From: a virus
Length of the DNA stretch: 64,000 bases
Virus record (IMG/VR): IMGVR_UViG_3300005099_000475
Location: 6,274-70,273 of that record
Reading direction: 5' to 3' (one strand)
Shown here: one piece after another, positions 1-64,000 of the stretch
How the letters are laid out: the number at the start of each line of letters is the position of its first letter
Numbering within the stretch: the first letter of the stretch is position 1
The notes under the pieces: model-generated
Told to the model about the DNA's origin: nothing
Database searches by the model: none
Seen by the model: the letters and a program-made list of their open reading frames with translations, nothing else
Translations under genes and position numbers: made by a program

Positions 1-170
1 TTCGACAAATCCCCTTCGTAATACCATCCCCAAACGTTCGGGTATTTCGTCCTGATTTCCACATATTGAACATCTGGATAGAAATTAAAGGCGATCTTTT
101 TTCCCTTCATGTTTGCTTCCAAAACCAATCTGAATAGATTTTTCAATCTTTCTTTTGTAATGTAATTCAT
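1..170 (-). CDS. hypothetical protein, truncated by window edge
   Basis: ATG at 170 preceded by GGGGTG; open frame MNYITKERLKNLFRL... runs to the window start. Confidence 0.55.
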   Translation of the reverse strand, partial: MNYITKERLKNLFRLVLEANMKGKKIAFNFYPDVQYVEIRTKYPNVWGWYYEGDLS

Positions 171-193
171 TCCGCACCCCCAAATCTTCTAAT

Positions 194-808
194 TTACATT
201 ATAATCTTTTTCTTCTCTTTGTCAACCCAAATTCCGTAAACGCCTTTTCTGAAATTGTGGTCCCTGTCGATCGTTTTCACTTTTATCCATCTTTTGTTTC
301 TTCCTTCCGTCCACATAGCGTTGTAATTACGAATGACCAACCCTTCGTAATTCCGTTCTATTATCCACTCAAAAATCAATTTCTCTATTTCTTTCCAATT
401 ATCGCAAACCCAAAACGGGATGGCGAATTCTTTATGTTTATTAAGAAATTCTACTGTTCGTTCAAAATCGGCGTCCAAAATTCCGAACAATTTAATGTTT
501 AAGTTATCATCCGATTTGTTTCTTAACAAATTATGAAAATCTTCTTTATTCCTTCCTTCACCGTAATGTAACTCGCCGAGATAGATTCCTTCCGGCAATG
601 TTTCCAACCGGTTCAAAGCGGGAAAATCGAATCTATACCTGCCGTATTTCGCCTTGTTTACACAACAAACCGAATCGTTCTTTCTTATGATGTAACACAA
701 TTCTCCATCTAACTTGACGGAAACTAAGCATGGAAATCTTATGTCTTTCCTACTTCCCCTAAATTTGCATTCAGGCAAATCGTAATCCTTCTTCAAATAT
801 GTTATCAT
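194..808 (-). CDS. ATP-dependent DNA ligase (adenylation domain only)
   Basis: Motif I KLDGE, motif III LGEL, motif IV YEGLVIR, motif V WIKVK. Confidence 0.8.
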   Translation of the reverse strand: MITYLKKDYDLPECKFRGSRKDIRFPCLVSVKLDGELCYIIRKNDSVCCVNKAKYGRYRFDFPALNRLETLPEGIYLGELHYGEGRNKEDFHNLLRNKSDDNLNIKLFGILDADFERTVEFLNKHKEFAIPFWVCDNWKEIEKLIFEWIIERNYEGLVIRNYNAMWTEGRNKRWIKVKTIDRDHNFRKGVYGIWVDKEKKKIIM

Positions 809-820
809 CCCGACACCCCC

Positions 821-848
821 TTGACAAAATCTCTTTCCTTATTAAATT
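821..848 (+). promoter_or_regulatory. sigma70-like promoter
   Basis: TTGACA (821-826), 16-nt spacer, TAAATT (843-848), upstream of the SNF2 helicase in a divergent intergenic region. Confidence 0.55.
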
Positions 849-863
849 TATATCCAAAATGAA

Positions 864-2573
864 TTGAAATCAAGGGGGTGCAAATTGAATTTAAATCTCT
901 TCAAATTACTTTCCGAATCAAATCGAAAAAATCAGGCTAAGCCAGAAACCATCAAGGGGCTCGTTTGGGAGGCCGAATATAATTTGGAAACGTTCAATTT
1001 CAAATTCAAAGGTCACGAAGAAATCTTTAAAAGATGTGTAGAATTATGTAAGCAATATCCGAGAGGATTCTATCTAAAAGAAGACAAGAAATGGTGTCTT
1101 CATTTTCCCATTTATCGATTGGAAAAAGAAAAAATGAAAGAAATTTGTCGATTATTACAAAATCCGGAAATTCTGAAAAATAACCTCGAAAAAAATGTTC
1201 AAAAACTAATTCTTTCTCAACATGATTATACTGCGGATTCTTACCCGATTTCCTTCGAACATAAACTTTTCGATTTTCAAAAAGAAGCGATAAATTTTAT
1301 CTATAACAACTGCGGAAAAGCTCTTTTGGCCATGACCATGGGAACAGGAAAAACGATCGTCGCATTGGGTTACATAGACAAAGTGGGATTCGACAGAATA
1401 TTGATAGTTTGTCCGGCTTCGCTGAAAATTCATTGGCAAAGGCACATCGAAAGTTGGTTAAAAGAAAAATCTTTCATCGTAAATTCGGGAAAAGACGAAA
1501 TTCCCGACGAAAGGTTCGTTATCGTAAATTACGACTTATTAGTCAAATTGGAAGAACGGCTCAAAGAATACAAACCCGAATTGATTGTATTCGACGAAAT
1601 TCATTTTATCAAAAACCAAAATGCCAAACGTTCGCAAGCGGCAAAAAACATCTCCATCTATTCTCGATTCAAAATCGGACTTACCGGAACTCCAATTTTG
1701 AATAGACCTACCGAAATCTGGAATCCCATAAAAACCTTGGACGCGAACTTGCTTCCCGGATTTTGGACATTCGCGAGACGATACACATATATCCAACAAA
1801 CAAGATGGGGAGTTCAATTCATAGGGGCGAAGAATCTGGACGAATTGAGAGAATTCTTAAAAAAGACGATCGTTTACAGAAAAACATTAGAAGAAATTAG
1901 TGAATTCGAACTTCCACCGTTCAAACGGATTTTGGTTCCGATCCCGAAAACGAAAGCGATGCGAATGTTAGATGAATCTTTACTGAAATCCGTTATAAAA
2001 GGCAGATGGACAAGAGAAAAATTTTCGAAAGTCATGACTTCATTGTCCGAATTCAGGCAGAAAGCATTGGAAATAAAACTGCCGTTCGCGCTGGAATTTG
2101 TCGAATCGCTGCTGGAAAACGAAGATAGAATAGTCATATTTCTATGGCACAAAAAAGCGGTCGAGGCATTGAAGCAATTTTGCAACAAACGTTCGATTCC
2201 TTATTCTATCCTGATCGGCGAAACCCCAATTAAAGCGAGACAAAAAGAAGTCGACAAGTTTCAAAACGGAGAAAGCAAAGTTTTTATCGGAAACATAATC
2301 GCTGCCGGAGTTGGACTTCAACTTACGGCCGCTTCAACGGCGGTCTTTTTGGAAGTGGATTGGGTCCCGGGAAATCTCATCCAAGCGGAAAAAAGACTTC
2401 ATAGAATCGGAACGAGAAAATTCGTGAAATTTTACTATTTGGTTTTAGAAGGAACGATAGAGGAAAGGATGATAAAACTTCTAAACAAAAAAGCAGAAAT
2501 CGCCCACGAAATTTTGGATAAAGATAATTTAGGGGATTATGTGAACCTGTTTAAAGAATTACTGGAAGTTTAA
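864..2573 (+). CDS. SNF2-family (SMARCAL1/HARP-like) helicase
   Basis: MGTGKT Walker A, VCPASL, FDEIH, LTGTPILN, GVGLQLT and QAEKRLHRIG motifs. Confidence 0.92.
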   Translation: MKSRGCKLNLNLFKLLSESNRKNQAKPETIKGLVWEAEYNLETFNFKFKGHEEIFKRCVELCKQYPRGFYLKEDKKWCLHFPIYRLEKEKMKEICRLLQNPEILKNNLEKNVQKLILSQHDYTADSYPISFEHKLFDFQKEAINFIYNNCGKALLAMTMGTGKTIVALGYIDKVGFDRILIVCPASLKIHWQRHIESWLKEKSFIVNSGKDEIPDERFVIVNYDLLVKLEERLKEYKPELIVFDEIHFIKNQNAKRSQAAKNISIYSRFKIGLTGTPILNRPTEIWNPIKTLDANLLPGFWTFARRYTYIQQTRWGVQFIGAKNLDELREFLKKTIVYRKTLEEISEFELPPFKRILVPIPKTKAMRMLDESLLKSVIKGRWTREKFSKVMTSLSEFRQKALEIKLPFALEFVESLLENEDRIVIFLWHKKAVEALKQFCNKRSIPYSILIGETPIKARQKEVDKFQNGESKVFIGNIIAAGVGLQLTAASTAVFLEVDWVPGNLIQAEKRLHRIGTRKFVKFYYLVLEGTIEERMIKLLNKKAEIAHEILDKDNLGDYVNLFKELLEV

Positions 2574-2636
2574 CCTAATTATAAGTGATCCTCCTAAAAC
2601 CTATTTAGTAATCTATTCTCTTTTCCAAGAATTCTT

Positions 2637-3545
2637 TTACTTCCAATAAATCTTATCTTTTCTTATTTCCATTATTCCTATATCCTCAAAAATCGGACAA
2701 ATTCGAAATATTCTGGGGGAAATTTTGTATCCCCAATACCATTCAGGACCGTTAGCTTTATCATAAAATTCCTTTGAATTATCAAATCCAAAATCTTTGA
2801 TTATCTTTTCGTCCACGATTCTCTTCCAATACTCATAATCATTAGAACGAGCTAAATAAATGTATTTTTCAGCCGGATGGGAAAGAAAGCTAAATGCTTT
2901 AATGCCAGCGAATGCCAAGCTATTGGTCGCAGCTTCCGAACAAAATTCTCTTTTCTTATCTATATCCTTATGTTTCTTAAAAATGTCCAAAAAAGGACCT
3001 AAAACAAACCAAACCAAACCAGCCAAAGAATAAGCTTCTTTTCCTTTTCTTTGCTTCCAATATAAATCTATTTTTTCCTTGGTTTCCTTGGGAACTTTAA
3101 GTAATTTTAAATATACTCTTGTATTGATATAATTTTCAAAAATATTTTCTTTTTTAACTTTTGGCCAAGTAGCAGAAATCATATTTCCAACCGATGTACA
3201 ATCTTTCCTACTTAAATGTTTATTTACCTTTAATTCATCTATTAATTCTGATAATCCTTCCGGATTCAACGAATAACCGACATGAGTCGCCCTTCCCCAT
3301 GTTCGCAACTGGATCAATAACTGTAATGGCATGAATCTTTTTATGCCCAAAGGTTCAAAAACCAAATAAATCACTTCGGTTTTATGAATTTCATCCGATT
3401 TATCTCTGACATTCGTTTTGCTTTTTAGCGGTGTTGAATGTAAAATTTCCCAACACTCTTTGCATAAATAACCATAATAAGGGGACCATTTCAAATCCTT
3501 GGTTATCAAACCGCAGCAATAACATTCATCGTTTCTCCTAACCAT
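2637..3545 (-). CDS. permuted papain-like (YiiX/YaeF, NlpC/P60) protein with N-terminal Cys-rich finger
   Basis: THVG precedes FCSE (permuted His/Cys order); N-terminal CYCC...CKEC. Confidence 0.55.
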   Translation of the reverse strand: MVRRNDECYCCGLITKDLKWSPYYGYLCKECWEILHSTPLKSKTNVRDKSDEIHKTEVIYLVFEPLGIKRFMPLQLLIQLRTWGRATHVGYSLNPEGLSELIDELKVNKHLSRKDCTSVGNMISATWPKVKKENIFENYINTRVYLKLLKVPKETKEKIDLYWKQRKGKEAYSLAGLVWFVLGPFLDIFKKHKDIDKKREFCSEAATNSLAFAGIKAFSFLSHPAEKYIYLARSNDYEYWKRIVDEKIIKDFGFDNSKEFYDKANGPEWYWGYKISPRIFRICPIFEDIGIMEIRKDKIYWK

Positions 3546-3981
3546 AACGACCTCCTCTTGAATCTTTTTCTCTCAAATAATCCAATACTTGTTGCAATCC
3601 AACATATTTTCCGTTCAACATGCCCCATCTCGCCCGATAGCCACGAACATCCAAATGGAAGCCAGGATGATTCCACTGTGGATAAACCCCCAAACCGACG
3701 AATTCGTCGACCTGTAATCCGGCTAAGAGTTCCAAAGTTTTTATTACTTGAATAAAAAACGATTCATTGGTTGCGATGTGAAAGTCGACAGCCATTCCTT
3801 TGTAATGAAAAGAGTGCTGGACGTGCTTTCCCTGAGTCCCGCAATGTATTACAAACGGCGCTTGCCATAAGTCTCTTAAATTGTCCAAAAGCAAAAGCAA
3901 AGTTCCGTTTATCCTCCAGTATTCCCCCCAGTTTTCGTCCGGGGAAAAATATCGTAATCTATCCCATATTTTCCTCATCAA
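3538..3981 (-). CDS. peptidase M15 (YcbK-like) Zn peptidase, probable endolysin
   Basis: SFHYKGMAVDF (SxHxxGxAxD) and FHLDVR (HxD) motifs. Confidence 0.85.
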   Translation of the reverse strand: MMRKIWDRLRYFSPDENWGEYWRINGTLLLLLDNLRDLWQAPFVIHCGTQGKHVQHSFHYKGMAVDFHIATNESFFIQVIKTLELLAGLQVDEFVGLGVYPQWNHPGFHLDVRGYRARWGMLNGKYVGLQQVLDYLREKDSRGGRYG

Positions 3982-5066
3982 TTAAATCCCAATTTTTTGA
4001 CTTTTCTTTCTATCGGATCATTTTGAAGATAACTTATTATCTCGGATATGCGCCATTCATCTTTAAACGATAGACGACAATCGCTTCCAGAAAATTTTTT
4101 CGCAAATTCGTTTGCCTCATTCGACGTAAGTTTTCTGAATTCCAAATAATCGAATGTTCTTCCGCTCCTTAAGATATCTTGATCTATTTCTATCTTCGAC
4201 GAATTGAAGGTGAACAAAAACTTGGTTTCTTTGGACGAAAACGAATCTATGAAATATTTTAAATTCCTTGCGAAATCCCTTACCCAATCATCACTGTGGT
4301 TCTTCTTTATTGAAACATCCAAATCGTCGAAAATCACCAAAAACGGAGTTTTTTGCATCAGCTCTTCAAACCAAAATTCCGAAGTCGCCGCGACATCCAA
4401 ATCTTTCACGAACAGGACGTCTCCTTTCACCTTCTCGACAAACAAGTCTGCCAATTTCCACGCAAAAAACGTTTTGCCAGTTCCCGGAACGCCGTAAACG
4501 AACAAACAAGGCGAATTTGAACTAAAGAATTTTTCGGCATATTCTTCGGTATCAATGTAAGGAAGTTCTATATAGTTGGATACATCCTTCATGGGAAACG
4601 CGACGGTTCTGATGAAATCATCGAAGAAGACAAAATATACGATTTTGTCTTGTGTCTTTTTAAGAAAATCATCCAAGGTGTTCTTCATCAGTTCGTAAAA
4701 ATTCTTAAATTCTTTGAGGTCGTTCGTCCAAAAACAAAGGCCTATTTCGGAATGTCTCGCCCTTACGTAAAAGACCGAATTCGAATATTCCCCAAACAAC
4801 CACCATTCGTTGCTTTTTATTACGCAGGTTTTGTACATGTAAGGTTTCAAGTCCCGTAAGATCTTATCGAATATCTTTATATTCAACTCTTTAACCTGAA
4901 ATGACCTGCGAATCGAATGGATAAAATCCGATTCGAATAACGCGTCCATCAAGTTGACGGCAAAGGGAATCTGAATGAAATCTTCGATTCGATAAAGATA
5001 ATGAATGGGGTCGGCCAAACTAAAAGAAGTGTTGTCTCTTATTATGGACTTTAAAGTCTTGCTCAT
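3978..5066 (-). CDS. AAA+ ATPase
   Basis: GVPGTGKT Walker A, IFDDLD Walker B, LRSGRTFD arginine finger; start placed at MSKTLK. Confidence 0.85.
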   Translation of the reverse strand: MSKTLKSIIRDNTSFSLADPIHYLYRIEDFIQIPFAVNLMDALFESDFIHSIRRSFQVKELNIKIFDKILRDLKPYMYKTCVIKSNEWWLFGEYSNSVFYVRARHSEIGLCFWTNDLKEFKNFYELMKNTLDDFLKKTQDKIVYFVFFDDFIRTVAFPMKDVSNYIELPYIDTEEYAEKFFSSNSPCLFVYGVPGTGKTFFAWKLADLFVEKVKGDVLFVKDLDVAATSEFWFEELMQKTPFLVIFDDLDVSIKKNHSDDWVRDFARNLKYFIDSFSSKETKFLFTFNSSKIEIDQDILRSGRTFDYLEFRKLTSNEANEFAKKFSGSDCRLSFKDEWRISEIISYLQNDPIERKVKKLGFN

Positions 5067-5623
5067 CTCCCCGAACTTCCAAAACCTTTGTTTCCTCTTA
5101 CGGACTTCAAAATTTTTTCCCAATTGTTAAATTCGTCCGCGTTAAGAAGATATCTAATTTCCACATTCAATATCAGTCTTGGTAATGAAAATTTAAAATA
5201 CGGCACCAATACCAACTGAGCGATTCTTTCTCCCTTGCTGAAATTTGTCTTTACCTTTACGTCATTATATAAACAATCGTAAAGATAGTGAAAAACAATT
5301 TTGATTTCTCCTCGATATGACGGATCGACGGTTCCGGGCGAATTAACAATCGTAAAACCTTCCAACGCCAAACCGGAGCGGGGTCGAATCTCGGCATGAA
5401 TTCCCAAAAAAGGAGAAATAAACAGTTTGACTCCAGTCGAAATCAATTTCGTTTCCCCCATTCTAATCGAAAAATCAAAAGCCGACTTCAGATCGAAACC
5501 CGCATCATCATAATTTCCAAATTCAGGCAAAAGCTCCTCTTCTTGAGCGCAAAAAATCACCGCATTATCAAAAGAATATCCCAAAGATTTATGAATCTCC
5601 TCTAACGATTTGAAAACTCGCAT
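5063..5623 (-). CDS. dut: dUTPase (trimeric)
   Basis: AGFDL, RPRSGLA, GTVDPSYRGEI, RIAQL and RGNKGFGSSG motifs; AGGAGG before MRVFKS. Confidence 0.95.
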   Translation of the reverse strand: MRVFKSLEEIHKSLGYSFDNAVIFCAQEEELLPEFGNYDDAGFDLKSAFDFSIRMGETKLISTGVKLFISPFLGIHAEIRPRSGLALEGFTIVNSPGTVDPSYRGEIKIVFHYLYDCLYNDVKVKTNFSKGERIAQLVLVPYFKFSLPRLILNVEIRYLLNADEFNNWEKILKSVRGNKGFGSSGR

Positions 5624-5636
5624 AATTCCTCCTTTT

Positions 5637-5960
5637 TTATTTTTTCCGAACAAAATCCCACAAGGTACTTGTTATCTTTTCACGCAAAGCGCCAACGAAT
5701 TTGTCTGCTTCCTTGGTTGTAACAAACACATAAAATCCACCAACCAAGGAAAGACGATAACACAAAAAAACTCGTGGGTTCTGTAATAATGCTTCAATGA
5801 TTTCCTCGTTTTCCGATCCCCCACCAGTAGCAAAAACCCACACTCCATCCTTGTTCCCACACAAATGCTCCCACGTCCAACACTTCTGGGCAAGACTCAA
5901 AGCTTTTTGAGGCTCAGCTCTTCTCAAAAAAGCAAATAAAGCAGTATTTTCTTGCTTCAT
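5637..5960 (-). CDS. hypothetical phage protein
   Basis: ORF in co-oriented operon with GGGTG RBS. Confidence 0.6.
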   Translation of the reverse strand: MKQENTALFAFLRRAEPQKALSLAQKCWTWEHLCGNKDGVWVFATGGGSENEEIIEALLQNPRVFLCYRLSLVGGFYVFVTTKEADKFVGALREKITSTLWDFVRKK

Positions 5961-5974
5961 TATTTACACCCAAT

Positions 5975-6304
5975 TTATGCTTTCTCTTCCCCCACAGTTT
6001 TTACTTCAACCTGCCAACCCAAATACTTCAACAACTTTCCGACCACTCTTATGAATTTCGGATTTAATCTTGGAAAGTGAAACCAGATTCCTTTTTCCGT
6101 TTTTCCGATTAGATATCCCATTTCCCTTAATTCATAACAAGTCATGTGATCAATTTCAACATTTTTCAACCATAAAGTTGAACACCATAATGGATGAGTT
6201 TTCTTGAAATCATTTATTCCAAAAGTTTCCATTATCGTCCCCGTCGCCAACAAAACTCCCTCCAAATCTTCCAAAAATTCATCAATCTGTCGTCTTTTCT
6301 CCAT
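5975..6304 (-). CDS. hypothetical phage protein
   Basis: ORF in operon with GGTGA RBS. Confidence 0.6.
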   Translation of the reverse strand: MEKRRQIDEFLEDLEGVLLATGTIMETFGINDFKKTHPLWCSTLWLKNVEIDHMTCYELREMGYLIGKTEKGIWFHFPRLNPKFIRVVGKLLKYLGWQVEVKTVGEEKA

Positions 6305-6446
6305 TCACCACAAAACAAACATTAACGCTTTTGCAAAACGGACAAACAATGATTCGAATTTCTTGCTTAGGAATAGTTCTAATCTCAAAAAGTTTATTGC
6401 AGTCTTTGCATCTATAAATTTTATAGTTCTTCCAATAATTCATCAT
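6282..6446 (-). CDS. small zinc-ribbon protein (not in ORF track)
   Basis: MMNYWKNYKIYRCKDCNKLFEI...VCPFCKSVNV; fills the gap between neighbours with overlaps. Confidence 0.6.
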   Translation of the reverse strand: MMNYWKNYKIYRCKDCNKLFEIRTIPKQEIRIIVCPFCKSVNVCFVVNGEKTTD

Positions 6447-6879
6447 CGTTCCCTATTAACTTTCTAAGTTTTTTGTCGAACAAGTATTCTTCAAACAATT
6501 CTTTGTTGCTTCGCGCCAAAAGAAGCAAAACCATTCCGTCTCCCTTAAGAGCATCCTCGATTACGACATTTTTTAAAATGTTCGCCACTTTATTGTAAGG
6601 AAGTCCAACCATTCTCGCCAGTTCGGATTTGGTTTTTCCTCCCAAAAAATGGGAGACCGCCAAGGCCTGTTTCAATAAGGTCTTCCTCAAACCTTCAGCC
6701 GACGGGAGTCTCAGAAGAAACTTCTCTTCCGATTGGACCAAAGTAACGAGCTTCAAGGCGTTCTCCATTCCTATCAATTGGGCCAATTGAAAGAAAGACA
6801 AATCGACGGTTTTGTAAGACGCGACCGTCTTCTTCGGTTTGCTGATCAGTTCCTCTATTACTTCCCTCATTTCTCCCAT
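6421..6879 (-). CDS. HTH protein, Mor/late-activator-like
   Basis: QLIGMENALKLV segment and KSELARMVGLPYNKVANIL HTH-like segment. Confidence 0.5.
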   Translation of the reverse strand: MGEMREVIEELISKPKKTVASYKTVDLSFFQLAQLIGMENALKLVTLVQSEEKFLLRLPSAEGLRKTLLKQALAVSHFLGGKTKSELARMVGLPYNKVANILKNVVIEDALKGDGMVLLLLARSNKELFEEYLFDKKLRKLIGNDDELLEEL

Positions 6880-7124
6880 AAGAACCTCGTTATTCTTCTC
6901 CTCACGATATCGACGCTTTTTCTCAATCCAACAGGAACTCTCAGATAAACGTCGACCAAAGTATCAACCCCGAACTCTCTTTTCAACCACATTATGTCCT
7001 CTTTCGAAAACGCAAAGTTGTGCAATCCCAAATCCAAAAAATCCTCAAGCTTCATTTTATCATAATCCATTCCTTGTAAATACAAATAATTTCTCAACCA
7101 ATCTTTATAGCTTTTTCTACCCAT
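6867..7124 (-). CDS. hypothetical phage protein
   Basis: ORF overlapping neighbours in operon. Confidence 0.55.
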   Translation of the reverse strand: MGRKSYKDWLRNYLYLQGMDYDKMKLEDFLDLGLHNFAFSKEDIMWLKREFGVDTLVDVYLRVPVGLRKSVDIVRRRITRFLWEK

Positions 7125-7459
7125 TCCAAGAAATCCTCAAAAGGAAGCAAAACATAAGTCGGACTTCGATTCCTCTTCATGACCAATAACCACTTGCCAA
7201 AACCATACCTTTTGGCCGATTCTTCGGTAATTCTAATCCATTTGGGAATCTCCCACTTTTCCTGATTTTTGCATTCGATATAAACCGGAAATTTCCGTTT
7301 TGCTTCCCCGATCAAAACGACATCGGAACCGGATTGACTCATAGGACGCGATTGAACCAATTCGTCTTTGCCTGCAGGAAGCTTCAAAACTTTGGCCAAC
7401 GCCTGTTCGACGTGTTGTTGCAATCTTCTTCCTTTCGCCTTTTTGCTTGAAGTCTTCAT
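7094..7459 (-). CDS. PD-(D/E)XK Holliday junction resolvase-like endonuclease
   Basis: KAKGRRLQ, GSDV and IECKNQEKW motifs. Confidence 0.8.
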   Translation of the reverse strand: MKTSSKKAKGRRLQQHVEQALAKVLKLPAGKDELVQSRPMSQSGSDVVLIGEAKRKFPVYIECKNQEKWEIPKWIRITEESAKRYGFGKWLLVMKRNRSPTYVLLPFEDFLEWVEKAIKIG

Positions 7460-7668
7460 AGAAGAAAAACCTGACGACAAAATGGACAATACTCCTCTTT
7501 TCTTCCGTTTTCTAAAGTTATTCCCACTTTCTTAACCTCTTTCTTGCACCAAGGACAATAACAAACGAAAGTTCCGTCGTCCCTTTTCGCTATCTCAGCG
7601 AAACCTATTCCGTCTATTATTGATTCGAATTCGTCAAAATGACCGTCGTGATAATAGATTCTTTCCAT
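7456..7668 (-). CDS. small zinc-finger protein
   Basis: CPWC...CPFC; GGAGG RBS. Confidence 0.65.
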   Translation of the reverse strand: MERIYYHDGHFDEFESIIDGIGFAEIAKRDDGTFVCYCPWCKKEVKKVGITLENGRKEEYCPFCRQVFLL

Positions 7669-7678
7669 TTTTTCCTCC

Positions 7679-8491
7679 TTATTCTTTTGTTCTCATATAC
7701 ATTGCCAATTCCTTAGCTTTCTTTTCCTCCCTTAGCTTGTCGCACTGCTCGGGAGTGTAATCGGGGTTGTACAGAAATTGATAACAAACCGAATCCAACC
7801 AATCATAGATTCTAAAGGCGGGAATAAAATATCCCATATGAGTCACCGCCGAACCGCCGAATCCGATAAAAACGACAGAAATTCGAGACGGAATTCCCAA
7901 AAATTTCCATGTTCCGTTTTCATTAACGTAAACTCCGCCTCCCGAATTACCAAATACAGATGGAGCAGACGACAACCAGAACTCATAGTTGTCTATTTCT
8001 ATCTGAATTCCGTTAAGGTTGCCGAACGTAACGACGGGTTTTTCTCCCAACGCAGCTCCACAACAACAAAGCGGAACGAGCAATGGAACGTTTTTGGCTT
8101 CTTCGTGCGGATAAAGTTTTGCAGTATTATACTGAATATTATCCCTAACTTTTAGGAGAGCTATATCCTGTTCCTTACTATAAGCGATAATATCCGCCAA
8201 AACGGAAGTAGAGGCGATATATCTTCCAGTATCATCGTATCTTCCTACATTCAATTCAACTGGCGAAGTAAAATCCCTCTTCACGTCTTTCTTAATTATA
8301 TTATCCCATACCTGCTTGTACTCAATATTCTTCTCGATTACGTGATGATTAGTAAGGACATAAGTTTGGCCATCTTTAGAGTAAATTATCGTTCCGGAAC
8401 CAATCGCATCCTTGGCGAGAATCCTAACACTTGGCTTCAAAACCTCGTCCAAAACTTTTCTTCTCAAACTTTCGCTTAAAATCATTTCCAC
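7679..8491 (-). CDS. trypsin-like (S1) serine protease
   Basis: GSGTII, LTNHHVI (His), DIALL (Asp), GNSGGG (Ser). Confidence 0.9.
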   Translation of the reverse strand: MEMILSESLRRKVLDEVLKPSVRILAKDAIGSGTIIYSKDGQTYVLTNHHVIEKNIEYKQVWDNIIKKDVKRDFTSPVELNVGRYDDTGRYIASTSVLADIIAYSKEQDIALLKVRDNIQYNTAKLYPHEEAKNVPLLVPLCCCGAALGEKPVVTFGNLNGIQIEIDNYEFWLSSAPSVFGNSGGGVYVNENGTWKFLGIPSRISVVFIGFGGSAVTHMGYFIPAFRIYDWLDSVCYQFLYNPDYTPEQCDKLREEKKAKELAMYMRTKE

Positions 8492-8508
8492 CTCCTTTTT
8501 TTCACTTA

Positions 8509-10443
8509 TTATAAACCATTTTCAATTTTTGTCAAGACCCTAATGCGAAATTCTTCCTTTTTCCCCACGTTAAATCTTTCGATCGGTCTCAAATAACCTA
8601 TCACCCTCGTCATTTTTGTCACCTCGCTTGAGCAATTCGGACAATGATCCCTCAAATCGGGATCCACATAAGCGCCGCAATTGCGACAATAAGAAATTAT
8701 CCTCGTCAAAGTGAAATAAGGGATTCGAGTCGAAGTCATCAATTTGATAAAACTCCAAAATGCCTTCTCATCCATCTCTTCGTTCGAATAAACATGGACG
8801 ACACTTCCGCCATTTGCCACGGGGATCAAAACTTCAGAAATCCTTATCAAATCATAAAGGTTTCCTTGTTTATCCGCAGGAGGAAGAACGGAATTGGAAT
8901 AAAAAGGGGCTTCCTCCCCCGAAGTATAAATATCGGGGAAAAATTTTTTGTCCAACATAGCCAAACGGTAAGAACATCCTTCCGCAGGGACATATTCCAA
9001 ATTCATCAACAAACCTTGTTCTTTTTGAAATTCTTGGATTCTGTCGAATATGTACGAAACAATTCGGTATGCCGGATGGGATTCATCTTCCACATCTAAA
9101 ACCCCGTCTTCAAATCCCAGATTTATAAGACATTCATGAAGACCGACAATTCCAAATGTCAGAAAATAAGTTTCGAAATTTGGACGATCGTAAATATCGG
9201 TCAAGGGAGTCAATCCCATTTTTCTGTATTTTATGATATTTTCTCTTCTTACCAATAAAGCCTTTTTGGCCAATTCCAACATGGAATCAAGAATTTCATA
9301 AAAGTTTTCCCATTTATCTCCTTTCAATTTGTTCGCTACATATCCATAGCGAGGAAGATTCAAAGTGACTACCGACAAACTGCCTGTATTATCGCCCGCT
9401 CCGAATTGCCCTCCAATTTTCATCTGAACTTCGTGAGTGTCATTGAATAACCTACAACAACTGCTTCTGATTTGATTCGGAAGGATTCGTTTATTCTTTG
9501 CCATTACACCGTTGATACAATTTTGGAAATAAAAAAGTCCCAATTCGACGGAAGCACGGGCTATCAAACTTTTTAGTTCTTCCGATATTTCAGAATCAAA
9601 TGATGGGCTAAGAGTTATCGTTACAAGGGGAAAAGTAAACGGTTGACCTTTCCCATCACCTTTCAGCATCACTTCGATAAACTTTCTGTTAAACAAATCG
9701 ACTTCTTTTTGTAGTTCGCCATATTTGTAACTGAGTTGCTTGCCACCAACAACGCAATATTCGTTCTTCAAATCGGAATTTTTCAGCGAAAGCTCAAGCA
9801 TAACATTGGAAAATATCGCCTGACCGCCGGAACGATTCGAATAATTAAGATGAAAAATCAACTCCTGAACACATTGTTCGGTATATCTTTCAATGAATTT
9901 CCAACTCTGTTCCTCGGACAAACCTAACAACTCTTTGTAATACAACCTGTCCTCGCGAATGAAAGGAGCGCAAAGAACGTCAAGACTGTTGACCGCTGTC
10001 GCCCCTGCCACTTCATGGGACAAAATGGTAAAATAATTGATCAACTGATTTATCAACGAAGACAAATGCTTTGCAGGCTTTGCGGCTATTCTCGTGTTCG
10101 GATGCATCCCTTTGGCTATCAATTGTCTCAAACCCACAGCGGCGCAGTATCTAATCATTCCGTGTCCAATCATTCCTAAGTCGTGCAAATGAAACCAACC
10201 GGTTCTGTGGGCAAAACTGATACTTTTAGGTAACTTTTCCAAACCGATTTCGGCAACTGCCAAAGAAGCGAGGTGGTGCCTCAACGCATCATAAGTGTTT
10301 TCGATGTTGCTGTTCTCCCTCGTTCTCCAATCGGAGCCTTCCAAATAAGCTTCAAATTCCTCGAGATTTCTTTTTCTGAACGAGGTCACAGCGTTTCGCT
10401 TATCCTCAGGCGTCAAGGCGAAAAGCTCGGAAAGTCTCATCAT
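8509..10443 (-). CDS. nrdD: anaerobic (class III) ribonucleotide reductase
   Basis: HLHDL, FTFP, SCCRL, YVPAEG, C-terminal CxxC...CxxC and RVIGYL glycyl-radical loop. Confidence 0.95.
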   Translation of the reverse strand: MMRLSELFALTPEDKRNAVTSFRKRNLEEFEAYLEGSDWRTRENSNIENTYDALRHHLASLAVAEIGLEKLPKSISFAHRTGWFHLHDLGMIGHGMIRYCAAVGLRQLIAKGMHPNTRIAAKPAKHLSSLINQLINYFTILSHEVAGATAVNSLDVLCAPFIREDRLYYKELLGLSEEQSWKFIERYTEQCVQELIFHLNYSNRSGGQAIFSNVMLELSLKNSDLKNEYCVVGGKQLSYKYGELQKEVDLFNRKFIEVMLKGDGKGQPFTFPLVTITLSPSFDSEISEELKSLIARASVELGLFYFQNCINGVMAKNKRILPNQIRSSCCRLFNDTHEVQMKIGGQFGAGDNTGSLSVVTLNLPRYGYVANKLKGDKWENFYEILDSMLELAKKALLVRRENIIKYRKMGLTPLTDIYDRPNFETYFLTFGIVGLHECLINLGFEDGVLDVEDESHPAYRIVSYIFDRIQEFQKEQGLLMNLEYVPAEGCSYRLAMLDKKFFPDIYTSGEEAPFYSNSVLPPADKQGNLYDLIRISEVLIPVANGGSVVHVYSNEEMDEKAFWSFIKLMTSTRIPYFTLTRIISYCRNCGAYVDPDLRDHCPNCSSEVTKMTRVIGYLRPIERFNVGKKEEFRIRVLTKIENGL

Positions 10444-10455
10444 TCACCTCCTAAA

Positions 10456-11088
10456 TCAATCATTATCCCTTACATTTAAAGGTTCTAATTTCATACCTTT
10501 CGGACAAAATGGACAATCGGTTTCGATATACTCAGCGAATTCCAACTCGGGAATTTCCCTCTTCATCTCCCTCACTATATCTTCATTAAAGACTGGTTTA
10601 TAAACGATGCATCTTAAAGTATATCTTGGAAATTTCCTTACTATTTTTAAGGACTTTCTAATCTCCTTTAAACAATCTTTTCCAGTCACAAAGTAATAAT
10701 AATCACCAAAGAAAGGAGCTTTGATGTCTAATTGAATATGGACATTGTCCTTAAATCTCAACAATTGTCCCAAAATATTTGGATTAGTTCCATTTGTTTC
10801 TATTTTTACCTTAAAACCATGTTTCGTCAAAAATCCTATAAATTGAACAATGTCAGGTTGAATGGTCGGCTCCCCTCCGGTAATAGCCAAACATTTGGTC
10901 TTCGAATTGATTATTTTACTGACAATTTTATCCAAAGAGGTTTTCATCTCTTCAGGAAGTTCTCCGGTCGCGAGTTTCCAATTAAAACAATAAATGCATC
11001 TCAAATTACATCCGATCGTATATAAAACCAATGATGGTTCGTTTTCCCATTCAATAAATGAATAATCCAAATAGTTAACCACCAACAT
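10456..11088 (-). CDS. nrdG: radical SAM activase of NrdD
   Basis: CNLRCIYC, TGGEPT, ETNGT; adjacent to nrdD. Confidence 0.92.
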   Translation of the reverse strand: MLVVNYLDYSFIEWENEPSLVLYTIGCNLRCIYCFNWKLATGELPEEMKTSLDKIVSKIINSKTKCLAITGGEPTIQPDIVQFIGFLTKHGFKVKIETNGTNPNILGQLLRFKDNVHIQLDIKAPFFGDYYYFVTGKDCLKEIRKSLKIVRKFPRYTLRCIVYKPVFNEDIVREMKREIPELEFAEYIETDCPFCPKGMKLEPLNVRDND

Positions 11089-12934
11089 AAAAATCCTCCA
11101 AAACAGTTTTCCCGTTAGACTTAACCAAGCAGATCCGATTAGCAAACTTTTCGCTAAAATCTTGGGAATGCGAAATCACAAAAATTTGTTTCCCTTTTTC
11201 GGTGAAGTCGAGCAACAAATTAGCAAACAATTCCTGTTTCGTTTTGTCAAGACCTTTCAAAGGTTCGTCAAGAACCAACAAATTGTATTTTTTTCCGACT
11301 TTTAATTGAAGCAAATCCGATGTTGCGAAAGCGCAAGCCAAACGAACCAACTGTTTTTCGCCCGCGCTCAATTCCTTGAAGCTCAAATTGTCAAAAAGCA
11401 ATTCTATTTTTTCCAAATTGGATTTGCTTTTTTCGGTAACAAATCTCAATTCATAAGGAAAATCAAGCCGACTAAGATAGTCGTTTACCAAAAAAGAAAA
11501 ATCGTCCAAAAACTTTTCAAACAATCTAACATGAATGGTTTTGAATCCCGTAGCCCAAAAATCGTAACATTCTTTCGCATCCATCAAAACTTCTTCTTCC
11601 TCTTCAAGTTTGACAACTTTCAATTTGTAACTCCGAATTTTCTTTTCTCTTTCCAAGTTCTGTTTTTCGAATGGATTATCAGCATTTTCATATTCTTCAA
11701 GTTGCTCATTTATCATATCAAGCTGTTTCCGCCACTGTTCCACATTCCAATTCAAATCTTCTACTTTCTTTTTCAACTCTCTTTTCAAAGACTTCAGCGA
11801 AAGACTTTTTTCCAATTCCTTCTCGTATTCTTCCCTTGTTTTCTCCATCCGACCGCCCAAAGAATTTTGTTCTTCTTGCAGCCGCTCAAACTTTCGTTTT
11901 AATTCATCAAATTTGTCGTCCAGTTCTTTCTTAGTTCGCCTTAACGGACCCAAAACCTTCTCGATAACGATATCGTCTACCGGACGCTTACAAGTGATAC
12001 AGTAACCCTCTTTAAACGAATCCATTTCATTCTGAATTCTTTTAATGTTTTCCGCGATGACATTCAAATCGGAGTGAGCCTTTTGCAATTCGGAAGTCAC
12101 TTTATCATATCTTCTTCTATACTCGTCAAGTTTTTTCTTTAAAGAATTAAGGCGGTTCGTCTTGCTTTCTTCTTCTCTTTCGGCAATTCGTTTTTTCAAC
12201 TCGTCCAATTTTTTGGCCTCCAAATCTATCTGAGAAAGAATCATCTTTTTTTGCTCTTTCAAACTTCTAATCCGCTCTGCTCTTTTTTGTTCAAATTCTT
12301 CTATTTTTGGCAACAAATCTATATCTTCTATTTCTTTTAAAGAACCCAAAATGAAAGTTTTGTTTTCCCTTACGGCTTGGAGTTTCCTTTCGGTCTTTTT
12401 GGAATTGTCCGAAGCTTTCTTCGAACCGGACAAAAATACATTCAAACCAAAAAGTTCGGTTAGAGTTTGGATCCTTTCGTAAGGCATTTGATCAACAAAG
12501 GATTCCCAATCCTCGGTAACGAAAACAGATTTGGAAAAATTCTTCGGCGTCATTCCGACGAATTGTTGCAAAAATTTCTGAGCGTCTTTAAATGTGTCAA
12601 AATTTAATGTTTCGCCGTTCAATTGAATCTTCATTTGACGAGGCTCTTTCACCAAATCGCAAATTTTTCCGTCCAAAGAGAATTTTAATTTGATTTTGGG
12701 AGAAAATTTTCCTTCTCTATACAAAGATTCGATTGATGATTTCCAAATAGATTGGTTGAACAACGAATAAAAAATCGCCCCCATCAATGAAGTTTTACCG
12801 CTTCCGTTGGAACAAACATTGGGAACATCAAGATTTTTCCCAGTTATTACATAAACATTTCCCTCATCGGGAAATTCAAGTTCCACTCTCTCTATTGATC
12901 TAAAATTCTCTACACAAAGACTTAAAATCTTCAT
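11075..12934 (-). CDS. SbcC/Rad50-like (gp46) ATPase
   Basis: NFRS, NGSGKTS, coiled coil with CITC zinc hook, LSAGE signature, VLDE, ISH. Confidence 0.93.
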   Translation of the reverse strand: MKILSLCVENFRSIERVELEFPDEGNVYVITGKNLDVPNVCSNGSGKTSLMGAIFYSLFNQSIWKSSIESLYREGKFSPKIKLKFSLDGKICDLVKEPRQMKIQLNGETLNFDTFKDAQKFLQQFVGMTPKNFSKSVFVTEDWESFVDQMPYERIQTLTELFGLNVFLSGSKKASDNSKKTERKLQAVRENKTFILGSLKEIEDIDLLPKIEEFEQKRAERIRSLKEQKKMILSQIDLEAKKLDELKKRIAEREEESKTNRLNSLKKKLDEYRRRYDKVTSELQKAHSDLNVIAENIKRIQNEMDSFKEGYCITCKRPVDDIVIEKVLGPLRRTKKELDDKFDELKRKFERLQEEQNSLGGRMEKTREEYEKELEKSLSLKSLKRELKKKVEDLNWNVEQWRKQLDMINEQLEEYENADNPFEKQNLEREKKIRSYKLKVVKLEEEEEVLMDAKECYDFWATGFKTIHVRLFEKFLDDFSFLVNDYLSRLDFPYELRFVTEKSKSNLEKIELLFDNLSFKELSAGEKQLVRLACAFATSDLLQLKVGKKYNLLVLDEPLKGLDKTKQELFANLLLDFTEKGKQIFVISHSQDFSEKFANRICLVKSNGKTVLEDFYVGG

Positions 12935-13930
12935 CTACAACTCCAATAACTTCTTAGCCGTCCTAAAGTAATATTCTTTTTTGGAAACTCCCATTTCATC
13001 TAAATAATCCTTAAGAATGTTATCAATCTCTTTTACATCAAAGACTTCGAAATTGTTCTGAACCTTTCCCGTTTTCATGTTTTCTACATACTTTACCGAC
13101 AGTGTTTGAACATAATCATAGTTCGAACAAACTTTCTTTATTCTTTCTTTCGAAAAGTTTCTCTTTACCTTAACCAAAAGATGAGTTTTCTCATGCCATC
13201 TCGCTATACGATCAAGATGCAACATTAAATCTTCCTCAGAATCAGCTTCGATGGAAACATATCGAATGAAATCTTTGTATTCAACGAATTCGATTTCAGA
13301 ATTCAAATCTTTCAGTTTGATGATTCCTCTCTTCTTTCTTTTGGAATTCTCGTCCGCGTCTCTGAAATCCCTCGGTAAAGGCATTCCTACGCTAATGAAT
13401 TCACAATTCTTAAAGTAGTTTTTGACGCGAGCAAAAGTATGGTAATGTCCAGCGAAAATTCTATTAAACCCAAAGAAATGTCTCAATTCCAAATCCGTTC
13501 CGTAAGGGAAGATCTCTTTAACGAATTGATGAATAAAGAGATATTTCTTTTTCGGCAACTTCTCCAAAGTTTTAAGAAATTCCGATTCCTCCATAAAAGG
13601 AACGAAAATCCTTTCTTCTTCTATTAAGACATCCTCAACAAACAAGACACCTTCGAATCCGTTCAAGAACCTCAAAGATGGATTATTTCTGTCAACATAA
13701 TCGTGATTTCCCATCAAAACATAAAATCTAACGTTTGTATGCAAATTGCTTACAAAATCTACAAACAAATTCTTTATTTTATTAGGAATTCTGTCCTTCT
13801 TTTCAAATACGTCACCCAAACAAATGAGTTCGGAACAATCATTCACTTGTCGCAAGAGCCAATCCAATAGCTTTTCGTTTTCCTCGAAATTCTTTTCGTC
13901 CAAATGTAGATCCGAGAATATCGCTATCAC
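12935..13930 (-). CDS. SbcD/Mre11-like (gp47) nuclease
   Basis: SDLH, LGDVF, GNHD and GHYH metallophosphoesterase motifs; adjacent to SbcC. Confidence 0.92.
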   Translation of the reverse strand: MIAIFSDLHLDEKNFEENEKLLDWLLRQVNDCSELICLGDVFEKKDRIPNKIKNLFVDFVSNLHTNVRFYVLMGNHDYVDRNNPSLRFLNGFEGVLFVEDVLIEEERIFVPFMEESEFLKTLEKLPKKKYLFIHQFVKEIFPYGTDLELRHFFGFNRIFAGHYHTFARVKNYFKNCEFISVGMPLPRDFRDADENSKRKKRGIIKLKDLNSEIEFVEYKDFIRYVSIEADSEEDLMLHLDRIARWHEKTHLLVKVKRNFSKERIKKVCSNYDYVQTLSVKYVENMKTGKVQNNFEVFDVKEIDNILKDYLDEMGVSKKEYYFRTAKKLLEL

Positions 13931-13974
13931 GACTTAAAACCTCCACTCAAATACTTTAAATTTTTCTTTCTTCT

Positions 13975-15138
13975 TCACTCTGTTGGTGTGTAAATGTTGT
14001 GTTCATCAGTTTTTAACTTTACTGGATCTTCAAGATAAATGTTTGTTTCTCTGTTGAATCCGTGCCTTTCATCAAAATAAATTATCTTCTGAGAAGGAAC
14101 ATTCGATAACATCAGCCTGTTAATGGACAAATCGGTCCCACCAACCATTGTCCCGTTAACGAAGTAAAAATCACCGACATTGATCGGTTGATGGAAATGC
14201 CCAAAAATGGCGTAATGAATAGGCAAGTCGTAAAGGGAACTCAATCTTCTCACAACCCTTTCCAACCCGTAAAAGGGGATTCCGCTCCAACTCTTAACTG
14301 CGTTACCGTGCGCCATGTAAATGTTAAATCTTCCAGCCTTGAAAATCAACGACGGACCTTTGGAAATAAAAACTTTGACATTTTCTTGGTGTTCCAAACT
14401 CAACTTCAAAATCTTGTAAAAGACGTAATCCCAATTGGACTTCGGGTGGGAATATTTATGAACTCTTCCGTGATTACCAAAAACGCAAAAAACTTCCACT
14501 TCTTCGAACAACCGAGCCATGGAAAATACAAACCTTATTTCTTCCCTTATCCCTTCGAATATTTGTTCAACAACTGGTAAATCAATCGAAAACGGCTGAG
14601 ACGGATATACTCCACATTCGTTTTCGATTATGTCCCCCAAATAAAGAATTTTCGCTTTCCGCAATGAAAGAAATTTTCTGTCCTCTTCCCAAAAGGAATA
14701 GATTTTCGCGATCAATCTGTTCAATCTTTTTTTGTATTCGTCGAAATCATATTTCGAAATTCCTTGAACAAAATCGGGATTGACCACCAACCCAATATGC
14801 GAATCGCCTCTAAGGATGAACATCTGCAAATCGGTCTTCGCGACATCGAGCTTAGGAATAGGAACCTTAAAACCTTTAAACTTTTGCCGAACGATTTTTT
14901 CGGCAATTTCGGCAATAATCCGACTTTTCTGTTTTTCCGTTTCCAATCGCTTCTTTAAAGAAGCAAGTTCGGAAATTAAATGTTTACAATCATTTTCCTC
15001 AACTAAACCGAACATTCGAAGGTATTTTCTTACGGTTTTTCTCGTAGTATTCAGTTCCTTAGCTAATGATCTAATCGAACCAACCTTCGAATATTCTTCT
15101 TTCCACCAATTTGGATCTTCTGGAAACTTCTTCGTCAT
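13975..15138 (-). CDS. calcineurin-like metallophosphoesterase with N-terminal HTH
   Basis: GDSHIG, LGDII, GNHG, AHGN and GHFH motifs; SIRSLAKELNTTRKTVRKYL HTH. Confidence 0.8.
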   Translation of the reverse strand: MTKKFPEDPNWWKEEYSKVGSIRSLAKELNTTRKTVRKYLRMFGLVEENDCKHLISELASLKKRLETEKQKSRIIAEIAEKIVRQKFKGFKVPIPKLDVAKTDLQMFILRGDSHIGLVVNPDFVQGISKYDFDEYKKRLNRLIAKIYSFWEEDRKFLSLRKAKILYLGDIIENECGVYPSQPFSIDLPVVEQIFEGIREEIRFVFSMARLFEEVEVFCVFGNHGRVHKYSHPKSNWDYVFYKILKLSLEHQENVKVFISKGPSLIFKAGRFNIYMAHGNAVKSWSGIPFYGLERVVRRLSSLYDLPIHYAIFGHFHQPINVGDFYFVNGTMVGGTDLSINRLMLSNVPSQKIIYFDERHGFNRETNIYLEDPVKLKTDEHNIYTPTE

Positions 15139-15470
15139 TTCAATAAGTCCTCAAGTTCCCCGGCGGTTTTTCGTAAACCTGCCGTAAGCTCCCAATAAAA
15201 CCATCTGTATGCCGTCAAGTTTATTCCTTTTTTCTCGTAAAGGGACACGAGAAATTCGAGTTTCGCCAAATCAATTAAAACGGACAACAATTTTTCATTT
15301 TCAAAATCGCCTCGGATAAAGTAGGATCGTAGGATTTTATGCAAACGGCACAATTCATTGGTGAGTTGCGTTCGTCTCTCGGGCGCCAATTCTTCGGAAA
15401 AAGGGTAACTTTTAATGGCACACACAACATTCGTTCCAACGAGCTTCTGAGTAAACGCTTCGATTTTCAT
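15135..15470 (-). CDS. hypothetical phage protein
   Basis: ORF; start placed at MKIEAF after GAGG. Confidence 0.55.
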   Translation of the reverse strand: MKIEAFTQKLVGTNVVCAIKSYPFSEELAPERRTQLTNELCRLHKILRSYFIRGDFENEKLLSVLIDLAKLEFLVSLYEKKGINLTAYRWFYWELTAGLRKTAGELEDLLK

Positions 15471-15604
15471 TTCGTTCCTCTTGACTTTCGTTTTCTCCAA
15501 AAACATTCGGCGCAAACATAATTGTCAATTTCCTTATCGTAAAAATATGAAGGGGAATCGCAAAAAGCGCAATAACCCCGCCTCGACTCCGAATCGTCAA
15601 TCAA
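15467..15604 (-). CDS. small zinc-finger protein (not in ORF track)
   Basis: TTG start, IDDSESRRGYCAFC...YVCAECFWRKRK; 4-nt overlaps with both neighbours. Confidence 0.5.
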   Translation of the reverse strand: MIDDSESRRGYCAFCDSPSYFYDKEIDNYVCAECFWRKRKSRGTK

Positions 15605-15804
15605 AATGATTTCTTGATTTCTCCCACCTTCGTGAAATTCTCATTCAACACCGAAACTTTCAATTGAAAGTCAAAAAAGGCTCGATCCAAACCGACCCTC
15701 TTGAACTCGTCGTCGATCAAACGATCGACTTTTTCGGCAAGGCCATCGAGAAATTCTTTTTCTTCCCTAAGCAATTGATTTGACATCACCCCAATACCTC
15801 CCAA
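15601..15804 (-). CDS. hypothetical phage protein
   Basis: ORF in operon. Confidence 0.5.
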   Translation of the reverse strand: MGGIGVMSNQLLREEKEFLDGLAEKVDRLIDDEFKRVGLDRAFFDFQLKVSVLNENFTKVGEIKKSF

Positions 15805-18118
15805 TTTTTATTTCCACATTTAAAGGAATCTTTTTCGTCCACTCGAAAGGTATGTCTAACATTGACATTTTCACATCCTCTATTCCTTTTTCAATTTTGT
15901 CGATCTCGCAATAAACGGCTATCTCATCATGCACCATCAGAGGAATCCAGTAACCCATTTTGTAAAGTTTTATCCAGGCCATTTGGGTACAATTCACCGC
16001 GGAAGATTGAATCGGAAAATTGATTATCTCGTTCCAGTTCATCGGACCGTATCTCCTTCTTCCGTCGAGAGATTCAACATAGCCTCGTTTCTCGTAAAGA
16101 GAAAACAACATTTTCTGCCACTGTTTCACTCCTTTATACATATCCAAAAGTTCCTTTCGAAATCTTTCCGCCTTTTCTTGCGGAATTCCCAAATTGAAAG
16201 AAACGGTTTTGGCTCCGGCACCATAAAACACCGGAAAAACGAAGCCGTTCTTCGTTTTGCTTCGCATTTCTTCGGCTTTGTCTTTGCCAAAGATTCTTTC
16301 GGACCATTCCAAATGAATGTCATGCCCATCCCAAATGTGTTTCAATAACAGTTCGTCTTCGGACGCAGCCCCCAAAACCATCACTTCGAGCTGTTTGTAA
16401 TCAGCATCTATTATCAAATGTCCTTCCGGGGCCATTATTAGATTTCTCATTTCCTTGAATTTCCTTTTGGGAAAATTTTGGACATTGGGAGAAGACGACG
16501 ACAACCTCGCGGTCCTCGTTCCCAACAAGTTGTAATTCGTATGGAACTTTCCGTCCGGATAAAGACATTCCTTGCTTCCTTTGACATAAGTGGACAACAT
16601 TTTGTTGATTCTTCTCAACTCCAAAAGCTTTTTACAAATCCAAACTTTGTCGGAAAGTTCCTTCAAAACCTCTTCGTCCAAAGACTTCTGATTTTTCGAA
16701 GTTCTCTTGGGCCAATTGGGAACGTCGAAATATCTTTCGATGAATGCGATAACTTGCTGAGGAGAGTTGATATTAAAAAAATGCTTCGCCGCTTCCCTCA
16801 ACGATTTCGAATCCCCTTTCTCGATTCCGAGCAAAACCTTTACCGAAGAAAGATACGAACTTCCGCACAAATCGACGAATTCCGATTGGAATTCTTTCAC
16901 CTGTTCGTTCTCATAAATCGAATCTATCAATTTTTTGGCTTCGTTCCTCAATTCCATTTCCTTCTTTTCCAAAAAATCTGTATTGACCACAATTCCTTTG
17001 ATTTGCGAATTGACGACTGCGGAAGGCAGTTCGACAAAATAATCATGATAATTCTTCCACAAATTCGAACCTGAATACAGCTTTTCCCAATAGTTGTACA
17101 ACCGCAAAGTGAAAATCGCGTCCTTGGCGTTGTGGACCAAAAGCTCAGACTCCGTAAAGTCCTTCTTTTTCCAATCGACTTTATAATATGGTTCACCTAA
17201 ATAAGCCCACGCAAGAAAATCGAGAGAATGAAATCCATGATTGGTTTTCAAAAAATGCGAAATCATCATCGTGTCCCTGTAATTTCTGACTTCGGAACAT
17301 TCGAAATAAACCTTTGCCCATTCGATTTCGAAAGAAGCGTTGTGAAATATCTTTTCGACGGAAGAATCTTCAAACAATCGCTTTATCTTTCCCTTCACCT
17401 CGGCCAACAAAACGAAAGATTTCGGCATGGGAAAAACCATAACATCTTTCTCATCCAAAGCAATCGCAATCGAAATCACCTTCCCGCCTAAATAAGGTCT
17501 CGTTTCATCTGTCTCCAAATCCAAAGCGATCCGTTTTCCTTTGATATTTAGATTCTCCAAGATTTCTTCTTCCTTCAAAATTTTTATTCTCGGTTTGCTG
17601 TATTTCGGGATTTCTTTCTTAACTAACGCTTTCGCCAACCCGATCGCCCTTCTAAAGAATATATCATAATTTTTGTTTCTCAAAACGAACGCAGGATGAT
17701 AAGCCGGAACTAACCACCTTCCATTGAAAGGAATAAAATATCCTTGGGCTTTCGAAAAATCGTTTCTCTGGGTTAATGCCTTATACGCCGTTTCTCCGCA
17801 AGTGATAATCACTTTAGGACTTCTTAAATTGATATCTTCCAAAACATGATGTTTGCAGACTTCGACCACTTCGTCGGGAATTTCGCTTCTCGGCGGAAAA
17901 TAACAATTGACGGCGTTCCAAAATCTGCAAAATTGAACCATGTCATTCAAACACTTCTTCAAAAGATTGCCGGACGGCCCAACGAACGGTTTTCCTCTTT
18001 TCACTTCTTCGTCCCCGGGGCACATCCCGACGACATAAATCAAAGGCTTTTCCGCTCCTGAAGCCTTTACGATTTTTTTATCGCCAATCGGACAATTCTC
18101 GCATCTTTCGCTTAGCAT
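15767..18118 (-). CDS. family A DNA polymerase with N-terminal family-4 uracil-DNA glycosylase-like domain and 3'-5' exonuclease
   Basis: UDG-like CxxC, GKPFVGPSG, YHPAFVLR; exonuclease DLET, HNASFE; polymerase RLSSSSPNVQN, DYKQLE, FYG, VHDE. Confidence 0.93.
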   Translation of the reverse strand: MLSERCENCPIGDKKIVKASGAEKPLIYVVGMCPGDEEVKRGKPFVGPSGNLLKKCLNDMVQFCRFWNAVNCYFPPRSEIPDEVVEVCKHHVLEDINLRSPKVIITCGETAYKALTQRNDFSKAQGYFIPFNGRWLVPAYHPAFVLRNKNYDIFFRRAIGLAKALVKKEIPKYSKPRIKILKEEEILENLNIKGKRIALDLETDETRPYLGGKVISIAIALDEKDVMVFPMPKSFVLLAEVKGKIKRLFEDSSVEKIFHNASFEIEWAKVYFECSEVRNYRDTMMISHFLKTNHGFHSLDFLAWAYLGEPYYKVDWKKKDFTESELLVHNAKDAIFTLRLYNYWEKLYSGSNLWKNYHDYFVELPSAVVNSQIKGIVVNTDFLEKKEMELRNEAKKLIDSIYENEQVKEFQSEFVDLCGSSYLSSVKVLLGIEKGDSKSLREAAKHFFNINSPQQVIAFIERYFDVPNWPKRTSKNQKSLDEEVLKELSDKVWICKKLLELRRINKMLSTYVKGSKECLYPDGKFHTNYNLLGTRTARLSSSSPNVQNFPKRKFKEMRNLIMAPEGHLIIDADYKQLEVMVLGAASEDELLLKHIWDGHDIHLEWSERIFGKDKAEEMRSKTKNGFVFPVFYGAGAKTVSFNLGIPQEKAERFRKELLDMYKGVKQWQKMLFSLYEKRGYVESLDGRRRYGPMNWNEIINFPIQSSAVNCTQMAWIKLYKMGYWIPLMVHDEIAVYCEIDKIEKGIEDVKMSMLDIPFEWTKKIPLNVEIKIGRYWGDVKSIA

Positions 18119-18293
18119 TAATTTTCTCCCATTTCTTTTTTATGCGCAATTCCTTTCTTCGGCGTTTCTGGGACGGTTTTTCATACCAACGCTTCCTACG
18201 CCATTCCATCAAAATGCCGTCTTTTTTGACTTTCTTCTTAAATTTCTTCAAAGCTTTATCGAAATCCCCATTAACTTTAACTTCTATTCCCAT
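18078..18293 (-). CDS. rpsU: ribosomal protein bS21
   Basis: MGIEVKVNGDFDKALKKFKKKVKKDGILMEWRRKRWYEKPSQKRRRK matches the bS21 pattern (ALxxFK...YEKPS). Confidence 0.9.
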   Translation of the reverse strand: MGIEVKVNGDFDKALKKFKKKVKKDGILMEWRRKRWYEKPSQKRRRKELRIKKKWEKINAKRKMRELSDWR

Positions 18294-18549
18294 AAAATGC
18301 CTCAAACATTTTCTCCGCGAATGTCCTCGATTTTTCTTTCTTGACCAAAAAATTGAAATGCGAACGGAGCAACGCCTCAACTTGATTCAATGGGATGGGA
18401 GTCGGAGCTTTGGTTGCCAAAACGACGAAAGCTTCATTCCGCAAATCCTCATATTCGAATTGAGGCAAATGGGGCAAAAACCGTTTCACAACCTTATCAA
18501 TCACCAATTCAACTCCCGCGTCTTCATGAAACCAAAATGTTTTTTCCAT
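18277..18549 (-). CDS. hypothetical phage protein
   Basis: ORF in operon. Confidence 0.55.
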   Translation of the reverse strand: MEKTFWFHEDAGVELVIDKVVKRFLPHLPQFEYEDLRNEAFVVLATKAPTPIPLNQVEALLRSHFNFLVKKEKSRTFAEKMFEAFYGNRS

Positions 18550-18552
18550 TCT

Positions 18553-19477
18553 TCATCTCGCCTTCTCCAAATTCCAAATATAGGACACAATTTTATTTTT
18601 GTCAAGAGGAGAAAGTTCGGATGGATCAATTTTCTCCGGCAATTCCATAATTTCAGTTTCAACGAAGGAATTGAGAAAAGAAGCCACTTTATTGGACGAA
18701 TACTTTTCTCCGCCATCAAACATCAAATAAAGTTTTGAAGGTCTTTTACTCAAAATTTTCAATACTTGAGTTTCTGTTATCTCTTTACCAAATAAAGCAA
18801 CGGTTGGATAAGGATAAAATCTGAGACAATCAAAAATTCCTTCGACGATTAAAACTTTATCCCCAAGCTTTATACCATCTATATTGTAAACGAGTTTTTT
18901 CAAAGGTTCAACAGAATCTTCGTTTCTCAAGTTCAAATAACGAGGCTCAACGTTCTTCAGAAAAGCCCTACCTACCAGACTTTTAACTATTCCGCCTTCC
19001 CTTATGGGGAATATTATTCTTCCGAACCATTGACCCCACGTCGAAAAATAAATATCATTCCACAATTTCTCGGGGACGTTTCTCTTTCTTAAGTAATTTC
19101 TCGCCAATTTAGCCAAATCGGAATCTTTCAAAACACAAAAAGTGTCCGGAGGAAATTTAACATACTCTTTGCCGTTTGTTTCTCTTTTTTCTCTTTTCTT
19201 GGAATACGTGGAATAACCATATTTATAAGCTATTCTTTTTGCTTCTTTTATATCAACATTGCACAGAATTTTTATCAAATCGGGGAACGAACCCGAAGAA
19301 TCACATACCCAACAATGGAAATAACCATAGTCGAGATGAATTCCGCAATGGAACGCAATGGAAACGCTCTTCGCCACAAAAAGGGCAACAAATGTTTACA
19401 TCATTCCTACCAACATTTTTTCCCTTTTCCCTATACGAAATATTATGATCCTCCAAGAATTTACGAACTTCCAACAC
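18553..19477 (-). CDS. DnaG-type primase (Zn finger plus TOPRIM), frameshifted by a 10-bp tandem duplication
   Basis: TOPRIM VEGIFD/MFDGG; upstream frame gives ...VNICCPFCGEERFHC; deleting one CGCAATGGAA copy (19344-19363) restores CPFC...H...CWVC. Confidence 0.88.
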
Positions 19478-19491
19478 CCCGCTTCAAACTC

Positions 19492-19974
19492 CTAATTACT
19501 CTTTAAATAGACATTTTTTTCATCCTTTCTTGTCTTTTCCAAAATTTCGGCAAGTTTTTGGTTAAGAACCATAAGAGATTTATCCAACGACTTCAAAGCT
19601 TCTTTCCCTTCTGACTTGGCGATGTCGGCTCCGTACTTAAAGAATGCAGTGGTAAGAATAATTTTTCGAGTCGGGCAGAACACGAAAGCCGAAAGGAAAA
19701 ACAAAAAAGAAATTATCAACCATCGCATTCTCTTAATGTGCTTGCGCCAAAACCATCTCTTTTGTCTTCCGCTCCAATTGCCATCAACGATCATCAAAGC
19801 AATCGCGAGATAAGCGGCGAAAGAACAAATCGAAAGGGCGGCGAAAAAGAAAAGAGTTCCTTCGATTTTGTCACTTATGGCCATGAAATACGCCCCTAAC
19901 CACGACATAATATTCCTCCTCGTAAATGGTTTATCAAATCCCAATAATTTCTGTAATAAGGATATTCGTTCCAA
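19492..19974 (-). CDS. hypothetical membrane protein
   Basis: Two hydrophobic segments. Confidence 0.6.
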   Translation of the reverse strand: MERISLLQKLLGFDKPFTRRNIMSWLGAYFMAISDKIEGTLFFFAALSICSFAAYLAIALMIVDGNWSGRQKRWFWRKHIKRMRWLIISFLFFLSAFVFCPTRKIILTTAFFKYGADIAKSEGKEALKSLDKSLMVLNQKLAEILEKTRKDEKNVYLKSN

Positions 19975-20420
19975 GGCCGCGAAATCGGAAGGAAAAACGG
20001 ATTATTCAATGGCATGTTCGGATGGTCGTCGATCAGAAACGCGTCACACAATGAATCCAACAATTCGATTTTGTCTTTTTGATCGCCAACTAAAATCAAA
20101 TCTCGAGATTTGGCCAAGAACCCGTGCTTCTTCAACCAATCAATGTGAACTTTCCAACTATTAGGATGTTGGCAAGTGCAATAAAACACTTTTCCTAATT
20201 TCGACAATGAGTCCACAAAATAATTCGCGTAAGGATAAGGCAAAGCCTTTTCGAAAACTTCTGGAAGGTTTATCCAATAAGAAATGGGCACACCAAACAA
20301 TTCGGCATTCCATTCATCGATGAAATCGTCGTCTCGCGGAGAATAAATCGCGCCGTTATAAAGATATATTCCCGAAACCAAGTTTCTTATCACTCCATCT
20401 AAATCTACCAAAAATATCAT
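19896..20420 (-). CDS. HAD-family 5'(3')-deoxyribonucleotidase
   Basis: LVDLDGV motif I, LIDD motif IV, RPWN. Confidence 0.85.
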   Translation of the reverse strand: MIFLVDLDGVIRNLVSGIYLYNGAIYSPRDDDFIDEWNAELFGVPISYWINLPEVFEKALPYPYANYFVDSLSKLGKVFYCTCQHPNSWKVHIDWLKKHGFLAKSRDLILVGDQKDKIELLDSLCDAFLIDDHPNMPLNNPFFLPISRPWNEYPYYRNYWDLINHLRGGILCRG

Positions 20421-20424
20421 CTTT

Positions 20425-20685
20425 CTACTCCAAATCGTCCAAATAATCACTCCTCAAAACAAGTCGTTTTTTCAAATCCTTTTCCGTCGGCGGTTCCAGA
20501 GTTTTATCGTTCAGTCTAAAATCCGGATACAAACTTCTCAACTTCCAATAACATTCCCTTACGATCCCGGGAGCATAGGTAGGTCTGCCGTGAGCGTAAC
20601 GCGCACTCATCCAAAAAATTCGTTTTATTATGTCGTACAAAATTTTTTCTTTTTCTTCAGAACTCGGGGATTTCCTCATTTCCAT
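20425..20685 (-). CDS. hypothetical phage protein
   Basis: ORF with GGAGG RBS. Confidence 0.6.
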   Translation of the reverse strand: MEMRKSPSSEEKEKILYDIIKRIFWMSARYAHGRPTYAPGIVRECYWKLRSLYPDFRLNDKTLEPPTEKDLKKRLVLRSDYLDDLE

Positions 20686-22099
20686 CCTCCTTTCTCAATT
20701 TCATATCTAAAAATGAATAAATTTTATCTAAAACTAACCTCTTGGTCGTTTCCGGAATGCAAGGAATCGGTTCATCGGGAGACATTTCCCTTCCGGAAAT
20801 CAGAAATTGACCAATCGAATAATTTTGTCTTAAGACAAATTTTTTGAGTTTTTCTCCTATTCTATTACGGACAATCATCAACCTCGCGATTTTCAACTCG
20901 TTTTCCAAGGGCGTTTGGGAAATGCTTATTCCAACATCGGCTCTTTGCATTTTCGAAATGTCTTCCGCCGTTTCCTTGCCAGTTACCCATAATTTGCCTT
21001 CCGCGCTTCTGTTTGCTTGCGAAACTACAACAACGGCAATCTTATATTTCAAAGCGATGAGTTTCAATTGTTTGTAAATCTCGATAGATTCCAAACGAGG
21101 TTCAGAAAACCTCTTGTCGGCCGACATCAAATCTGGCGTATCGATCAACAACATATCAGGATAATATTTATACCTAATTTTAAATTCTTCAAGTAGCGAA
21201 CGGATTCCCGAAGGAGTTAGTCTGTCGGCGGTTCCGTCATAAATCAAAGCGTCCCCGAATCCTTTACAGAACTGCAAAAGTTTCTTTATCTCGTCTCGTT
21301 TATCAAAAATCGAATTCGGAATAAAAGATTCGACATCGGAAAAATCTTCGGTCAGAACATAAGTTTCTTTTTGTCCGTTTAGGGAAACTCCCGCCAAAGA
21401 CATGTAAAATCTCGTCGCTATTTCCTTTTTAGTCATTTCAAGAGTAATAAATAAAGGAATGACGCCTTGCAACAACGCTTCCCGAAAAAGATAAATCAAC
21501 GCCCATGTTTTTCCCGTCGAATAAAGACCCAACCATACCCACAAACTTCCTCTTCTCAAATGGGCGTATTTGTCTAAATCCGAAAAACCTGTGGTCATCA
21601 GGAACTCGGAATCAGAAACTTCTTTTCGAAACACTTCTTCGAAAAAAGCCTCATCCAATACGGATTCGATTTTACCTTCATACCTAAAAACCTTTTCGAT
21701 GGAAGTTTCGAAAATTTTTTGAATCCGATTTACGTCTTCGTTCTTCAACGCTTCCTGAGCTTGCAATATCGCGGAAGAAAAAACTTGTCGCTTCACGAAA
21801 TCATCCAAACGATCAAGAACATAATCCTTAGAAACATCCAAACCTTTCAATCTATCCAAGTACTGCTCCAACAACGAAACACTTTCATCGGACTCAGTCT
21901 CCTTCCACCTGAGCTGCAAATCGTCAAACGAACATCTTCCGTACTTCAACTTGAATGAACAAATATCGCACGCGATCTTTTTCTTAAATTTGTCAAAAAA
22001 TACGTCGTCCAAAGGAACCCTTTTCGACACAAAATCCGTAAATTCCGAACTTCTCAACATCAAAGCCAAAACAGCGTCTTGCAAATCAAGCATTTTCAT
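20657..22099 (-). CDS. DnaB-like replicative helicase
   Basis: TGFSDLD, GLYSTGKT, ITLEM, VSQANR, VRNRIG. Confidence 0.9.
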   Translation of the reverse strand: MKMLDLQDAVLALMLRSSEFTDFVSKRVPLDDVFFDKFKKKIACDICSFKLKYGRCSFDDLQLRWKETESDESVSLLEQYLDRLKGLDVSKDYVLDRLDDFVKRQVFSSAILQAQEALKNEDVNRIQKIFETSIEKVFRYEGKIESVLDEAFFEEVFRKEVSDSEFLMTTGFSDLDKYAHLRRGSLWVWLGLYSTGKTWALIYLFREALLQGVIPLFITLEMTKKEIATRFYMSLAGVSLNGQKETYVLTEDFSDVESFIPNSIFDKRDEIKKLLQFCKGFGDALIYDGTADRLTPSGIRSLLEEFKIRYKYYPDMLLIDTPDLMSADKRFSEPRLESIEIYKQLKLIALKYKIAVVVVSQANRSAEGKLWVTGKETAEDISKMQRADVGISISQTPLENELKIARLMIVRNRIGEKLKKFVLRQNYSIGQFLISGREMSPDEPIPCIPETTKRLVLDKIYSFLDMKLRKEDGNEEIPEF

Positions 22100-22909
22100 T
22101 CCGATCCTGTATTGCCATCAAGTCGCATGAAAAATTCCTTTGTGATTCTTTCTTTAGCCAATTTACAGTAATTTTTGTCTATTTCTGTTCCTATTCCTTT
22201 TCTATTCAACAAAGCACAGGCGATTAAAGTACTTCCACTTCCCAAAAATGGGTCTAAGACAGTATCGCCAACAAAACTTAAAAGTTTAATGCATCTCTTT
22301 GGAAGTTCTATTGGAAAGGGAGCAGGATGTCTAACCTTTTTCTTACTTTCGCCAGAAAATGTCCATAAACCATTAGTCCATTCCATGAATTCTTCCCTTG
22401 TTATATCACTTTTATCATTTTTTATTTTTCGCCATTTTTCTTTATAGAAAATGACAATGGCTTCCACAGGAGCAATTACATAAGGTGTCCGTGCACTGAG
22501 CCATGAACCCCAGGCAGTTCTTCTTGATATATTGCCTTCATTCCATATTATTGTTGAAAAATACTTCCAGCCTACTTCTTTAGCAATATTGACTATATTC
22601 CGCATAAACACTTTGAAATCCTGCCTCTTTTCTCCCTTTGCTTTTATCTAAAGGTATATTAAGGCACATTCTTCCATCTATTTTCATCAATGAGTATGCT
22701 TTCTTTAGCCATTTTTCAGTAAACTCAAGGTATTTTTCATAGGGAATATCGTCCCGAAAAGAGTTATAGTGAATATCTACATTATATGGAGGAGAAGTTA
22801 CAATCAGATCAATCGAGTTCTCTTCAATTAAGCTTGTTGTTAAAAAATCATCATAAATTATTTTAATATTCCCTTCTTTTGTTTCAAAGAATATTTTTTC
22901 CTTTTCCAT
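22096..22909 (-). pseudogene. beta-class N4/N6 DNA methyltransferase split by a 1-nt insertion near 22598
   Basis: 5' ORF has VTSPPYN; 3' ORF has HPAPFP and DPFLGSGST; removing one A gives QSVYADIVNIAK. Confidence 0.85.
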
Positions 22910-22940
22910 TTAGTTCATTCTCCATTCACACTTCCGTCCT

Positions 22941-23822
22941 TTAATATCCCGTGTCGAACATCGCTCCATACCAAGAATAACATTTCGCCAACATCAAACT
23001 GAGACCATTCATCAAATTGTCGAATAAAATTTTTCCGTCGAATTCCATTCCGTTCCAAGCTACATAAAGCTTAATATGCTTATAACCTTGAGACAGAATT
23101 TGGGCTTCATTGTTCAAATAGGCGTCGGCCTTCAATCGAACGGGGGAGATCCACTGGTGGATAAATCTAAAAATCAAAGCGGCCCAAAAAATCTCGTCCT
23201 TGGAAATTTCCGTTTCTTCTTCGTCCAAAGAAAAAATTATCAATTCCTTTACTTTTTCTCGGGCTTCGGAAGTTGAAACGACTCTTTTTGTCAACCAATA
23301 TTCGTATTTCAAAGCAAGATTCCTATTCAACGCGTATCTAAAGCTCGTTATCGTCGGGTCAGAACCTTTCTTGGAAGAATCCAAAAAGAAGAAATGGGTG
23401 ATTTCTTTCAAATAGTCAAGAGGATACAACTCCAAAGCCAGTTTCATTACCTTTCTCGAAAGAGCAGTCGGTTTTCCTTCCGAAACGACATATTTTTTCT
23501 TGATTTCAAACCAATAATTTTCGTATTCCTCGAATTCTTCCCGGCCGAAGCTTCGTTTGAATCTTCTATCCACCAAAGGATGTCCTTTCAAACCGCCATA
23601 ATCGTCGAACTCACCTTTCGGTTCGAAAAAATTTTTCATTATGTATTCGTAATCCCGCAAGAAAGCCTCGTTGCCGGTTTTGTCAGAATACCATTTCGCC
23701 GCTTTGTAACTTTCGCGACAAAAGTTATAGAGAATTTCCTTGTTTTCATCACCGCGCCTTTCGGGGAAGGAAAATTCGCCGTTGTATTTTTCGTAAAGCT
23801 TTTTCAGTCTATCGTCGACCAT
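22941..23822 (-). CDS. hypothetical protein
   Basis: Long ORF; start placed downstream of the minus-strand promoter. Confidence 0.65.
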   Translation of the reverse strand: MVDDRLKKLYEKYNGEFSFPERRGDENKEILYNFCRESYKAAKWYSDKTGNEAFLRDYEYIMKNFFEPKGEFDDYGGLKGHPLVDRRFKRSFGREEFEEYENYWFEIKKKYVVSEGKPTALSRKVMKLALELYPLDYLKEITHFFFLDSSKKGSDPTITSFRYALNRNLALKYEYWLTKRVVSTSEAREKVKELIIFSLDEEETEISKDEIFWAALIFRFIHQWISPVRLKADAYLNNEAQILSQGYKHIKLYVAWNGMEFDGKILFDNLMNGLSLMLAKCYSWYGAMFDTGY

Positions 23823-23832
23823 CTCGTTCATC

Positions 23833-23894
23833 AATATATCCATCCAAAAAATTTTGTCAATACCCCTTGACAAAAAATTTTAAAACGTTATATT
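23833..23894. promoter_or_regulatory. back-to-back divergent sigma70-like promoters
   Basis: Plus: TTGACA 23867-23872, N16, TATATT 23889-23894. Minus: TTGACA 23860-23855, N16, TATATT 23838-23833. Confidence 0.75.
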
Positions 23895-23905
23895 GTTTTT
23901 CCAGG

Positions 23906-26026
23906 ATGACGACAGATTGGAGCGACGTTAGCAAATTCGAATTCAGGGAAGTAAGGTTCCTGAACGAGAGGAGAAAGTGCGTTTCTGTTAAACTCTCCCC
24001 GAAAGTCCATTACAGAAAGCGTTTTTCCAAACTTCCGAAAAGACCGAAAAATTCCTCCGTTTTGGTTTTGCCCAATCCGGTTTATAACAAATGGCAAGAA
24101 TGGGTTTTCGACAAATTCTCGAGAAAGGAAGAATTCTTACGAGAAAACAATCTAAAAGACATATTAACGAAGGATGAAGAAAGGGTAGCAAAGTTCGAAG
24201 TCCTGACTCTTGACATAGATTATCCCTTCAATCGTTTATACAAAAGAGACAAATCAGGCAAGTCCCTATTGGAATTCTTCGAAGAAATCTTCGAAGACTC
24301 GATGGAAATTTTCGAAACCGCTTCGGGCAGAATCAGAATCTACGTCCACGTCGAACCGGACGAATGGATGGACGTCAATTTCAAACTGATGTCGTTCGAC
24401 TACGAACCCAAATACATATTTTTCCTTTTGTGCAAGAATTTGCTGCACTATTTAAATCAAAAAATTAAGAAAAGATACAAAATAGAAATGGACAAGTCTT
24501 TCCTTACCAACCTAAACCATCCCGTGTTTCTCGAAGAGTTCCCCATACCATTGAAAAACGGTAAAAAATCCCGACTTTACAAAAGCCATAAGGGAAAAAT
24601 TAAGCTTTCCAAGCTGCTTAACAAGTTTCCTCCCTTTCACAATCTCATTATTTCTTTTTACAAAAAGAATATAAACTTATTAAATTCTCTATTAAGTATC
24701 GATTATAGTTTAAAGGATATAATTAGTGGTAAGTTATACAAAAAATTAAAAAAACATTCCTTCCAAGATTGGAAACTGTTTCCTAAAAAGGAAGATGATA
24801 AAACGAATACTAAATATAATAGAAAAAGAAATAGAATAGGAGAATATGAAATAATATATAGGAATATTTTAACGGAGTTAAAAAATAATGAAGACGATTG
24901 GTGGTCTTATGTTTCGAAACCGGCGGACAAAGAATTACAAACCAATTACCGACTTTCCTTTCTTTTTGGAGAACTCGAAAAGGTTTACGGAAAAAGAATC
25001 GCCAAGGCTTTGTTTTACGGCGTCGTGATTCCCAAGTTGTTTACATTCCTTTCTTCCACTTCGAAGTATAAACTGACATATTCAAGCAAACAACCACGGA
25101 ACGAGAAAAGATGGAATAGGGTTATTAGGCCGATAGTGAAGACCTTGATTTTGGTTGCAGGAATTTCCAATCCGATAATTGTGGGAGCTTTGTTGGCTCG
25201 GTATACTTATGACGTTCTTCCCAAAGAAAATCTTGACGATGAGGTTGCTTTCGTATTGGACGAAGTGGAGAGAATGTCGGATGAAGAAAAACTGGAATAT
25301 TTGATGAACAACAAACATTTCGCCAAAATTCTTCAGCCCGACAAGAAAACCTATTTCTTTGATTTTCTTAAATTGCTTTCGATTTACGAGAGGACGGACA
25401 GAAGGGAATTCACGTTTGAAGAATTGAGAAATTCATTGGATTTATCCAAATCCTGCTTTTCCAAATTTATCGTTTATTTATGTAAAATGGAAGAAATAGG
25501 ATTTTTACAGTTTGAGATAAAGAGAAACGGAAAATACAAAACGATTTATTTTTCAAAACTCCCTTCTCCCGAAACGGTAATTTACTTCGACTGGACCGGA
25601 GCGAAAGCTCGAACGTTTTGTGGATTGAAATATAACGCTTTCAGACGTTTGGAAGCTTTGGAAAATCCCGACGAAAAACTGTTGGCGGACAAGATAAAAG
25701 AATTCGATCTGAAAATAGATAGGGTGGCCACAAACATAACCGCGTTCGTCGTGAAAAAACTACAAAAGGAGAAGAAGATATCGATCGGAACGACGCAACA
25801 ATTTTGGTTGAAACAAGGACTAACCAGAATAATTCTCAAAGCGAGAAAAACCAAAAGGCTCGGGGCCACTTCTTTAGCCTTCATTTTGGAACACCTTAGT
25901 TCTTTCTTGGAGGTTGTTGTGGGATTTTTAGGTTTAAGATTGTTCAAAAAAACTTCCGGGCGGATCGAGAAAGGATGCGGATTCGAGGGAACGAATTTTT
26001 TGACTTTTTCTCGTTCTCCCCCTTGA
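23906..26026 (+). CDS. putative replication initiator (AEP/primpol-like N-terminus, HTH near C-terminus)
   Basis: LTLDID and ETASGRIRIYV resemble AEP motifs I and II; TFEELRNSLDLSKS is HTH-like; internal AT-rich tract. Confidence 0.5.
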   Translation: MTTDWSDVSKFEFREVRFLNERRKCVSVKLSPKVHYRKRFSKLPKRPKNSSVLVLPNPVYNKWQEWVFDKFSRKEEFLRENNLKDILTKDEERVAKFEVLTLDIDYPFNRLYKRDKSGKSLLEFFEEIFEDSMEIFETASGRIRIYVHVEPDEWMDVNFKLMSFDYEPKYIFFLLCKNLLHYLNQKIKKRYKIEMDKSFLTNLNHPVFLEEFPIPLKNGKKSRLYKSHKGKIKLSKLLNKFPPFHNLIISFYKKNINLLNSLLSIDYSLKDIISGKLYKKLKKHSFQDWKLFPKKEDDKTNTKYNRKRNRIGEYEIIYRNILTELKNNEDDWWSYVSKPADKELQTNYRLSFLFGELEKVYGKRIAKALFYGVVIPKLFTFLSSTSKYKLTYSSKQPRNEKRWNRVIRPIVKTLILVAGISNPIIVGALLARYTYDVLPKENLDDEVAFVLDEVERMSDEEKLEYLMNNKHFAKILQPDKKTYFFDFLKLLSIYERTDRREFTFEELRNSLDLSKSCFSKFIVYLCKMEEIGFLQFEIKRNGKYKTIYFSKLPSPETVIYFDWTGAKARTFCGLKYNAFRRLEALENPDEKLLADKIKEFDLKIDRVATNITAFVVKKLQKEKKISIGTTQQFWLKQGLTRIILKARKTKRLGATSLAFILEHLSSFLEVVVGFLGLRLFKKTSGRIEKGCGFEGTNFLTFSRSPP

Positions 26027-26050
26027 CAAATGAAATTTACGATTTATAAT
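26023..26050 (+). promoter_or_regulatory. consensus sigma70 promoter, likely leaderless transcript
   Basis: TTGACA-N16-TATAAT, ATG 7 nt downstream, no SD. Confidence 0.8.
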
Positions 26051-26057
26051 TTAAGCC

Positions 26058-26273
26058 ATGAGTGCGTTGGGCAAACAAGTAGGAGGCAAGCATTACAAAG
26101 AGTTTGAAATTCAACCGATCGAATTTATCATGAAAAACAATATCGGATTTTGCGAAGGAAACATTATCAAATATGTTTGCCGTCACAGGGTTAAAGACGG
26201 AATAAAAGATTTAAGAAAAGCGAAACATTATTTGGAATTGTTGGCGGAATTTTATTACAAGGAGGAATTGTAA
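26058..26273 (+). CDS. DUF3310 (SaV-like/T7 gp1.7-like) protein
   Basis: QVGGKHYK...IQPIEFI...GNIIKYVCR...DLRKAKHYL. Confidence 0.9.
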   Translation: MSALGKQVGGKHYKEFEIQPIEFIMKNNIGFCEGNIIKYVCRHRVKDGIKDLRKAKHYLELLAEFYYKEEL

Positions 26274-26456
26274 ATGATAAATAAACCAATAAGTAAGCCA
26301 CGACGCAAGAAGAACTTTCGGAAGTATCGGATTTGCCCTTGCTGTGGGAAGAAAATTTCTTTGGCCGAGTTTCGAGACGAATTGTCGAGATTGGAATTTA
26401 CAATCTCTGGTTTGTGCCAAAAATGCCAAGACGAAGTTTTTGGGGAGGATAAATAA
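26274..26456 (+). CDS. small zinc-finger protein
   Basis: CPCC...EFTISGLCQKCQDEVF. Confidence 0.7.
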   Translation: MINKPISKPRRKKNFRKYRICPCCGKKISLAEFRDELSRLEFTISGLCQKCQDEVFGEDK

Positions 26457-26675
26457 ATGGTTTTACGCGTTCTTCTTACTTTTCTTTTTGCGATTGGCGT
26501 CGTTCTCTTTTTTGCTTGGACGTTCGATTTCTTTCTGTTTTTATATTATAAGAGGAAACTCGAATATGAGGAGAGGTTGATGAAGTCGAAATTGGTTTAC
26601 GAAATGGGAAAGGACGAAATGACGAAAAAAGCTCTGACAAAATTATTCGGCGAGGTGAAGGATGAAGTTCAATGA
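26457..26675 (+). CDS. hypothetical membrane protein
   Basis: N-terminal hydrophobic helix; GGAGG RBS. Confidence 0.6.
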   Translation: MVLRVLLTFLFAIGVVLFFAWTFDFFLFLYYKRKLEYEERLMKSKLVYEMGKDEMTKKALTKLFGEVKDEVQ

Positions 26676-27150
26676 CGAAGTTATAAGGAAAATTCTCGAA
26701 GTAGATAAATTAAATCTCGATAGCATTTGTGAAACTCAACCGTCATTGTTTTATGAATTGACTAAAAAATTGCCTGATTTATGGTTGAAACAAGCAACTT
26801 TAAAGTCTAAGCTATCAGAAATTAAATCTGATTTATATATTGAATATAAAAAGAATTCAGAGAAGGTTACCGAAAAGAATCTCGAAGCTTTGATTTTCAG
26901 TGATGAAAGATATAAACAAGCAGAAAAAGAATACTTAGAAGCAAGAGCAGAATATTTACAAGCGGATCTATTGAAAGAAGCAATGCTTCAAAGGAAAGAT
27001 TCAATTAAAATTCTTGCGGACTTGTACGCTTCTGAATATTTCTCCATTTACGCCCCCGAGGCTGTCAAACAGCAGTCAGAAAAAGCTAAATCAAAATATC
27101 TTGATAAATTAGGGGAGGAAATAAAGAACAAATTTGGAGGTGAAAGATGA
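26662..27150 (+). CDS. UvsY-like recombination mediator
   Basis: Helical ~160-aa protein (KVTEKNLEALIFSDERY) directly upstream of the SSB. Confidence 0.55.
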   Translation: MKFNDEVIRKILEVDKLNLDSICETQPSLFYELTKKLPDLWLKQATLKSKLSEIKSDLYIEYKKNSEKVTEKNLEALIFSDERYKQAEKEYLEARAEYLQADLLKEAMLQRKDSIKILADLYASEYFSIYAPEAVKQQSEKAKSKYLDKLGEEIKNKFGGER

Positions 27151-28028
27151 TAAAAGACAAATTCAAGAGGGATTTGACTTTTGAGGACCTCGAAAGGTCT
27201 CAAGAAGAACTTTCCGGCTCGAGAGGGGATTGGATAATCAAAAGGGATGTAAGACTTTTCACTCCCGAAAACGGGGAAAATTGCATCAGGATTCTGCCTT
27301 TCTTCAACGACGATCCGTTTGCAAACACCGCATTGGGGGCGAATATCCATTTGCACAGATTTCCTACTGGAGATTCTTATGTTTGTTTGTTGGAAACGAA
27401 GAAGAACAGAATTCCGTTGGGGGTTTGTCCCATTTGCGAAGCGAGGAACGATTTCCCGGACGACGTGAGAAAAACCGCTGTCCCCGGTAGAACCCTTTTG
27501 ATGTGGATTCTTAATCAAAAGAAACCAGAAGACGGCGTAATGTTGTGGACCTGTCCTCCGAAAAGAGTTGGTCAAGAGATACTAAAAAGAATGAGAAACA
27601 GAAGAACTGGAGAACCAATTAACATTCTTGATCCCGATACGGGAAGAAATGTTTATTTCGAAAAATCCGGTTCTGGCCTTCAAACGGAGTATTTCGCCGT
27701 AGAAATCGACACGGAAGTGAGTCCCGTAAGCGATGAAGTCCTCAAGGAGGTAAAATATTTCGAAGAGGTTTTGGAAATTAAATCCGAAGAATTTTTGAGA
27801 AAGGTTGTAAGAAGTTTCCTCGGCGGTTTTTCTGTAGAGGAATCGGATGAATATGTTCCAGAGGAAATCAAGGCGATCGAAGAAGAAGCGGAAAAGACTG
27901 CGGAAGTAATCCCGCCTGCAAAGGTGGAAGACAGAATTAATGTTTGCTTCGGACATTACGGAACTTATTCGGAATGCGCGAATTGTCCGCTCGCCAAACT
28001 TTGCCAGGGTAAAACCGAAGGATGGTAA
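27147..28028 (+). CDS. gp32-like single-stranded DNA-binding protein
   Basis: IRILP, CPICE, DPDTGRNVYFEKSGSGLQTEY, acidic region and C-terminal Cys cluster. Confidence 0.75.
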   Translation: MIKDKFKRDLTFEDLERSQEELSGSRGDWIIKRDVRLFTPENGENCIRILPFFNDDPFANTALGANIHLHRFPTGDSYVCLLETKKNRIPLGVCPICEARNDFPDDVRKTAVPGRTLLMWILNQKKPEDGVMLWTCPPKRVGQEILKRMRNRRTGEPINILDPDTGRNVYFEKSGSGLQTEYFAVEIDTEVSPVSDEVLKEVKYFEEVLEIKSEEFLRKVVRSFLGGFSVEESDEYVPEEIKAIEEEAEKTAEVIPPAKVEDRINVCFGHYGTYSECANCPLAKLCQGKTEGW

Positions 28029-28258
28029 GATCATGGAAAATGAAAACAAATGTAAAATGGGGTCCTAAGAAAATGCCGAAAAAGAAAAAGAAGAGAGAAA
28101 CCAATAAACAGAAAATAATCAAAACTGTTAAAAAGTTGGGAAGAGTCGTTGAGTCGTTGTCGGTCCCATTAAACCTGTTCAAATTCACAAGGACAAATCC
28201 AAATATGACCGAAACAAGGAAAAGGAAAAGACAAGGAAAGAAATCGAGGAGGCTTTAA
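28022..28258 (+). CDS. small basic hypothetical protein
   Basis: Lys/Arg-rich ORF; start uncertain. Confidence 0.4.
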   Translation: MVRSWKMKTNVKWGPKKMPKKKKKRETNKQKIIKTVKKLGRVVESLSVPLNLFKFTRTNPNMTETRKRKRQGKKSRRL

Positions 28259-28543
28259 ATGAAAAATAGTAAATCCTTTTCAGAATCGCACACAATCGAT
28301 TTTCTTCGCTTCGGACAATCCATAACATTTGTGAGATCGAAAAATCCCGAAATTGGACCATTTTTGAAGGACTGAGGAGGAAAGAATGATAGATTTTTTG
28401 CTTGCTTTGGGTTTACATAAATGTGTAGAAGGTGAGGAAATCTCCAACCGAATGCAACAAACTTATAAAGCGATGATAGATGGAAGGTGTTATATGGCCA
28501 GTTTAACGCACAAGGAAAATAAGGACGAAACTGAGGTGGTGTA

Positions 28544-29572
28544 ATGATGTGTAAAATATGGATTCCGTCGGGTTCGACAATGTTGAACCTTGCCTTGACG
28601 GGCAGATACGATCGGGCGTTCGAGGCCGGAAGAATTTACAATATTATTGGCGACAAAGCGGTGGGCAAGACTCTTCTCGCGATGGAAACTTTGACGTGTG
28701 CTTATTATACATTGAAAGATTTGGAGTTGAAACTCGTATATGACGATGCCGAAACAGCGTTCAACCATGAACACGCGAAAGCTCTCGGATGTCCGATGAA
28801 CAAAATCGAGTTGATTTCGTCCGATTCCGTCGAGGATTTCTTCTATAACATCTGCGAAACCATGTCTTCGTTAAAGAACGAACAAGCTTTGATTTATGTT
28901 CTCGATTCTCTTGATGCTTTGACTACTGAGGAAGAAAAGAAAATAGACATTACCGATGGAACTTATGGAACTCAGAAAGCTAAGAAAATGTCCGAAATTT
29001 TCAGAAGAATCTTACAAATGGTGGAAAAAACGAATACCATCCTCATTATTATTTCCCAAATAAGGGAAAATATCGGAACGATGTTTGGGAGAAAGTGGAA
29101 GCGTTCCGGCGGAAAAGCCCTTGACTTTTATGCTTCGAGCATTATAATATTGTCAGAGCTTGGAAAGATAAAGAAAAATGTGGGAGGGTTCGAAAGGGTG
29201 ATCGGAATTGATGTTGGAGTTCAGATTGAAAAAAATAAACAATGGAAACCTTATCGCAGTTGCGCTTTTCCTATTGTCTTCAATTACGGAATAGACGACA
29301 CGACTTCTTGTGTCAACTTTCTTATCGAAGTCAAAAGAATAAATGAGAGCAAAGGTTGGATTGAAATAGAAGGGCAAGACAAAAAAATGAGGAAGGAAGC
29401 CTATGTGAAATGGTTGGAAGAAAATAACAAAGTAGAAGAAATAAGAAAGATGTGTCAGGAGGAATGGGATAAAATTGAAAATACGGTAGACTTCGATAGA
29501 TTACCTAAATGGACAACGAAACACATCCCCCTCACCCCCTCCTCGAAGGGAGGACAGAATGGCACCCCCTAA
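28544..29572 (+). CDS. RecA/UvsX-like recombinase
   Basis: GDKAVGKT, DAE, VLDSLDAL, ISQIRENIG, SGGKALDFYAS, KNK. Confidence 0.93.
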   Translation: MMCKIWIPSGSTMLNLALTGRYDRAFEAGRIYNIIGDKAVGKTLLAMETLTCAYYTLKDLELKLVYDDAETAFNHEHAKALGCPMNKIELISSDSVEDFFYNICETMSSLKNEQALIYVLDSLDALTTEEEKKIDITDGTYGTQKAKKMSEIFRRILQMVEKTNTILIIISQIRENIGTMFGRKWKRSGGKALDFYASSIIILSELGKIKKNVGGFERVIGIDVGVQIEKNKQWKPYRSCAFPIVFNYGIDDTTSCVNFLIEVKRINESKGWIEIEGQDKKMRKEAYVKWLEENNKVEEIRKMCQEEWDKIENTVDFDRLPKWTTKHIPLTPSSKGGQNGTP

Positions 29573-29603
29573 GTTTGACAAATCGAACATTCTGTCCTCC
29601 CTT
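29546..29603 (+). repeat. 16-bp perfect inverted repeat spanning the recA-like stop codon
   Basis: AAGGGAGGACAGAATG (29546-29561) and CATTCTGTCCTCCCTT (29588-29603). Confidence 0.85.
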
Positions 29604-29613
29604 TCTCCCAGAA

Positions 29614-30777
29614 TGTTATAAAAAATTTGAGGAGTGGTTAGGAGAGAAAAATGAACATACATACACATAAGGTTAATTACAGAAGGAACGAGCTTGGTAG
29701 GGTGGAGGTTTGCGGACATCATAGACGAATCATAAACTTTCTGAAAGCGATCAACAATACGGTTTGTTGGGAGATGAGGCTTTCAGATAGGAGATAGAGC
29801 AAATCGGGTTCTTTTTGTGGGAGGTAATAGAAAGAGGATTGATTGATGCAATCCTCGAGAGGATAGAAAAGTTAGAAGAAAAGCATGAAGAGGAGATGAA
29901 GAGATGAGAGACGTGATTTGGACAAAGATAAGGGTATGCGGGCCTTTGGCTAAGTGCTGCGGGCTCTGTAGAGACCTTGTGTTATGATGGATCCCAACCT
30001 TTTATGAAGAATTTTGGAAATGGTTAGGAAAGAAAAATGAACATATACACAGATGGAATACTTTAGTCCTCTCTACATAAAAATGTGCATTACTTGTGAT
30101 CCACTGCAATTTGAGAAATGGCAAGGAGGTTTTGGGGTGGGAGATTATATTTGGAATGGCAAACAAGTTATCTTACTTGCATGGGAATTTATACCAGTTA
30201 AAGCATATTATGGACGTGGCTACCATGAAATATTGGTTGCCATGATGGAAGAGCCAAGTCTGAGATTAGAAACTTCGCTTCCTGATAAAACTGTTTCGAT
30301 CCGGCAAGGAGGGTATGTTTTTAAAAAGCTGCAAAATCCAAAATGGATCCCAACTTTATGGCAATTAGTCTCAATGCTGCGTAATCTGGAAGGAACTCCT
30401 TGGAGAAAGGTAAGCCTTGCAGAAGTTAACCACACCACTTTGTTAGAAGAATACTGCCATTACAAGTATGGGCTGGTTTACTCTTCTGCTAATGGTAAAT
30501 GGATAAGAGAAAACTCAATAGGAGGGGAAAAATGACTTGTTCAAGATGTGGTAGAAAGATTACCTATATGGGCAAAGATGTAGAAGGCTTCGATTTGTTT
30601 GATTGTTTCTACGCTGAAGTAATACAAAAGCAAGATGTAGAGATTAAGGCAAGGTTGGAGTGGAATGGATTTTTGGTAAAGGTTTCACGGCAGCCCGATC
30701 CGTTTGAAACTGAGTATTTTATGCTTTGCCCAACATGTTATGAAGAATTTTGGAAATGGTTAGGAGAGAAAAATGAA
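29614..30777 (+). repeat. three copies of a ~40-bp gene-boundary direct repeat
   Basis: TTATGAAGAATTTTGGAAATGGTTAGGAGAGAAAAATGAA-like copies starting near 29614, 30002 and 30736. Confidence 0.85.
30053..30535 (+). CDS. hypothetical phage protein
   Basis: 160-aa ORF. Confidence 0.6.
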   Translation: MEYFSPLYIKMCITCDPLQFEKWQGGFGVGDYIWNGKQVILLAWEFIPVKAYYGRGYHEILVAMMEEPSLRLETSLPDKTVSIRQGGYVFKKLQNPKWIPTLWQLVSMLRNLEGTPWRKVSLAEVNHTTLLEEYCHYKYGLVYSSANGKWIRENSIGGEK

Positions 30778-30801
30778 GGAGAATTTCAGGAGGCTGGATA
30801 A
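30532..30801 (+). CDS. small zinc-finger protein
   Basis: MTCSRC...LCPTCYEEFWKWL; GGAGG RBS. Confidence 0.6.
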   Translation: MTCSRCGRKITYMGKDVEGFDLFDCFYAEVIQKQDVEIKARLEWNGFLVKVSRQPDPFETEYFMLCPTCYEEFWKWLGEKNEGEFQEAG

Positions 30802-31610
30802 TGTGGAAAGCAACCAATGAAGAATATCCTGTTCTTTCTCTCTTTCTCAAAGAGAAGAAAGAAAATAAAGATATTGAAAATCTTTTTAAATCCAAAAATC
30901 TTAATACTGAAACACTGAACTGTACAGAAATTGATGTAGAAGCTTTACTTACTTTAGCCCATAACGCTTCTTTATTGGAAATAGATGTTCCTCGACTTTT
31001 AGATTCAGCTCTTAAAGCTGAAAGAATCGAACCTGAAAACGATTATAACGATTTATTTCATGTAATCATGTTCTTTCTTATGGACGCGATAATTCGAACT
31101 ATACAACTTCAGTTTGAACGGGACGTTTTGATGGAAAATCCTTACTTCTTTTATAACGAAACGGTTTTTGGAAATAGTTTGGACAAATTTATTTGGAACA
31201 AGTATCCAGACAAAAAAACGCTTGTTTTGGAATTTGAAAGATTTTCCGATCGTATGCCGGTTTGGCAAGTCAAGAAAGTAAGCAGAGAAATAGAAGATAC
31301 GACAGATTGGTCGGACGAAATAAAAAACTTCGTAAACTCGTTTCTCAATAAATTTAGGGATAAAAATAGAGAGCATACGAACGAAGAAATTGTTAACCAA
31401 CTTGGCTTCGACAAGGATTACTATGTTCATTGGCTTGATGTGAGATGCGATAAAGTTTTTAAAAGTCCTTATTCTAACAGCTATTTGGCGATCATATTGA
31501 ATGCGGATTGTAGATGTCTTAAACTCAAAAAATTTATAGAAATCTTATGTAATGCTGAAGGATGGAAGGTTTTTGTTCGTCCTTGGTTGGGAAGGCACTA
31601 TATATTTTGA
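30801..31610 (+). CDS. hypothetical protein
   Basis: 269-aa ORF, TAATG-coupled, GGAGG RBS. Confidence 0.65.
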   Translation: MWKATNEEYPVLSLFLKEKKENKDIENLFKSKNLNTETLNCTEIDVEALLTLAHNASLLEIDVPRLLDSALKAERIEPENDYNDLFHVIMFFLMDAIIRTIQLQFERDVLMENPYFFYNETVFGNSLDKFIWNKYPDKKTLVLEFERFSDRMPVWQVKKVSREIEDTTDWSDEIKNFVNSFLNKFRDKNREHTNEEIVNQLGFDKDYYVHWLDVRCDKVFKSPYSNSYLAIILNADCRCLKLKKFIEILCNAEGWKVFVRPWLGRHYIF

Positions 31611-31901
31611 ATGAATTTTTTGGTTGAAATCTTTCGGGAAATAATACTATTAATGGCGTTTTTTGGACTTATAATCACAGTATTTGGTCCTATCGCTTTT
31701 CTGTATTCCTACGCAAATAACGAAATAAGCGGAGCGAAAGCGATCATTTACTATCTGCTTTCCTCTTTGGGTCTGATAAGTCTGACTTTGTTGATCGATC
31801 ACCAAATATTTTTGAAGCTTTTTACGTTTGCGATCGCCTTTGTCGGCCTTCTGCTTATATGTTTTGTTATAATTGCGATATGGTTGGATAAAATAGTCTA
31901 A
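31611..31901 (+). CDS. three-TM membrane protein
   Basis: Three hydrophobic helices. Confidence 0.6.
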   Translation: MNFLVEIFREIILLMAFFGLIITVFGPIAFLYSYANNEISGAKAIIYYLLSSLGLISLTLLIDHQIFLKLFTFAIAFVGLLLICFVIIAIWLDKIV

Positions 31902-31918
31902 TCAACTTGAAATTTGAA

Positions 31919-32632
31919 TCACTTTTTTCGCCAATCGTAAAAGATGTGACTCCGCCATTTGTTATTTTCCAATTTTTCCGTCCATCTTTCCAACCTTTCT
32001 TTTTTGTCACTAATGGGTTTAATCCTTTTGAAGAATTCTTCGTAAGAAATTTTGTCAAAGTACGGAATTAAGCTTGTCAGAGAGACGTTATAAATTTTGA
32101 CTTCCCTTTCCCATTTGAACGGTTCATAATCTCTTCTCGCGTTTTCCGGTCGAAATTGGCTTATTCTGCCAACTCCTCTGTGTTCGATCTTTCCTTGATA
32201 GAAATGGGTGAAGTATCTTCCGTTTTCGGTCTTTCCCTTATAGTTGTAGTCATAGCCTAAAAGATAAATTTCATCCCCCGGCTCCGAACAAAAAATTGCC
32301 AAAGAAAGGGCGAACATTCCCGAATATCTCGGCGAATAAACCCCTTCGACCAGATTTCTTCTATATGTTCCATGAATCCCGACGATCGAAATGGTATTAT
32401 CCAGATATTCGACATTGTCGAAATGACGACAAATAATCAATGGAATGGATTTTATTTCTTTTTTGTTTCTTTCGTAAAATGGTCGATCGACGCAAACCAA
32501 AATGCTGCAATCGAAGAACTTGTAAGCGTAATTTATCCCGACGTTGAACGTGGATTTAAGTTTTTCCTGAAGACCCAAAAGGATTCCTTCTTTGATTGAG
32601 GAGCCGCCGCCTATTATGATCGTTTGGTTCAT
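31919..32632 (-). CDS. MptE-like/Maf (DUF115)-fold putative transferase
   Basis: IIIGGGSS, VGIN, CVD, SG..AL and IYLLGYD pattern. Confidence 0.7.
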   Translation of the reverse strand: MNQTIIIGGGSSIKEGILLGLQEKLKSTFNVGINYAYKFFDCSILVCVDRPFYERNKKEIKSIPLIICRHFDNVEYLDNTISIVGIHGTYRRNLVEGVYSPRYSGMFALSLAIFCSEPGDEIYLLGYDYNYKGKTENGRYFTHFYQGKIEHRGVGRISQFRPENARRDYEPFKWEREVKIYNVSLTSLIPYFDKISYEEFFKRIKPISDKKERLERWTEKLENNKWRSHIFYDWRKK

Positions 32633-33216
32633 TTTTTTACTTTTCGGCTCAATTGATGATGAACAATGATCGGTTTCTTAATAAAACTGGGAATTCTTCC
32701 GTCTCTTTTTACAATTACAATATATTCGATTGGAATTTCTAATATGGACAAATCATGCATAGATTCAATTACTTGTTGCAAATATCTTTGATCCCAATTG
32801 TCTTCTTTTGTGCATAAATTCTTCCATTTCCTTAAAATCTCAAAAGCTTTTTCGGTCGGATCAAATAGTAGAGTTCCCGACAACAATTCTTTTTTGTTTC
32901 CCGGTTTTCCTCTCCAATACAAATACCAGTCAAGATAATGAAACCCTATATCAAACTTTCCGGCCTTAAAGAACAAAGAGGGAAAATCGACGACTTCCGC
33001 GTCGACGTCGAGAAAGACTATCCTTCGATTGTATTTCTCCAACGCGGTAAAAATTATCGCCGGCTTGATCGAAACGTTTTTAATCCACGAGCCTTTGTCT
33101 TCCACCGCGTAGGCCTCATAGGGCAGATCGAATCGCTTCATCGAAGGTTCGAAAACCTCGAAAAACTGTTCTTCGTATATTGAGTTTTTGGTGTAGTATG
33201 TAATTATTCTAAGCAT
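32629..33216 (-). CDS. GT-A fold nucleotide-diphospho-sugar transferase
   Basis: SW..NV..KP, FLDVDA (DxD), SGTLLF, WDQ, IVHHQ. Confidence 0.8.
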   Translation of the reverse strand: MLRIITYYTKNSIYEEQFFEVFEPSMKRFDLPYEAYAVEDKGSWIKNVSIKPAIIFTALEKYNRRIVFLDVDAEVVDFPSLFFKAGKFDIGFHYLDWYLYWRGKPGNKKELLSGTLLFDPTEKAFEILRKWKNLCTKEDNWDQRYLQQVIESMHDLSILEIPIEYIVIVKRDGRIPSFIKKPIIVHHQLSRKVKK

Positions 33217-33833
33217 TTGTACGGAATAAATTTGTTCAGATGGCTGATCGGCGAAAGGGAATATATCTTCACATGAGGAAATTTTTCTTTTGTTTCGATG
33301 AGAGCCTTTTCCCATTTTTGATAATAGAAATTTAGTTTCTTTTCAAAACGCTTCTGAGATTCACCGTATCCGCCATGGAAATGAGTTTTGTCGCGAACCG
33401 TCTTCAGATCTATTCCCACGAGATTAATTTCCTCAAAATTCAACAGCAACACCAATTGAAGGGCTGCCAAGGCGGAATTGTACCCATGTCTGAATTCTTC
33501 GAACGAGGTGCCAATTCCATCACCTTTTCTTGATTTAATTATGACGTCGAATTCTCGATTCAAATCTTCGTAACGGATGCCGTGTTTGGGATCGTGCCAG
33601 ATCCCGTCATCCAAACGCAACAAATCTGAACAGACAACGAAAAATTTTTGGCAACGAACTTTCGTCATATCGATTTTCTTCAATACTGTGTAGTCGATTG
33701 TAAAAAAGAGTTTGGGGTTGGGAACATAGAATACGGACTTGTTGATGGCAATTGTAAATTCGTCGGACAATCTTTGAAGAAGGGAAGATTCAATCGACGG
33801 TCCTCCACCTATTATGAAGCAGCGACGAATCAT
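33204..33833 (-). CDS. MptE-like/Maf (DUF115)-fold putative transferase, paralogue of 31919-32632
   Basis: IIGGGPS, IAIN, FTID, NSALAALQL, INLVGID, THFHGGY. Confidence 0.72.
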   Translation of the reverse strand: MIRRCFIIGGGPSIESSLLQRLSDEFTIAINKSVFYVPNPKLFFTIDYTVLKKIDMTKVRCQKFFVVCSDLLRLDDGIWHDPKHGIRYEDLNREFDVIIKSRKGDGIGTSFEEFRHGYNSALAALQLVLLLNFEEINLVGIDLKTVRDKTHFHGGYGESQKRFEKKLNFYYQKWEKALIETKEKFPHVKIYSLSPISHLNKFIPYKCLE

Positions 33834-34387
33834 CTGTCGAAAATTGCCAAGGCGATTTTTCCCCGCCTTTCTTCGAAAAGCTTCAGTTCGGATGGATTAC
33901 GACTTTCAATTTCTTCTAACCGCCAAACGCAACGGTGTTTGTCGTATTCATTCTCGTAAGGAACATAATTGTTCAACCAACCTTCCCCGAGCGGGACACT
34001 CATTATGAAACATTTTCGGGATCTTTTCAGACATTCGTCAAAAAGCTCAAGCGAGCATTTTTTATCCAAGTGTTCCAAAATGTCAGTTGCTATTACTAAA
34101 TCATAACATCCCAAAGTCTTGATGGTTCGCCATGCATCACCAATTACGATTTCATCGTAAAAAACTTTTGTCCATTCCAATTCAGAAAAGGGATGGTAAG
34201 CGTCTAACCCAACTATTTTCACCTTCCATTCGATTTTAGATATTCGACCTTCCCAAGTTTCGAGGTATTCGCGGCATAAATAGCCCCATTTTCCGTAGCC
34301 GAATCCCACATCCAATACGGTTTTTGGTTTGATCGTCAAAATTTTTTCGACGATGGGCGTTATTAATTTCGGGGAAGATGATGGCAT
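33830..34387 (-). CDS. class I SAM-dependent methyltransferase
   Basis: VLDVGFGYG, GLDA, GDA, YDLVIATDILEHL. Confidence 0.88.
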   Translation of the reverse strand: MPSSSPKLITPIVEKILTIKPKTVLDVGFGYGKWGYLCREYLETWEGRISKIEWKVKIVGLDAYHPFSELEWTKVFYDEIVIGDAWRTIKTLGCYDLVIATDILEHLDKKCSLELFDECLKRSRKCFIMSVPLGEGWLNNYVPYENEYDKHRCVWRLEEIESRNPSELKLFEERRGKIALAIFDR

Positions 34388-34400
34388 TTTTCAAACGAAG

Positions 34401-34544
34401 CGGAAGGTCGACGAAAAATTCGACCTTCCGGGGTCAATAATCTCGGCCTTGGCGCGACAAGGCCGAGGCGATGATAACTGGAACCGTCTCCGGTTCCGAA
34501 TGCTCCTTCCGCCGTTGGCGGACGAGTCTCCGAATATGGGATTC
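34401..34544. ncRNA. candidate structured RNA (four to five tandem hairpins)
   Basis: Perfect stems at 34401-34430, 34442-34467, 34480-34497 and 34508-34522 in a GC-rich intergenic gap. Confidence 0.5.
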
Positions 34545-35554
34545 AAACTTCTTTCCACGAAATTTCAAGTTCCTCGAAGACATTCACTATTTTGTTGACC
34601 AAAGTGACTTTGTCGTTTCCGGCGAAAAGCAGTCCTACGATATTGAGATTTCCGTCCACAACGCACGAACCGGAATCGCCGGGCTGGGAAAACGGCTTGT
34701 TGCCAATGTTTTCTATCAAAATTTGGTCTTCAAAATAAGCCCATTCTTTTCCTTCTTTATCCATTCCGACCCAACCTTCATAATCCAGAACTTTTATCTT
34801 GCCTTCGGTGACTTGCGTGGTTCTGCCCGACTTCAACACCTTCATTCCCAATTGCGGTTCGTAATTGATGCCTCTTGGTGTTCCCAAATCTGCCAACGTG
34901 GCATCCCATATGTCGGGAAACAATCTCGCAATAGCGCAATCCACTTTGTTGAAATCCTCTTTTTCCTTCTTCGGAATCCGTTCGGGCCTGAAACGGAATC
35001 TGAACCTGCTTCCGCACAAATGCGCGAGAATATTGAGAAACTTGACTATGGCGTCGGAAACTTTACACTTCGCGATTTTGATGGGAACATATCGCCAAAG
35101 AATTCCCACTTTGTCGTTTTCGACCGTTCCTTTATCGTAGGGACCAGGTTGCAAGATTGGGTCTCCTTGTTTACCTTTGTTGACATTTGCCAAAACGTGG
35201 TTGTTGGAGCAAAGAACAAATTCCTTTAATTTCGGTTCATAAGCCATAAACCCGGCTGTTCCCGCCGTGATATCTTTGTGGCCTATTGAAACCCCCATTG
35301 GGAAGGGGCGATGTCTTTTAGTTCTGTCTAAAAAATGAAGAAAAACATCTCCGACCTCCATCACGTCTACGGGCTTTCCCGCGATTTCTTTGGGAATCAC
35401 ATGTCTTTTTTTCAATTCGTTTAGGGGAAGTTTCTTTCTTACCGTTACGACAATTCCCTCACCGACTTCCTTTCCGGTTTCTGGTCATTATTCCCCAACC
35501 GAAACCGTTGACGTTCGGTTTTCTGTGAAGGGCTTTTCTTATTTTGTCCTTCAT
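34543..35554 (-). CDS. trypsin-like (Nal1-like) serine protease, 5' part frameshifted near 35476
   Basis: TAGTAG, SNNHVL, VDCAIA, KSGRTT, GDSGS; upstream frame MKDKIRKALHRKPNVNGFGWG joins after removing one base. Confidence 0.82.
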
Positions 35555-35576
35555 CTTGTTCCCTCTATCTCTTAAT

Positions 35577-35738
35577 TCACAAATGCTCCTTTACCGATAA
35601 TGTTTTTATTTCACCATAGCCCTTAAAACTGGGCATTTCTATGTAAGCTTGAAGACACCAAACTCCGGCTTGGTCAATATCCCCCGATTGGGTGATGTAA
35701 TAAATCCTATGGTTGTTGTTCATATCCTCCCATGTCAT
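35577..35738 (-). pseudogene. 53-codon remnant resembling the C-terminal half of a BppU-like baseplate domain
   Basis: IYYITQSGDIDQAGVWCLQAYIEMPSFKGYGE. Confidence 0.4.
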
Positions 35739-35763
35739 CCCGACTCAATCCTCCAGAAGAAAA

Positions 35764-36504
35764 TTAGCCGGTTACGATCTGACCGCCTAAGTCAGTACAG
35801 TGATTCTGCGAGCTACCCTGAACGTGCACCGAACCTGTGTCCCTAATTTTGCCAAATACGTTCGCCTCCAATCCATGATATGGTTTGGAAGAGTCTGATT
35901 CGGAATCGCTTACTGTAATGTAGGCGTTATGGTAAGCAGAAACAGCCACGACTGCGTATCTAAAGTAACACTGCACAACATGGAAAAACGAAGGACCTGC
36001 TACAAACACAGCCCTCCCATGATTGGCGTCGCTGAAGTCGAAAGAGCAATATTCAACCCAACCGTAACCTGCACACATCCATGAGAAGAACGAGGCATAA
36101 CGCCATGGGTTCGTTAGAGAGTATCTGTTAAAACGAATATACTTGACATATATGCCCACCACATTACTAAGTATATGAAGAATATAATTAGGCGTGTCTC
36201 CTGACACTTGAAACACGACATTCTTCGACAACTGCCTCGTGTTGTCGGAGGCATTCCCAAAAATTTCTATTTTCCCCCCACCCTCAAACCCAATGATGTT
36301 GAGCGCTTCGTCAACGGTGTATGTACCATCTGCAAATTGAAGAGTGACAGTAACATCGTGAGGAATGTACTTACCTAACCTTTCAATCCTTTTGTTTATC
36401 TCGGAGAAGGACATCGAACTATTGAATTCTAAAGTTGTAGAAGACTCTATGATGTTTACGGCTTTTTTCTTTGGCGTAATTATTAAAGGTACTTGAAGAC
36501 TCAT
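35764..36504 (-). CDS. tail fibre/spike-like protein with beta-helix region
   Basis: VTLQFADGTY followed by repetitive beta strands; start at MSLQVP (TAATG coupling). Confidence 0.6.
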   Translation of the reverse strand: MSLQVPLIITPKKKAVNIIESSTTLEFNSSMSFSEINKRIERLGKYIPHDVTVTLQFADGTYTVDEALNIIGFEGGGKIEIFGNASDNTRQLSKNVVFQVSGDTPNYILHILSNVVGIYVKYIRFNRYSLTNPWRYASFFSWMCAGYGWVEYCSFDFSDANHGRAVFVAGPSFFHVVQCYFRYAVVAVSAYHNAYITVSDSESDSSKPYHGLEANVFGKIRDTGSVHVQGSSQNHCTDLGGQIVTG

Positions 36505-37121
36505 TATACAGCTCCTATGTAAACTTTTACGTCTCCGTCGGAAGGAGCAGAAGTTAATCTGATCTTGCAAGTTTTGGCTCCAACTTCGTTGCCCACGACA
36601 AAAATCTCTCCAGAATACCTTGAACCGTCCGATATACCAGGGTTTGGAACAGACACCTCTTCTGTCCATCCTATTTCAGTTCCATTGGCATCCAAGAACA
36701 AAATTCTTGCGTTCACGGAAGCAGATGAATCTGAATAAGAAATCTTAGCGATTATTCTGCCTTTTCCCTCAATAGTAACAGCAGATGATTGAGCATAATC
36801 TCTACAAGTCCATTCGACGGTTCCATCTGTGACTGTTTGTCCTGGAGTTGTCGGCCAGGTAGGTTCGTCTGTCCCAGTGGTTCCGGCGGTGGTGCATTCG
36901 TAATAGTATCCGTTAGATGTAGTGGGTAGAACCCAATCACCAACACTTTTTGCAGTTGATGCGGCCCATTCCGGAATATCCAAAGTTTCCGATGAAGGTA
37001 AGGTCAACAAACCAGCGGCGGGAACCGCAGTCTGATGGTATAAAGTGTTTGACCCTTCCGTTACTTCTCTCGCCCCGACCTTTTTGGCTGTTCCTTCATT
37101 AACTGTAACGTAATCGGCCAT
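36504..37121 (-). CDS. virion protein with Trp/Thr-rich carbohydrate-binding-like module
   Basis: WAASTAKSVGD...YYYECTTAGTTGTDEPTWPT...DGTVEW. Confidence 0.65.
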   Translation of the reverse strand: MADYVTVNEGTAKKVGAREVTEGSNTLYHQTAVPAAGLLTLPSSETLDIPEWAASTAKSVGDWVLPTTSNGYYYECTTAGTTGTDEPTWPTTPGQTVTDGTVEWTCRDYAQSSAVTIEGKGRIIAKISYSDSSASVNARILFLDANGTEIGWTEEVSVPNPGISDGSRYSGEIFVVGNEVGAKTCKIRLTSAPSDGDVKVYIGAV

Positions 37122-37130
37122 CTATCGCTC

Positions 37131-37556
37131 CTACAAAATTCTGATTCTTATATTTCTAATCCTTAATTTTGCTCCATCTTGAGCTGTTTTATTTTCGCCA
37201 AAATCTATATATCCTATTATTGGTTGTTCAGATAAAGAATCATCATACAAAATCGCTCCCGGAGTCGGGCCGATGTTTCCTCCGGAAGCAGTCCATTCGA
37301 CGTCGTCGTAAGAAACCTCCGCTCGATCGTTAGAATCGTCTTCAGTCACGGTCGCTCCGGTTAAGGCTTGTCCTCCCGAAGTGTAACCGTTGCCTTCCGC
37401 CAATTCGTCTGACGAAACGTCCGCCCAAGTTTCGTGGTTGTCTTTGTCGAACGTGAAACCCGACGCCATAAGGGCACATTTTATAGTATCGTTGTCCAGA
37501 TCGATATCGCCTTTTTCGAGAAGGTATTTAAAGTGGTTGGAAAGTTCTGTTGCCAT
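37131..37556 (-). CDS. virion structural protein
   Basis: IDLDNDTIKCAL...GNGYTSGG...AILYDD...IGYIDFG pattern typical of tail-associated proteins. Confidence 0.65.
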   Translation of the reverse strand: MATELSNHFKYLLEKGDIDLDNDTIKCALMASGFTFDKDNHETWADVSSDELAEGNGYTSGGQALTGATVTEDDSNDRAEVSYDDVEWTASGGNIGPTPGAILYDDSLSEQPIIGYIDFGENKTAQDGAKLRIRNIRIRIL

Positions 37557-37664
37557 TGTTCTCCTCCATCACATTTACCATCTAAACAAGAAAAAGGGAA
37601 AATTTGTCGATTTTTCATTCCTTTCTCATTTTCCAATCGCCGAAATCAATACTTTTTCTATAAA

Positions 37665-37919
37665 TTAAGGCGAAGGTATCGCTTTGAGTATTTTCCTTCC
37701 GCCTTCGGCGACTCCGGCTTTTACCGTTTTTTCCATGACGACGCCAGTTGCCGTTCCGATCCCGAATCCCAAAGCTGATTCGAAGGCCGCCTTTTTGACT
37801 GAATTTTGGCTGAGCCCATGAACCGCTCCCGCTGTGGCTCCGACCAATCCCAAAGTGGCGGGCGGAGAAGCACAAGCGAAAAGAAACGGCACCGCCAAAA
37901 CAAACAACAATTTTTTCAT
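37665..37919 (-). CDS. lipoprotein with glycine-zipper-like helices
   Basis: MKKLLFVLAVPFLFAC lipobox; GLVGATAGA and GFGIGTATG. Confidence 0.7.
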   Translation of the reverse strand: MKKLLFVLAVPFLFACASPPATLGLVGATAGAVHGLSQNSVKKAAFESALGFGIGTATGVVMEKTVKAGVAEGGRKILKAIPSP

Positions 37920-38104
37920 TTTTTTCTCCTTTCCCAAAGAAGATAGCACAACGCGGCGATTTTTTGAGGACATTCTTCTTCGAAATTCAACCAGTAATAC
38001 AATATCATGGTTTTCAAAATTTCTTCGTTCAAGGAAGCTAAATAAAATACTTCCTCGTCCAACCATTTTTCCACCAAGCCGAAAAAGATGTCCCTCGGAT
38101 TCAT
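37916..38104 (-). CDS. hypothetical protein
   Basis: 62-aa ORF with 4-nt overlaps at both ends. Confidence 0.45.
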   Translation of the reverse strand: MNPRDIFFGLVEKWLDEEVFYLASLNEEILKTMILYYWLNFEEECPQKIAALCYLLWERRKK

Positions 38105-38352
38105 TCAACAATTATTTTCCCGTTTTCAGAATGCTTATGGTGAAACGCGACTTGCCGAACTTCGCCGATTTTTTTGCAAATGACTTCCCGATTCTCTTCA
38201 CACCTGTCGACAGAAACGCAATTTTTGGCGAATTCGTCTAATTTCTGTTCTATTCGATCCAGACGTCGCGAGAGCATTCCGATCATGAATGCGACGAACG
38301 CCCAAAGAAGCCCAACGATTACCCCGATGGGAATTATCGCTTGAGAATGCAT
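38101..38352 (-). CDS. putative holin-like protein (one TM plus coiled coil)
   Basis: N-terminal TM helix then RRLDRIEQKLD; follows tail fibre genes. Confidence 0.5.
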   Translation of the reverse strand: MHSQAIIPIGVIVGLLWAFVAFMIGMLSRRLDRIEQKLDEFAKNCVSVDRCEENREVICKKIGEVRQVAFHHKHSENGKIIVE

Positions 38353-38364
38353 TTTTTCTTCTCC

Positions 38365-38643
38365 TCATTTGATTCCTTTTTCAATCTCAGCCTCAATTTC
38401 AGCATTTCTCTCCTTCGCCGTTTTGAGCCGCAGCGGTTTTATAATTTCCCGCTTCTTTTCAGGTGTCAGCCTCCGTGGGTTATACTCTGTGTACTCTTCA
38501 ACAATCCTATCCATCACCTGACGGGCCTTGTTCCTGAGGAGATTCTCAACCCATTCGGCAATGTCTACCATGTCCGTCAAAAGGGCTTTTTCCTCCTCGT
38601 TGGTGAGGGTAAAGGATTTTGAGCCTATGGTGATGGTAAGCAT
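38365..38643 (-). CDS. tail fibre-associated small protein
   Basis: GGAGGTGG RBS; directly after the fibre gene. Confidence 0.6.
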   Translation of the reverse strand: MLTITIGSKSFTLTNEEEKALLTDMVDIAEWVENLLRNKARQVMDRIVEEYTEYNPRRLTPEKKREIIKPLRLKTAKERNAEIEAEIEKGIK

Positions 38644-38655
38644 AAATCCACCTCC

Positions 38656-39622
38656 TTATGCTATTTTGGCAATACTAAAATATGTCCTCGTTGAGCCATT
38701 AACAATATTACAATCGGCTTCTGGATGGACATAAAACTCCAGGTAGTCCCCTGCTGAAAGGTGAATTACAAATGTCAAGACCACACTTTGCCAGCTTGGA
38801 TCAGCGGAGTTTAAGAAGGAGTCTCTATATGTAGTTCCATTCTTTTGACATATAACATACACGTTATATGACGAAGGAAGAGAACTCACGGTCACGTTAG
38901 TACTTACAAGATACAGTCCATCCTCTGTAGCTGTAAACCTATGCCCAGTAGTATCAAACTCATTATGCGGATCTGAACCACTTTCTACACTGTCAAAAGG
39001 AATTTTAACAGTATTGCCTGCAGTAACTGAAAAGTAGCTTCCTCCATTATCCATCCACCCTACTACCCAACTCTGTCTTGGCAACTTCACAATCCCCGAA
39101 GTTGCCACAGAGAGCCATTTGTTGCCTGACATGTAGGCGTCAATAGCACTGGAAGTGCTAAGAGGAAGCATGTCGGGGTTGTGGGCTTCGTTGCCATGAG
39201 TGGCAGGTGTAGGTTTAACTTCCACCCAAGAAGTACCGTTGTCATAATAAAGCTTTCCAGTATCAGTAGCGTAGAAATATCTATCCTTCGTCCCAGCGGC
39301 GGGCCTGTTGGCCTCTGTGTCTGCCGTGACCCGGGCGACCCCTAACGTCAAAATCTTTGGCTTCCCAAACAGAACTTCCTTTCACCAAAATTTGTGTTTC
39401 AGTCGCGGACGGCAAAACCTGTTCCAAAGTCTTAGCAACCCATTTGCCTTGGGAATCATCAAACTGTATTAAAACCTTGTCGGGAAGCGCGTCGACATCC
39501 CACAAATCTTGATGTTTGGCCAAATAGTCGTTCAATTTTTGCATGTTGGCGGAATGGACGGCGTTCCATCCCGCCTGTCCGTAATCGGTGGTTTCGAGCT
39601 GCGTCGGATTCAAAACGCTCAT
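38656..39622 (-). CDS. tail fibre with C-terminal C1q-like domain, split by a frameshift at 39350-39353
   Basis: FTATEDGLYLVSTNV and IHLSAGDYLEFYV are C1q-like; the two ORFs join at GATTTTG. Confidence 0.7.
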
Positions 39623-39634
39623 TTTTCGTCTCCT

Positions 39635-41959
39635 TTAACTTGTTATATATTTTCCGTCTGAAGTTCCCACGTCCAATGTGGCCCAATCCGACAGATAAAC
39701 GTCCCTTTTGTGTCTTACGTAAAATGTAAACGCATTAGCGTTATTTATCGTTATTTGAGTGTCGGTTGTAGTTGTTTCAGAACCATCAGCATTTATCTTA
39801 TATATAAACTCCCCTTCGACTACAAAGGGCCAAGAATCTGTGTACGAATCCGGGTCTCTATATCCAGCTCCGTCGTATTCTTTGGTAATTGGCCACCAAG
39901 TGATAGTAACGGAATCACCGTTTCTCTCGGCTTCAATTCTCGTAGGCGGGTAAGGTTTTCGCGCCTTGTTTTGTGGGGTTACTTCTATTGCTATTGCTTG
40001 AGACAAATCCCCACTTTTGTCGTTGTATATTGGAACGACTTTGACCCAAAATGTTGATTGGGTGTCTATCTCCAAGATATTGTCGTCCAAATCCGCTACG
40101 AATATTGTGGAACCGGAAACGTGAGTCGTTTTCTCGGTCCAAAGAATTCCCCTGATGACCCCTTTGATTCTGTAAGAGGAAGACCCTTCAGGGGTGTGGG
40201 TTTGGAATCCCATCAATTCGCTACCGACGGAAACGATTCTGCTCGAAGCGAACAATTCGGCTCTTGACAGATCGTCGAATTCTTCGTTGTCTTTATAAGG
40301 AGTATAAAGAATTCCGATGTCGTCGTCCACTTCATAAGTGTTTGCTGGATATTGTTCGTCCAAGGTTCCGGCTTGAGCGAAAGTGGTGAATGTTCCGACG
40401 GAAGAATACGAACTTCCGTCGAACGAGACATAGACTTCAAACCCTTGTTCGAATCCCGTTTCTTGGGAAACCAGAATCGCGTAAGCGGACGTGTATTCGT
40501 ATTCTTTGGTATAAGGCAGCTCCACAACCTTGATTTTTTGGAACGGCTGAAGCTCCACGATTCCGTCTTGACCGGAAGTTGGATCCCCTAATACGTAACT
40601 TTCGTCGAACAGTTTCTCCGAAAACTGAATGAGTTCGAGCCTCAATTCGTTCTTGTCTATGTTGGATTCTCGAATCGACGTTATCCTGAAATCACCGTCT
40701 ATTCCGAAATCCGAATTTTTGATCGTTATCACATCCCCGACTTCGTACTTCGCGTATTTCAATGGGACGACGCATTGGACTTGGGCTCTCGGATAAGAAA
40801 ACCTCTTCATGTGATCGTAAAGACGTTGGAACGCTATGGTTCTATCCGTAAACGCCGTTAAGTCGAGGGATACTTGTTTGTGTTCCCCGGTCATTCGCAT
40901 ATTAGCAGGATTTCGGGCGACTATTGTCCTTACCGTATAATCGTGGTCTTTATCCACAAAGTTGGCTCTAAAATCGTTCGGCATGTCAACCCAAGAAGGT
41001 TTTGTGTACGAAAAAGATTTGAAATCGTCTTCGATCGTTCCCGAGGGGGTATCTTCTTTCTTGAATATTTTAATTTTTATTTTTCCTTCTTCGTTATAGG
41101 TTAAAATTGAATCGACATAAGAAAGGACTCGCCTCAAAAATTGATCCGCTCTTTCGGTCCTTGACAAAACAATGTTGAGTCCCCAATTTTTGGAAGCATA
41201 ATAGTTGGCGGCGGATTGAAAAGATGCCATGTCGAGATTTCCTTCTTGAATTTCGAGGTGATTTACCAATATGTCGTAAACTATGGCGGCGGGATTCGTC
41301 CCGGTTGAAAGAGTATGATTGCTAATTGGCATCGAAGTATCGTCGAATTCCCTTCTTACGATAAAGTAAAAAGTAGGAATGACTGTAACATTCAATCCGA
41401 GATACAATTTCTTGAAGAATATATGAGCGACACCGGGAATCGCATTTGCGTATTCGCCGGGCTGAGTCGGATAAACGGACGTTGTTCCGTCGTTAAACTT
41501 ATAATAGTTGCAATGGATTCCTGCCAATCCATCATCTATCTTTTTGTCGGATTTGTAGACACCTAAAATGGAGACTTTGCCCATGCAAAGGGCTTCCCAA
41601 ACGTCAAGATAATATTTATATCCGACGGTAACTTTCTTCTTCTTTTTGCCTGCTTTTATTTTTTTCTTCTTCTTTTTGGTTTTGAAATTACCGAACCAAA
41701 TGATATTTCCCGGGATTTTTACAGTTCCGTAAACGATTGGAACAGGAGCCCCTTCGTTGGCCGTTGTGAAAGTAACGTCGGAAAGGGAAGCTGGCTTTAC
41801 GTCGGACTTCCCAACGGACGGCGAAGTCGGAAAGATGAGAGACATCAGCATAGAACCCAAAGTGAAGCCCAATTGGATGGCCAAAGCCGAACCTCCAAAC
41901 AAGGCTCCGCCCACAAAACCGCCAATTACTCCACCTACTAATGGTAATACTACCGCCAT
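39635..41959 (-). CDS. tail tip/host specificity protein (GTA-like Phage-tail_3)
   Basis: EGAPVPIVYGT, VGYKYY, NPAAIVYDIL; position in tail operon. Confidence 0.85.
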   Translation of the reverse strand: MAVVLPLVGGVIGGFVGGALFGGSALAIQLGFTLGSMLMSLIFPTSPSVGKSDVKPASLSDVTFTTANEGAPVPIVYGTVKIPGNIIWFGNFKTKKKKKKIKAGKKKKKVTVGYKYYLDVWEALCMGKVSILGVYKSDKKIDDGLAGIHCNYYKFNDGTTSVYPTQPGEYANAIPGVAHIFFKKLYLGLNVTVIPTFYFIVRREFDDTSMPISNHTLSTGTNPAAIVYDILVNHLEIQEGNLDMASFQSAANYYASKNWGLNIVLSRTERADQFLRRVLSYVDSILTYNEEGKIKIKIFKKEDTPSGTIEDDFKSFSYTKPSWVDMPNDFRANFVDKDHDYTVRTIVARNPANMRMTGEHKQVSLDLTAFTDRTIAFQRLYDHMKRFSYPRAQVQCVVPLKYAKYEVGDVITIKNSDFGIDGDFRITSIRESNIDKNELRLELIQFSEKLFDESYVLGDPTSGQDGIVELQPFQKIKVVELPYTKEYEYTSAYAILVSQETGFEQGFEVYVSFDGSSYSSVGTFTTFAQAGTLDEQYPANTYEVDDDIGILYTPYKDNEEFDDLSRAELFASSRIVSVGSELMGFQTHTPEGSSSYRIKGVIRGILWTEKTTHVSGSTIFVADLDDNILEIDTQSTFWVKVVPIYNDKSGDLSQAIAIEVTPQNKARKPYPPTRIEAERNGDSVTITWWPITKEYDGAGYRDPDSYTDSWPFVVEGEFIYKINADGSETTTTDTQITINNANAFTFYVRHKRDVYLSDWATLDVGTSDGKYITS

Positions 41960-42417
41960 ACTATCCTATAACCGAATTGGAATTTTGATCGAAAGAATGG
42001 TTCGAATTCCATTGGTTCTATTTCTCTTCCTCTTATTGCTTGCCACAAACAACCTTCGAACCAAATTGCCAAATGATTTATAGGAACGCTTCTTATTCTG
42101 AAGCATAATATGTCACCGTCAAGAAAATCAGATTCGATTGTATCAAGCAAAAGACCTTTTTTCAATTTAATCTCATTTATGTAGCTGATTATCTTTTCTT
42201 CTTTTGTATGTAAAAACCAATCTTCACCGTAAAACGGATATTCGGGGGCGGATTCAACAACTCCTAATTCGTCAAATACGTTAAGAACGAATAGACAACA
42301 ATCTACTCCTCTTTTCTTTACGGCAGTTCTGTGTCTAAAAGGAGTCCCTTCCCAAGATTTTAGAACTTTTTTTAACTTTCTTTTATTTTCTTCGTTATCG
42401 AAGTAATTAGTCTTCAT
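41950..42417 (-). CDS. NlpC/P60 tail-associated peptidase
   Basis: WEGTPFRH...GVDC...HLAI. Confidence 0.85.
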   Translation of the reverse strand: MKTNYFDNEENKRKLKKVLKSWEGTPFRHRTAVKKRGVDCCLFVLNVFDELGVVESAPEYPFYGEDWFLHTKEEKIISYINEIKLKKGLLLDTIESDFLDGDILCFRIRSVPINHLAIWFEGCLWQAIRGREIEPMEFEPFFRSKFQFGYRIVWR

Positions 42418-43213
42418 GCGACACTTCGAATCCCCAAATGGCCGGATTCCTCGTTGGAATGTACGGAAATCCGGTAAAATTGGAAAAATTGTTGAACTTG
42501 TTTTTGCAAGTCGACGGATTCTTGTCGCAGCCGGGATAAACGAACACTTGCTTTCCGTCCACCGATTCGTCGAACATAACTTGCAAGTAAATCGTGTCGC
42601 CAACATGATCGGTAATCAATCTGTATTCGTTCATATACTGAACGTATCCACCGGTAAAATAATCGTCCGAAAAATCGGCAAAAACCGAACTTGTCAACTT
42701 TCCATCCCTGTTGTCTGTTACCGTAACTGTTTGAACGAAAGACGAAGCGGAAAGTCTACATCTTTTGTCAAACAGTTGGTTGTTGCAATAAACTTGATAC
42801 ATAAATGGCGGAATTTGAAATTTGAACCTTGCTGAAACCGGAACCGCCCTCAAAACCACCATATAATTGGAGGAACCAATGGCCGTGGTCTGTCCCGCAA
42901 ACACGACCCTATAATCGCCGGAATCAAGAAAGTATCTATATATCTTAATGTCTACCTTCGGTAAAGTATAAGAAGCCAAAAGTTTTATTAAGGTTTCGTT
43001 CGCCGTTATCTGAATATCGAGATTTCCTTCTTCGTGTATCTTTCTGCTTATTTCCGAACGGGTTATGGGTGTTGATTCGTAGATATTTAGTTGAAATTCT
43101 ACATTTTCTGGATACGAAGTCAGTCTTATTATATCTCCAGTAGGAAAGGTAAATTCGTACAACTCAGCGAACGGTAAAACCTCGGTTTTCGCTATTTCGT
43201 CGTTATAAGACAT
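42407..43213 (-). CDS. DUF2163/BR0599 tail protein
   Basis: CNNQLFDKRC...PGCDKNPSTCKNKFNNFSNFTGFPYIP. Confidence 0.9.
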   Translation of the reverse strand: MSYNDEIAKTEVLPFAELYEFTFPTGDIIRLTSYPENVEFQLNIYESTPITRSEISRKIHEEGNLDIQITANETLIKLLASYTLPKVDIKIYRYFLDSGDYRVVFAGQTTAIGSSNYMVVLRAVPVSARFKFQIPPFMYQVYCNNQLFDKRCRLSASSFVQTVTVTDNRDGKLTSSVFADFSDDYFTGGYVQYMNEYRLITDHVGDTIYLQVMFDESVDGKQVFVYPGCDKNPSTCKNKFNNFSNFTGFPYIPTRNPAIWGFEVSHED

Positions 43214-43827
43214 TAACCGACCTCCGAGTATTCGGTTACTAATTCTTCCAACGAAGTTTCCGTTCTAAACATTCCGTTTTGGATTGTGAAACTTATCGAA
43301 GGTTCGGCGAATCTCGCTAAAATCGCTCTTCCGCAAACGGCAACATCGGAAGGATAAATGGTAGAAGGAAAAGTGGTCGTTGTGTTTATAATTTCGTGGT
43401 CGGTTCCATAATCTACCGACTGAACCTTTCTTATATACATGTCGCCATTTTTAGTCAGGATAAAAATTCTGGCTGATGTAGCCACATATCTGAAGTTGGT
43501 GTCATAAGTCTTGATTGTGGAAGAATCGGCGTAAATGGGTTCCTTAAGGTCAAATTCGTGAATCCACGTCGGAAACCAAAATCTTTTAAATGCGATTTTG
43601 ACGTTATCGACAAAATCTAAGAATTCATATAATGACTGTATATCAAAAAATTCCCAAGAAACCCTATAAATCTTTTTGGCGATTTCAGTCAATTTTTCAA
43701 TCCTATAAGCTCCACCAAAGAAATGTATAATTCGCTGGTCATTCAGTGGGAAAGATGGTAGAATAACACTTTTTGGACGAATATCCAAAATTGTTGTGAC
43801 CGAACCTAAACCTTCATAAGACGTCAT
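43213..43827 (-). CDS. tail protein
   Basis: FWFPTW motif; tail operon position. Confidence 0.7.
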   Translation of the reverse strand: MTSYEGLGSVTTILDIRPKSVILPSFPLNDQRIIHFFGGAYRIEKLTEIAKKIYRVSWEFFDIQSLYEFLDFVDNVKIAFKRFWFPTWIHEFDLKEPIYADSSTIKTYDTNFRYVATSARIFILTKNGDMYIRKVQSVDYGTDHEIINTTTTFPSTIYPSDVAVCGRAILARFAEPSISFTIQNGMFRTETSLEELVTEYSEVG

Positions 43828-45071
43828 TGTTTGGTTTCCTCAATTTCGTATTCGACCCTTAAAATTTTTGGATGTGTCCTTGTCGAAGAATAAGAAGTCA
43901 AATATCCTATAATGCATGGATAAATTTTAGTGTATTCCTTTGGAAAGTCGCCTTTGACTGAATAAGCTAAATCGATTCTTTTGTTTGCGTAATCTATTGA
44001 AGAAATTTCCTTTACTTCGGCTTCATTAGTCGGTTCGTTCACTATTGCTATAAAATCGCTCTTCTTCAGATTGAAGTAGTAACTGATATCCTCGTTCACG
44101 TAAATGGTGGAAAGATTTTGTAAATTGTCGGCAGTCGGGGTCATTTTTTCGTAAGGAACGATTACCGCAAAAACTCTTCCAATTCCATATTCGATATCGT
44201 GGAAGAATTTTTCTTTTCCGACCGGAACATCCACCCTAATTCTCAAATTCCTTTTGAGGAAATATGCACCCAAACGTCTTTGTTGCTTCAATTTATCAGT
44301 TGTTATTTGAACAACAGGATAATTATATGTTATCGTGCAGGATGGTTCGTCGCCGAACAAACAAGCTCCCTTTATAATCTGAATTACTCTCTTACCTCTT
44401 ATGTAGAGATATTTGTCTATCGGATTGAATGTAAATTGAAAATATCCATTAATGACGGGTCGTCCCTTCAGCGGAATTGTCACGGTAAAACTCAATTCCT
44501 TCGTCGGAAGCATATCTTCATTGCTGTAAACGGGAGAAATGCTCTCGTCGGGAAGATTATGTTTGGACATCGAAACCAAGGTCACGGTGTCCATCTTGGC
44601 GTTCCAGACGTGAACGGCGTAAGTCTTTTCCTCGGTTATGAGACCGGCGTCGATCAACGTGGGGACGAGCCATATTTGATTGTAATATAAGTCGAATACG
44701 CCGTAAACGTCGGCAAAATCTCTGTCGGGACCTTCCAACGGATCAAACAAGCTTGTCGAAGGTCTTTCGACGGCGTCGGCGTAAAGATTTGGATCGGCGA
44801 CAACAGGAGAAGTTTCCCTGCAAAGTGACAGAATTTCTCTATAAATGCAGTCAGAATCGAACGGATATTCAGCCTTCTCCGGTTCTAAAGCACTTCCCAC
44901 AATAAGATGATGACATGTTCCCATAAGTTTGGAAAAAAGAACAAACGGAAGGGGATCTACAATAACATCTACCGCAATGTTCCCCGATAGTTGGGAAGTC
45001 GCTTCCAATGGTTCAGCGTATATATCTATATCATTAACTTCATATTGTTGAAATAAAACCGGAATTCCCAT
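43824..45071 (-). CDS. tail protein
   Basis: Tail operon position; YNQIWLVP...VWNA pattern. Confidence 0.7.
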   Translation of the reverse strand: MGIPVLFQQYEVNDIDIYAEPLEATSQLSGNIAVDVIVDPLPFVLFSKLMGTCHHLIVGSALEPEKAEYPFDSDCIYREILSLCRETSPVVADPNLYADAVERPSTSLFDPLEGPDRDFADVYGVFDLYYNQIWLVPTLIDAGLITEEKTYAVHVWNAKMDTVTLVSMSKHNLPDESISPVYSNEDMLPTKELSFTVTIPLKGRPVINGYFQFTFNPIDKYLYIRGKRVIQIIKGACLFGDEPSCTITYNYPVVQITTDKLKQQRRLGAYFLKRNLRIRVDVPVGKEKFFHDIEYGIGRVFAVIVPYEKMTPTADNLQNLSTIYVNEDISYYFNLKKSDFIAIVNEPTNEAEVKEISSIDYANKRIDLAYSVKGDFPKEYTKIYPCIIGYLTSYSSTRTHPKILRVEYEIEETKQ

Positions 45072-45072
45072 C

Positions 45073-46163
45073 TTAATTTACTTCAATTGCCAAACCGTAA
45101 GAACAACCGTAAACCAACAAAGGAAACATTCTGAATTTCCTCGAACCGATGGTCGCTTCCTCGGCGGGCCGGTAATAAGGATGATGGACGGAAGCGAACC
45201 AAGGAAATTCGCCTATCGGATAGACGAATTCGTCCGTCCCCGTAGAACGAAAAACTGTGAGGATCGGTTTGACCAAAATCGCTCTCGAGCAGAAATTGTT
45301 CCATCTTGGGATAGTTTGGTAGGGGACTGAAGCGTAGGCCGGTTCGACATTGGACAAACTCGTGTACTTGAATTGCTTATCTTCCCAATAGTAAGCCAAG
45401 GAAATATGCGCCCCAGTGTAAGAATATTTTTTGTCGTCCGTTTCGAACCAAAGTCCTTCGAATTGGTTCGAATTCAGATGCAGCAACCCGTGATGTCCAA
45501 TTTCATACTCTGCCCCACTGGAACTCGCGTTTGTTCGGTTCCTCCCGAGCGCGATGCTATAAATTTTGCCGTCGCTTTCTCCTTGGTCTTCGGGTTGCAA
45601 AACGTCGGAAACCACGAAATTGCCTTCGGTTTCGGCGTCATCGTAGGAATCAATCGACCCAAACGCAATGAGCGGAAACAGTCGTTTGTTTACATTAAAT
45701 TCCGAAATCATCGTCGTCGTGTCGTAAATACAAACAGCATGTTGGTTGGCAAAAACATATTGGTTGTTGCACGGCAACAGGAGCCAATAACGGTCGCCGT
45801 GAGGTTTGTCCTGCAACGGTGAGTAGAAGCAAGCCTCCCCAGCGCCATATTCTTTGTATTTGTAAATGTAATTCCATCTTCCCGGCTGATTCAACCAATC
45901 CTGGTTTTCGTCGAATCCGGTGTTAGCTGACACGACTATATGATAAAATCCGGTTGAACCCAAATCCTCAATCAGTTTCAACAAAAATACAAATTTTGAG
46001 ACCCGTTTCCGGTTGAATGTAAATACAATTCCCCGGAACTCGTAATTGTATCCTTGTCTATTGTCCAGCCAGCATTTTGAGCTGCTGTTTTCAAATTGCC
46101 CAAAAACTCTTGCGCGGAGGAAACATTCGACCAACTGTTGAAATTAAATTTGTGCGAAGGCAT
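45073..46163 (-). CDS. virion structural protein, split by a frameshift at 45983-45987
   Basis: 5' ORF 45978-46163 (AAQNAGWT...YLHS, GGAGG RBS) continues in 45073-46134 if one base is added. Confidence 0.65.
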
Positions 46164-46166
46164 TGA

Positions 46167-47345
46167 TCATTCCTCCTTCACGGCGAACCAGTACCACCAA
46201 TCTGTCCTGAAAACATCCGGGAACACTATGTAAGTTTCCCCGTTTCTGACCAACTGATCTTCCGGATTGAAATCGGCACACGGAGCCCAATATACCCCGT
46301 CTAATTGACCGTAGACTTCCTTGGTGTTCTCGTCCTGAAGATACAAAGGAAATAAACCGACAGCTTGTCCAGAGGGATAATGGTGTTGTTTGGTGTAATA
46401 GGTATAACATTGCATCGGCAAGATAAGCAACTCGGCGCGAGTCTTGAAACTGTTGTCATAAGAACAAACAAAAGCCCATCCGTTGTTATAAGCATTTTCA
46501 CAGCCATCAAAGGAGGCTTGAAAATCGGGAATTCCCGGACAGAAAATGTGTCTGTAATCATCAGTGGAATTGTGTTCGATCATGTAATCCGAATTCCAAT
46601 CTGTTCGTCCATAGCCGTCGGCGATCACACACAATGGATAAGGATATTCGTGCGGTAAAGCGAAACGCCAAAACGCTCCGGCGTAAACGGCGGAATAATA
46701 AGTTTGTGACAAGGTCACAACTATTATTCTTTGTTTGTTCGAAAATATCCAAAATGCCATATTCGAATTCCAAAACGGAAGAAACGCCAAAGTGGAATTG
46801 TTTCCATAAGGATTGCCGAAAGTCGTATCGAACCAAGACATATCCTCATCGAAATGTTTGTACACTTTGACCAAAAATCCCGCCTCAACACCATCAGATT
46901 TGATCAACATGAAAATTCCGACATAGATTTTTTCGTCCTCATTGGGTCCATTGTTGAAAAGAACACATCTTGTTCTTTTGAACTTGTAAGTGAAATCAAC
47001 AGTATCGTCTATGTTTAAAGAACCGCCGCTGAGGGCCTTAAACCATCCTCTGTTTACATCAAGTTCATAATCCACGCCTTGGGTCAAAGAATTCCCACTT
47101 TTGGTCGCGGAAAAATCAAAAGTGTTGGCCGTCGGAAGTTCGAGCCATGTGTCAAGGGCTGTAATCGTTAAGCTTCCAGAATGGGAATAATAATCGACGC
47201 CACCTTCCAAGCCGACCTCATTAACAATTATCTGCCAATCTTTTCCCGGAGTTCCCGGTTCTTCGGTAACGAATCTAATGAATTTCGTCCAAAGTTCCCT
47301 CGCCCCCAAAGTGGTGGAAGCGAACAATTTTCCGCTGTACGCCAT
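46167..47345 (-). CDS. virion structural protein
   Basis: Follows tape measure gene; YPYPL and YGQLDGVYW motifs. Confidence 0.72.
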   Translation of the reverse strand: MAYSGKLFASTTLGARELWTKFIRFVTEEPGTPGKDWQIIVNEVGLEGGVDYYSHSGSLTITALDTWLELPTANTFDFSATKSGNSLTQGVDYELDVNRGWFKALSGGSLNIDDTVDFTYKFKRTRCVLFNNGPNEDEKIYVGIFMLIKSDGVEAGFLVKVYKHFDEDMSWFDTTFGNPYGNNSTLAFLPFWNSNMAFWIFSNKQRIIVVTLSQTYYSAVYAGAFWRFALPHEYPYPLCVIADGYGRTDWNSDYMIEHNSTDDYRHIFCPGIPDFQASFDGCENAYNNGWAFVCSYDNSFKTRAELLILPMQCYTYYTKQHHYPSGQAVGLFPLYLQDENTKEVYGQLDGVYWAPCADFNPEDQLVRNGETYIVFPDVFRTDWWYWFAVKEE

Positions 47346-47346
47346 T

Positions 47347-50073
47347 TTATGTCTCCAAAATCAGCTGTCTTACGGTTTTCGCGTTATTCCCGATATGGTT
47401 TATAATGATTTGTTCGCCAGCAGAACTTGCCAAGGCTCTTGCCAAGGTTTCTTCGTCGATAACGTTGATTTGAGTCAAGTTAACTTGCACTTTCTCTTTT
47501 CCTTTTATTTCAAGAGGAATTTTACCTTTCTTTAATGGAATAACGGCTTCGGGACCACCCTCGCCGAGAAAACCGAATGTCGGTTTGTTTACTAAACCTC
47601 CGTATTGGAATCTTTTTATTGGATAGAACGTTCCGGGTAAAATACCGCCTTCCGCCTTGCCGAAAATCTTTCCTATCAAACCCGTAAACCAACCGCCGAA
47701 ACCGCCGGCCCCGAATATTTTTGTACTCAAGGTTTGAGCCAAAAGTCTTGCCATTTGCTTCTGGATTATTTCGACAATTCTCCCCAACAAGTCTTCAAAA
47801 CTTTCCAACTTGCCCCTCATCACGTCGAAGAAGAAGTCGGAAAAAGCTTGTTGCATTTGTTGCGCGGCAGTTCTCGCGGCGGCAGTTACATCTGAAAAAG
47901 TAGAATTGGCTTGATTATAAAGTTCTTCGAACCGTTTCTTAAAAGCATCCAATTTATCAGGTGGAAGAAAGTCTTTGATTGTATCCAAAAGATTCTGCCA
48001 GCTTTGTCTTGTCATTTCGAGCTGCCGTCTTCCCTCAAAACCAAAGGCTCCTTGCTTTATTCGAATTTCAAATTTATCAAGAAAATTCTTCGCTCTTCTG
48101 GTATAACTTTCAATTTTTTTCTCTTGTGAAGCTATCAGATTGGGAAGGAAATCAAGATAACGTTTATATTCATCCGGTTTCAAAACCTCCTTAAGAATTG
48201 AAAGTAATTTTTGTATTCTTTTTCTATAATCGGCAATAGTTTCTTCGTCAACGAAACCTTTTCTGAAGTGGTTTCGAATCTCCTCCATTAAAGCTTTAAG
48301 CTGAGGAATATATTTTTCTCTTAATGGTTTGACAACAGTTAATTCTCTTATCTGTTCTTGCAAATATTTAATGACTTCTGGAATTTCACTTCTAATTCGT
48401 TTAAATTCTGGCAACAGCTTCACTTTTATTCCCAAGGCCATCCTTTTTAAATCTTTTGAACCCTTAGCTTCTGCTATTCTAAGCAAAGTATGATACTTTT
48501 CGGTCCAATCCTTTGTTAATTGTTCCAATTGATCATAATAATCTTGATAAGTTTTTATTTGTTCTCGGTAAACTTCTTCAGGATGAATTTTAGAATAAAT
48601 CCTTTCTATTTCAGGAGCAATTTGAGTATCAACTAATCTTTTGACTTTTCTTGCTTTCTCAGCCAAATCAGAAATGTAATCAGTCCAACTTTTATCTAAA
48701 TATTCTTTGCCTTTTTCGATACCTTTCTTAACTAAAGAAACAAACCAATCAAGAACATCTTCTCCCGAAATTTGTTCTTTAAATTGCTCGTTTGTTTTTA
48801 TTATTCCAGAGAGTAATTCATTGTAAGCTTCGAACCTTTCTTTAAATGGAATTTCAGGAATTTTGGTTAATAAATGTTTACCAATTGCATAAGGAGCAGT
48901 AATACCTAATAATCCTAAACCCATAACTGGATGCCCAGAAAATAGAAGGAAAAGTCCTGCAATTGATGTCAAAACAGATTTGCTCGGAATAGGTTTTATC
49001 AATAAATTATAAATTTTGTTTATCAAAGAAGAAACTATTTTTAATCCTTTGATTGTTGTGTCAATATAAGTTGTTAAATCTTTTAGGAAAGTCTTCACAG
49101 TTTCTTGAAGTTGCTTTCCTTTTTCTGTTAATCTTCCAGTAAATCTCCCAGTTAACTTATCTACTTCAACAAATTGAGCTATAAAATCTTTAATTGCTTG
49201 AATCCAGTATTTGTAAAACGGTTCAAATGCAGGTCTCAAAACGAATTCTGTAACTGACCTTAATGTAGTCTTCAATCCTTGCCAAGTATTAAGCATTTCC
49301 TTACCACCAAGGACAAATCCAGGAAGCAAATCAGAAAGATGTAGCCATAACTCTCCTTGTTGTGCCCACAGTCTAATCTGCTCTTTTAATTCTGGATTAG
49401 TTTGAACAATTAAACGATACAATTCGGAATATTGAGTTCCAACACCAGTCATCATAGCACGAACTTCTTGCATAAGTTGGAGATTAACTCTTTGCCCTCG
49501 AGTTAAAATTGCAATTGCGTTAGCTAAAGCAACGACGCCTTCTCTTGCTTTTTTAGAAGTTAAATCTAATCGTTGTCCATAAACTGCCATAATCTCATAT
49601 AATCTTGTTACTTGCTGAGTCGTAAGGGGAGTTTCAGCCGAAATTAACAACAGTTGTTTATATAACTCTCCAGCTCTTTCTTTCGCTCTTTGATAATAAG
49701 CTTCAATTTCTTCTCTCGGCAAGAATGCCGCAACTTGAGTCGTCTTCAAAGCGGCGATTTCAATTAGAGTCATCCGATACCGATCCACCATTTCCACCAT
49801 GCCACGAATGCCGTCTGAAACAGCTCGAATAATTCGCATGAATCCACGATAGACTATTTCAGCTCTTACTACGGTCCAAACCAACTTTTTAAAGGTAGAT
49901 TCAGCGGGACGTCCATGAGTTGCAACATTCTTAAGTTGCTTACTCAATTCTTCCATACTTTGAGCGGTTCTTTTAGAGTAATCAGTTAGCTGCTGAATGT
50001 GTTGATTAAAGTCTTCAAGGACTCTTGTATATTTATCTACGGCTTCTATTATGATCCTAAGCCTTTCTTCCAT
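47347..50073 (-). CDS. tape measure protein
   Basis: 908-aa helical protein, IIIEAVD start, C-terminal AEGGI...GEGGPEAVIPL. Confidence 0.9.
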   Translation of the reverse strand: MEERLRIIIEAVDKYTRVLEDFNQHIQQLTDYSKRTAQSMEELSKQLKNVATHGRPAESTFKKLVWTVVRAEIVYRGFMRIIRAVSDGIRGMVEMVDRYRMTLIEIAALKTTQVAAFLPREEIEAYYQRAKERAGELYKQLLLISAETPLTTQQVTRLYEIMAVYGQRLDLTSKKAREGVVALANAIAILTRGQRVNLQLMQEVRAMMTGVGTQYSELYRLIVQTNPELKEQIRLWAQQGELWLHLSDLLPGFVLGGKEMLNTWQGLKTTLRSVTEFVLRPAFEPFYKYWIQAIKDFIAQFVEVDKLTGRFTGRLTEKGKQLQETVKTFLKDLTTYIDTTIKGLKIVSSLINKIYNLLIKPIPSKSVLTSIAGLFLLFSGHPVMGLGLLGITAPYAIGKHLLTKIPEIPFKERFEAYNELLSGIIKTNEQFKEQISGEDVLDWFVSLVKKGIEKGKEYLDKSWTDYISDLAEKARKVKRLVDTQIAPEIERIYSKIHPEEVYREQIKTYQDYYDQLEQLTKDWTEKYHTLLRIAEAKGSKDLKRMALGIKVKLLPEFKRIRSEIPEVIKYLQEQIRELTVVKPLREKYIPQLKALMEEIRNHFRKGFVDEETIADYRKRIQKLLSILKEVLKPDEYKRYLDFLPNLIASQEKKIESYTRRAKNFLDKFEIRIKQGAFGFEGRRQLEMTRQSWQNLLDTIKDFLPPDKLDAFKKRFEELYNQANSTFSDVTAAARTAAQQMQQAFSDFFFDVMRGKLESFEDLLGRIVEIIQKQMARLLAQTLSTKIFGAGGFGGWFTGLIGKIFGKAEGGILPGTFYPIKRFQYGGLVNKPTFGFLGEGGPEAVIPLKKGKIPLEIKGKEKVQVNLTQINVIDEETLARALASSAGEQIIINHIGNNAKTVRQLILET

Positions 50074-50074
50074 T

Positions 50075-50425
50075 TTACAATGTCTCTAAGAATTTTCTTT
50101 CCTCTTTACCGTAAAATCCCATTTCACTATGGAGAACGTTCAGACATTCGCAAATCAAATTTGGCATTTCCAAGTATCCCAAATTTGCGTAAGGTGGGAT
50201 CCCACAATCGAAAGCTTTTTTCAATTCAAAGAATATCAATAAATGTTGATGTTGAATTATATATCCTAAAGGGCAAACGTCAAAATTTTCTTCCGGCAAA
50301 TAAATCGTTCCCTCGACCCAGTCGGACTTGTCGATAAATGGACAATGTCGAACTTTTTTTGCTTCTTCATTGCAGTTTCTACAATCAAATTTCTTAGGTA
50401 ATTCTTTTTCATATAATTTCGCCAT
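50075..50425 (-). CDS. tail assembly chaperone, second frame (gpT-like)
   Basis: Between the first chaperone and TMP; reachable by a -1 slip at A AAA AAT (50452-50446). Confidence 0.7.
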   Translation of the reverse strand: MAKLYEKELPKKFDCRNCNEEAKKVRHCPFIDKSDWVEGTIYLPEENFDVCPLGYIIQHQHLLIFFELKKAFDCGIPPYANLGYLEMPNLICECLNVLHSEMGFYGKEERKFLETL

Positions 50426-50763
50426 TATCCTGAGCGGTCTGAAAAATTTTTTTCCGCCGCTTTCCCGATTCCAGAAAGGTTCAAAATTGTGTCGAGAATT
50501 TCAAAATAAACATCCGCGGAACTTTCTTTTACCGCTTGTCTTGCAATGTCGTCCTTAATAGCACATTCTAACAAATAATTTTCCCATGCGAGAAGTTTGT
50601 CTTCCGCTACTGGATTACCTGATTTAATTTGAGAATCGATTTCGCTCGCCCATCTCATCGCTTTTTGCGCTTCTTCTCTCGTCAGACCTCTGATCTTGAA
50701 TCTTAAATTTCTGTCCGCGAAATATACTTCTTCTTCCGTTATGGTTTTTTGGAATTCCAACAT
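50425..50763 (-). CDS. tail assembly chaperone (gpG-like)
   Basis: Follows tail tube gene; ends EKNF with a slippery heptamer. Confidence 0.75.
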   Translation of the reverse strand: MLEFQKTITEEEVYFADRNLRFKIRGLTREEAQKAMRWASEIDSQIKSGNPVAEDKLLAWENYLLECAIKDDIARQAVKESSADVYFEILDTILNLSGIGKAAEKNFSDRSG

Positions 50764-50781
50764 AATCGACTCCTTTCAAAT

Positions 50782-50806
50782 GGGAGGGCTTAGAGTCAGC
50801 CCTCCC
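50782..50806 (-). terminator. stem-loop after tail tube gene
   Basis: GGGAGGGCT/AGCCCTCCC 9-bp stem; weak U tract. Confidence 0.6.
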
Positions 50807-50817
50807 TGGAGTTTTCA

Positions 50818-51807
50818 TTATTCGAATTTAATTTCGATTTCGTCGTTGCCCGAATCTTCAGTAAGCTTAACGGGCAACTCGTAAGTGGCGATGCCGTCGC
50901 GATCGCCATAAACATAATCTGTCAATTGCACCTTGGGCGCGGTTATCGTTATTTTGTTTCCCGAATCGGAGCCAACGGGCCCGATAACCATCTGAGCGGT
51001 CGTTCCGTTCTTAAACTTCTGCCAGAAATTGTAATCATTCAAAAGAACCGCTTCCGGGTCAATGGTTCCAGTTATCTCTCGACTTGTAATCATTGTGCCT
51101 TTTAGACCGTCTGCCTCGGAGGCACATTTTCTTAAAGCTACCGTATTCCCCCCATCTATCGTCACGTGAGTGATGCAAAATCCCGTTTCGCCGTCGAAGT
51201 TGAATGTGGCGTTCTGAAACACGAGCGGAAGAGTGGTGTCGTAAGTAAGAGAAGGCATATTAACCACCGTCGGATCGGAATGAAGTTTCCCGGTAAAGGT
51301 GAACGTGACTTTCATGAAGTCACCCACTGCCAAGTCCATCGAATAAGTTCCGCAAGCCCCGCAAATGACGTACTTGTGAACGTCTGTGCCCGCCGCCGCG
51401 AAATAGACTTCGAAAGCTATCGACTTGGCGTCGTCGCCCACCAAACCGGAATTCGGGGTATATTTGTAAGCCGTGATCGGGGTTCCGGAACCGGAATCCA
51501 CGGCCGTTTTCGTATAATTGCAGGCTTCGAACAACCTTCCGATTCTCGGTTCGGCCACGTCGTCGCCGCTCATTCCTGAACCCCTCAATTCGCAAGTGAA
51601 TTCGAGCACGCAATGGACATTCGCAACTACGTCGGTCAGAGCTCCTATTGTCGGTCTCAAAGTGTCCCTCGTGACTCTCGAAGATGGAAAAGTCAACCTT
51701 GCGTCAGAAACCAAAATCGCGTCGGTGGAATTGTCAAAAGTGGGGGGAGTTCCGTAAGTCTCTTCCAATTTCGCGAGTATTCCGACTTTCCGACTGAGAC
51801 GAGGCAT
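50818..51807 (-). CDS. major tail tube protein
   Basis: AKLEETYG, ELRGSG, REITGTIDPE, PKVQ...GDRDGI. Confidence 0.85.
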   Translation of the reverse strand: MPRLSRKVGILAKLEETYGTPPTFDNSTDAILVSDARLTFPSSRVTRDTLRPTIGALTDVVANVHCVLEFTCELRGSGMSGDDVAEPRIGRLFEACNYTKTAVDSGSGTPITAYKYTPNSGLVGDDAKSIAFEVYFAAAGTDVHKYVICGACGTYSMDLAVGDFMKVTFTFTGKLHSDPTVVNMPSLTYDTTLPLVFQNATFNFDGETGFCITHVTIDGGNTVALRKCASEADGLKGTMITSREITGTIDPEAVLLNDYNFWQKFKNGTTAQMVIGPVGSDSGNKITITAPKVQLTDYVYGDRDGIATYELPVKLTEDSGNDEIEIKFE

Positions 51808-51818
51808 TTGTTTCCCTC

Positions 51819-52256
51819 CTATCTATTCAATTCCAATCTACTGTAAACCGTGGCCACGCTTACGTCGCACATGGCGTAAGGGGCCAGCCATCCTTCGTCC
51901 GTTTCTACGGAATCTATATATATCGGCAAAATTACATTCCCTCCCAAAAACAGATCTTCTTCGAGTAAACGGGTTATCGAATCTATCACTTTATTTAGGT
52001 CCGAACTGACATGCTCTTCGTCATAAACAACGACCCTAAGTATTACATTAAAATGGTGTAATACTCTTTTTCCTTCATAAGTTCTTCTTTCCGTTCCGTC
52101 GACGACGTGAATCGCCGGCAACTCGAACGGTTCGTACAAATCGTACGGTTTGTATTGTCTCGTGGAAGTCCTTATCGTAATCGGGTAACCGTTGTCTTCG
52201 GTTATTTCCAAAACTTTGTCCTTCAAATAATTAAGTATGTTTTCCCTTTCTTCCAT
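51819..52256 (-). CDS. tail terminator (gpU-like)
   Basis: Position; LPAIHV and DLFLGG motifs. Confidence 0.7.
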   Translation of the reverse strand: MEERENILNYLKDKVLEITEDNGYPITIRTSTRQYKPYDLYEPFELPAIHVVDGTERRTYEGKRVLHHFNVILRVVVYDEEHVSSDLNKVIDSITRLLEEDLFLGGNVILPIYIDSVETDEGWLAPYAMCDVSVATVYSRLELNR

Positions 52257-52812
52257 AATTTATAACTTTCCTTGCGAAACCTTTGAAAGAATTCATTATT
52301 TTTCTTTTTCTTTTCCTAATAGCAGTAGAAGCGTATTTGCGAGCCGGCATTCTGACTTGGGTCTTCAAAACATAAAGTGGAATGTTTCCTTGTCTCAAAA
52401 ATAGAACATTTCCTGCGCGATAGAACAATCTGGGATTAAGTCTCGGAGATGGATAATTGTTCAGTGGAATTCCGGTTGGCAAAGGAACGGTAAGAAACTT
52501 TTTACTTTTCGGTCTGATTGTTCCGCCAGCTTCGTGAATTGCCGCGTAATCAGCGGAAGACGAAATCTTAGCATACATTCGCTTTTGAGTCACATAAACT
52601 CTTTTCTTAAACGAACGAGCCAACTTACCTGTATAAAAATAGTTGTATCCGTGTTTAGTTGTGTTTCTTAAATCAGTCTTTATTCTGTCGATAATCGCTT
52701 TATGTAAAATGTTCGAAGCTCTCCTTAAATCCTGACGAATAATGTCTTTTGCAATCTGGGAATCTATATATCTCAATTCAGTCGGAATCTCTAATTTAAT
52801 TTGGTAAGGCAT
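52231..52812 (-). CDS. HK97 gp10/Mu gpG-like neck protein
   Basis: TGKLARS, YAAIHEAGG, MPARKY. Confidence 0.8.
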   Translation of the reverse strand: MPYQIKLEIPTELRYIDSQIAKDIIRQDLRRASNILHKAIIDRIKTDLRNTTKHGYNYFYTGKLARSFKKRVYVTQKRMYAKISSSADYAAIHEAGGTIRPKSKKFLTVPLPTGIPLNNYPSPRLNPRLFYRAGNVLFLRQGNIPLYVLKTQVRMPARKYASTAIRKRKRKIMNSFKGFARKVINYGRKGKHT

Positions 52813-53371
52813 ATCTGGTCAATACCAATTTATGTTGGGGTAAAAGGTCGTTTTCCCTAAAAATCACGCTTCCGCCTTGAACATTTCGGGAAACGACATC
52901 TAATTCCTTTTTCTTTATCCTGTCGTATTTGACAAGAACCATTTCAATGGCGACCTGTTTCAAATCTTTCGGAACATTCTCCGATTCCCAGCCAGCTTCA
53001 TAATCGACTTTCACACAATACGGCTTTGAAGGAAAATTTCCACTTTCATAAATGACTATACCCTTCTCCAAATTCACGAAATAATCGTCGGAATCGATCA
53101 AAGTAGACGAATCAAACTCTCGTGAGGTGTCGATCCACAAATTGTTTATTTGGACTATCGGAATGTGTTTCAGAAAAATCATATTCCCGCCGTAGGTTTC
53201 GGGATATTCGACGTAGTTCGCTTTCACGAATTTCCGATTGCAATAAGTTTCGATCATTGAACAAACAGAGGAAATCAACGATTCGATAAGGTTCTGATCA
53301 TCAGTACCGATTTTAGCAGGATCTTCGGTCAATTGGTATTTAACTTCGTCGAACGTTATAAAATTCGCCAT
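52796..53371 (-). CDS. head-tail connector (adaptor)
   Basis: ITFDEVK, IETYCNRKF, YEAGW...VPKDLKQ. Confidence 0.85.
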   Translation of the reverse strand: MANFITFDEVKYQLTEDPAKIGTDDQNLIESLISSVCSMIETYCNRKFVKANYVEYPETYGGNMIFLKHIPIVQINNLWIDTSREFDSSTLIDSDDYFVNLEKGIVIYESGNFPSKPYCVKVDYEAGWESENVPKDLKQVAIEMVLVKYDRIKKKELDVVSRNVQGGSVIFRENDLLPQHKLVLTRYALPN

Positions 53372-53373
53372 CT

Positions 53374-53592
53374 TTACGTTTTCTTAAACGTAATACTTTT
53401 CGGAATTTTTTTGGTTTCTATTTTTTCACTCAGATTTTTCTCTTTGGTTTCTGCCACTTTTTTAAACCATTTGGGAAAGGTATTCAGAAGATATTCGGCG
53501 TCTTCGGGTTTCAAATCTAAAACATCACCTTTCCGACAAGTTATCCCTCTGTCTACATTGGTGTAATAATCCGTCAAACACTCAACTTTCAT
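53374..53592 (-). CDS. small head-associated protein
   Basis: Directly after MCP; AAGGAG RBS. Confidence 0.65.
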   Translation of the reverse strand: MKVECLTDYYTNVDRGITCRKGDVLDLKPEDAEYLLNTFPKWFKKVAETKEKNLSEKIETKKIPKSITFKKT

Positions 53593-53605
53593 GTTTTTCT
53601 CCTTG

Positions 53606-53634
53606 GAGAGGGAGGGTCTTAAACCCTCCCTCTC
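53606..53634 (-). terminator. stem-loop after major capsid gene
   Basis: GAGAGGGAGGGT/ACCCTCCCTCTC 12-bp stem, 5-nt loop, no U tract. Confidence 0.65.
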
Positions 53635-53643
53635 AGTTTATTT

Positions 53644-54981
53644 TTACGGCTTTATGTTGTAAACCAATGCGAGGACCTCTTTGTCTTCAAACGGGGAACC
53701 GAAAGCCATTCTGGTAGTGGCGACTACGATCTGCTGATCGGTCTCGATGTCGGCACCGGTCTTGATGGTGAGTTCCCTTCTGTTCCCCAGGTAGAACATT
53801 CCTTTGTGAACGATAATCAAAAGGGTTCTGTCCTGATTTGCTCCAGAGCTGTCGTCATAAACTCCGCTTTCGTTGAGGTCCTCCCTTACGTATTCGGATA
53901 CGATGATTGGAGATCCGGCAAGTTTTCCAAGCTCGCCATTCAAGATGGTGGCAGAAGATCCATACTTATCGACAGTGGTTACAACCCTATTTCCGGAGGC
54001 ATCTTTCAGATCGATGAGGTTTTTGAGATAACAAGTGATGGAAGTGACATAAACAAGATCATCGGGATTGAGGCCATACTTCTTCATTTTGGCCCTGGCT
54101 TCGACCACTTCTCCCCAAGTGAGGGCATTCCCTCCACCATCCACTTTGCAGGCGGAGAGACAAAGTTTCCTATATCCGTTCCAAGCCTTCCTTGCATCAT
54201 TGCTGGAAGTGACGTTGGCATCCATGTGATTTGCAGCAGTGTCGCCGTTGATGATGGCGTCTTCGATTGCAGAAGCCACGGCCTCGACGATTTTCTTCCT
54301 CACAACATTGATTATGGGAACGATTGAATCTTCATTCAATTCCTCACTGAACCTGACCCTTGTGGCGAGCTTTTTGGCCGAAAGAGTGAATGCTCCAGTA
54401 GAAGGGGAAGTAGCAGGAATCTTGTCGCTTGCTTGACCAGTATCGGATTGGGATTCAGGAACCAAATAAGCTTTCGCGTCGGCATAAGTGATGGGGAACT
54501 TGTACACAGAATCGGGCATAGGTATTATCTCGTGTATGGCAGCCACTTTCAAAGCGGCTTTGATTTCCTCGAACATTCTGGGGGAATAACCGACAGGAAC
54601 GAAATCGCCGCCATGTCCAGCCGCTTCGTAAAGGGCTTTCATTTCCTCCGGATAAAAGTCCTTGTAATACTGGTAAAGCTTCGTCTCGTTGGGATTCACA
54701 TTGAGAATTTGGCTGCAAAGAACGAGATTGTCATTTATCTCCTGAATCCTGTCTTCGAATTCGTCGATCGCCTTTCTTTTTAGGATGTTGGGGTGAACAA
54801 TCTTGGTATCACTCTGTGGAAGTGTCTTTCTCTCGGCTTCGAGTTTCTCGAGTTTGGACTGAATTTCCTGAATTGCCTTTTCGAGAACTTCCTGCTTCTC
54901 GCTTGAAGAATCAGCTTTCTCCTTCAAAGCGGTAATGGCATCGTGAAGTTCTTTCTTAAGTTCTTCCAAACTGTGACCCAT
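53644..54981 (-). CDS. HK97-fold major capsid protein
   Basis: N-terminal coiled-coil delta domain, GGDFVP, FSEELNEDS, AIINGD. Confidence 0.92.
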   Translation of the reverse strand: MGHSLEELKKELHDAITALKEKADSSSEKQEVLEKAIQEIQSKLEKLEAERKTLPQSDTKIVHPNILKRKAIDEFEDRIQEINDNLVLCSQILNVNPNETKLYQYYKDFYPEEMKALYEAAGHGGDFVPVGYSPRMFEEIKAALKVAAIHEIIPMPDSVYKFPITYADAKAYLVPESQSDTGQASDKIPATSPSTGAFTLSAKKLATRVRFSEELNEDSIVPIINVVRKKIVEAVASAIEDAIINGDTAANHMDANVTSSNDARKAWNGYRKLCLSACKVDGGGNALTWGEVVEARAKMKKYGLNPDDLVYVTSITCYLKNLIDLKDASGNRVVTTVDKYGSSATILNGELGKLAGSPIIVSEYVREDLNESGVYDDSSGANQDRTLLIIVHKGMFYLGNRRELTIKTGADIETDQQIVVATTRMAFGSPFEDKEVLALVYNIKP

Positions 54982-54993
54982 TTTCTTTCCTCC

Positions 54994-56133
54994 TTAAGAC
55001 TTGACTATTTCGATTAGTTCTTTGAGGAAGCTCTTTACTTCCTCTTCGGACTCGGCCTCTTTATCCTTCTGAGACCGGAATTCGGAAATTGTTTTTTCAA
55101 TGGACTCAATTTTGCTGAAATATTCGTTCAGTTTTTTCTGCATTTCAGCAAACTTCTCATTCCAAAGCTCGATGTCGTTGTCCATCAATTCGATCAGCTC
55201 AAATGGGAAGAATGTTTCGTCTTTGCGATTCCAAGGGGCCTCCTCGCCCATTTTTCTGTAATAAATCTCGACTTTCTTCATCACGCCCGGTCTGTCTTTT
55301 TCGGGAATTTTGACTCCTCTTCTCCCACCTTGAAGAACAACCGCAACTGCGAAAATAGCTCTTGGAATGGCGTACACTTTCCCGTTAATTACATCGCAGA
55401 AAAGAAGTTTATATGAGGTAAACTGATCCGGCGCATTTTCGTCATACCAGAAATGGACGCTTTGATATTTTTTCCAATCCATCTTATCCGGATCACCGGA
55501 ACCATCGCTCGAAGCCCACTTCCGAATTCTCGCATCGGCAGCGCGATCATCCCATGATCGACGCCTGTCGGCCAACGGCCAAGTGGTTTTTCCAGAAACT
55601 TTTTTCTCCTCCATGTTTTGTTCCTCCTCGGTCAAAGGCTTCACAGCAATCGATTTTCCGTCGAATTCAAAGACGGCTTCCTGACAAGCGGGAACGTCAA
55701 CCAAAGAAACTTCGAGCAAATCAAGATTTTTTATTATTCTTATTTCCTTGTCATCCTTGTCTTCGTATTCGGTTTCCAACGGAATGAAACCAATCGAGAA
55801 AAACCTGAGGACGTCCTCTTTTACCATTCGACGAGCTTTATCCGCCTCGTCGAATCCTTTAGCTATCGATGCTTCGACCCAAACTCCATCTGATTGAATT
55901 TCAAGGGTCTCAAGACGCCCAATAGGAAACGAATGATTCAATCTCAAAGAAGGAGCGAGTTTCGGATTTTCCCTAAATCTTTTCACCGATTCGAGAAAAG
56001 CGGTCGGAAGAACGATATCGTTTACCCTGTCGACAATCGCTTTCGAAGCCCAGCCCTTAACAATAAATTTGTCTCCCCTTTCTTCATAAGATTTAACTTC
56101 GTACGATTTAAGCAGTCCTTTTTTCTTTTCCAT
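54994..56133 (-). CDS. HK97-family prohead protease with C-terminal extra domain
   Basis: DRVNDIV, NH..PIG, FSIGF, LLEVSLVDVPA. Confidence 0.92.
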   Translation of the reverse strand: MEKKKGLLKSYEVKSYEERGDKFIVKGWASKAIVDRVNDIVLPTAFLESVKRFRENPKLAPSLRLNHSFPIGRLETLEIQSDGVWVEASIAKGFDEADKARRMVKEDVLRFFSIGFIPLETEYEDKDDKEIRIIKNLDLLEVSLVDVPACQEAVFEFDGKSIAVKPLTEEEQNMEEKKVSGKTTWPLADRRRSWDDRAADARIRKWASSDGSGDPDKMDWKKYQSVHFWYDENAPDQFTSYKLLFCDVINGKVYAIPRAIFAVAVVLQGGRRGVKIPEKDRPGVMKKVEIYYRKMGEEAPWNRKDETFFPFELIELMDNDIELWNEKFAEMQKKLNEYFSKIESIEKTISEFRSQKDKEAESEEEVKSFLKELIEIVKS

Positions 56134-56872
56134 TAGACGACTCCTTAACGGCAAAAATCACCGTTTTGCCCGCAAAAACATAATCTTTCGCTTCGACTTT
56201 TGGCAAAAGCTCAAAAGGCTTGTTTTGAGGAACAATTAACAAGCCGTAACTTCCCCAACAAACGAATTGCATTCTTTGTCCTTGATGAAAGACGTCCCCT
56301 TCGCGACAAAAATCCAGCAAGGCGTCGACGTCTTTGTCGGCGACCGAAACCACAACGACATCCAATCCGTTCAAAAAGTCATATATTTCATAAATCTTCG
56401 TCTCGTTCCGATAAGCGAATTTGAAACTGTCCGCTTCGATCTTATTTTTCAGAAGTCCCGCTTCAGCAGCTATCATAGAATCGTTGGCCGTGAGAAGAGA
56501 TGGAAGCCAATCTATTCTTCTTAAATATCCAGTAACTGGAAACCGCCCCAAATGAACCGAAAAAGCAGTAAGAAAGATTCCGCAAACATAACATTTACAT
56601 TGAAGTTCTCTATCGAGAATTTCATTTATAGTGTATTTTCCACCCTTAACATCGAACATATCTTCTGTCGGGTCATAAAGTCCAATGTGAGTTACAATTC
56701 CATCAAAAGGAGCGTATATCCAATTAGGTTTTTGATAAGCGACCCTAATTGGCATTCGATTAAACCAAACTTCAACGAATTCTCTTGTGGAAACAGAATT
56801 CAGCTTCTTAAAATCTTCAGTTTTCTTCCACTCAGATATAGTTAAAGGTTCCCAAAAGTTTTTACTTACCAT
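56108..56872 (-). CDS. phosphatidylserine decarboxylase-family pyruvoyl enzyme (no obvious TM anchor)
   Basis: WFNRMPIR, YAPFDG, IFLTAFSVHLGRFPVTG, RNE and QGQRM..VCWGS (G-S self-cleavage site). Confidence 0.82.
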   Translation of the reverse strand: MVSKNFWEPLTISEWKKTEDFKKLNSVSTREFVEVWFNRMPIRVAYQKPNWIYAPFDGIVTHIGLYDPTEDMFDVKGGKYTINEILDRELQCKCYVCGIFLTAFSVHLGRFPVTGYLRRIDWLPSLLTANDSMIAAEAGLLKNKIEADSFKFAYRNETKIYEIYDFLNGLDVVVVSVADKDVDALLDFCREGDVFHQGQRMQFVCWGSYGLLIVPQNKPFELLPKVEAKDYVFAGKTVIFAVKESSNGKEKRTA

Positions 56873-58889
56873 ATTTAGACCATTCCTTCATTGGGAGTCT
56901 ATCTATATAGTTCAGTCTCGATGCCACGCAGCTCAACGCAGCCCCGAATAAATAGAACTGAGAAACATCAAATAAAATTAAATCATATCCGTTTTCGGCA
57001 GAAATTTCTTCAAGAACATCAATCTTTTTTCTCTCTATTTTCCACTCTTCAGAATTAGGCTCAAACAATTCTATATAAGTTCCAGCTAAAATCTTATAAC
57101 CTACTGGTATATTGTTTGTTATACAAAACTCGCCTAACGCAGCATCTTCTATAGGAATTATCTCAGCAAATCTTTCAAGTTCTTTAAGAGCTTTTTTATC
57201 TGCGGAAGGAATAACCACCATTACTTTGGTGGGGGAAATGGGACAAAATATGGTGTCCCCGTGATAAGAATTTGAACTGATGCAAACACACCCATTCCTT
57301 CGAACTACTAACAAATGATATTTGGGAACAGAAACATCATAAAATTCTTCATTAGATACTCTCTCAACTTCGAGATTCTCCCTAACACAACCAGTGCAGT
57401 AAGTTTTGTTATAATCAATATCAACTACATATTCCTCAAGGTTTCCTAAATAGTTTATACTATTAATTCTAAATACTTTTCTTACTTTGGAACGAAGTCC
57501 ACATTTGACACATAGTTCCTGAACATCATCTGCTAATTGTTTTGAACAAGTATAATAAGTCATTGTGTAACAGTTATACTCTTTTTTCCTTCGATAATCG
57601 AACTTCCTTATTCTCTTATCACCATCACCTTTAACCAAAATCTCAACAAACTCCCTTATAGTCTCTGAAGATGATAGCTTAATGAATAAAGGAACTCTCT
57701 TCGAACGTGAAGTTTTACCACAATTCGAAACAACAAATTCAGCAAAAGAATGTGAATAAATTATGATTCCCTTCTCATTTAAAGAATAACTTAATCCTAA
57801 ACGACTTACCAATTCTTGAATTTCATTCAAATTATTTTTATCATACTGAGAAATGAAAATTGAATCTTGTCCACAAGAACCTTCAGAAATATACCAAGCT
57901 AATAAACGAACAATGTCTTTATAATCAAATTTCTTTCCAGCAATTTCTATTTCTTTTGGGTCTTCAACATCAAAATCTCCAGCACAAAGAAATGATATAT
58001 ATTGTGAGCTTCCAATTCTAAAATTCTTGGCTTTGATAAACTTGAAAGAACTAAGTCCTTTTCTCGGATCGGCAGAACGAAAAACATAATGGTCAGCAGT
58101 TACTCGCAAATCCATCCTCTTGCCATTGAAATGATAAACATCACCAGAATAGTTAATCTTTATCAGCTTTATAGGTTTTTGATATTCAATATTACCTGTT
58201 TCAGGATTAAAGGTTGCAACTAAATCATCTTCAGAAAGTTGCCAGAAAAATTTCCAACCATCTAAAGTTAAGATTTCTGTTTTTGAATCATAACAAATTT
58301 CTGACTCTCTTCCAAGTTTTATTAACCTACAATCGAACTTTTCTGCTATCCAATCAAGAGCTTCGGGAGACGTTCTTTCACCGTAAGAACAAATATAAAT
58401 ATTATCATACAAATATTTCATACAGGGTTCGCCCTCGAAAGTCCATTCGGGATTAGGAGGACGGTATGTCTTATATCCCATTTCATTTAAGAACCATTCG
58501 GCCAAATCTGATTCGGGTTCCCTTCCTTCGGCCTTGAAACTCGAAATTATACACGTCGGTTCGTCAACGTGCGGCAAATAAACGAACGAATTGACCCATA
58601 CCAAATCCTGCAGCAATGGATTCGGAGGAAGAGTAAGAACCAAGGCTTCCATCGAAAGAATTCTAACAACATTCATCCATTGAGCCACAAGTTCGTCCAC
58701 ATTAAGAAGTTTTCTTTGTTCTTCCGTTAATTCTTGCATGTAAACGTTGTTCTCCACGCTAATTCCCTGAATTATCGGAGGACAGACAACGAAAACGGGA
58801 ACGTCCAAATCGGACGGGGTTCTCAATCTGTCTTCAACTTTTATGTCTTCCAAAGCTTTTCTATCAAAAACAAAATCTTCCATTTTCAT
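56862..58889 (-). CDS. amidinotransferase/arginine deiminase (pentein) superfamily enzyme containing an intein
   Basis: VCPP, QW, QDLVW, REPE, FEGE, YGERTS, YHGDT and GAALSC (catalytic Cys). Confidence 0.85.
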   Translation of the reverse strand: MKMEDFVFDRKALEDIKVEDRLRTPSDLDVPVFVVCPPIIQGISVENNVYMQELTEEQRKLLNVDELVAQWMNVVRILSMEALVLTLPPNPLLQDLVWVNSFVYLPHVDEPTCIISSFKAEGREPESDLAEWFLNEMGYKTYRPPNPEWTFEGEPCMKYLYDNIYICSYGERTSPEALDWIAEKFDCRLIKLGRESEICYDSKTEILTLDGWKFFWQLSEDDLVATFNPETGNIEYQKPIKLIKINYSGDVYHFNGKRMDLRVTADHYVFRSADPRKGLSSFKFIKAKNFRIGSSQYISFLCAGDFDVEDPKEIEIAGKKFDYKDIVRLLAWYISEGSCGQDSIFISQYDKNNLNEIQELVSRLGLSYSLNEKGIIIYSHSFAEFVVSNCGKTSRSKRVPLFIKLSSSETIREFVEILVKGDGDKRIRKFDYRRKKEYNCYTMTYYTCSKQLADDVQELCVKCGLRSKVRKVFRINSINYLGNLEEYVVDIDYNKTYCTGCVRENLEVERVSNEEFYDVSVPKYHLLVVRRNGCVCISSNSYHGDTIFCPISPTKVMVVIPSADKKALKELERFAEIIPIEDAALGEFCITNNIPVGYKILAGTYIELFEPNSEEWKIERKKIDVLEEISAENGYDLILFDVSQFYLFGAALSCVASRLNYIDRLPMKEWSKYGK
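57270..58295 (-). mobile_element. intein (342 aa) with LAGLIDADG-type homing endonuclease
   Basis: Starts CYDSKTEILT; block B VTADH; LLAWYISEGS and FVEILVKGDG; YDVSV; ends ISSN before a +1 Ser. Confidence 0.9.
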
Positions 58890-60937
58890 TTTACCTTTAA
58901 CCAGCAACGGCAATTTATTCGCAATTCAGGAGGTAATTTTATATCTCCCGGGCAATCAGCCTTATATCCACCAACATCAAACTTTTCATTTATGTCTATT
59001 GTTACTCCATGTAAGGCTAAATGTTCTGGCCTAACCTTCTCATCACCCATAGTCATCCAAGTTTTTTTAGTTTTTCCTTTCTGTTTTGCAGTTTCTAAAA
59101 TCGTTTTATTAACCAAATAAGTGGCTTCAGTTTGAGCTAATTTTTCTATTCTCTCTCCTGAAACTGAATCTACTAATTTTCTGTATGTTTCATTAATAGC
59201 CTGTTCAGCGGGCATTCCCCTTTCGATGTTCTTTCTTATTCCTTCGGCCAACTGAATCAGAGTTGTTCTGTCCACAACCTCAAAAAGCTCTTTTGTCCAA
59301 GATTCGGCTAAATCATAAAAATCTTCAGGGGTCAATCTCGAGACTTCACCAAACCGCTTGGCCAAAGAATAATGTAATGCAAATATAAATTTAGAAATTA
59401 AAGTCCCATATTCTTCTTTTTTCTTTTCCCTAAATTCTTTCAATGAATCTTCAGCAATTGCTATCAATTCTTCATCAGAAGCTAAAGGATGGTCATACAA
59501 AAATTCATTGAGTTCTTTTACCAAATAATTCTTTTGGTTGTCGAACAATTCCGTTAGTTTAGTCACCAAATAAACGGCGGTCATCGAATGCAAAAAATCG
59601 AAATCGCTTTCATCAAAAGCTTTAAACTCCTTGGTCGGTCCTTCTGGTGGACTTTCAGGAGCTTCAGAAGCTGGTGGCCTTCCGCCGGGATTTTCTGGTT
59701 TTCTGCCGGAATCAACGGGCATCATGTTAAGAGGCATCATATAAACATCGCCGCCTTCACGGGGAGGCAGATTCATAATTGCTCTTGCTTCATTGAGGGA
59801 AAGAACTCCATTTTGAATAAGCATTATCAATCTTCTGGTTTTGTTGAATCTGTTGGTTTCGAGAGCTTCGATTTTTTCCGTATTGACCGCGACATAAACT
59901 TTTCTTCCGCCAAAACGGGACAAAATTTGCTCATTGAATGCATCGAAGAATCTATCCAATAAAGGAAGAACTGTGTCTTCCCAAAATACCCTTCTTTCTA
60001 TTTCTATAGTAGCCCTGTTTCCCGCTTCCCTTATTCCGAGAACACCGGGAGGAACTTGGTAAATCGCAAGAATATCTTCCCTTGTGAGCCGTTTTATTTC
60101 CATTATGGCAGCATCTCTAAGAGGAACCTGAACTTCTTTAAATTTCAATCCGCCTTCAAGGATGGGAACTTCGTAAGCACGATCGATTCCAGTATAAGCC
60201 TCCTTCCAACGCTTCTTTATTCTTTCGTAAACGGCGTCCGTAAGAACCTGATCAGTTTCCAAAACGCCACCGAGAGTTCCACCTTTTTCGAAAAACCTTT
60301 CAACGTGCTGATCACAATATTTAAGTATTTTTCCAGTCTTCAAAGCACATTCCAACGGAGACAAACCAAGAAAATCGTCCGTCGGATTGAAAAGCTTTAT
60401 ATGAAAAATTCTTCTCGGATTCAATTGAACCGATTTGGGATTTTGAGCGTATTCCCAAGCTGTTAATTCACCGTTTCTAATTATGGGTTTCATTCTGTGG
60501 GATTGAAGAGGGTAGATGGCCTCCGGTTTGCCTGTTTCGGGAGCGACTTCAGCAAAGAAATTGCCGTTCAACAAAATATTGACACAATAAGATTCCAACA
60601 AATCGCCAAGGGTTCCCACCCCTTTCGGATTCAAAACGAACTTCGCGACTTGATTGTCCAAAGGAATTAATTTTTTGTTTCCGTCTTCGTCGTATCGAAA
60701 TATATCGACGGTAACAGTTCTCGCCGCCTTCGCAATAGCATGAACAGCAGCATAAATCCAAAGAATCTGTTGATAAGCCTTGGATTTTCCTTCCGAACCG
60801 AAAAGTAAGAATTTCGGGTCTTCGAAGATGTCGACGGAACTTACATCGAGCCAAAATCCCTTTTCGTTCTTGACGACGAATTTCGGTTCGGATTTTGTTT
60901 TTTCTTCTTTCTTAAATATCTTCGAAAATAATCCCAT
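58886..60937 (-). CDS. HK97-family portal protein fused to a MuF/SPP1 gp7-like minor head domain
   Basis: LLNGN, GLSPL, ILEGG, LSLNEARA; C-terminal WMTMGDEKVRPEH...INCRC. Confidence 0.92.
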   Translation of the reverse strand: MGLFSKIFKKEEKTKSEPKFVVKNEKGFWLDVSSVDIFEDPKFLLFGSEGKSKAYQQILWIYAAVHAIAKAARTVTVDIFRYDEDGNKKLIPLDNQVAKFVLNPKGVGTLGDLLESYCVNILLNGNFFAEVAPETGKPEAIYPLQSHRMKPIIRNGELTAWEYAQNPKSVQLNPRRIFHIKLFNPTDDFLGLSPLECALKTGKILKYCDQHVERFFEKGGTLGGVLETDQVLTDAVYERIKKRWKEAYTGIDRAYEVPILEGGLKFKEVQVPLRDAAIMEIKRLTREDILAIYQVPPGVLGIREAGNRATIEIERRVFWEDTVLPLLDRFFDAFNEQILSRFGGRKVYVAVNTEKIEALETNRFNKTRRLIMLIQNGVLSLNEARAIMNLPPREGGDVYMMPLNMMPVDSGRKPENPGGRPPASEAPESPPEGPTKEFKAFDESDFDFLHSMTAVYLVTKLTELFDNQKNYLVKELNEFLYDHPLASDEELIAIAEDSLKEFREKKKEEYGTLISKFIFALHYSLAKRFGEVSRLTPEDFYDLAESWTKELFEVVDRTTLIQLAEGIRKNIERGMPAEQAINETYRKLVDSVSGERIEKLAQTEATYLVNKTILETAKQKGKTKKTWMTMGDEKVRPEHLALHGVTIDINEKFDVGGYKADCPGDIKLPPELRINCRCWLKVK

Positions 60938-62442
60938 TAGTGCAAGAACAGCCTTTCTTTTTCTTCTTTATCGAATCTCATTATTCTTATCGAAGGTTGA
61001 CGATAACCTTCTCCAGTTGCTTTTCTGTAAGCTTCGCGAGCGAAGAAACACGCCATGACCGTGTCAGAGAAGGTCGAAGATTCGTAATTCTCCAATTCCT
61101 TCAACCAAACACAAAGCCCACAATTACATCCTTTTCCGTGAGAAGAATTGTCTGGAATGGCCCATAATGCTTTCTTGAACTCCAAAGAAAGGGACGGTAG
61201 GCCCACATTTTCGTCGAATTTCTGACTTCCCGTGTAATAACCTTCGATGGGAAGATCGTATCTTCCCATCTCGGAAATCCATTCTATAAGAGCTTCTTGA
61301 TAACCATTGTTCTCGACCAAAATCAACTGATGCTTATATTTGTCGTATTCCTGACAAATGAGTTTGGCGGTCAACGGCGAAGAAAATCTTCCGACGACGA
61401 TTGAAACCGGAATTCTTATTTTTTCCGGCGTCACCGCAATGGTGAAAATACACGTTCGGGGATTCGATTTCTTTTGTTTGATTCCCAAATCGACGCCCAT
61501 AAAGAACTGCCAATCCTTTTTCGTTTCCCCATATTTGAGAAGGGGATCTTTGCAAGCGTCAATACTTTCTTTAGTAAACAAAGCGGTTTCCACAGAAGTT
61601 ATCTTCCCTTGAAAACCGCGAGCGAAAGCGACTGGACCGACTTTTTCCCTGTGCTTTTTAAGGCTTTCGGTCGGCCACCTTTCCGGCCAAACGGGATTTA
61701 ACTCCTCGTCTATCACCTTTATGTACACATAATATTGATCGGTTTGCTTTATCAGCTCCATCGACAAATCTTCGGCGGTCCAAGGGGTAAAAATGTAAAC
61801 GAAAGGATTGTCTCCCAAGATATTCATCCAATTTTCGTAAAACGCTTGCTTGATGGCCTTTTGTCTCGACGGATACACCAAAGAGTTAGTGAAAGAAACA
61901 ACATCGTCAAAAATGATCAAATCCGCCCTTGCGCCGGTCACAGCGGAGAGAATCCCTTTGCCTTCGAGCGACGGATCAGTCGTAATTATGTCTCTCTTTA
62001 TGAACAAAGTCGATTGATTCCAAAGCCCCCTTTCGGCCGGTTTCAAATCGGGAAAAAGTTCGTGAAGTCGAGGATTCATTTCGATATGTTTTTGAATCGC
62101 CATTACCCTTTTGTGGGCGGTTTCGTCGGATTCACAAACGATCTTGACGAGCAAGTTGGGGTTGTTTCCCAATTCCCAAAGAACCCTTCCGATGGTCAAT
62201 TGCTGAGTCTTGCCGTGAAATCGAGGGGCGAAAATAATTGCTCCCAATTTCGCTTCTTCGGGGGAAATGAGTCCGGCTTTCGCCGATTCGTGTTCTTTTT
62301 TGACTTTGTCTATAAGCTTATGCCAAGCTTTATGAATGTCGGCAGGCGGGAGATAATCTTTATTATAGGAAAGGATGTAATCGACTCCCAACCAAGAAAC
62401 CTTTCTCGCGGTTTCCAAAAATTTTTTCTTAATTGAATTCAC
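60937..62442 (-). CDS. terminase large subunit
   Basis: APRFHGKT, TGARADLIIFDD, MGVDLG, VENNGYQ, DTVMA. Confidence 0.93.
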   Translation of the reverse strand: MNSIKKKFLETARKVSWLGVDYILSYNKDYLPPADIHKAWHKLIDKVKKEHESAKAGLISPEEAKLGAIIFAPRFHGKTQQLTIGRVLWELGNNPNLLVKIVCESDETAHKRVMAIQKHIEMNPRLHELFPDLKPAERGLWNQSTLFIKRDIITTDPSLEGKGILSAVTGARADLIIFDDVVSFTNSLVYPSRQKAIKQAFYENWMNILGDNPFVYIFTPWTAEDLSMELIKQTDQYYVYIKVIDEELNPVWPERWPTESLKKHREKVGPVAFARGFQGKITSVETALFTKESIDACKDPLLKYGETKKDWQFFMGVDLGIKQKKSNPRTCIFTIAVTPEKIRIPVSIVVGRFSSPLTAKLICQEYDKYKHQLILVENNGYQEALIEWISEMGRYDLPIEGYYTGSQKFDENVGLPSLSLEFKKALWAIPDNSSHGKGCNCGLCVWLKELENYESSTFSDTVMACFFAREAYRKATGEGYRQPSIRIMRFDKEEKERLFLH

Positions 62443-62707
62443 TTGTTTCCAATTCCACTTCTTTAAGTTTTTCCTTAATTCGAATTATTTCTTCGGAATC
62501 TTCTACCTGCCTTTTCTCCTTATCTTTTCCTTTCTTTTCGAGATAACGTTCTATTTCGAAAACTTTGTCGGTCAGATGAACAAAAGCGGAAACAAGATCC
62601 TTAATTCCAGGCTTCCTGGCAGGATTGTCGATTTCGGCCTCTATTCTGTCCAAAATTTTTATTGCGAGCTCGCCGGCTCGCTTCTTCCATTCTTCAGCCC
62701 TATCCAT
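62429..62707 (-). CDS. putative terminase small subunit
   Basis: Small helical ORF overlapping the TerL start; TATAGT 6 nt upstream of ATG. Confidence 0.5.
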   Translation of the reverse strand: MDRAEEWKKRAGELAIKILDRIEAEIDNPARKPGIKDLVSAFVHLTDKVFEIERYLEKKGKDKEKRQVEDSEEIIRIKEKLKEVELETSEFN

Positions 62708-62739
62708 TTTTCCACTATACAACATCAACGAAAGTTGAA

Positions 62740-63429
62740 ATGTTTATAGAGATTTGCCGATTTATGGCTTTTGTAGAAATGATGAAATTCAAAACTTGCA
62801 TTTCATGTCCGAATTTGGAAGTCAAAGGAACTTTAGTAACTTGCCAGCTTGGAAAACTTCCGCCCAGAAATTTAAAAACCCTTTCCCATTGGGATTTAAT
62901 CGAATTCAGCAATTGTTGCTTCGGTAAAAGTTTAACCCTGAAAGAAATCGAAGAAAAAACGAAAAAATTCAAACAGGGATTTTTCGAACCAAATTCCCAA
63001 AAACGCTTGACAAATTCGGAAAAAATATCTATATATTTAAGGGAAATGGGAAAGCCGAGCAAAAGAGTAATGACGGCGGTTTTGAGCGCTCATAAGACGA
63101 GTTGGAGGAACATTTTCGACGCCTGCGAGGAATTTGATCTTTCCGAACAAGACTTCGAATTCCTTCTGTCTTCTCACATCGGAAAAGACATACTATACAA
63201 CGGAAAGAAATTCATTCTAATAGGTTATATGAAGCATCGGATTAAGATTCCTTCCAAAAAAATAGTCACCTTGTATTTCATAGTTACGGACAAAGGAAAT
63301 TTTATCCTTCACAAATCGGACGAAATAAAATCCGCCGAAACAAACATTTACATTAAACCTTCCGTTGGAGAAAGTTTTAGACGAATCAGACGACCTTCCT
63401 TATTCGAAGTAAAAATAGAGGAAAAATAA
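62740..63429 (+). CDS. hypothetical protein
   Basis: Long ORF with CISC motif; start uncertain. Confidence 0.55.
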   Translation: MFIEICRFMAFVEMMKFKTCISCPNLEVKGTLVTCQLGKLPPRNLKTLSHWDLIEFSNCCFGKSLTLKEIEEKTKKFKQGFFEPNSQKRLTNSEKISIYLREMGKPSKRVMTAVLSAHKTSWRNIFDACEEFDLSEQDFEFLLSSHIGKDILYNGKKFILIGYMKHRIKIPSKKIVTLYFIVTDKGNFILHKSDEIKSAETNIYIKPSVGESFRRIRRPSLFEVKIEEK

Positions 63430-63466
63430 CTTGACAAAATTTAAATTTGGATTTATCTATTCAGAT

Positions 63467-64000
63467 ATGAATAAGAAGAAAAATAACAAAAAAAGGACTA
63501 AAACAAGTTCCTTTGGTTCTCCTGGCAGAATAAATCATGATTCTACACCCTTTTACACAAGCAAATTATATGAAGGACTGCCTAAGGAACAGAAGGTTAA
63601 ATATGTAGAGAATCCCATCCCTCCACAGTTCTTAAATAAAATATTTTGCAAATCCTCTGAAAAAATGGAAGAACTACCTGACAACAGCATTCATCTAATG
63701 GTAACTTCACCACCCTATAATGTAGGAAAAGAGTATGATGAAGATTTCACCTTAGAAGAATATTTATCGTTTTTAAAAACAGTCTGGAAAGAGGTCTATA
63801 GGGTTCTTGTGCCTGGAGGCAGGGCATGCATCAATATAGCGAATTTAGGAAGGAAACCTTATATCCCTCTTCACGCTTTTATTGCCAAAGATATGTTTGA
63901 ATTGGGTTTTCTGATGAGAGGAGAAATTATATGGAATAAAGCATCTTCTGCGAGTCCTTCAACAGCGTGGGGTAGCTGGCTTTCTCCTGCAAATCCTACT
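63467..64000 (+). CDS. beta-class N4/N6 DNA methyltransferase, truncated by window edge (not in ORF track)
   Basis: MNKKKNNKKRTKTSSFG...HLMVTSPPYNVGKEYD...GEIIWNK...TAWGSWLSPANP; TTGACA at 63431. Confidence 0.9.
   Translation, partial: MNKKKNNKKRTKTSSFGSPGRINHDSTPFYTSKLYEGLPKEQKVKYVENPIPPQFLNKIFCKSSEKMEELPDNSIHLMVTSPPYNVGKEYDEDFTLEEYLSFLKTVWKEVYRVLVPGGRACINIANLGRKPYIPLHAFIAKDMFELGFLMRGEIIWNKASSASPSTAWGSWLSPANPT

What the first reader, a model, noticed from the sequence alone, without database searches (positions are those of the whole stretch)
56108..58889. Amidinotransferase plus soluble PSD-type decarboxylase cassette wedged between portal and prohead protease
Seen: two metabolic enzymes overlap the portal gene, each other and the protease gene, so they interrupt the usual portal-protease-capsid order and should be co-expressed with head proteins. 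Both keep catalytic motifs (pentein YHGD and LSC; PSD VH and WG-S). The PSD has no evident membrane anchor. Established: penteins act on arginine/guanidino groups, including dihydrolases that yield ornithine. PSD-fold enzymes can act on free amino acids (fungal PsiD). Polyamines neutralise packaged phage DNA. Inference: this is a two-step route I do not recognise as described. It could run Arg to ornithine to putrescine (or via agmatine) to supply capsid counter-ions. Alternatively it could convert a seryl group to ethanolamine and then to a guanidinoethyl group on DNA, virion protein or lipid.
Basis: partly seen in the sequence, partly recalled or inferred. Interest (0 to 1): 0.9.

Follow-up and report, generated by a model that had tools for sequence, protein, structure and literature searches.

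The report
Phage arginine-hydrolase plus soluble decarboxylase cassette
Two overlapping enzyme genes in this phage's head-gene block form a fixed pair found in many phages, and they most likely turn arginine into the DNA-binding polyamine putrescine by a route not yet described for viruses.

Summary
Between portal (58886-60937) and prohead protease (54994-56133) lie two overlapping minus-strand genes. The first is a pentein split by a 342-aa LAGLIDADG intein (56862-58889). The second is a 254-aa PSD-family protein (56108-56872) that lacks the membrane helices of E. coli PSD.

"Amidinotransferase" is imprecise. By sequence profile and by fold, the nearest solved relatives are the cyanobacterial arginine dihydrolases ArgZ/AgrE, then DDAH. 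Both phage enzymes score far below the cut-offs of every curated family.

New here: the pair is a widespread phage cassette.
- In 78 of 80 IMG/VR loci, a PSD-like gene follows the pentein on the same strand; the other 2 loci end at the contig edge.
- In several lineages the pair sits beside head or packaging genes.
- Cultured Bacteroides phage DAC20 carries it unannotated; Campylobacter Fletcherviruses carry both genes, about 43 kb apart in NCTC12673.
- Some phages add an agmatine-deiminase-like third gene.
- A complex model passes its controls (0.81 against 0.22).

Best reading (confidence 0.4): a two-step route from arginine to putrescine, expressed late. The order of the steps and the substrates are inferred, not shown. 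The route is a new variant of virus-encoded polyamine synthesis and is testable in cultured phages.

The parts
58886..60937 (-). Portal protein fused to a Mu F-like minor head domain; its stop codon overlaps the start of the pentein gene
   Evidence: PF04860 E 9e-64 and PF04233 E 7e-15; phrog_2662 portal E 1e-86; junction read
56862..58889 (-). Pentein (guanidino-group-modifying enzyme) gene, 675 aa from ATG 58889, interrupted by an intein; exteins 198 + 135 aa
   Evidence: Intein-less homologues at 56-67% identity. Their profile hits ArgZ/AgrE at E 2.5e-18. Foldseek top hit ArgZ at E 7e-17. All family-wide invariant residues are kept in the window copy.
58296..58889 (-). N-extein of the pentein (CPP, NN-x-x-M, LQD, LPH, FxAEGR, FEG and GERT motifs)
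57270..58295 (-). Intein of 342 aa with a LAGLIDADG homing-endonuclease domain. It starts with Cys, has a T-x-x-H block, and ends in Asn followed by Ser. It sits directly before the catalytic YH-x-D motif.
   Evidence: PF14528 E 4e-8 / 9e-9. Homologues without the insert align across it. Boundaries.
56862..57269 (-). C-extein of the pentein (S-YHGD with the catalytic His/Asp, GAALSC with the catalytic Cys)
56108..56872 (-). Soluble PSD-family (pyruvoyl-type) decarboxylase, 254 aa; overlaps the pentein gene by 11 nt and the protease gene by about 25 nt
   Evidence: PF02666 E 1.6e-20. AF2 model pLDDT 81.7. Foldseek hits E. coli PSD, PsiD and Ao-ADC1. No counterpart of E. coli PSD residues 1-45. 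No hydrophobic segment.
56249..56254 (-). Codons for Gly207-Ser208, the predicted self-cleavage site where Ser would become the pyruvoyl group (W-G-S-Y)
   Evidence: G-S is invariant in 11 and 15 family members, as are Asp57 (E. coli D90) and His107 (E. coli H144). Roles of D90 and H144 from PMC7952604. Cleavage itself was not tested.
54994..56133 (-). Prohead serine protease (S78) with a C-terminal extension; likely start ATG 56133 behind AAGGAG
   Evidence: PF04586 E 2e-14; phrog_80 E 1e-24; junction read
53644..54981 (-). Major capsid protein (HK97 type)
   Evidence: PF05065 E 2e-14; phrog_10 E 1e-31
60937..62442 (-). Terminase large subunit
   Evidence: phrog_38 E 4e-55

Best explanation
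The two genes form a conserved, translationally coupled phage cassette. An ArgZ/DDAH-like cysteine hydrolase of guanidino groups (a pentein) and a soluble PSD-fold pyruvoyl decarboxylase probably work as a physical complex on free arginine. Together they give a diamine. The most likely route is arginine to ornithine (the dihydrolase step, releasing CO2 and 2 NH3), then ornithine to putrescine (the decarboxylase step).

In this phage the pair is transcribed with the portal, protease and capsid genes. The product would therefore appear while heads are filled, supplying polyamine for DNA condensation and for late replication and translation.

Shown:
- The folds and the conserved catalytic residues.
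- The strict pairing and the recurring head or packaging context.
- A phage-only PSD branch.
- A complex model that passes its controls.

Inferred:
- The substrates and the order of the two steps.
- Self-cleavage of the decarboxylase and splicing of the intein.
- The purpose of the product.
For: Pentein chemistry:
- A profile of 7 intein-less homologues hits ArgZ (Sll1336) at E 2.5e-18 and AgrE (Alr4995) at 8e-18, against DDAH at 0.11.
- The AF2 model's best Foldseek hits are ArgZ/AgrE (E 7e-17 to 4e-14, target TM 0.80). DDAH (5e-10), amidinotransferases, agmatine deiminase and ADI rank lower.
- The best NCBIfam models are arginine dihydrolase, bifunctional ArgZ and dimethylargininase.
- The Cys, His and Asp residues are invariant in 19 family members, the window copy included.
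- So are an Asn that aligns with ArgZ Asn71 and two Arg that by position match the carboxylate-binding Arg of DDAH. The roles of these residues are recalled, except that PDB titles name N71S and C264S.
- Two independent inteins sit in two different active-site motifs of this gene family (window: before YHxD; L029: after LQD). This is typical of genes that a phage needs intact.

Decarboxylase:
- It belongs to the PSD family.
- The D90, H144 and G-S equivalents are invariant. H144 is the key residue for cleavage and catalysis in E. coli PSD (PMC7952604).
- The membrane helices are absent.
- PSD-fold decarboxylases of free arginine (Ao-ADC1) and tryptophan (PsiD) exist, and both appear among the fold hits.
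- The 17 phage PSDs are separated from 16 cellular PSDs by a branch with 100/99 support.

Coupling:
- A PSD-like gene lies directly downstream of the pentein on the same strand in 78 of 80 IMG/VR loci. The other 2 end 63 and 82 nt after the pentein.
- The same holds in 13 of 17 metagenome loci.
- The gap is about 0 in most loci.
- The predicted complex scores 0.81 (runs 0.81, 0.69, 0.82) against a best control of 0.22. That mark was reached by 58 of 80 solved complexes and 2 of 110 mismatched pairs. Runs agree in at least 86% of contacts, and partner pLDDT is at least 86.

Timing and context:
- Portal-pair-protease occurs in the window and in L027, L028 and L031.
- A Mu-type portal precedes the pair in L033, L034, L038 and L041.
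- The major head protein precedes the pair and PhoH follows it in 65 and 61 of the 80 IMG/VR loci.
- In L035, TerL precedes the pair.
- In L036, the pair precedes TerL and portal.

Precedent: viruses and phages encode polyamine enzymes, including pyruvoyl ODC and ADC of another fold (PMC9992855; abstract, section 5 and term searches read).
Against: - No activity data exist.
- Scores are far below curated family cut-offs: arginine dihydrolase 70 bits against 450, and the best PSD equivalog 55 bits against 183. Neither enzyme can be called an orthologue.
- The window's own exteins give no Pfam pentein hit.
- Only one of five AF2 pentein models was confident (mean pLDDT 76, against 40-55 for the others).
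- Foldseek ranks E. coli PSD (2e-5) above PsiD (1e-4) and Ao-ADC1 (2e-3), so the fold does not favour an amino-acid substrate.
- An agmatine-deiminase-like third gene sits in 5 of 80 and 2 of 17 loci. This points to agmatine and leaves the order of steps open.
- The 70-kb record, estimated 61% complete, has no spermidine synthase, CN-hydrolase or PAD_porph gene.
- The pair is not always beside head genes. In DAC20 it lies among ligase, helicase and IMPDH/GMP-reductase-like genes. In NCTC12673 (Fletchervirus) the two genes are about 43 kb apart.
- The 80 IMG/VR loci are not de-replicated, and 65 belong to one lineage.
Confidence: 0.4

Rival explanations
1. Same end product, opposite order. The PSD-fold enzyme is an arginine decarboxylase that makes agmatine. 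The pentein then removes the guanidino carbon from agmatine, giving N-carbamoylputrescine or, as a dihydrolase, putrescine directly.
For: - A PSD-family arginine decarboxylase is known (Ao-ADC1; PMC12904898; fold hit 9jer).
- Some cassettes add an agmatine-deiminase-like (PAD_porph) gene next to or between the two genes.
- One ArgZ arginine (chain position matching R84, 'SRF') is Asn, Ser or Lys in the phage family.
Against: - Two invariant Arg that by position match the alpha-carboxylate binders of DDAH are kept (roles recalled). This fits an alpha-amino-acid substrate for the pentein.
- In 83 of the 85 complete three-gene-free loci the gene order is pentein first. This is weak evidence.
- No agmatine dihydrolase is known.
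Confidence: 0.2
2. The pair makes or attaches an unusual guanidino or amine group instead of plain putrescine. One form is true amidino transfer onto the decarboxylase product. Another is modification of DNA, virion protein or lipid during head assembly. This covers the reader's second idea.
For: - The pentein fold also matches amidinotransferases (SxtG 2e-9, HsvA 3e-8, AGAT 3e-7).
- The pair sits among structural and packaging genes in several lineages.
- Cultured carriers include Fletcherviruses, whose DNA is known to be unusual (dG replaced by dI; abstract listing of PMC13091555). DAC20 has an IMPDH/GMP-reductase-like gene nearby.
Against: - Amidinotransferases rank far below ArgZ and DDAH.
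- The Asn matching ArgZ Asn71 is conserved.
- No thymidylate-synthase-like gene is in the record.
- No transferase or kinase travels with the pair among the conserved neighbours.
Confidence: 0.15
3. Host takeover by arginine destruction, or by ammonia/CO2 release and proton consumption. The aim would be to drain arginine or shift pH, not to make a polyamine.
For: - The combined reaction would consume arginine and protons and release NH3 (chemistry of ArgZ-type and decarboxylase reactions, established knowledge).
- The cassette is mobile among unrelated phages and is flanked by homing endonucleases, like other morons.
Against: - A decarboxylase partner is not needed to destroy arginine, yet the pairing is near-absolute.
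- Late, head-module expression is an odd time for takeover.
Confidence: 0.1
4. Two unrelated auxiliary genes. The PSD makes phosphatidylethanolamine from phosphatidylserine (membrane remodelling), and the pentein does something independent.
For: - Pfam and record annotations call it phosphatidylserine decarboxylase.
- E. coli PSD is the top fold hit.
- An ocean survey of auxiliary metabolic genes treats viral psd and GATM as separate lipid and creatine genes (PMC11360552, passages read).
Against: - The membrane-binding helices are absent.
- The protein scores far below every PSD equivalog cut-off.
- The phage PSDs form a separate branch from cellular PSDs.
- The pairing with the pentein is strict, and the complex model passes its controls.
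Confidence: 0.05

Closest known systems
ArgZ (Sll1336) / AgrE (Alr4995), cyanobacterial arginine dihydrolases (PDB 6juy, 6jv0, 6lrf)
   Same: - Best sequence-profile and fold match.
- Shares the CPP...N-x-W/F-M, D, N (Asn71 position), E-G, G-x-R, H-x-D and S-C motifs.
   Different: - About 20% identity, and 70 bits against the curated cut-off of 450.
- No ornithine cyclodeaminase domain.
- Extra LPH and FxAEGR motifs.
- Close relatives of the window copy carry an N-terminal zinc ribbon, which is absent in the window copy.
- It is phage-borne and paired with a decarboxylase.
Dimethylarginine dimethylaminohydrolase (DDAH)
   Same: - Same fold (Foldseek E 5e-10).
- Pfam DDAH_eukar is the only Pfam pentein model that any close homologue passes (2 of 7).
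   Different: Much weaker than ArgZ by profile (E 0.11). Methylarginines are not an obvious phage substrate.
Ao-ADC1 of Aspergillus oryzae (PSD-family pyruvoyl arginine decarboxylase, PDB 9JER) and PsiD (tryptophan decarboxylase)
   Same: PSD fold, soluble, acting on free amino acids, with self-cleavage at Gly-Ser (PMC12904898). Both are among the fold hits.
   Different: - They are fungal and 350-480 aa with N-terminal helical regions.
- Identity is 13-16%.
- They rank below E. coli PSD.
- The substrate of the phage enzyme is unknown.
E. coli phosphatidylserine decarboxylase (PDB 6l06, 7cnw)
   Same: Top sequence and fold hit for the PSD gene. The D90, H144 and G-S equivalents are kept.
   Different: - The three amphipathic membrane helices (residues 1-45) are absent.
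- H147 is replaced by an invariant Arg.
- The cleavage site reads WGSY, not LGST (the LGST motif is named in PMC7952604).
Virus-encoded polyamine synthesis (PBCV-1 ADC/AIH/NCPAH; phage AdoMetDC-derived pyruvoyl ODC and ADC; giant-virus arginase+ODC), Li et al. 2023, PMC9992855
   Same: The same proposed outcome: a virus making putrescine from arginine or ornithine, including pyruvoyl enzymes.
   Different: - Both steps use different enzyme families.
- The main text of that survey has no mention of phosphatidylserine, dihydrolase or amidinotransferase.
- It reports no AIH outside chloroviruses and no arginase in phage. Its supplements were not seen.
Annotated genes of cultured phages: Campylobacter Fletchervirus 'amidinotransferase' and 'phosphatidylserine decarboxylase' (e.g. 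NCTC12673 gp044, gp085); Bacteroides phage DAC20_242/243 ('hypothetical')
   Same: Same two families (39% and 27% identity to metagenome and window members). The phage PSDs fall on the same branch.
   Different: In NCTC12673 (Fletchervirus) the genes are about 43 kb apart. In DAC20 the pair lies in a replication region. None has a tested function.

Membership tests
Pentein / guanidino-group-modifying enzyme superfamily | Five-fold beta-beta-alpha-beta propeller fold | tested here: met
   The AF2 model of intein-less homologue P0006 gives 129 PDB hits at E <= 0.001. The hits listed (one search shows the top ~50 ranks) are all penteins: ArgZ, DDAH, amidinotransferases, AguA and ADI. Only one of five models was confident.
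Pentein / guanidino-group-modifying enzyme superfamily | Catalytic Cys near the C-terminus plus a His and acidic residues | tested here: met
   GA-x-x-SC, (Y/F)H-x-D and LQD are invariant in 19 members, the window copy included. They align to ArgZ C264, H168 and D65 by chain offset.
Arginine dihydrolase (NCBIfam NF052232 / ArgZ NF052231) | Score above the curated equivalog cut-off | tested here: not met
   70 bits against 450, and 64 against 1025
Arginine dihydrolase (ArgZ type) | Asn at the ArgZ Asn71 position (the PDB title links N71S to a trapped intermediate) | tested here: met
   The Asn is invariant in A4 and in the 19-member alignment. In distant members it reads N-A-G, as in ArgZ. Its mechanistic role is recalled; the paper is not held.
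Arginine dihydrolase (ArgZ type) | Converts arginine to ornithine + CO2 + 2 NH3 | not testable with these tools
   Needs an enzyme assay
Amidinotransferase (AGAT, StrB1, SxtG type) | Closest similarity to known amidinotransferases | tested here: not met
   Foldseek E 2e-9 to 6e-7 with 10-12% identity, well below ArgZ and DDAH. The only Pfam ADI/amidinotransferase-type hit is E 0.018 in 1 of 7 homologues.
DDAH (PF19420) | Pfam gathering score | tested here: inconclusive
   2 of 7 intein-less homologues pass (30.3 and 26.1 bits against 23), 2 fall below, and 3 have no hit. The window exteins give no hit.
PSD family (PF02666) | Pfam gathering score and PSD fold | tested here: met
   74 bits against 22. 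Fold hits are E. coli PSD, PsiD and Ao-ADC1.
PSD family, pyruvoyl enzymes | Gly-Ser cleavage site with the His and Asp that drive self-cleavage | tested here: met
   G207-S208, H107 (= E. coli H144) and D57 (= D90) are invariant. Roles from PMC7952604. Actual cleavage is not testable here.
Housekeeping phosphatidylserine / archaetidylserine decarboxylase | Score above an NCBIfam equivalog cut-off | tested here: not met
   Best is 55 bits against 183; all 13 models fall far below their cut-offs. The phage PSDs form a branch apart from 16 cellular PSDs, with 100/99 support.
Housekeeping phosphatidylserine decarboxylase | N-terminal amphipathic membrane-association helices | tested here: not met
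   The alignment begins at E. coli residue 49. The helices span residues 1-45. No hydrophobic segment is present.
Intein with LAGLIDADG homing endonuclease | N-terminal Cys, T-x-x-H block, C-terminal Asn followed by Ser/Cys/Thr, endonuclease domain, and an insert absent from orthologues | tested here: met
   The penultimate residue is Ser, not the usual His. Splicing was not tested.

The most novel reading that the evidence does not exclude
The pentein and the PSD-fold enzyme form a dedicated complex that acts during head assembly, not on the free amino-acid pool. It would build or attach an unusual amine or guanidino group to packaged DNA or to a virion component. That would be a new pyruvoyl/pentein-based virion or DNA modification pathway, shared by hundreds of phages including Fletcherviruses and Bacteroides DAC phages.
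Probability: 0.1. Interest if true: 0.85.

Novelty: new variant of a known kind. Interest (0 to 1): 0.62.

Why it matters
- If the pair makes putrescine from arginine, it is a third, unrelated enzymatic solution for virus-encoded polyamine supply. It would also imply two enzyme activities not yet described in phages: an ArgZ-like dihydrolase and a PSD-fold amino-acid decarboxylase.
- The cassette is common. At least 154 IMG/VR contigs encode the pentein, and 78 of the 80 examined carry the pair.
- Surveys currently annotate the genes as 'hypothetical', 'amidinotransferase' or 'phosphatidylserine decarboxylase', so they file the two genes under creatine and lipid metabolism.
- Its repeated placement beside head and packaging genes gives a concrete handle on an old question: where the polyamines that neutralise packaged phage DNA come from.
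- Cultured carriers make it directly testable: Bacteroides phages DAC19-23 on B. thetaiotaomicron.

Tried and rejected
- Pfam on the window's exteins alone gave nothing. I did not splice the exteins and used natural intein-less homologues instead.
- The first IMG/VR scans with close alignments found only 1 and 3 loci. A 32-member alignment was too diverse to scan with. A 9-member alignment worked.
- The genome-contig scan with the PSD alignment returned 19 loci at 22-32% identity. They hold ordinary cellular PSDs, plus one short fragment (L006). None has a pentein beside it. No pentein-PSD fusion was found; two long ORFs in high-GC MAGs (L008, L012) carry no pentein part.
- I examined the cellular pentein homologues (L037 and L039, Balneolaceae-type) for a clue to function. 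Their partner gene, c37, has no Pfam, NCBIfam or PDB match and is unrelated to either cassette protein. Only a weak ATP-grasp lead came from the ESM Atlas.
- I considered DNA hypermodification. No thymidylate-synthase-like gene is in the record. The replication genes look ordinary.
- I looked for other polyamine genes in the record. None was found for PAD_porph, CN_hydrolase or spermidine synthase. The record is only 61% complete.
- The closest cultured phage by TerL is under 28% identical, so the host stays unknown. No tRNA was found.
- The ArgZ and AgrE structure papers are not held. Residue roles for ArgZ and DDAH are therefore recalled, apart from what the PDB titles state.
- Literature searches for a prior description of the pair turned up none in the listings or the passages I read. 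Supplements of PMC9992855 and PMC11360552, which list viral homologues, were closed and may bear on this.
- I did not try sequencing-run or read-mapping tools.

Full report
WHAT IS THERE

The window is part of a 70-kb IMG/VR record labelled provirus. Its content is that of a phage with its own replication genes: PolA with an N-terminal UDG domain, a DnaB-like helicase, NrdD with its activase, SbcCD-like proteins, RecA-like and gp32-like proteins, and dUTPase.

On the minus strand the head module reads as follows:
- TerL, 60937-62442.
- Portal fused to a Mu F domain, 58886-60937.
- A long ORF, 56862-58889.
- A 254-aa ORF, 56108-56872.
- An S78 prohead protease, 54994-56133.
- An HK97-type capsid protein, 53644-54981.

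The junctions were read directly. The portal stop and the next start share ATGA. The second and third genes overlap by 11 nt. The PSD gene ends inside the protease gene, whose ATG follows an AAGGAG.

THE FIRST ENZYME

The long ORF contains a 342-aa intein with a LAGLIDADG endonuclease domain (window 57270-58295). Its exteins alone match no Pfam family.

A search for shorter proteins found 8 hits among 122 candidates. Seven are full-length intein-less homologues of 346-364 aa at 56-67% identity.
- Pfam places 4 of the 7 weakly in DDAH_eukar, 2 of them above the cut-off, and 1 weakly in ADI.
- A profile of the seven hits the solved arginine dihydrolases ArgZ (E 2.5e-18) and AgrE (8e-18). DDAH reaches only 0.11.
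- An AF2 model (pLDDT 76; the other four models were poor, 40-55) matches ArgZ/AgrE best by Foldseek (E 7e-17, target TM 0.80). DDAH, amidinotransferases, agmatine deiminase and arginine deiminase rank lower.
- NCBIfam ranks arginine dihydrolase, bifunctional ArgZ and dimethylargininase first, but at 60-70 bits against cut-offs of 300-1025.

The protein is therefore a divergent pentein nearest to ArgZ. It is not an orthologue of ArgZ, and it is not specifically an amidinotransferase.

In a 19-member alignment that includes the window copy, these motifs are invariant: CPP, NN-x-x-M, LQD, an Asn, L-x-H, F-x-A-x-GR-x-x-E, the E of the FEG motif (Gly in 18 of 19), G-x-R, H-x-D and GA-x-x-SC.
- Using the chain offset fixed by the PDB titles (N71S, C264S), these align with ArgZ D65, N71, R90, E118, R139, H168, D170 and C264.
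- The mechanistic roles of these residues are from my recollection of the ArgZ and DDAH literature. The two ArgZ/AgrE papers are not held.

The window copy lacks the N-terminal zinc ribbon of its close relatives and has SSF where they have SNF.

A second family member (L029) carries a related intein at a different site, just after LQD. Several 590-942-aa representatives suggest further inteins. Two intein insertions in two active-site motifs argue that the enzyme is functional and important to these phages.

THE SECOND ENZYME

The 254-aa protein is a clear PSD-family member (PF02666, E 1.6e-20).

Catalytic residues:
- Nine relatives (52-60% identity) and more distant ones keep Asp57, His107, Arg110 and Gly207-Ser208.
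- The alignment to E. coli PSD equates these with D90, H144, H147 and the G-S cleavage site.
- Passages of PMC7952604 state that H144 is absolutely conserved and drives both self-cleavage and catalysis. They also state that H147 is dispensable and that D90 and D142 back each other up.
- The catalytic set is therefore intact.

Solubility:
- The same paper defines the membrane-binding helices as residues 1-45.
- The phage protein aligns only from E. coli residue 49 and has no hydrophobic segment.
- A soluble enzyme is therefore likely.

Fold and family placement:
- The AF2 model (pLDDT 81.7) matches E. coli PSD (2e-5), PsiD (1e-4) and the A. oryzae arginine decarboxylase Ao-ADC1 (2e-3). All are PSD-fold enzymes, and the ranking does not reveal the substrate.
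- All NCBIfam PSD equivalogs are missed by a wide margin (55 bits against 183 at best).
- In a tree, 17 phage PSDs are split from 16 cellular PSDs by a branch with 100/99 support. I left out two over-long ORFs, and the cellular set came from one pattern scan.

THE PAIR IS A CASSETTE

Co-occurrence:
- Of 17 metagenome loci with a pentein relative, 13 have the PSD-like gene directly downstream. Two end at the contig edge. Two (L037, L039) lack it; these look cellular (Balneolaceae-type annotation, ABC-F and signal peptidase neighbours).
- A broader IMG/VR scan found 154 contigs with a pentein relative, and the best 80 were kept.
- In 78 of those 80, a PSD-like gene follows on the same strand. 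It is the next gene in 76, usually with no gap. The other two loci end 63 and 82 nt after the pentein.
- The loci are not de-replicated, and 65 of them share one synteny.
- The full representative library holds 162 pentein relatives at E <= 1e-30 and 860 at E <= 1e-10. Most carry no name.

Context:
- Window type: portal-pair-protease (also L027, L028, L031).
- A Mu-type portal directly upstream (L033, L034, L038, L041).
- The large lineage: protease, an unknown 386-aa protein, major head protein, pair, PhoH, then adaptor and tail-fibre genes.
- TerL upstream (L035), or the pair followed by TerL and portal (L036).
- Other settings exist. One is after lectin-like tail genes (L002). Another is behind a glycosyltransferase (L049).

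A third gene, a PAD_porph/agmatine-deiminase-like pentein, follows or splits the pair. It occurs in 5 of the 80 loci and in L032 and L036.

Homing or HNH endonucleases flank the cassette in L002, DAC20 and NCTC12673. This fits a mobile module.

Cultured carriers:
- 40 Campylobacter phage records (Fletchervirus, e.g. NCTC12673) carry the pentein, and 37 Campylobacter records carry the PSD-like gene. They are annotated amidinotransferase and phosphatidylserine decarboxylase, and lie about 43 kb apart in NCTC12673.
- Six Bacteroides phages have the pentein. DAC20 was checked and has the adjacent pair, annotated hypothetical. It lies in a region with ligase, helicase and an IMPDH/GMP-reductase-like gene.
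- This rests.

Do they bind? A complex model of the pair from one contig scores 0.81 (runs 0.81, 0.69, 0.82) against a best control of 0.22.
- That mark was reached by 58 of 80 solved complexes and 2 of 110 mismatched pairs.
- The runs agree in at least 86% of contacts, and partner pLDDT is at least 86.
- My own alignments were used, so the calibration holds only roughly.
- I know of no solved pentein-PSD complex, so a pass from memory seems unlikely.
- This supports binding but does not show it.

HOW IT MOST LIKELY WORKS

Both enzymes look catalytically competent. Both families act on the arginine family of small molecules. They are near-obligately paired and probably bound.

The simplest chemistry has two steps:
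- Arginine to ornithine by an ArgZ-type dihydrolase.
- Ornithine to putrescine by a pyruvoyl decarboxylase.

The reverse order, arginine to agmatine to putrescine, is the main rival. It is favoured by the known PSD-fold arginine decarboxylase and by the agmatine-deiminase-like third gene.

Late co-expression with head genes suggests a need at the time of DNA packaging. That polyamines neutralise packaged DNA is established knowledge, not tested here.

I put 0.4 on the ornithine route and 0.2 on the agmatine route. The rest falls on amidino transfer or macromolecule modification (0.15), arginine depletion (0.1) and an ordinary lipid PSD role (0.05).

COMPARISON AND NOVELTY

Virus-encoded polyamine synthesis is known. 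The systematic survey PMC9992855 describes PLP ODC, AdoMetDC-derived pyruvoyl ODC and ADC, arginase, and the chlorovirus ADC/AIH/NCPAH route.
- I read its abstract and section 5 and ran term searches on the main text.
- The main text does not mention phosphatidylserine, dihydrolase or amidinotransferase.
- It reports no AIH outside chloroviruses and no arginase in phage. Its supplements were not seen.

An ocean survey of auxiliary metabolic genes lists viral psd and GATM separately, under lipid and creatine metabolism (PMC11360552, passages read).

Six further searches gave no description of the pair in the listings I saw.

I therefore rate it a new variant of a known kind, of moderate to high interest. 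It is widespread, mis-annotated or unannotated, mechanistically distinct and testable in cultured systems. Its function remains unproven.

Noticed in passing
L029:278-2347 (metagenome locus), compared with window 56862-58889: A 63%-identical pentein carries a related intein at a different site (after the LQD motif) from the window's intein (before YHxD). An otherwise near-identical copy (L028) has none. Representatives of 590-942 aa (P0020, P0021, P0075, P0123, P0143) suggest more intein-bearing forms.
   Followed up: partly
L123:9799-11319 (DAC20), L124:5722-7176 (NCTC12673 gp084), L002:10942-12135: Homing or HNH endonuclease genes lie directly beside the cassette or its PSD gene in three unrelated phages. 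This may explain its spread between lineages and its split in Fletcherviruses.
   Followed up: no
L123:11895-12869 (Bacteroides phage DAC20) and Fletchervirus records: DAC20 has an IMPDH/GMP-reductase-domain gene about 3 kb from the pair. Fletcherviruses, which carry both cassette genes, replace dG by dI (abstract listing of PMC13091555). Any link between the cassette and purine or DNA chemistry is untested.
   Followed up: no
L032:9107-9973, L036:9732-10661, L042-L044, L049, L117: A third pentein of the PAD_porph/agmatine-deiminase type (ends in GGL-x-NC-x-TW) joins the pair in some phages. It sits after the PSD gene or between the two genes. The PSDs of the first group form their own clade in the tree.
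   Followed up: partly
L037:7062-8858 and L039:2573-4378: Cellular (Balneolaceae-type) relatives of the phage pentein lack the PSD partner. Instead they follow a 300-aa protein of unknown family. The only lead is a weak ATP-grasp/RimK-like likeness in the ESM Atlas.
   Followed up: partly
window 15767-18118 (-): The family A DNA polymerase has a uracil-DNA-glycosylase-superfamily domain fused at its N-terminus (residues 22-150), ahead of the 3'-5' exonuclease domain.
   Followed up: no
window 56001-60000: G+C is 0.36-0.38 over the cassette and intein, against 0.45 (54-56 kb) and 0.42 (60-62 kb) in the flanking head genes. This is compatible with later acquisition, but other parts of the window are equally low.
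   Followed up: no
L006:40-1271 (1.8-kb contig binned in a Methylococcaceae MAG): This was the only non-housekeeping PSD hit in the genome collection. It falls on the phage branch next to L049 and L117, so it is probably a phage fragment. Its upstream ORF is not a pentein of the ArgZ-like type.
   Followed up: partly
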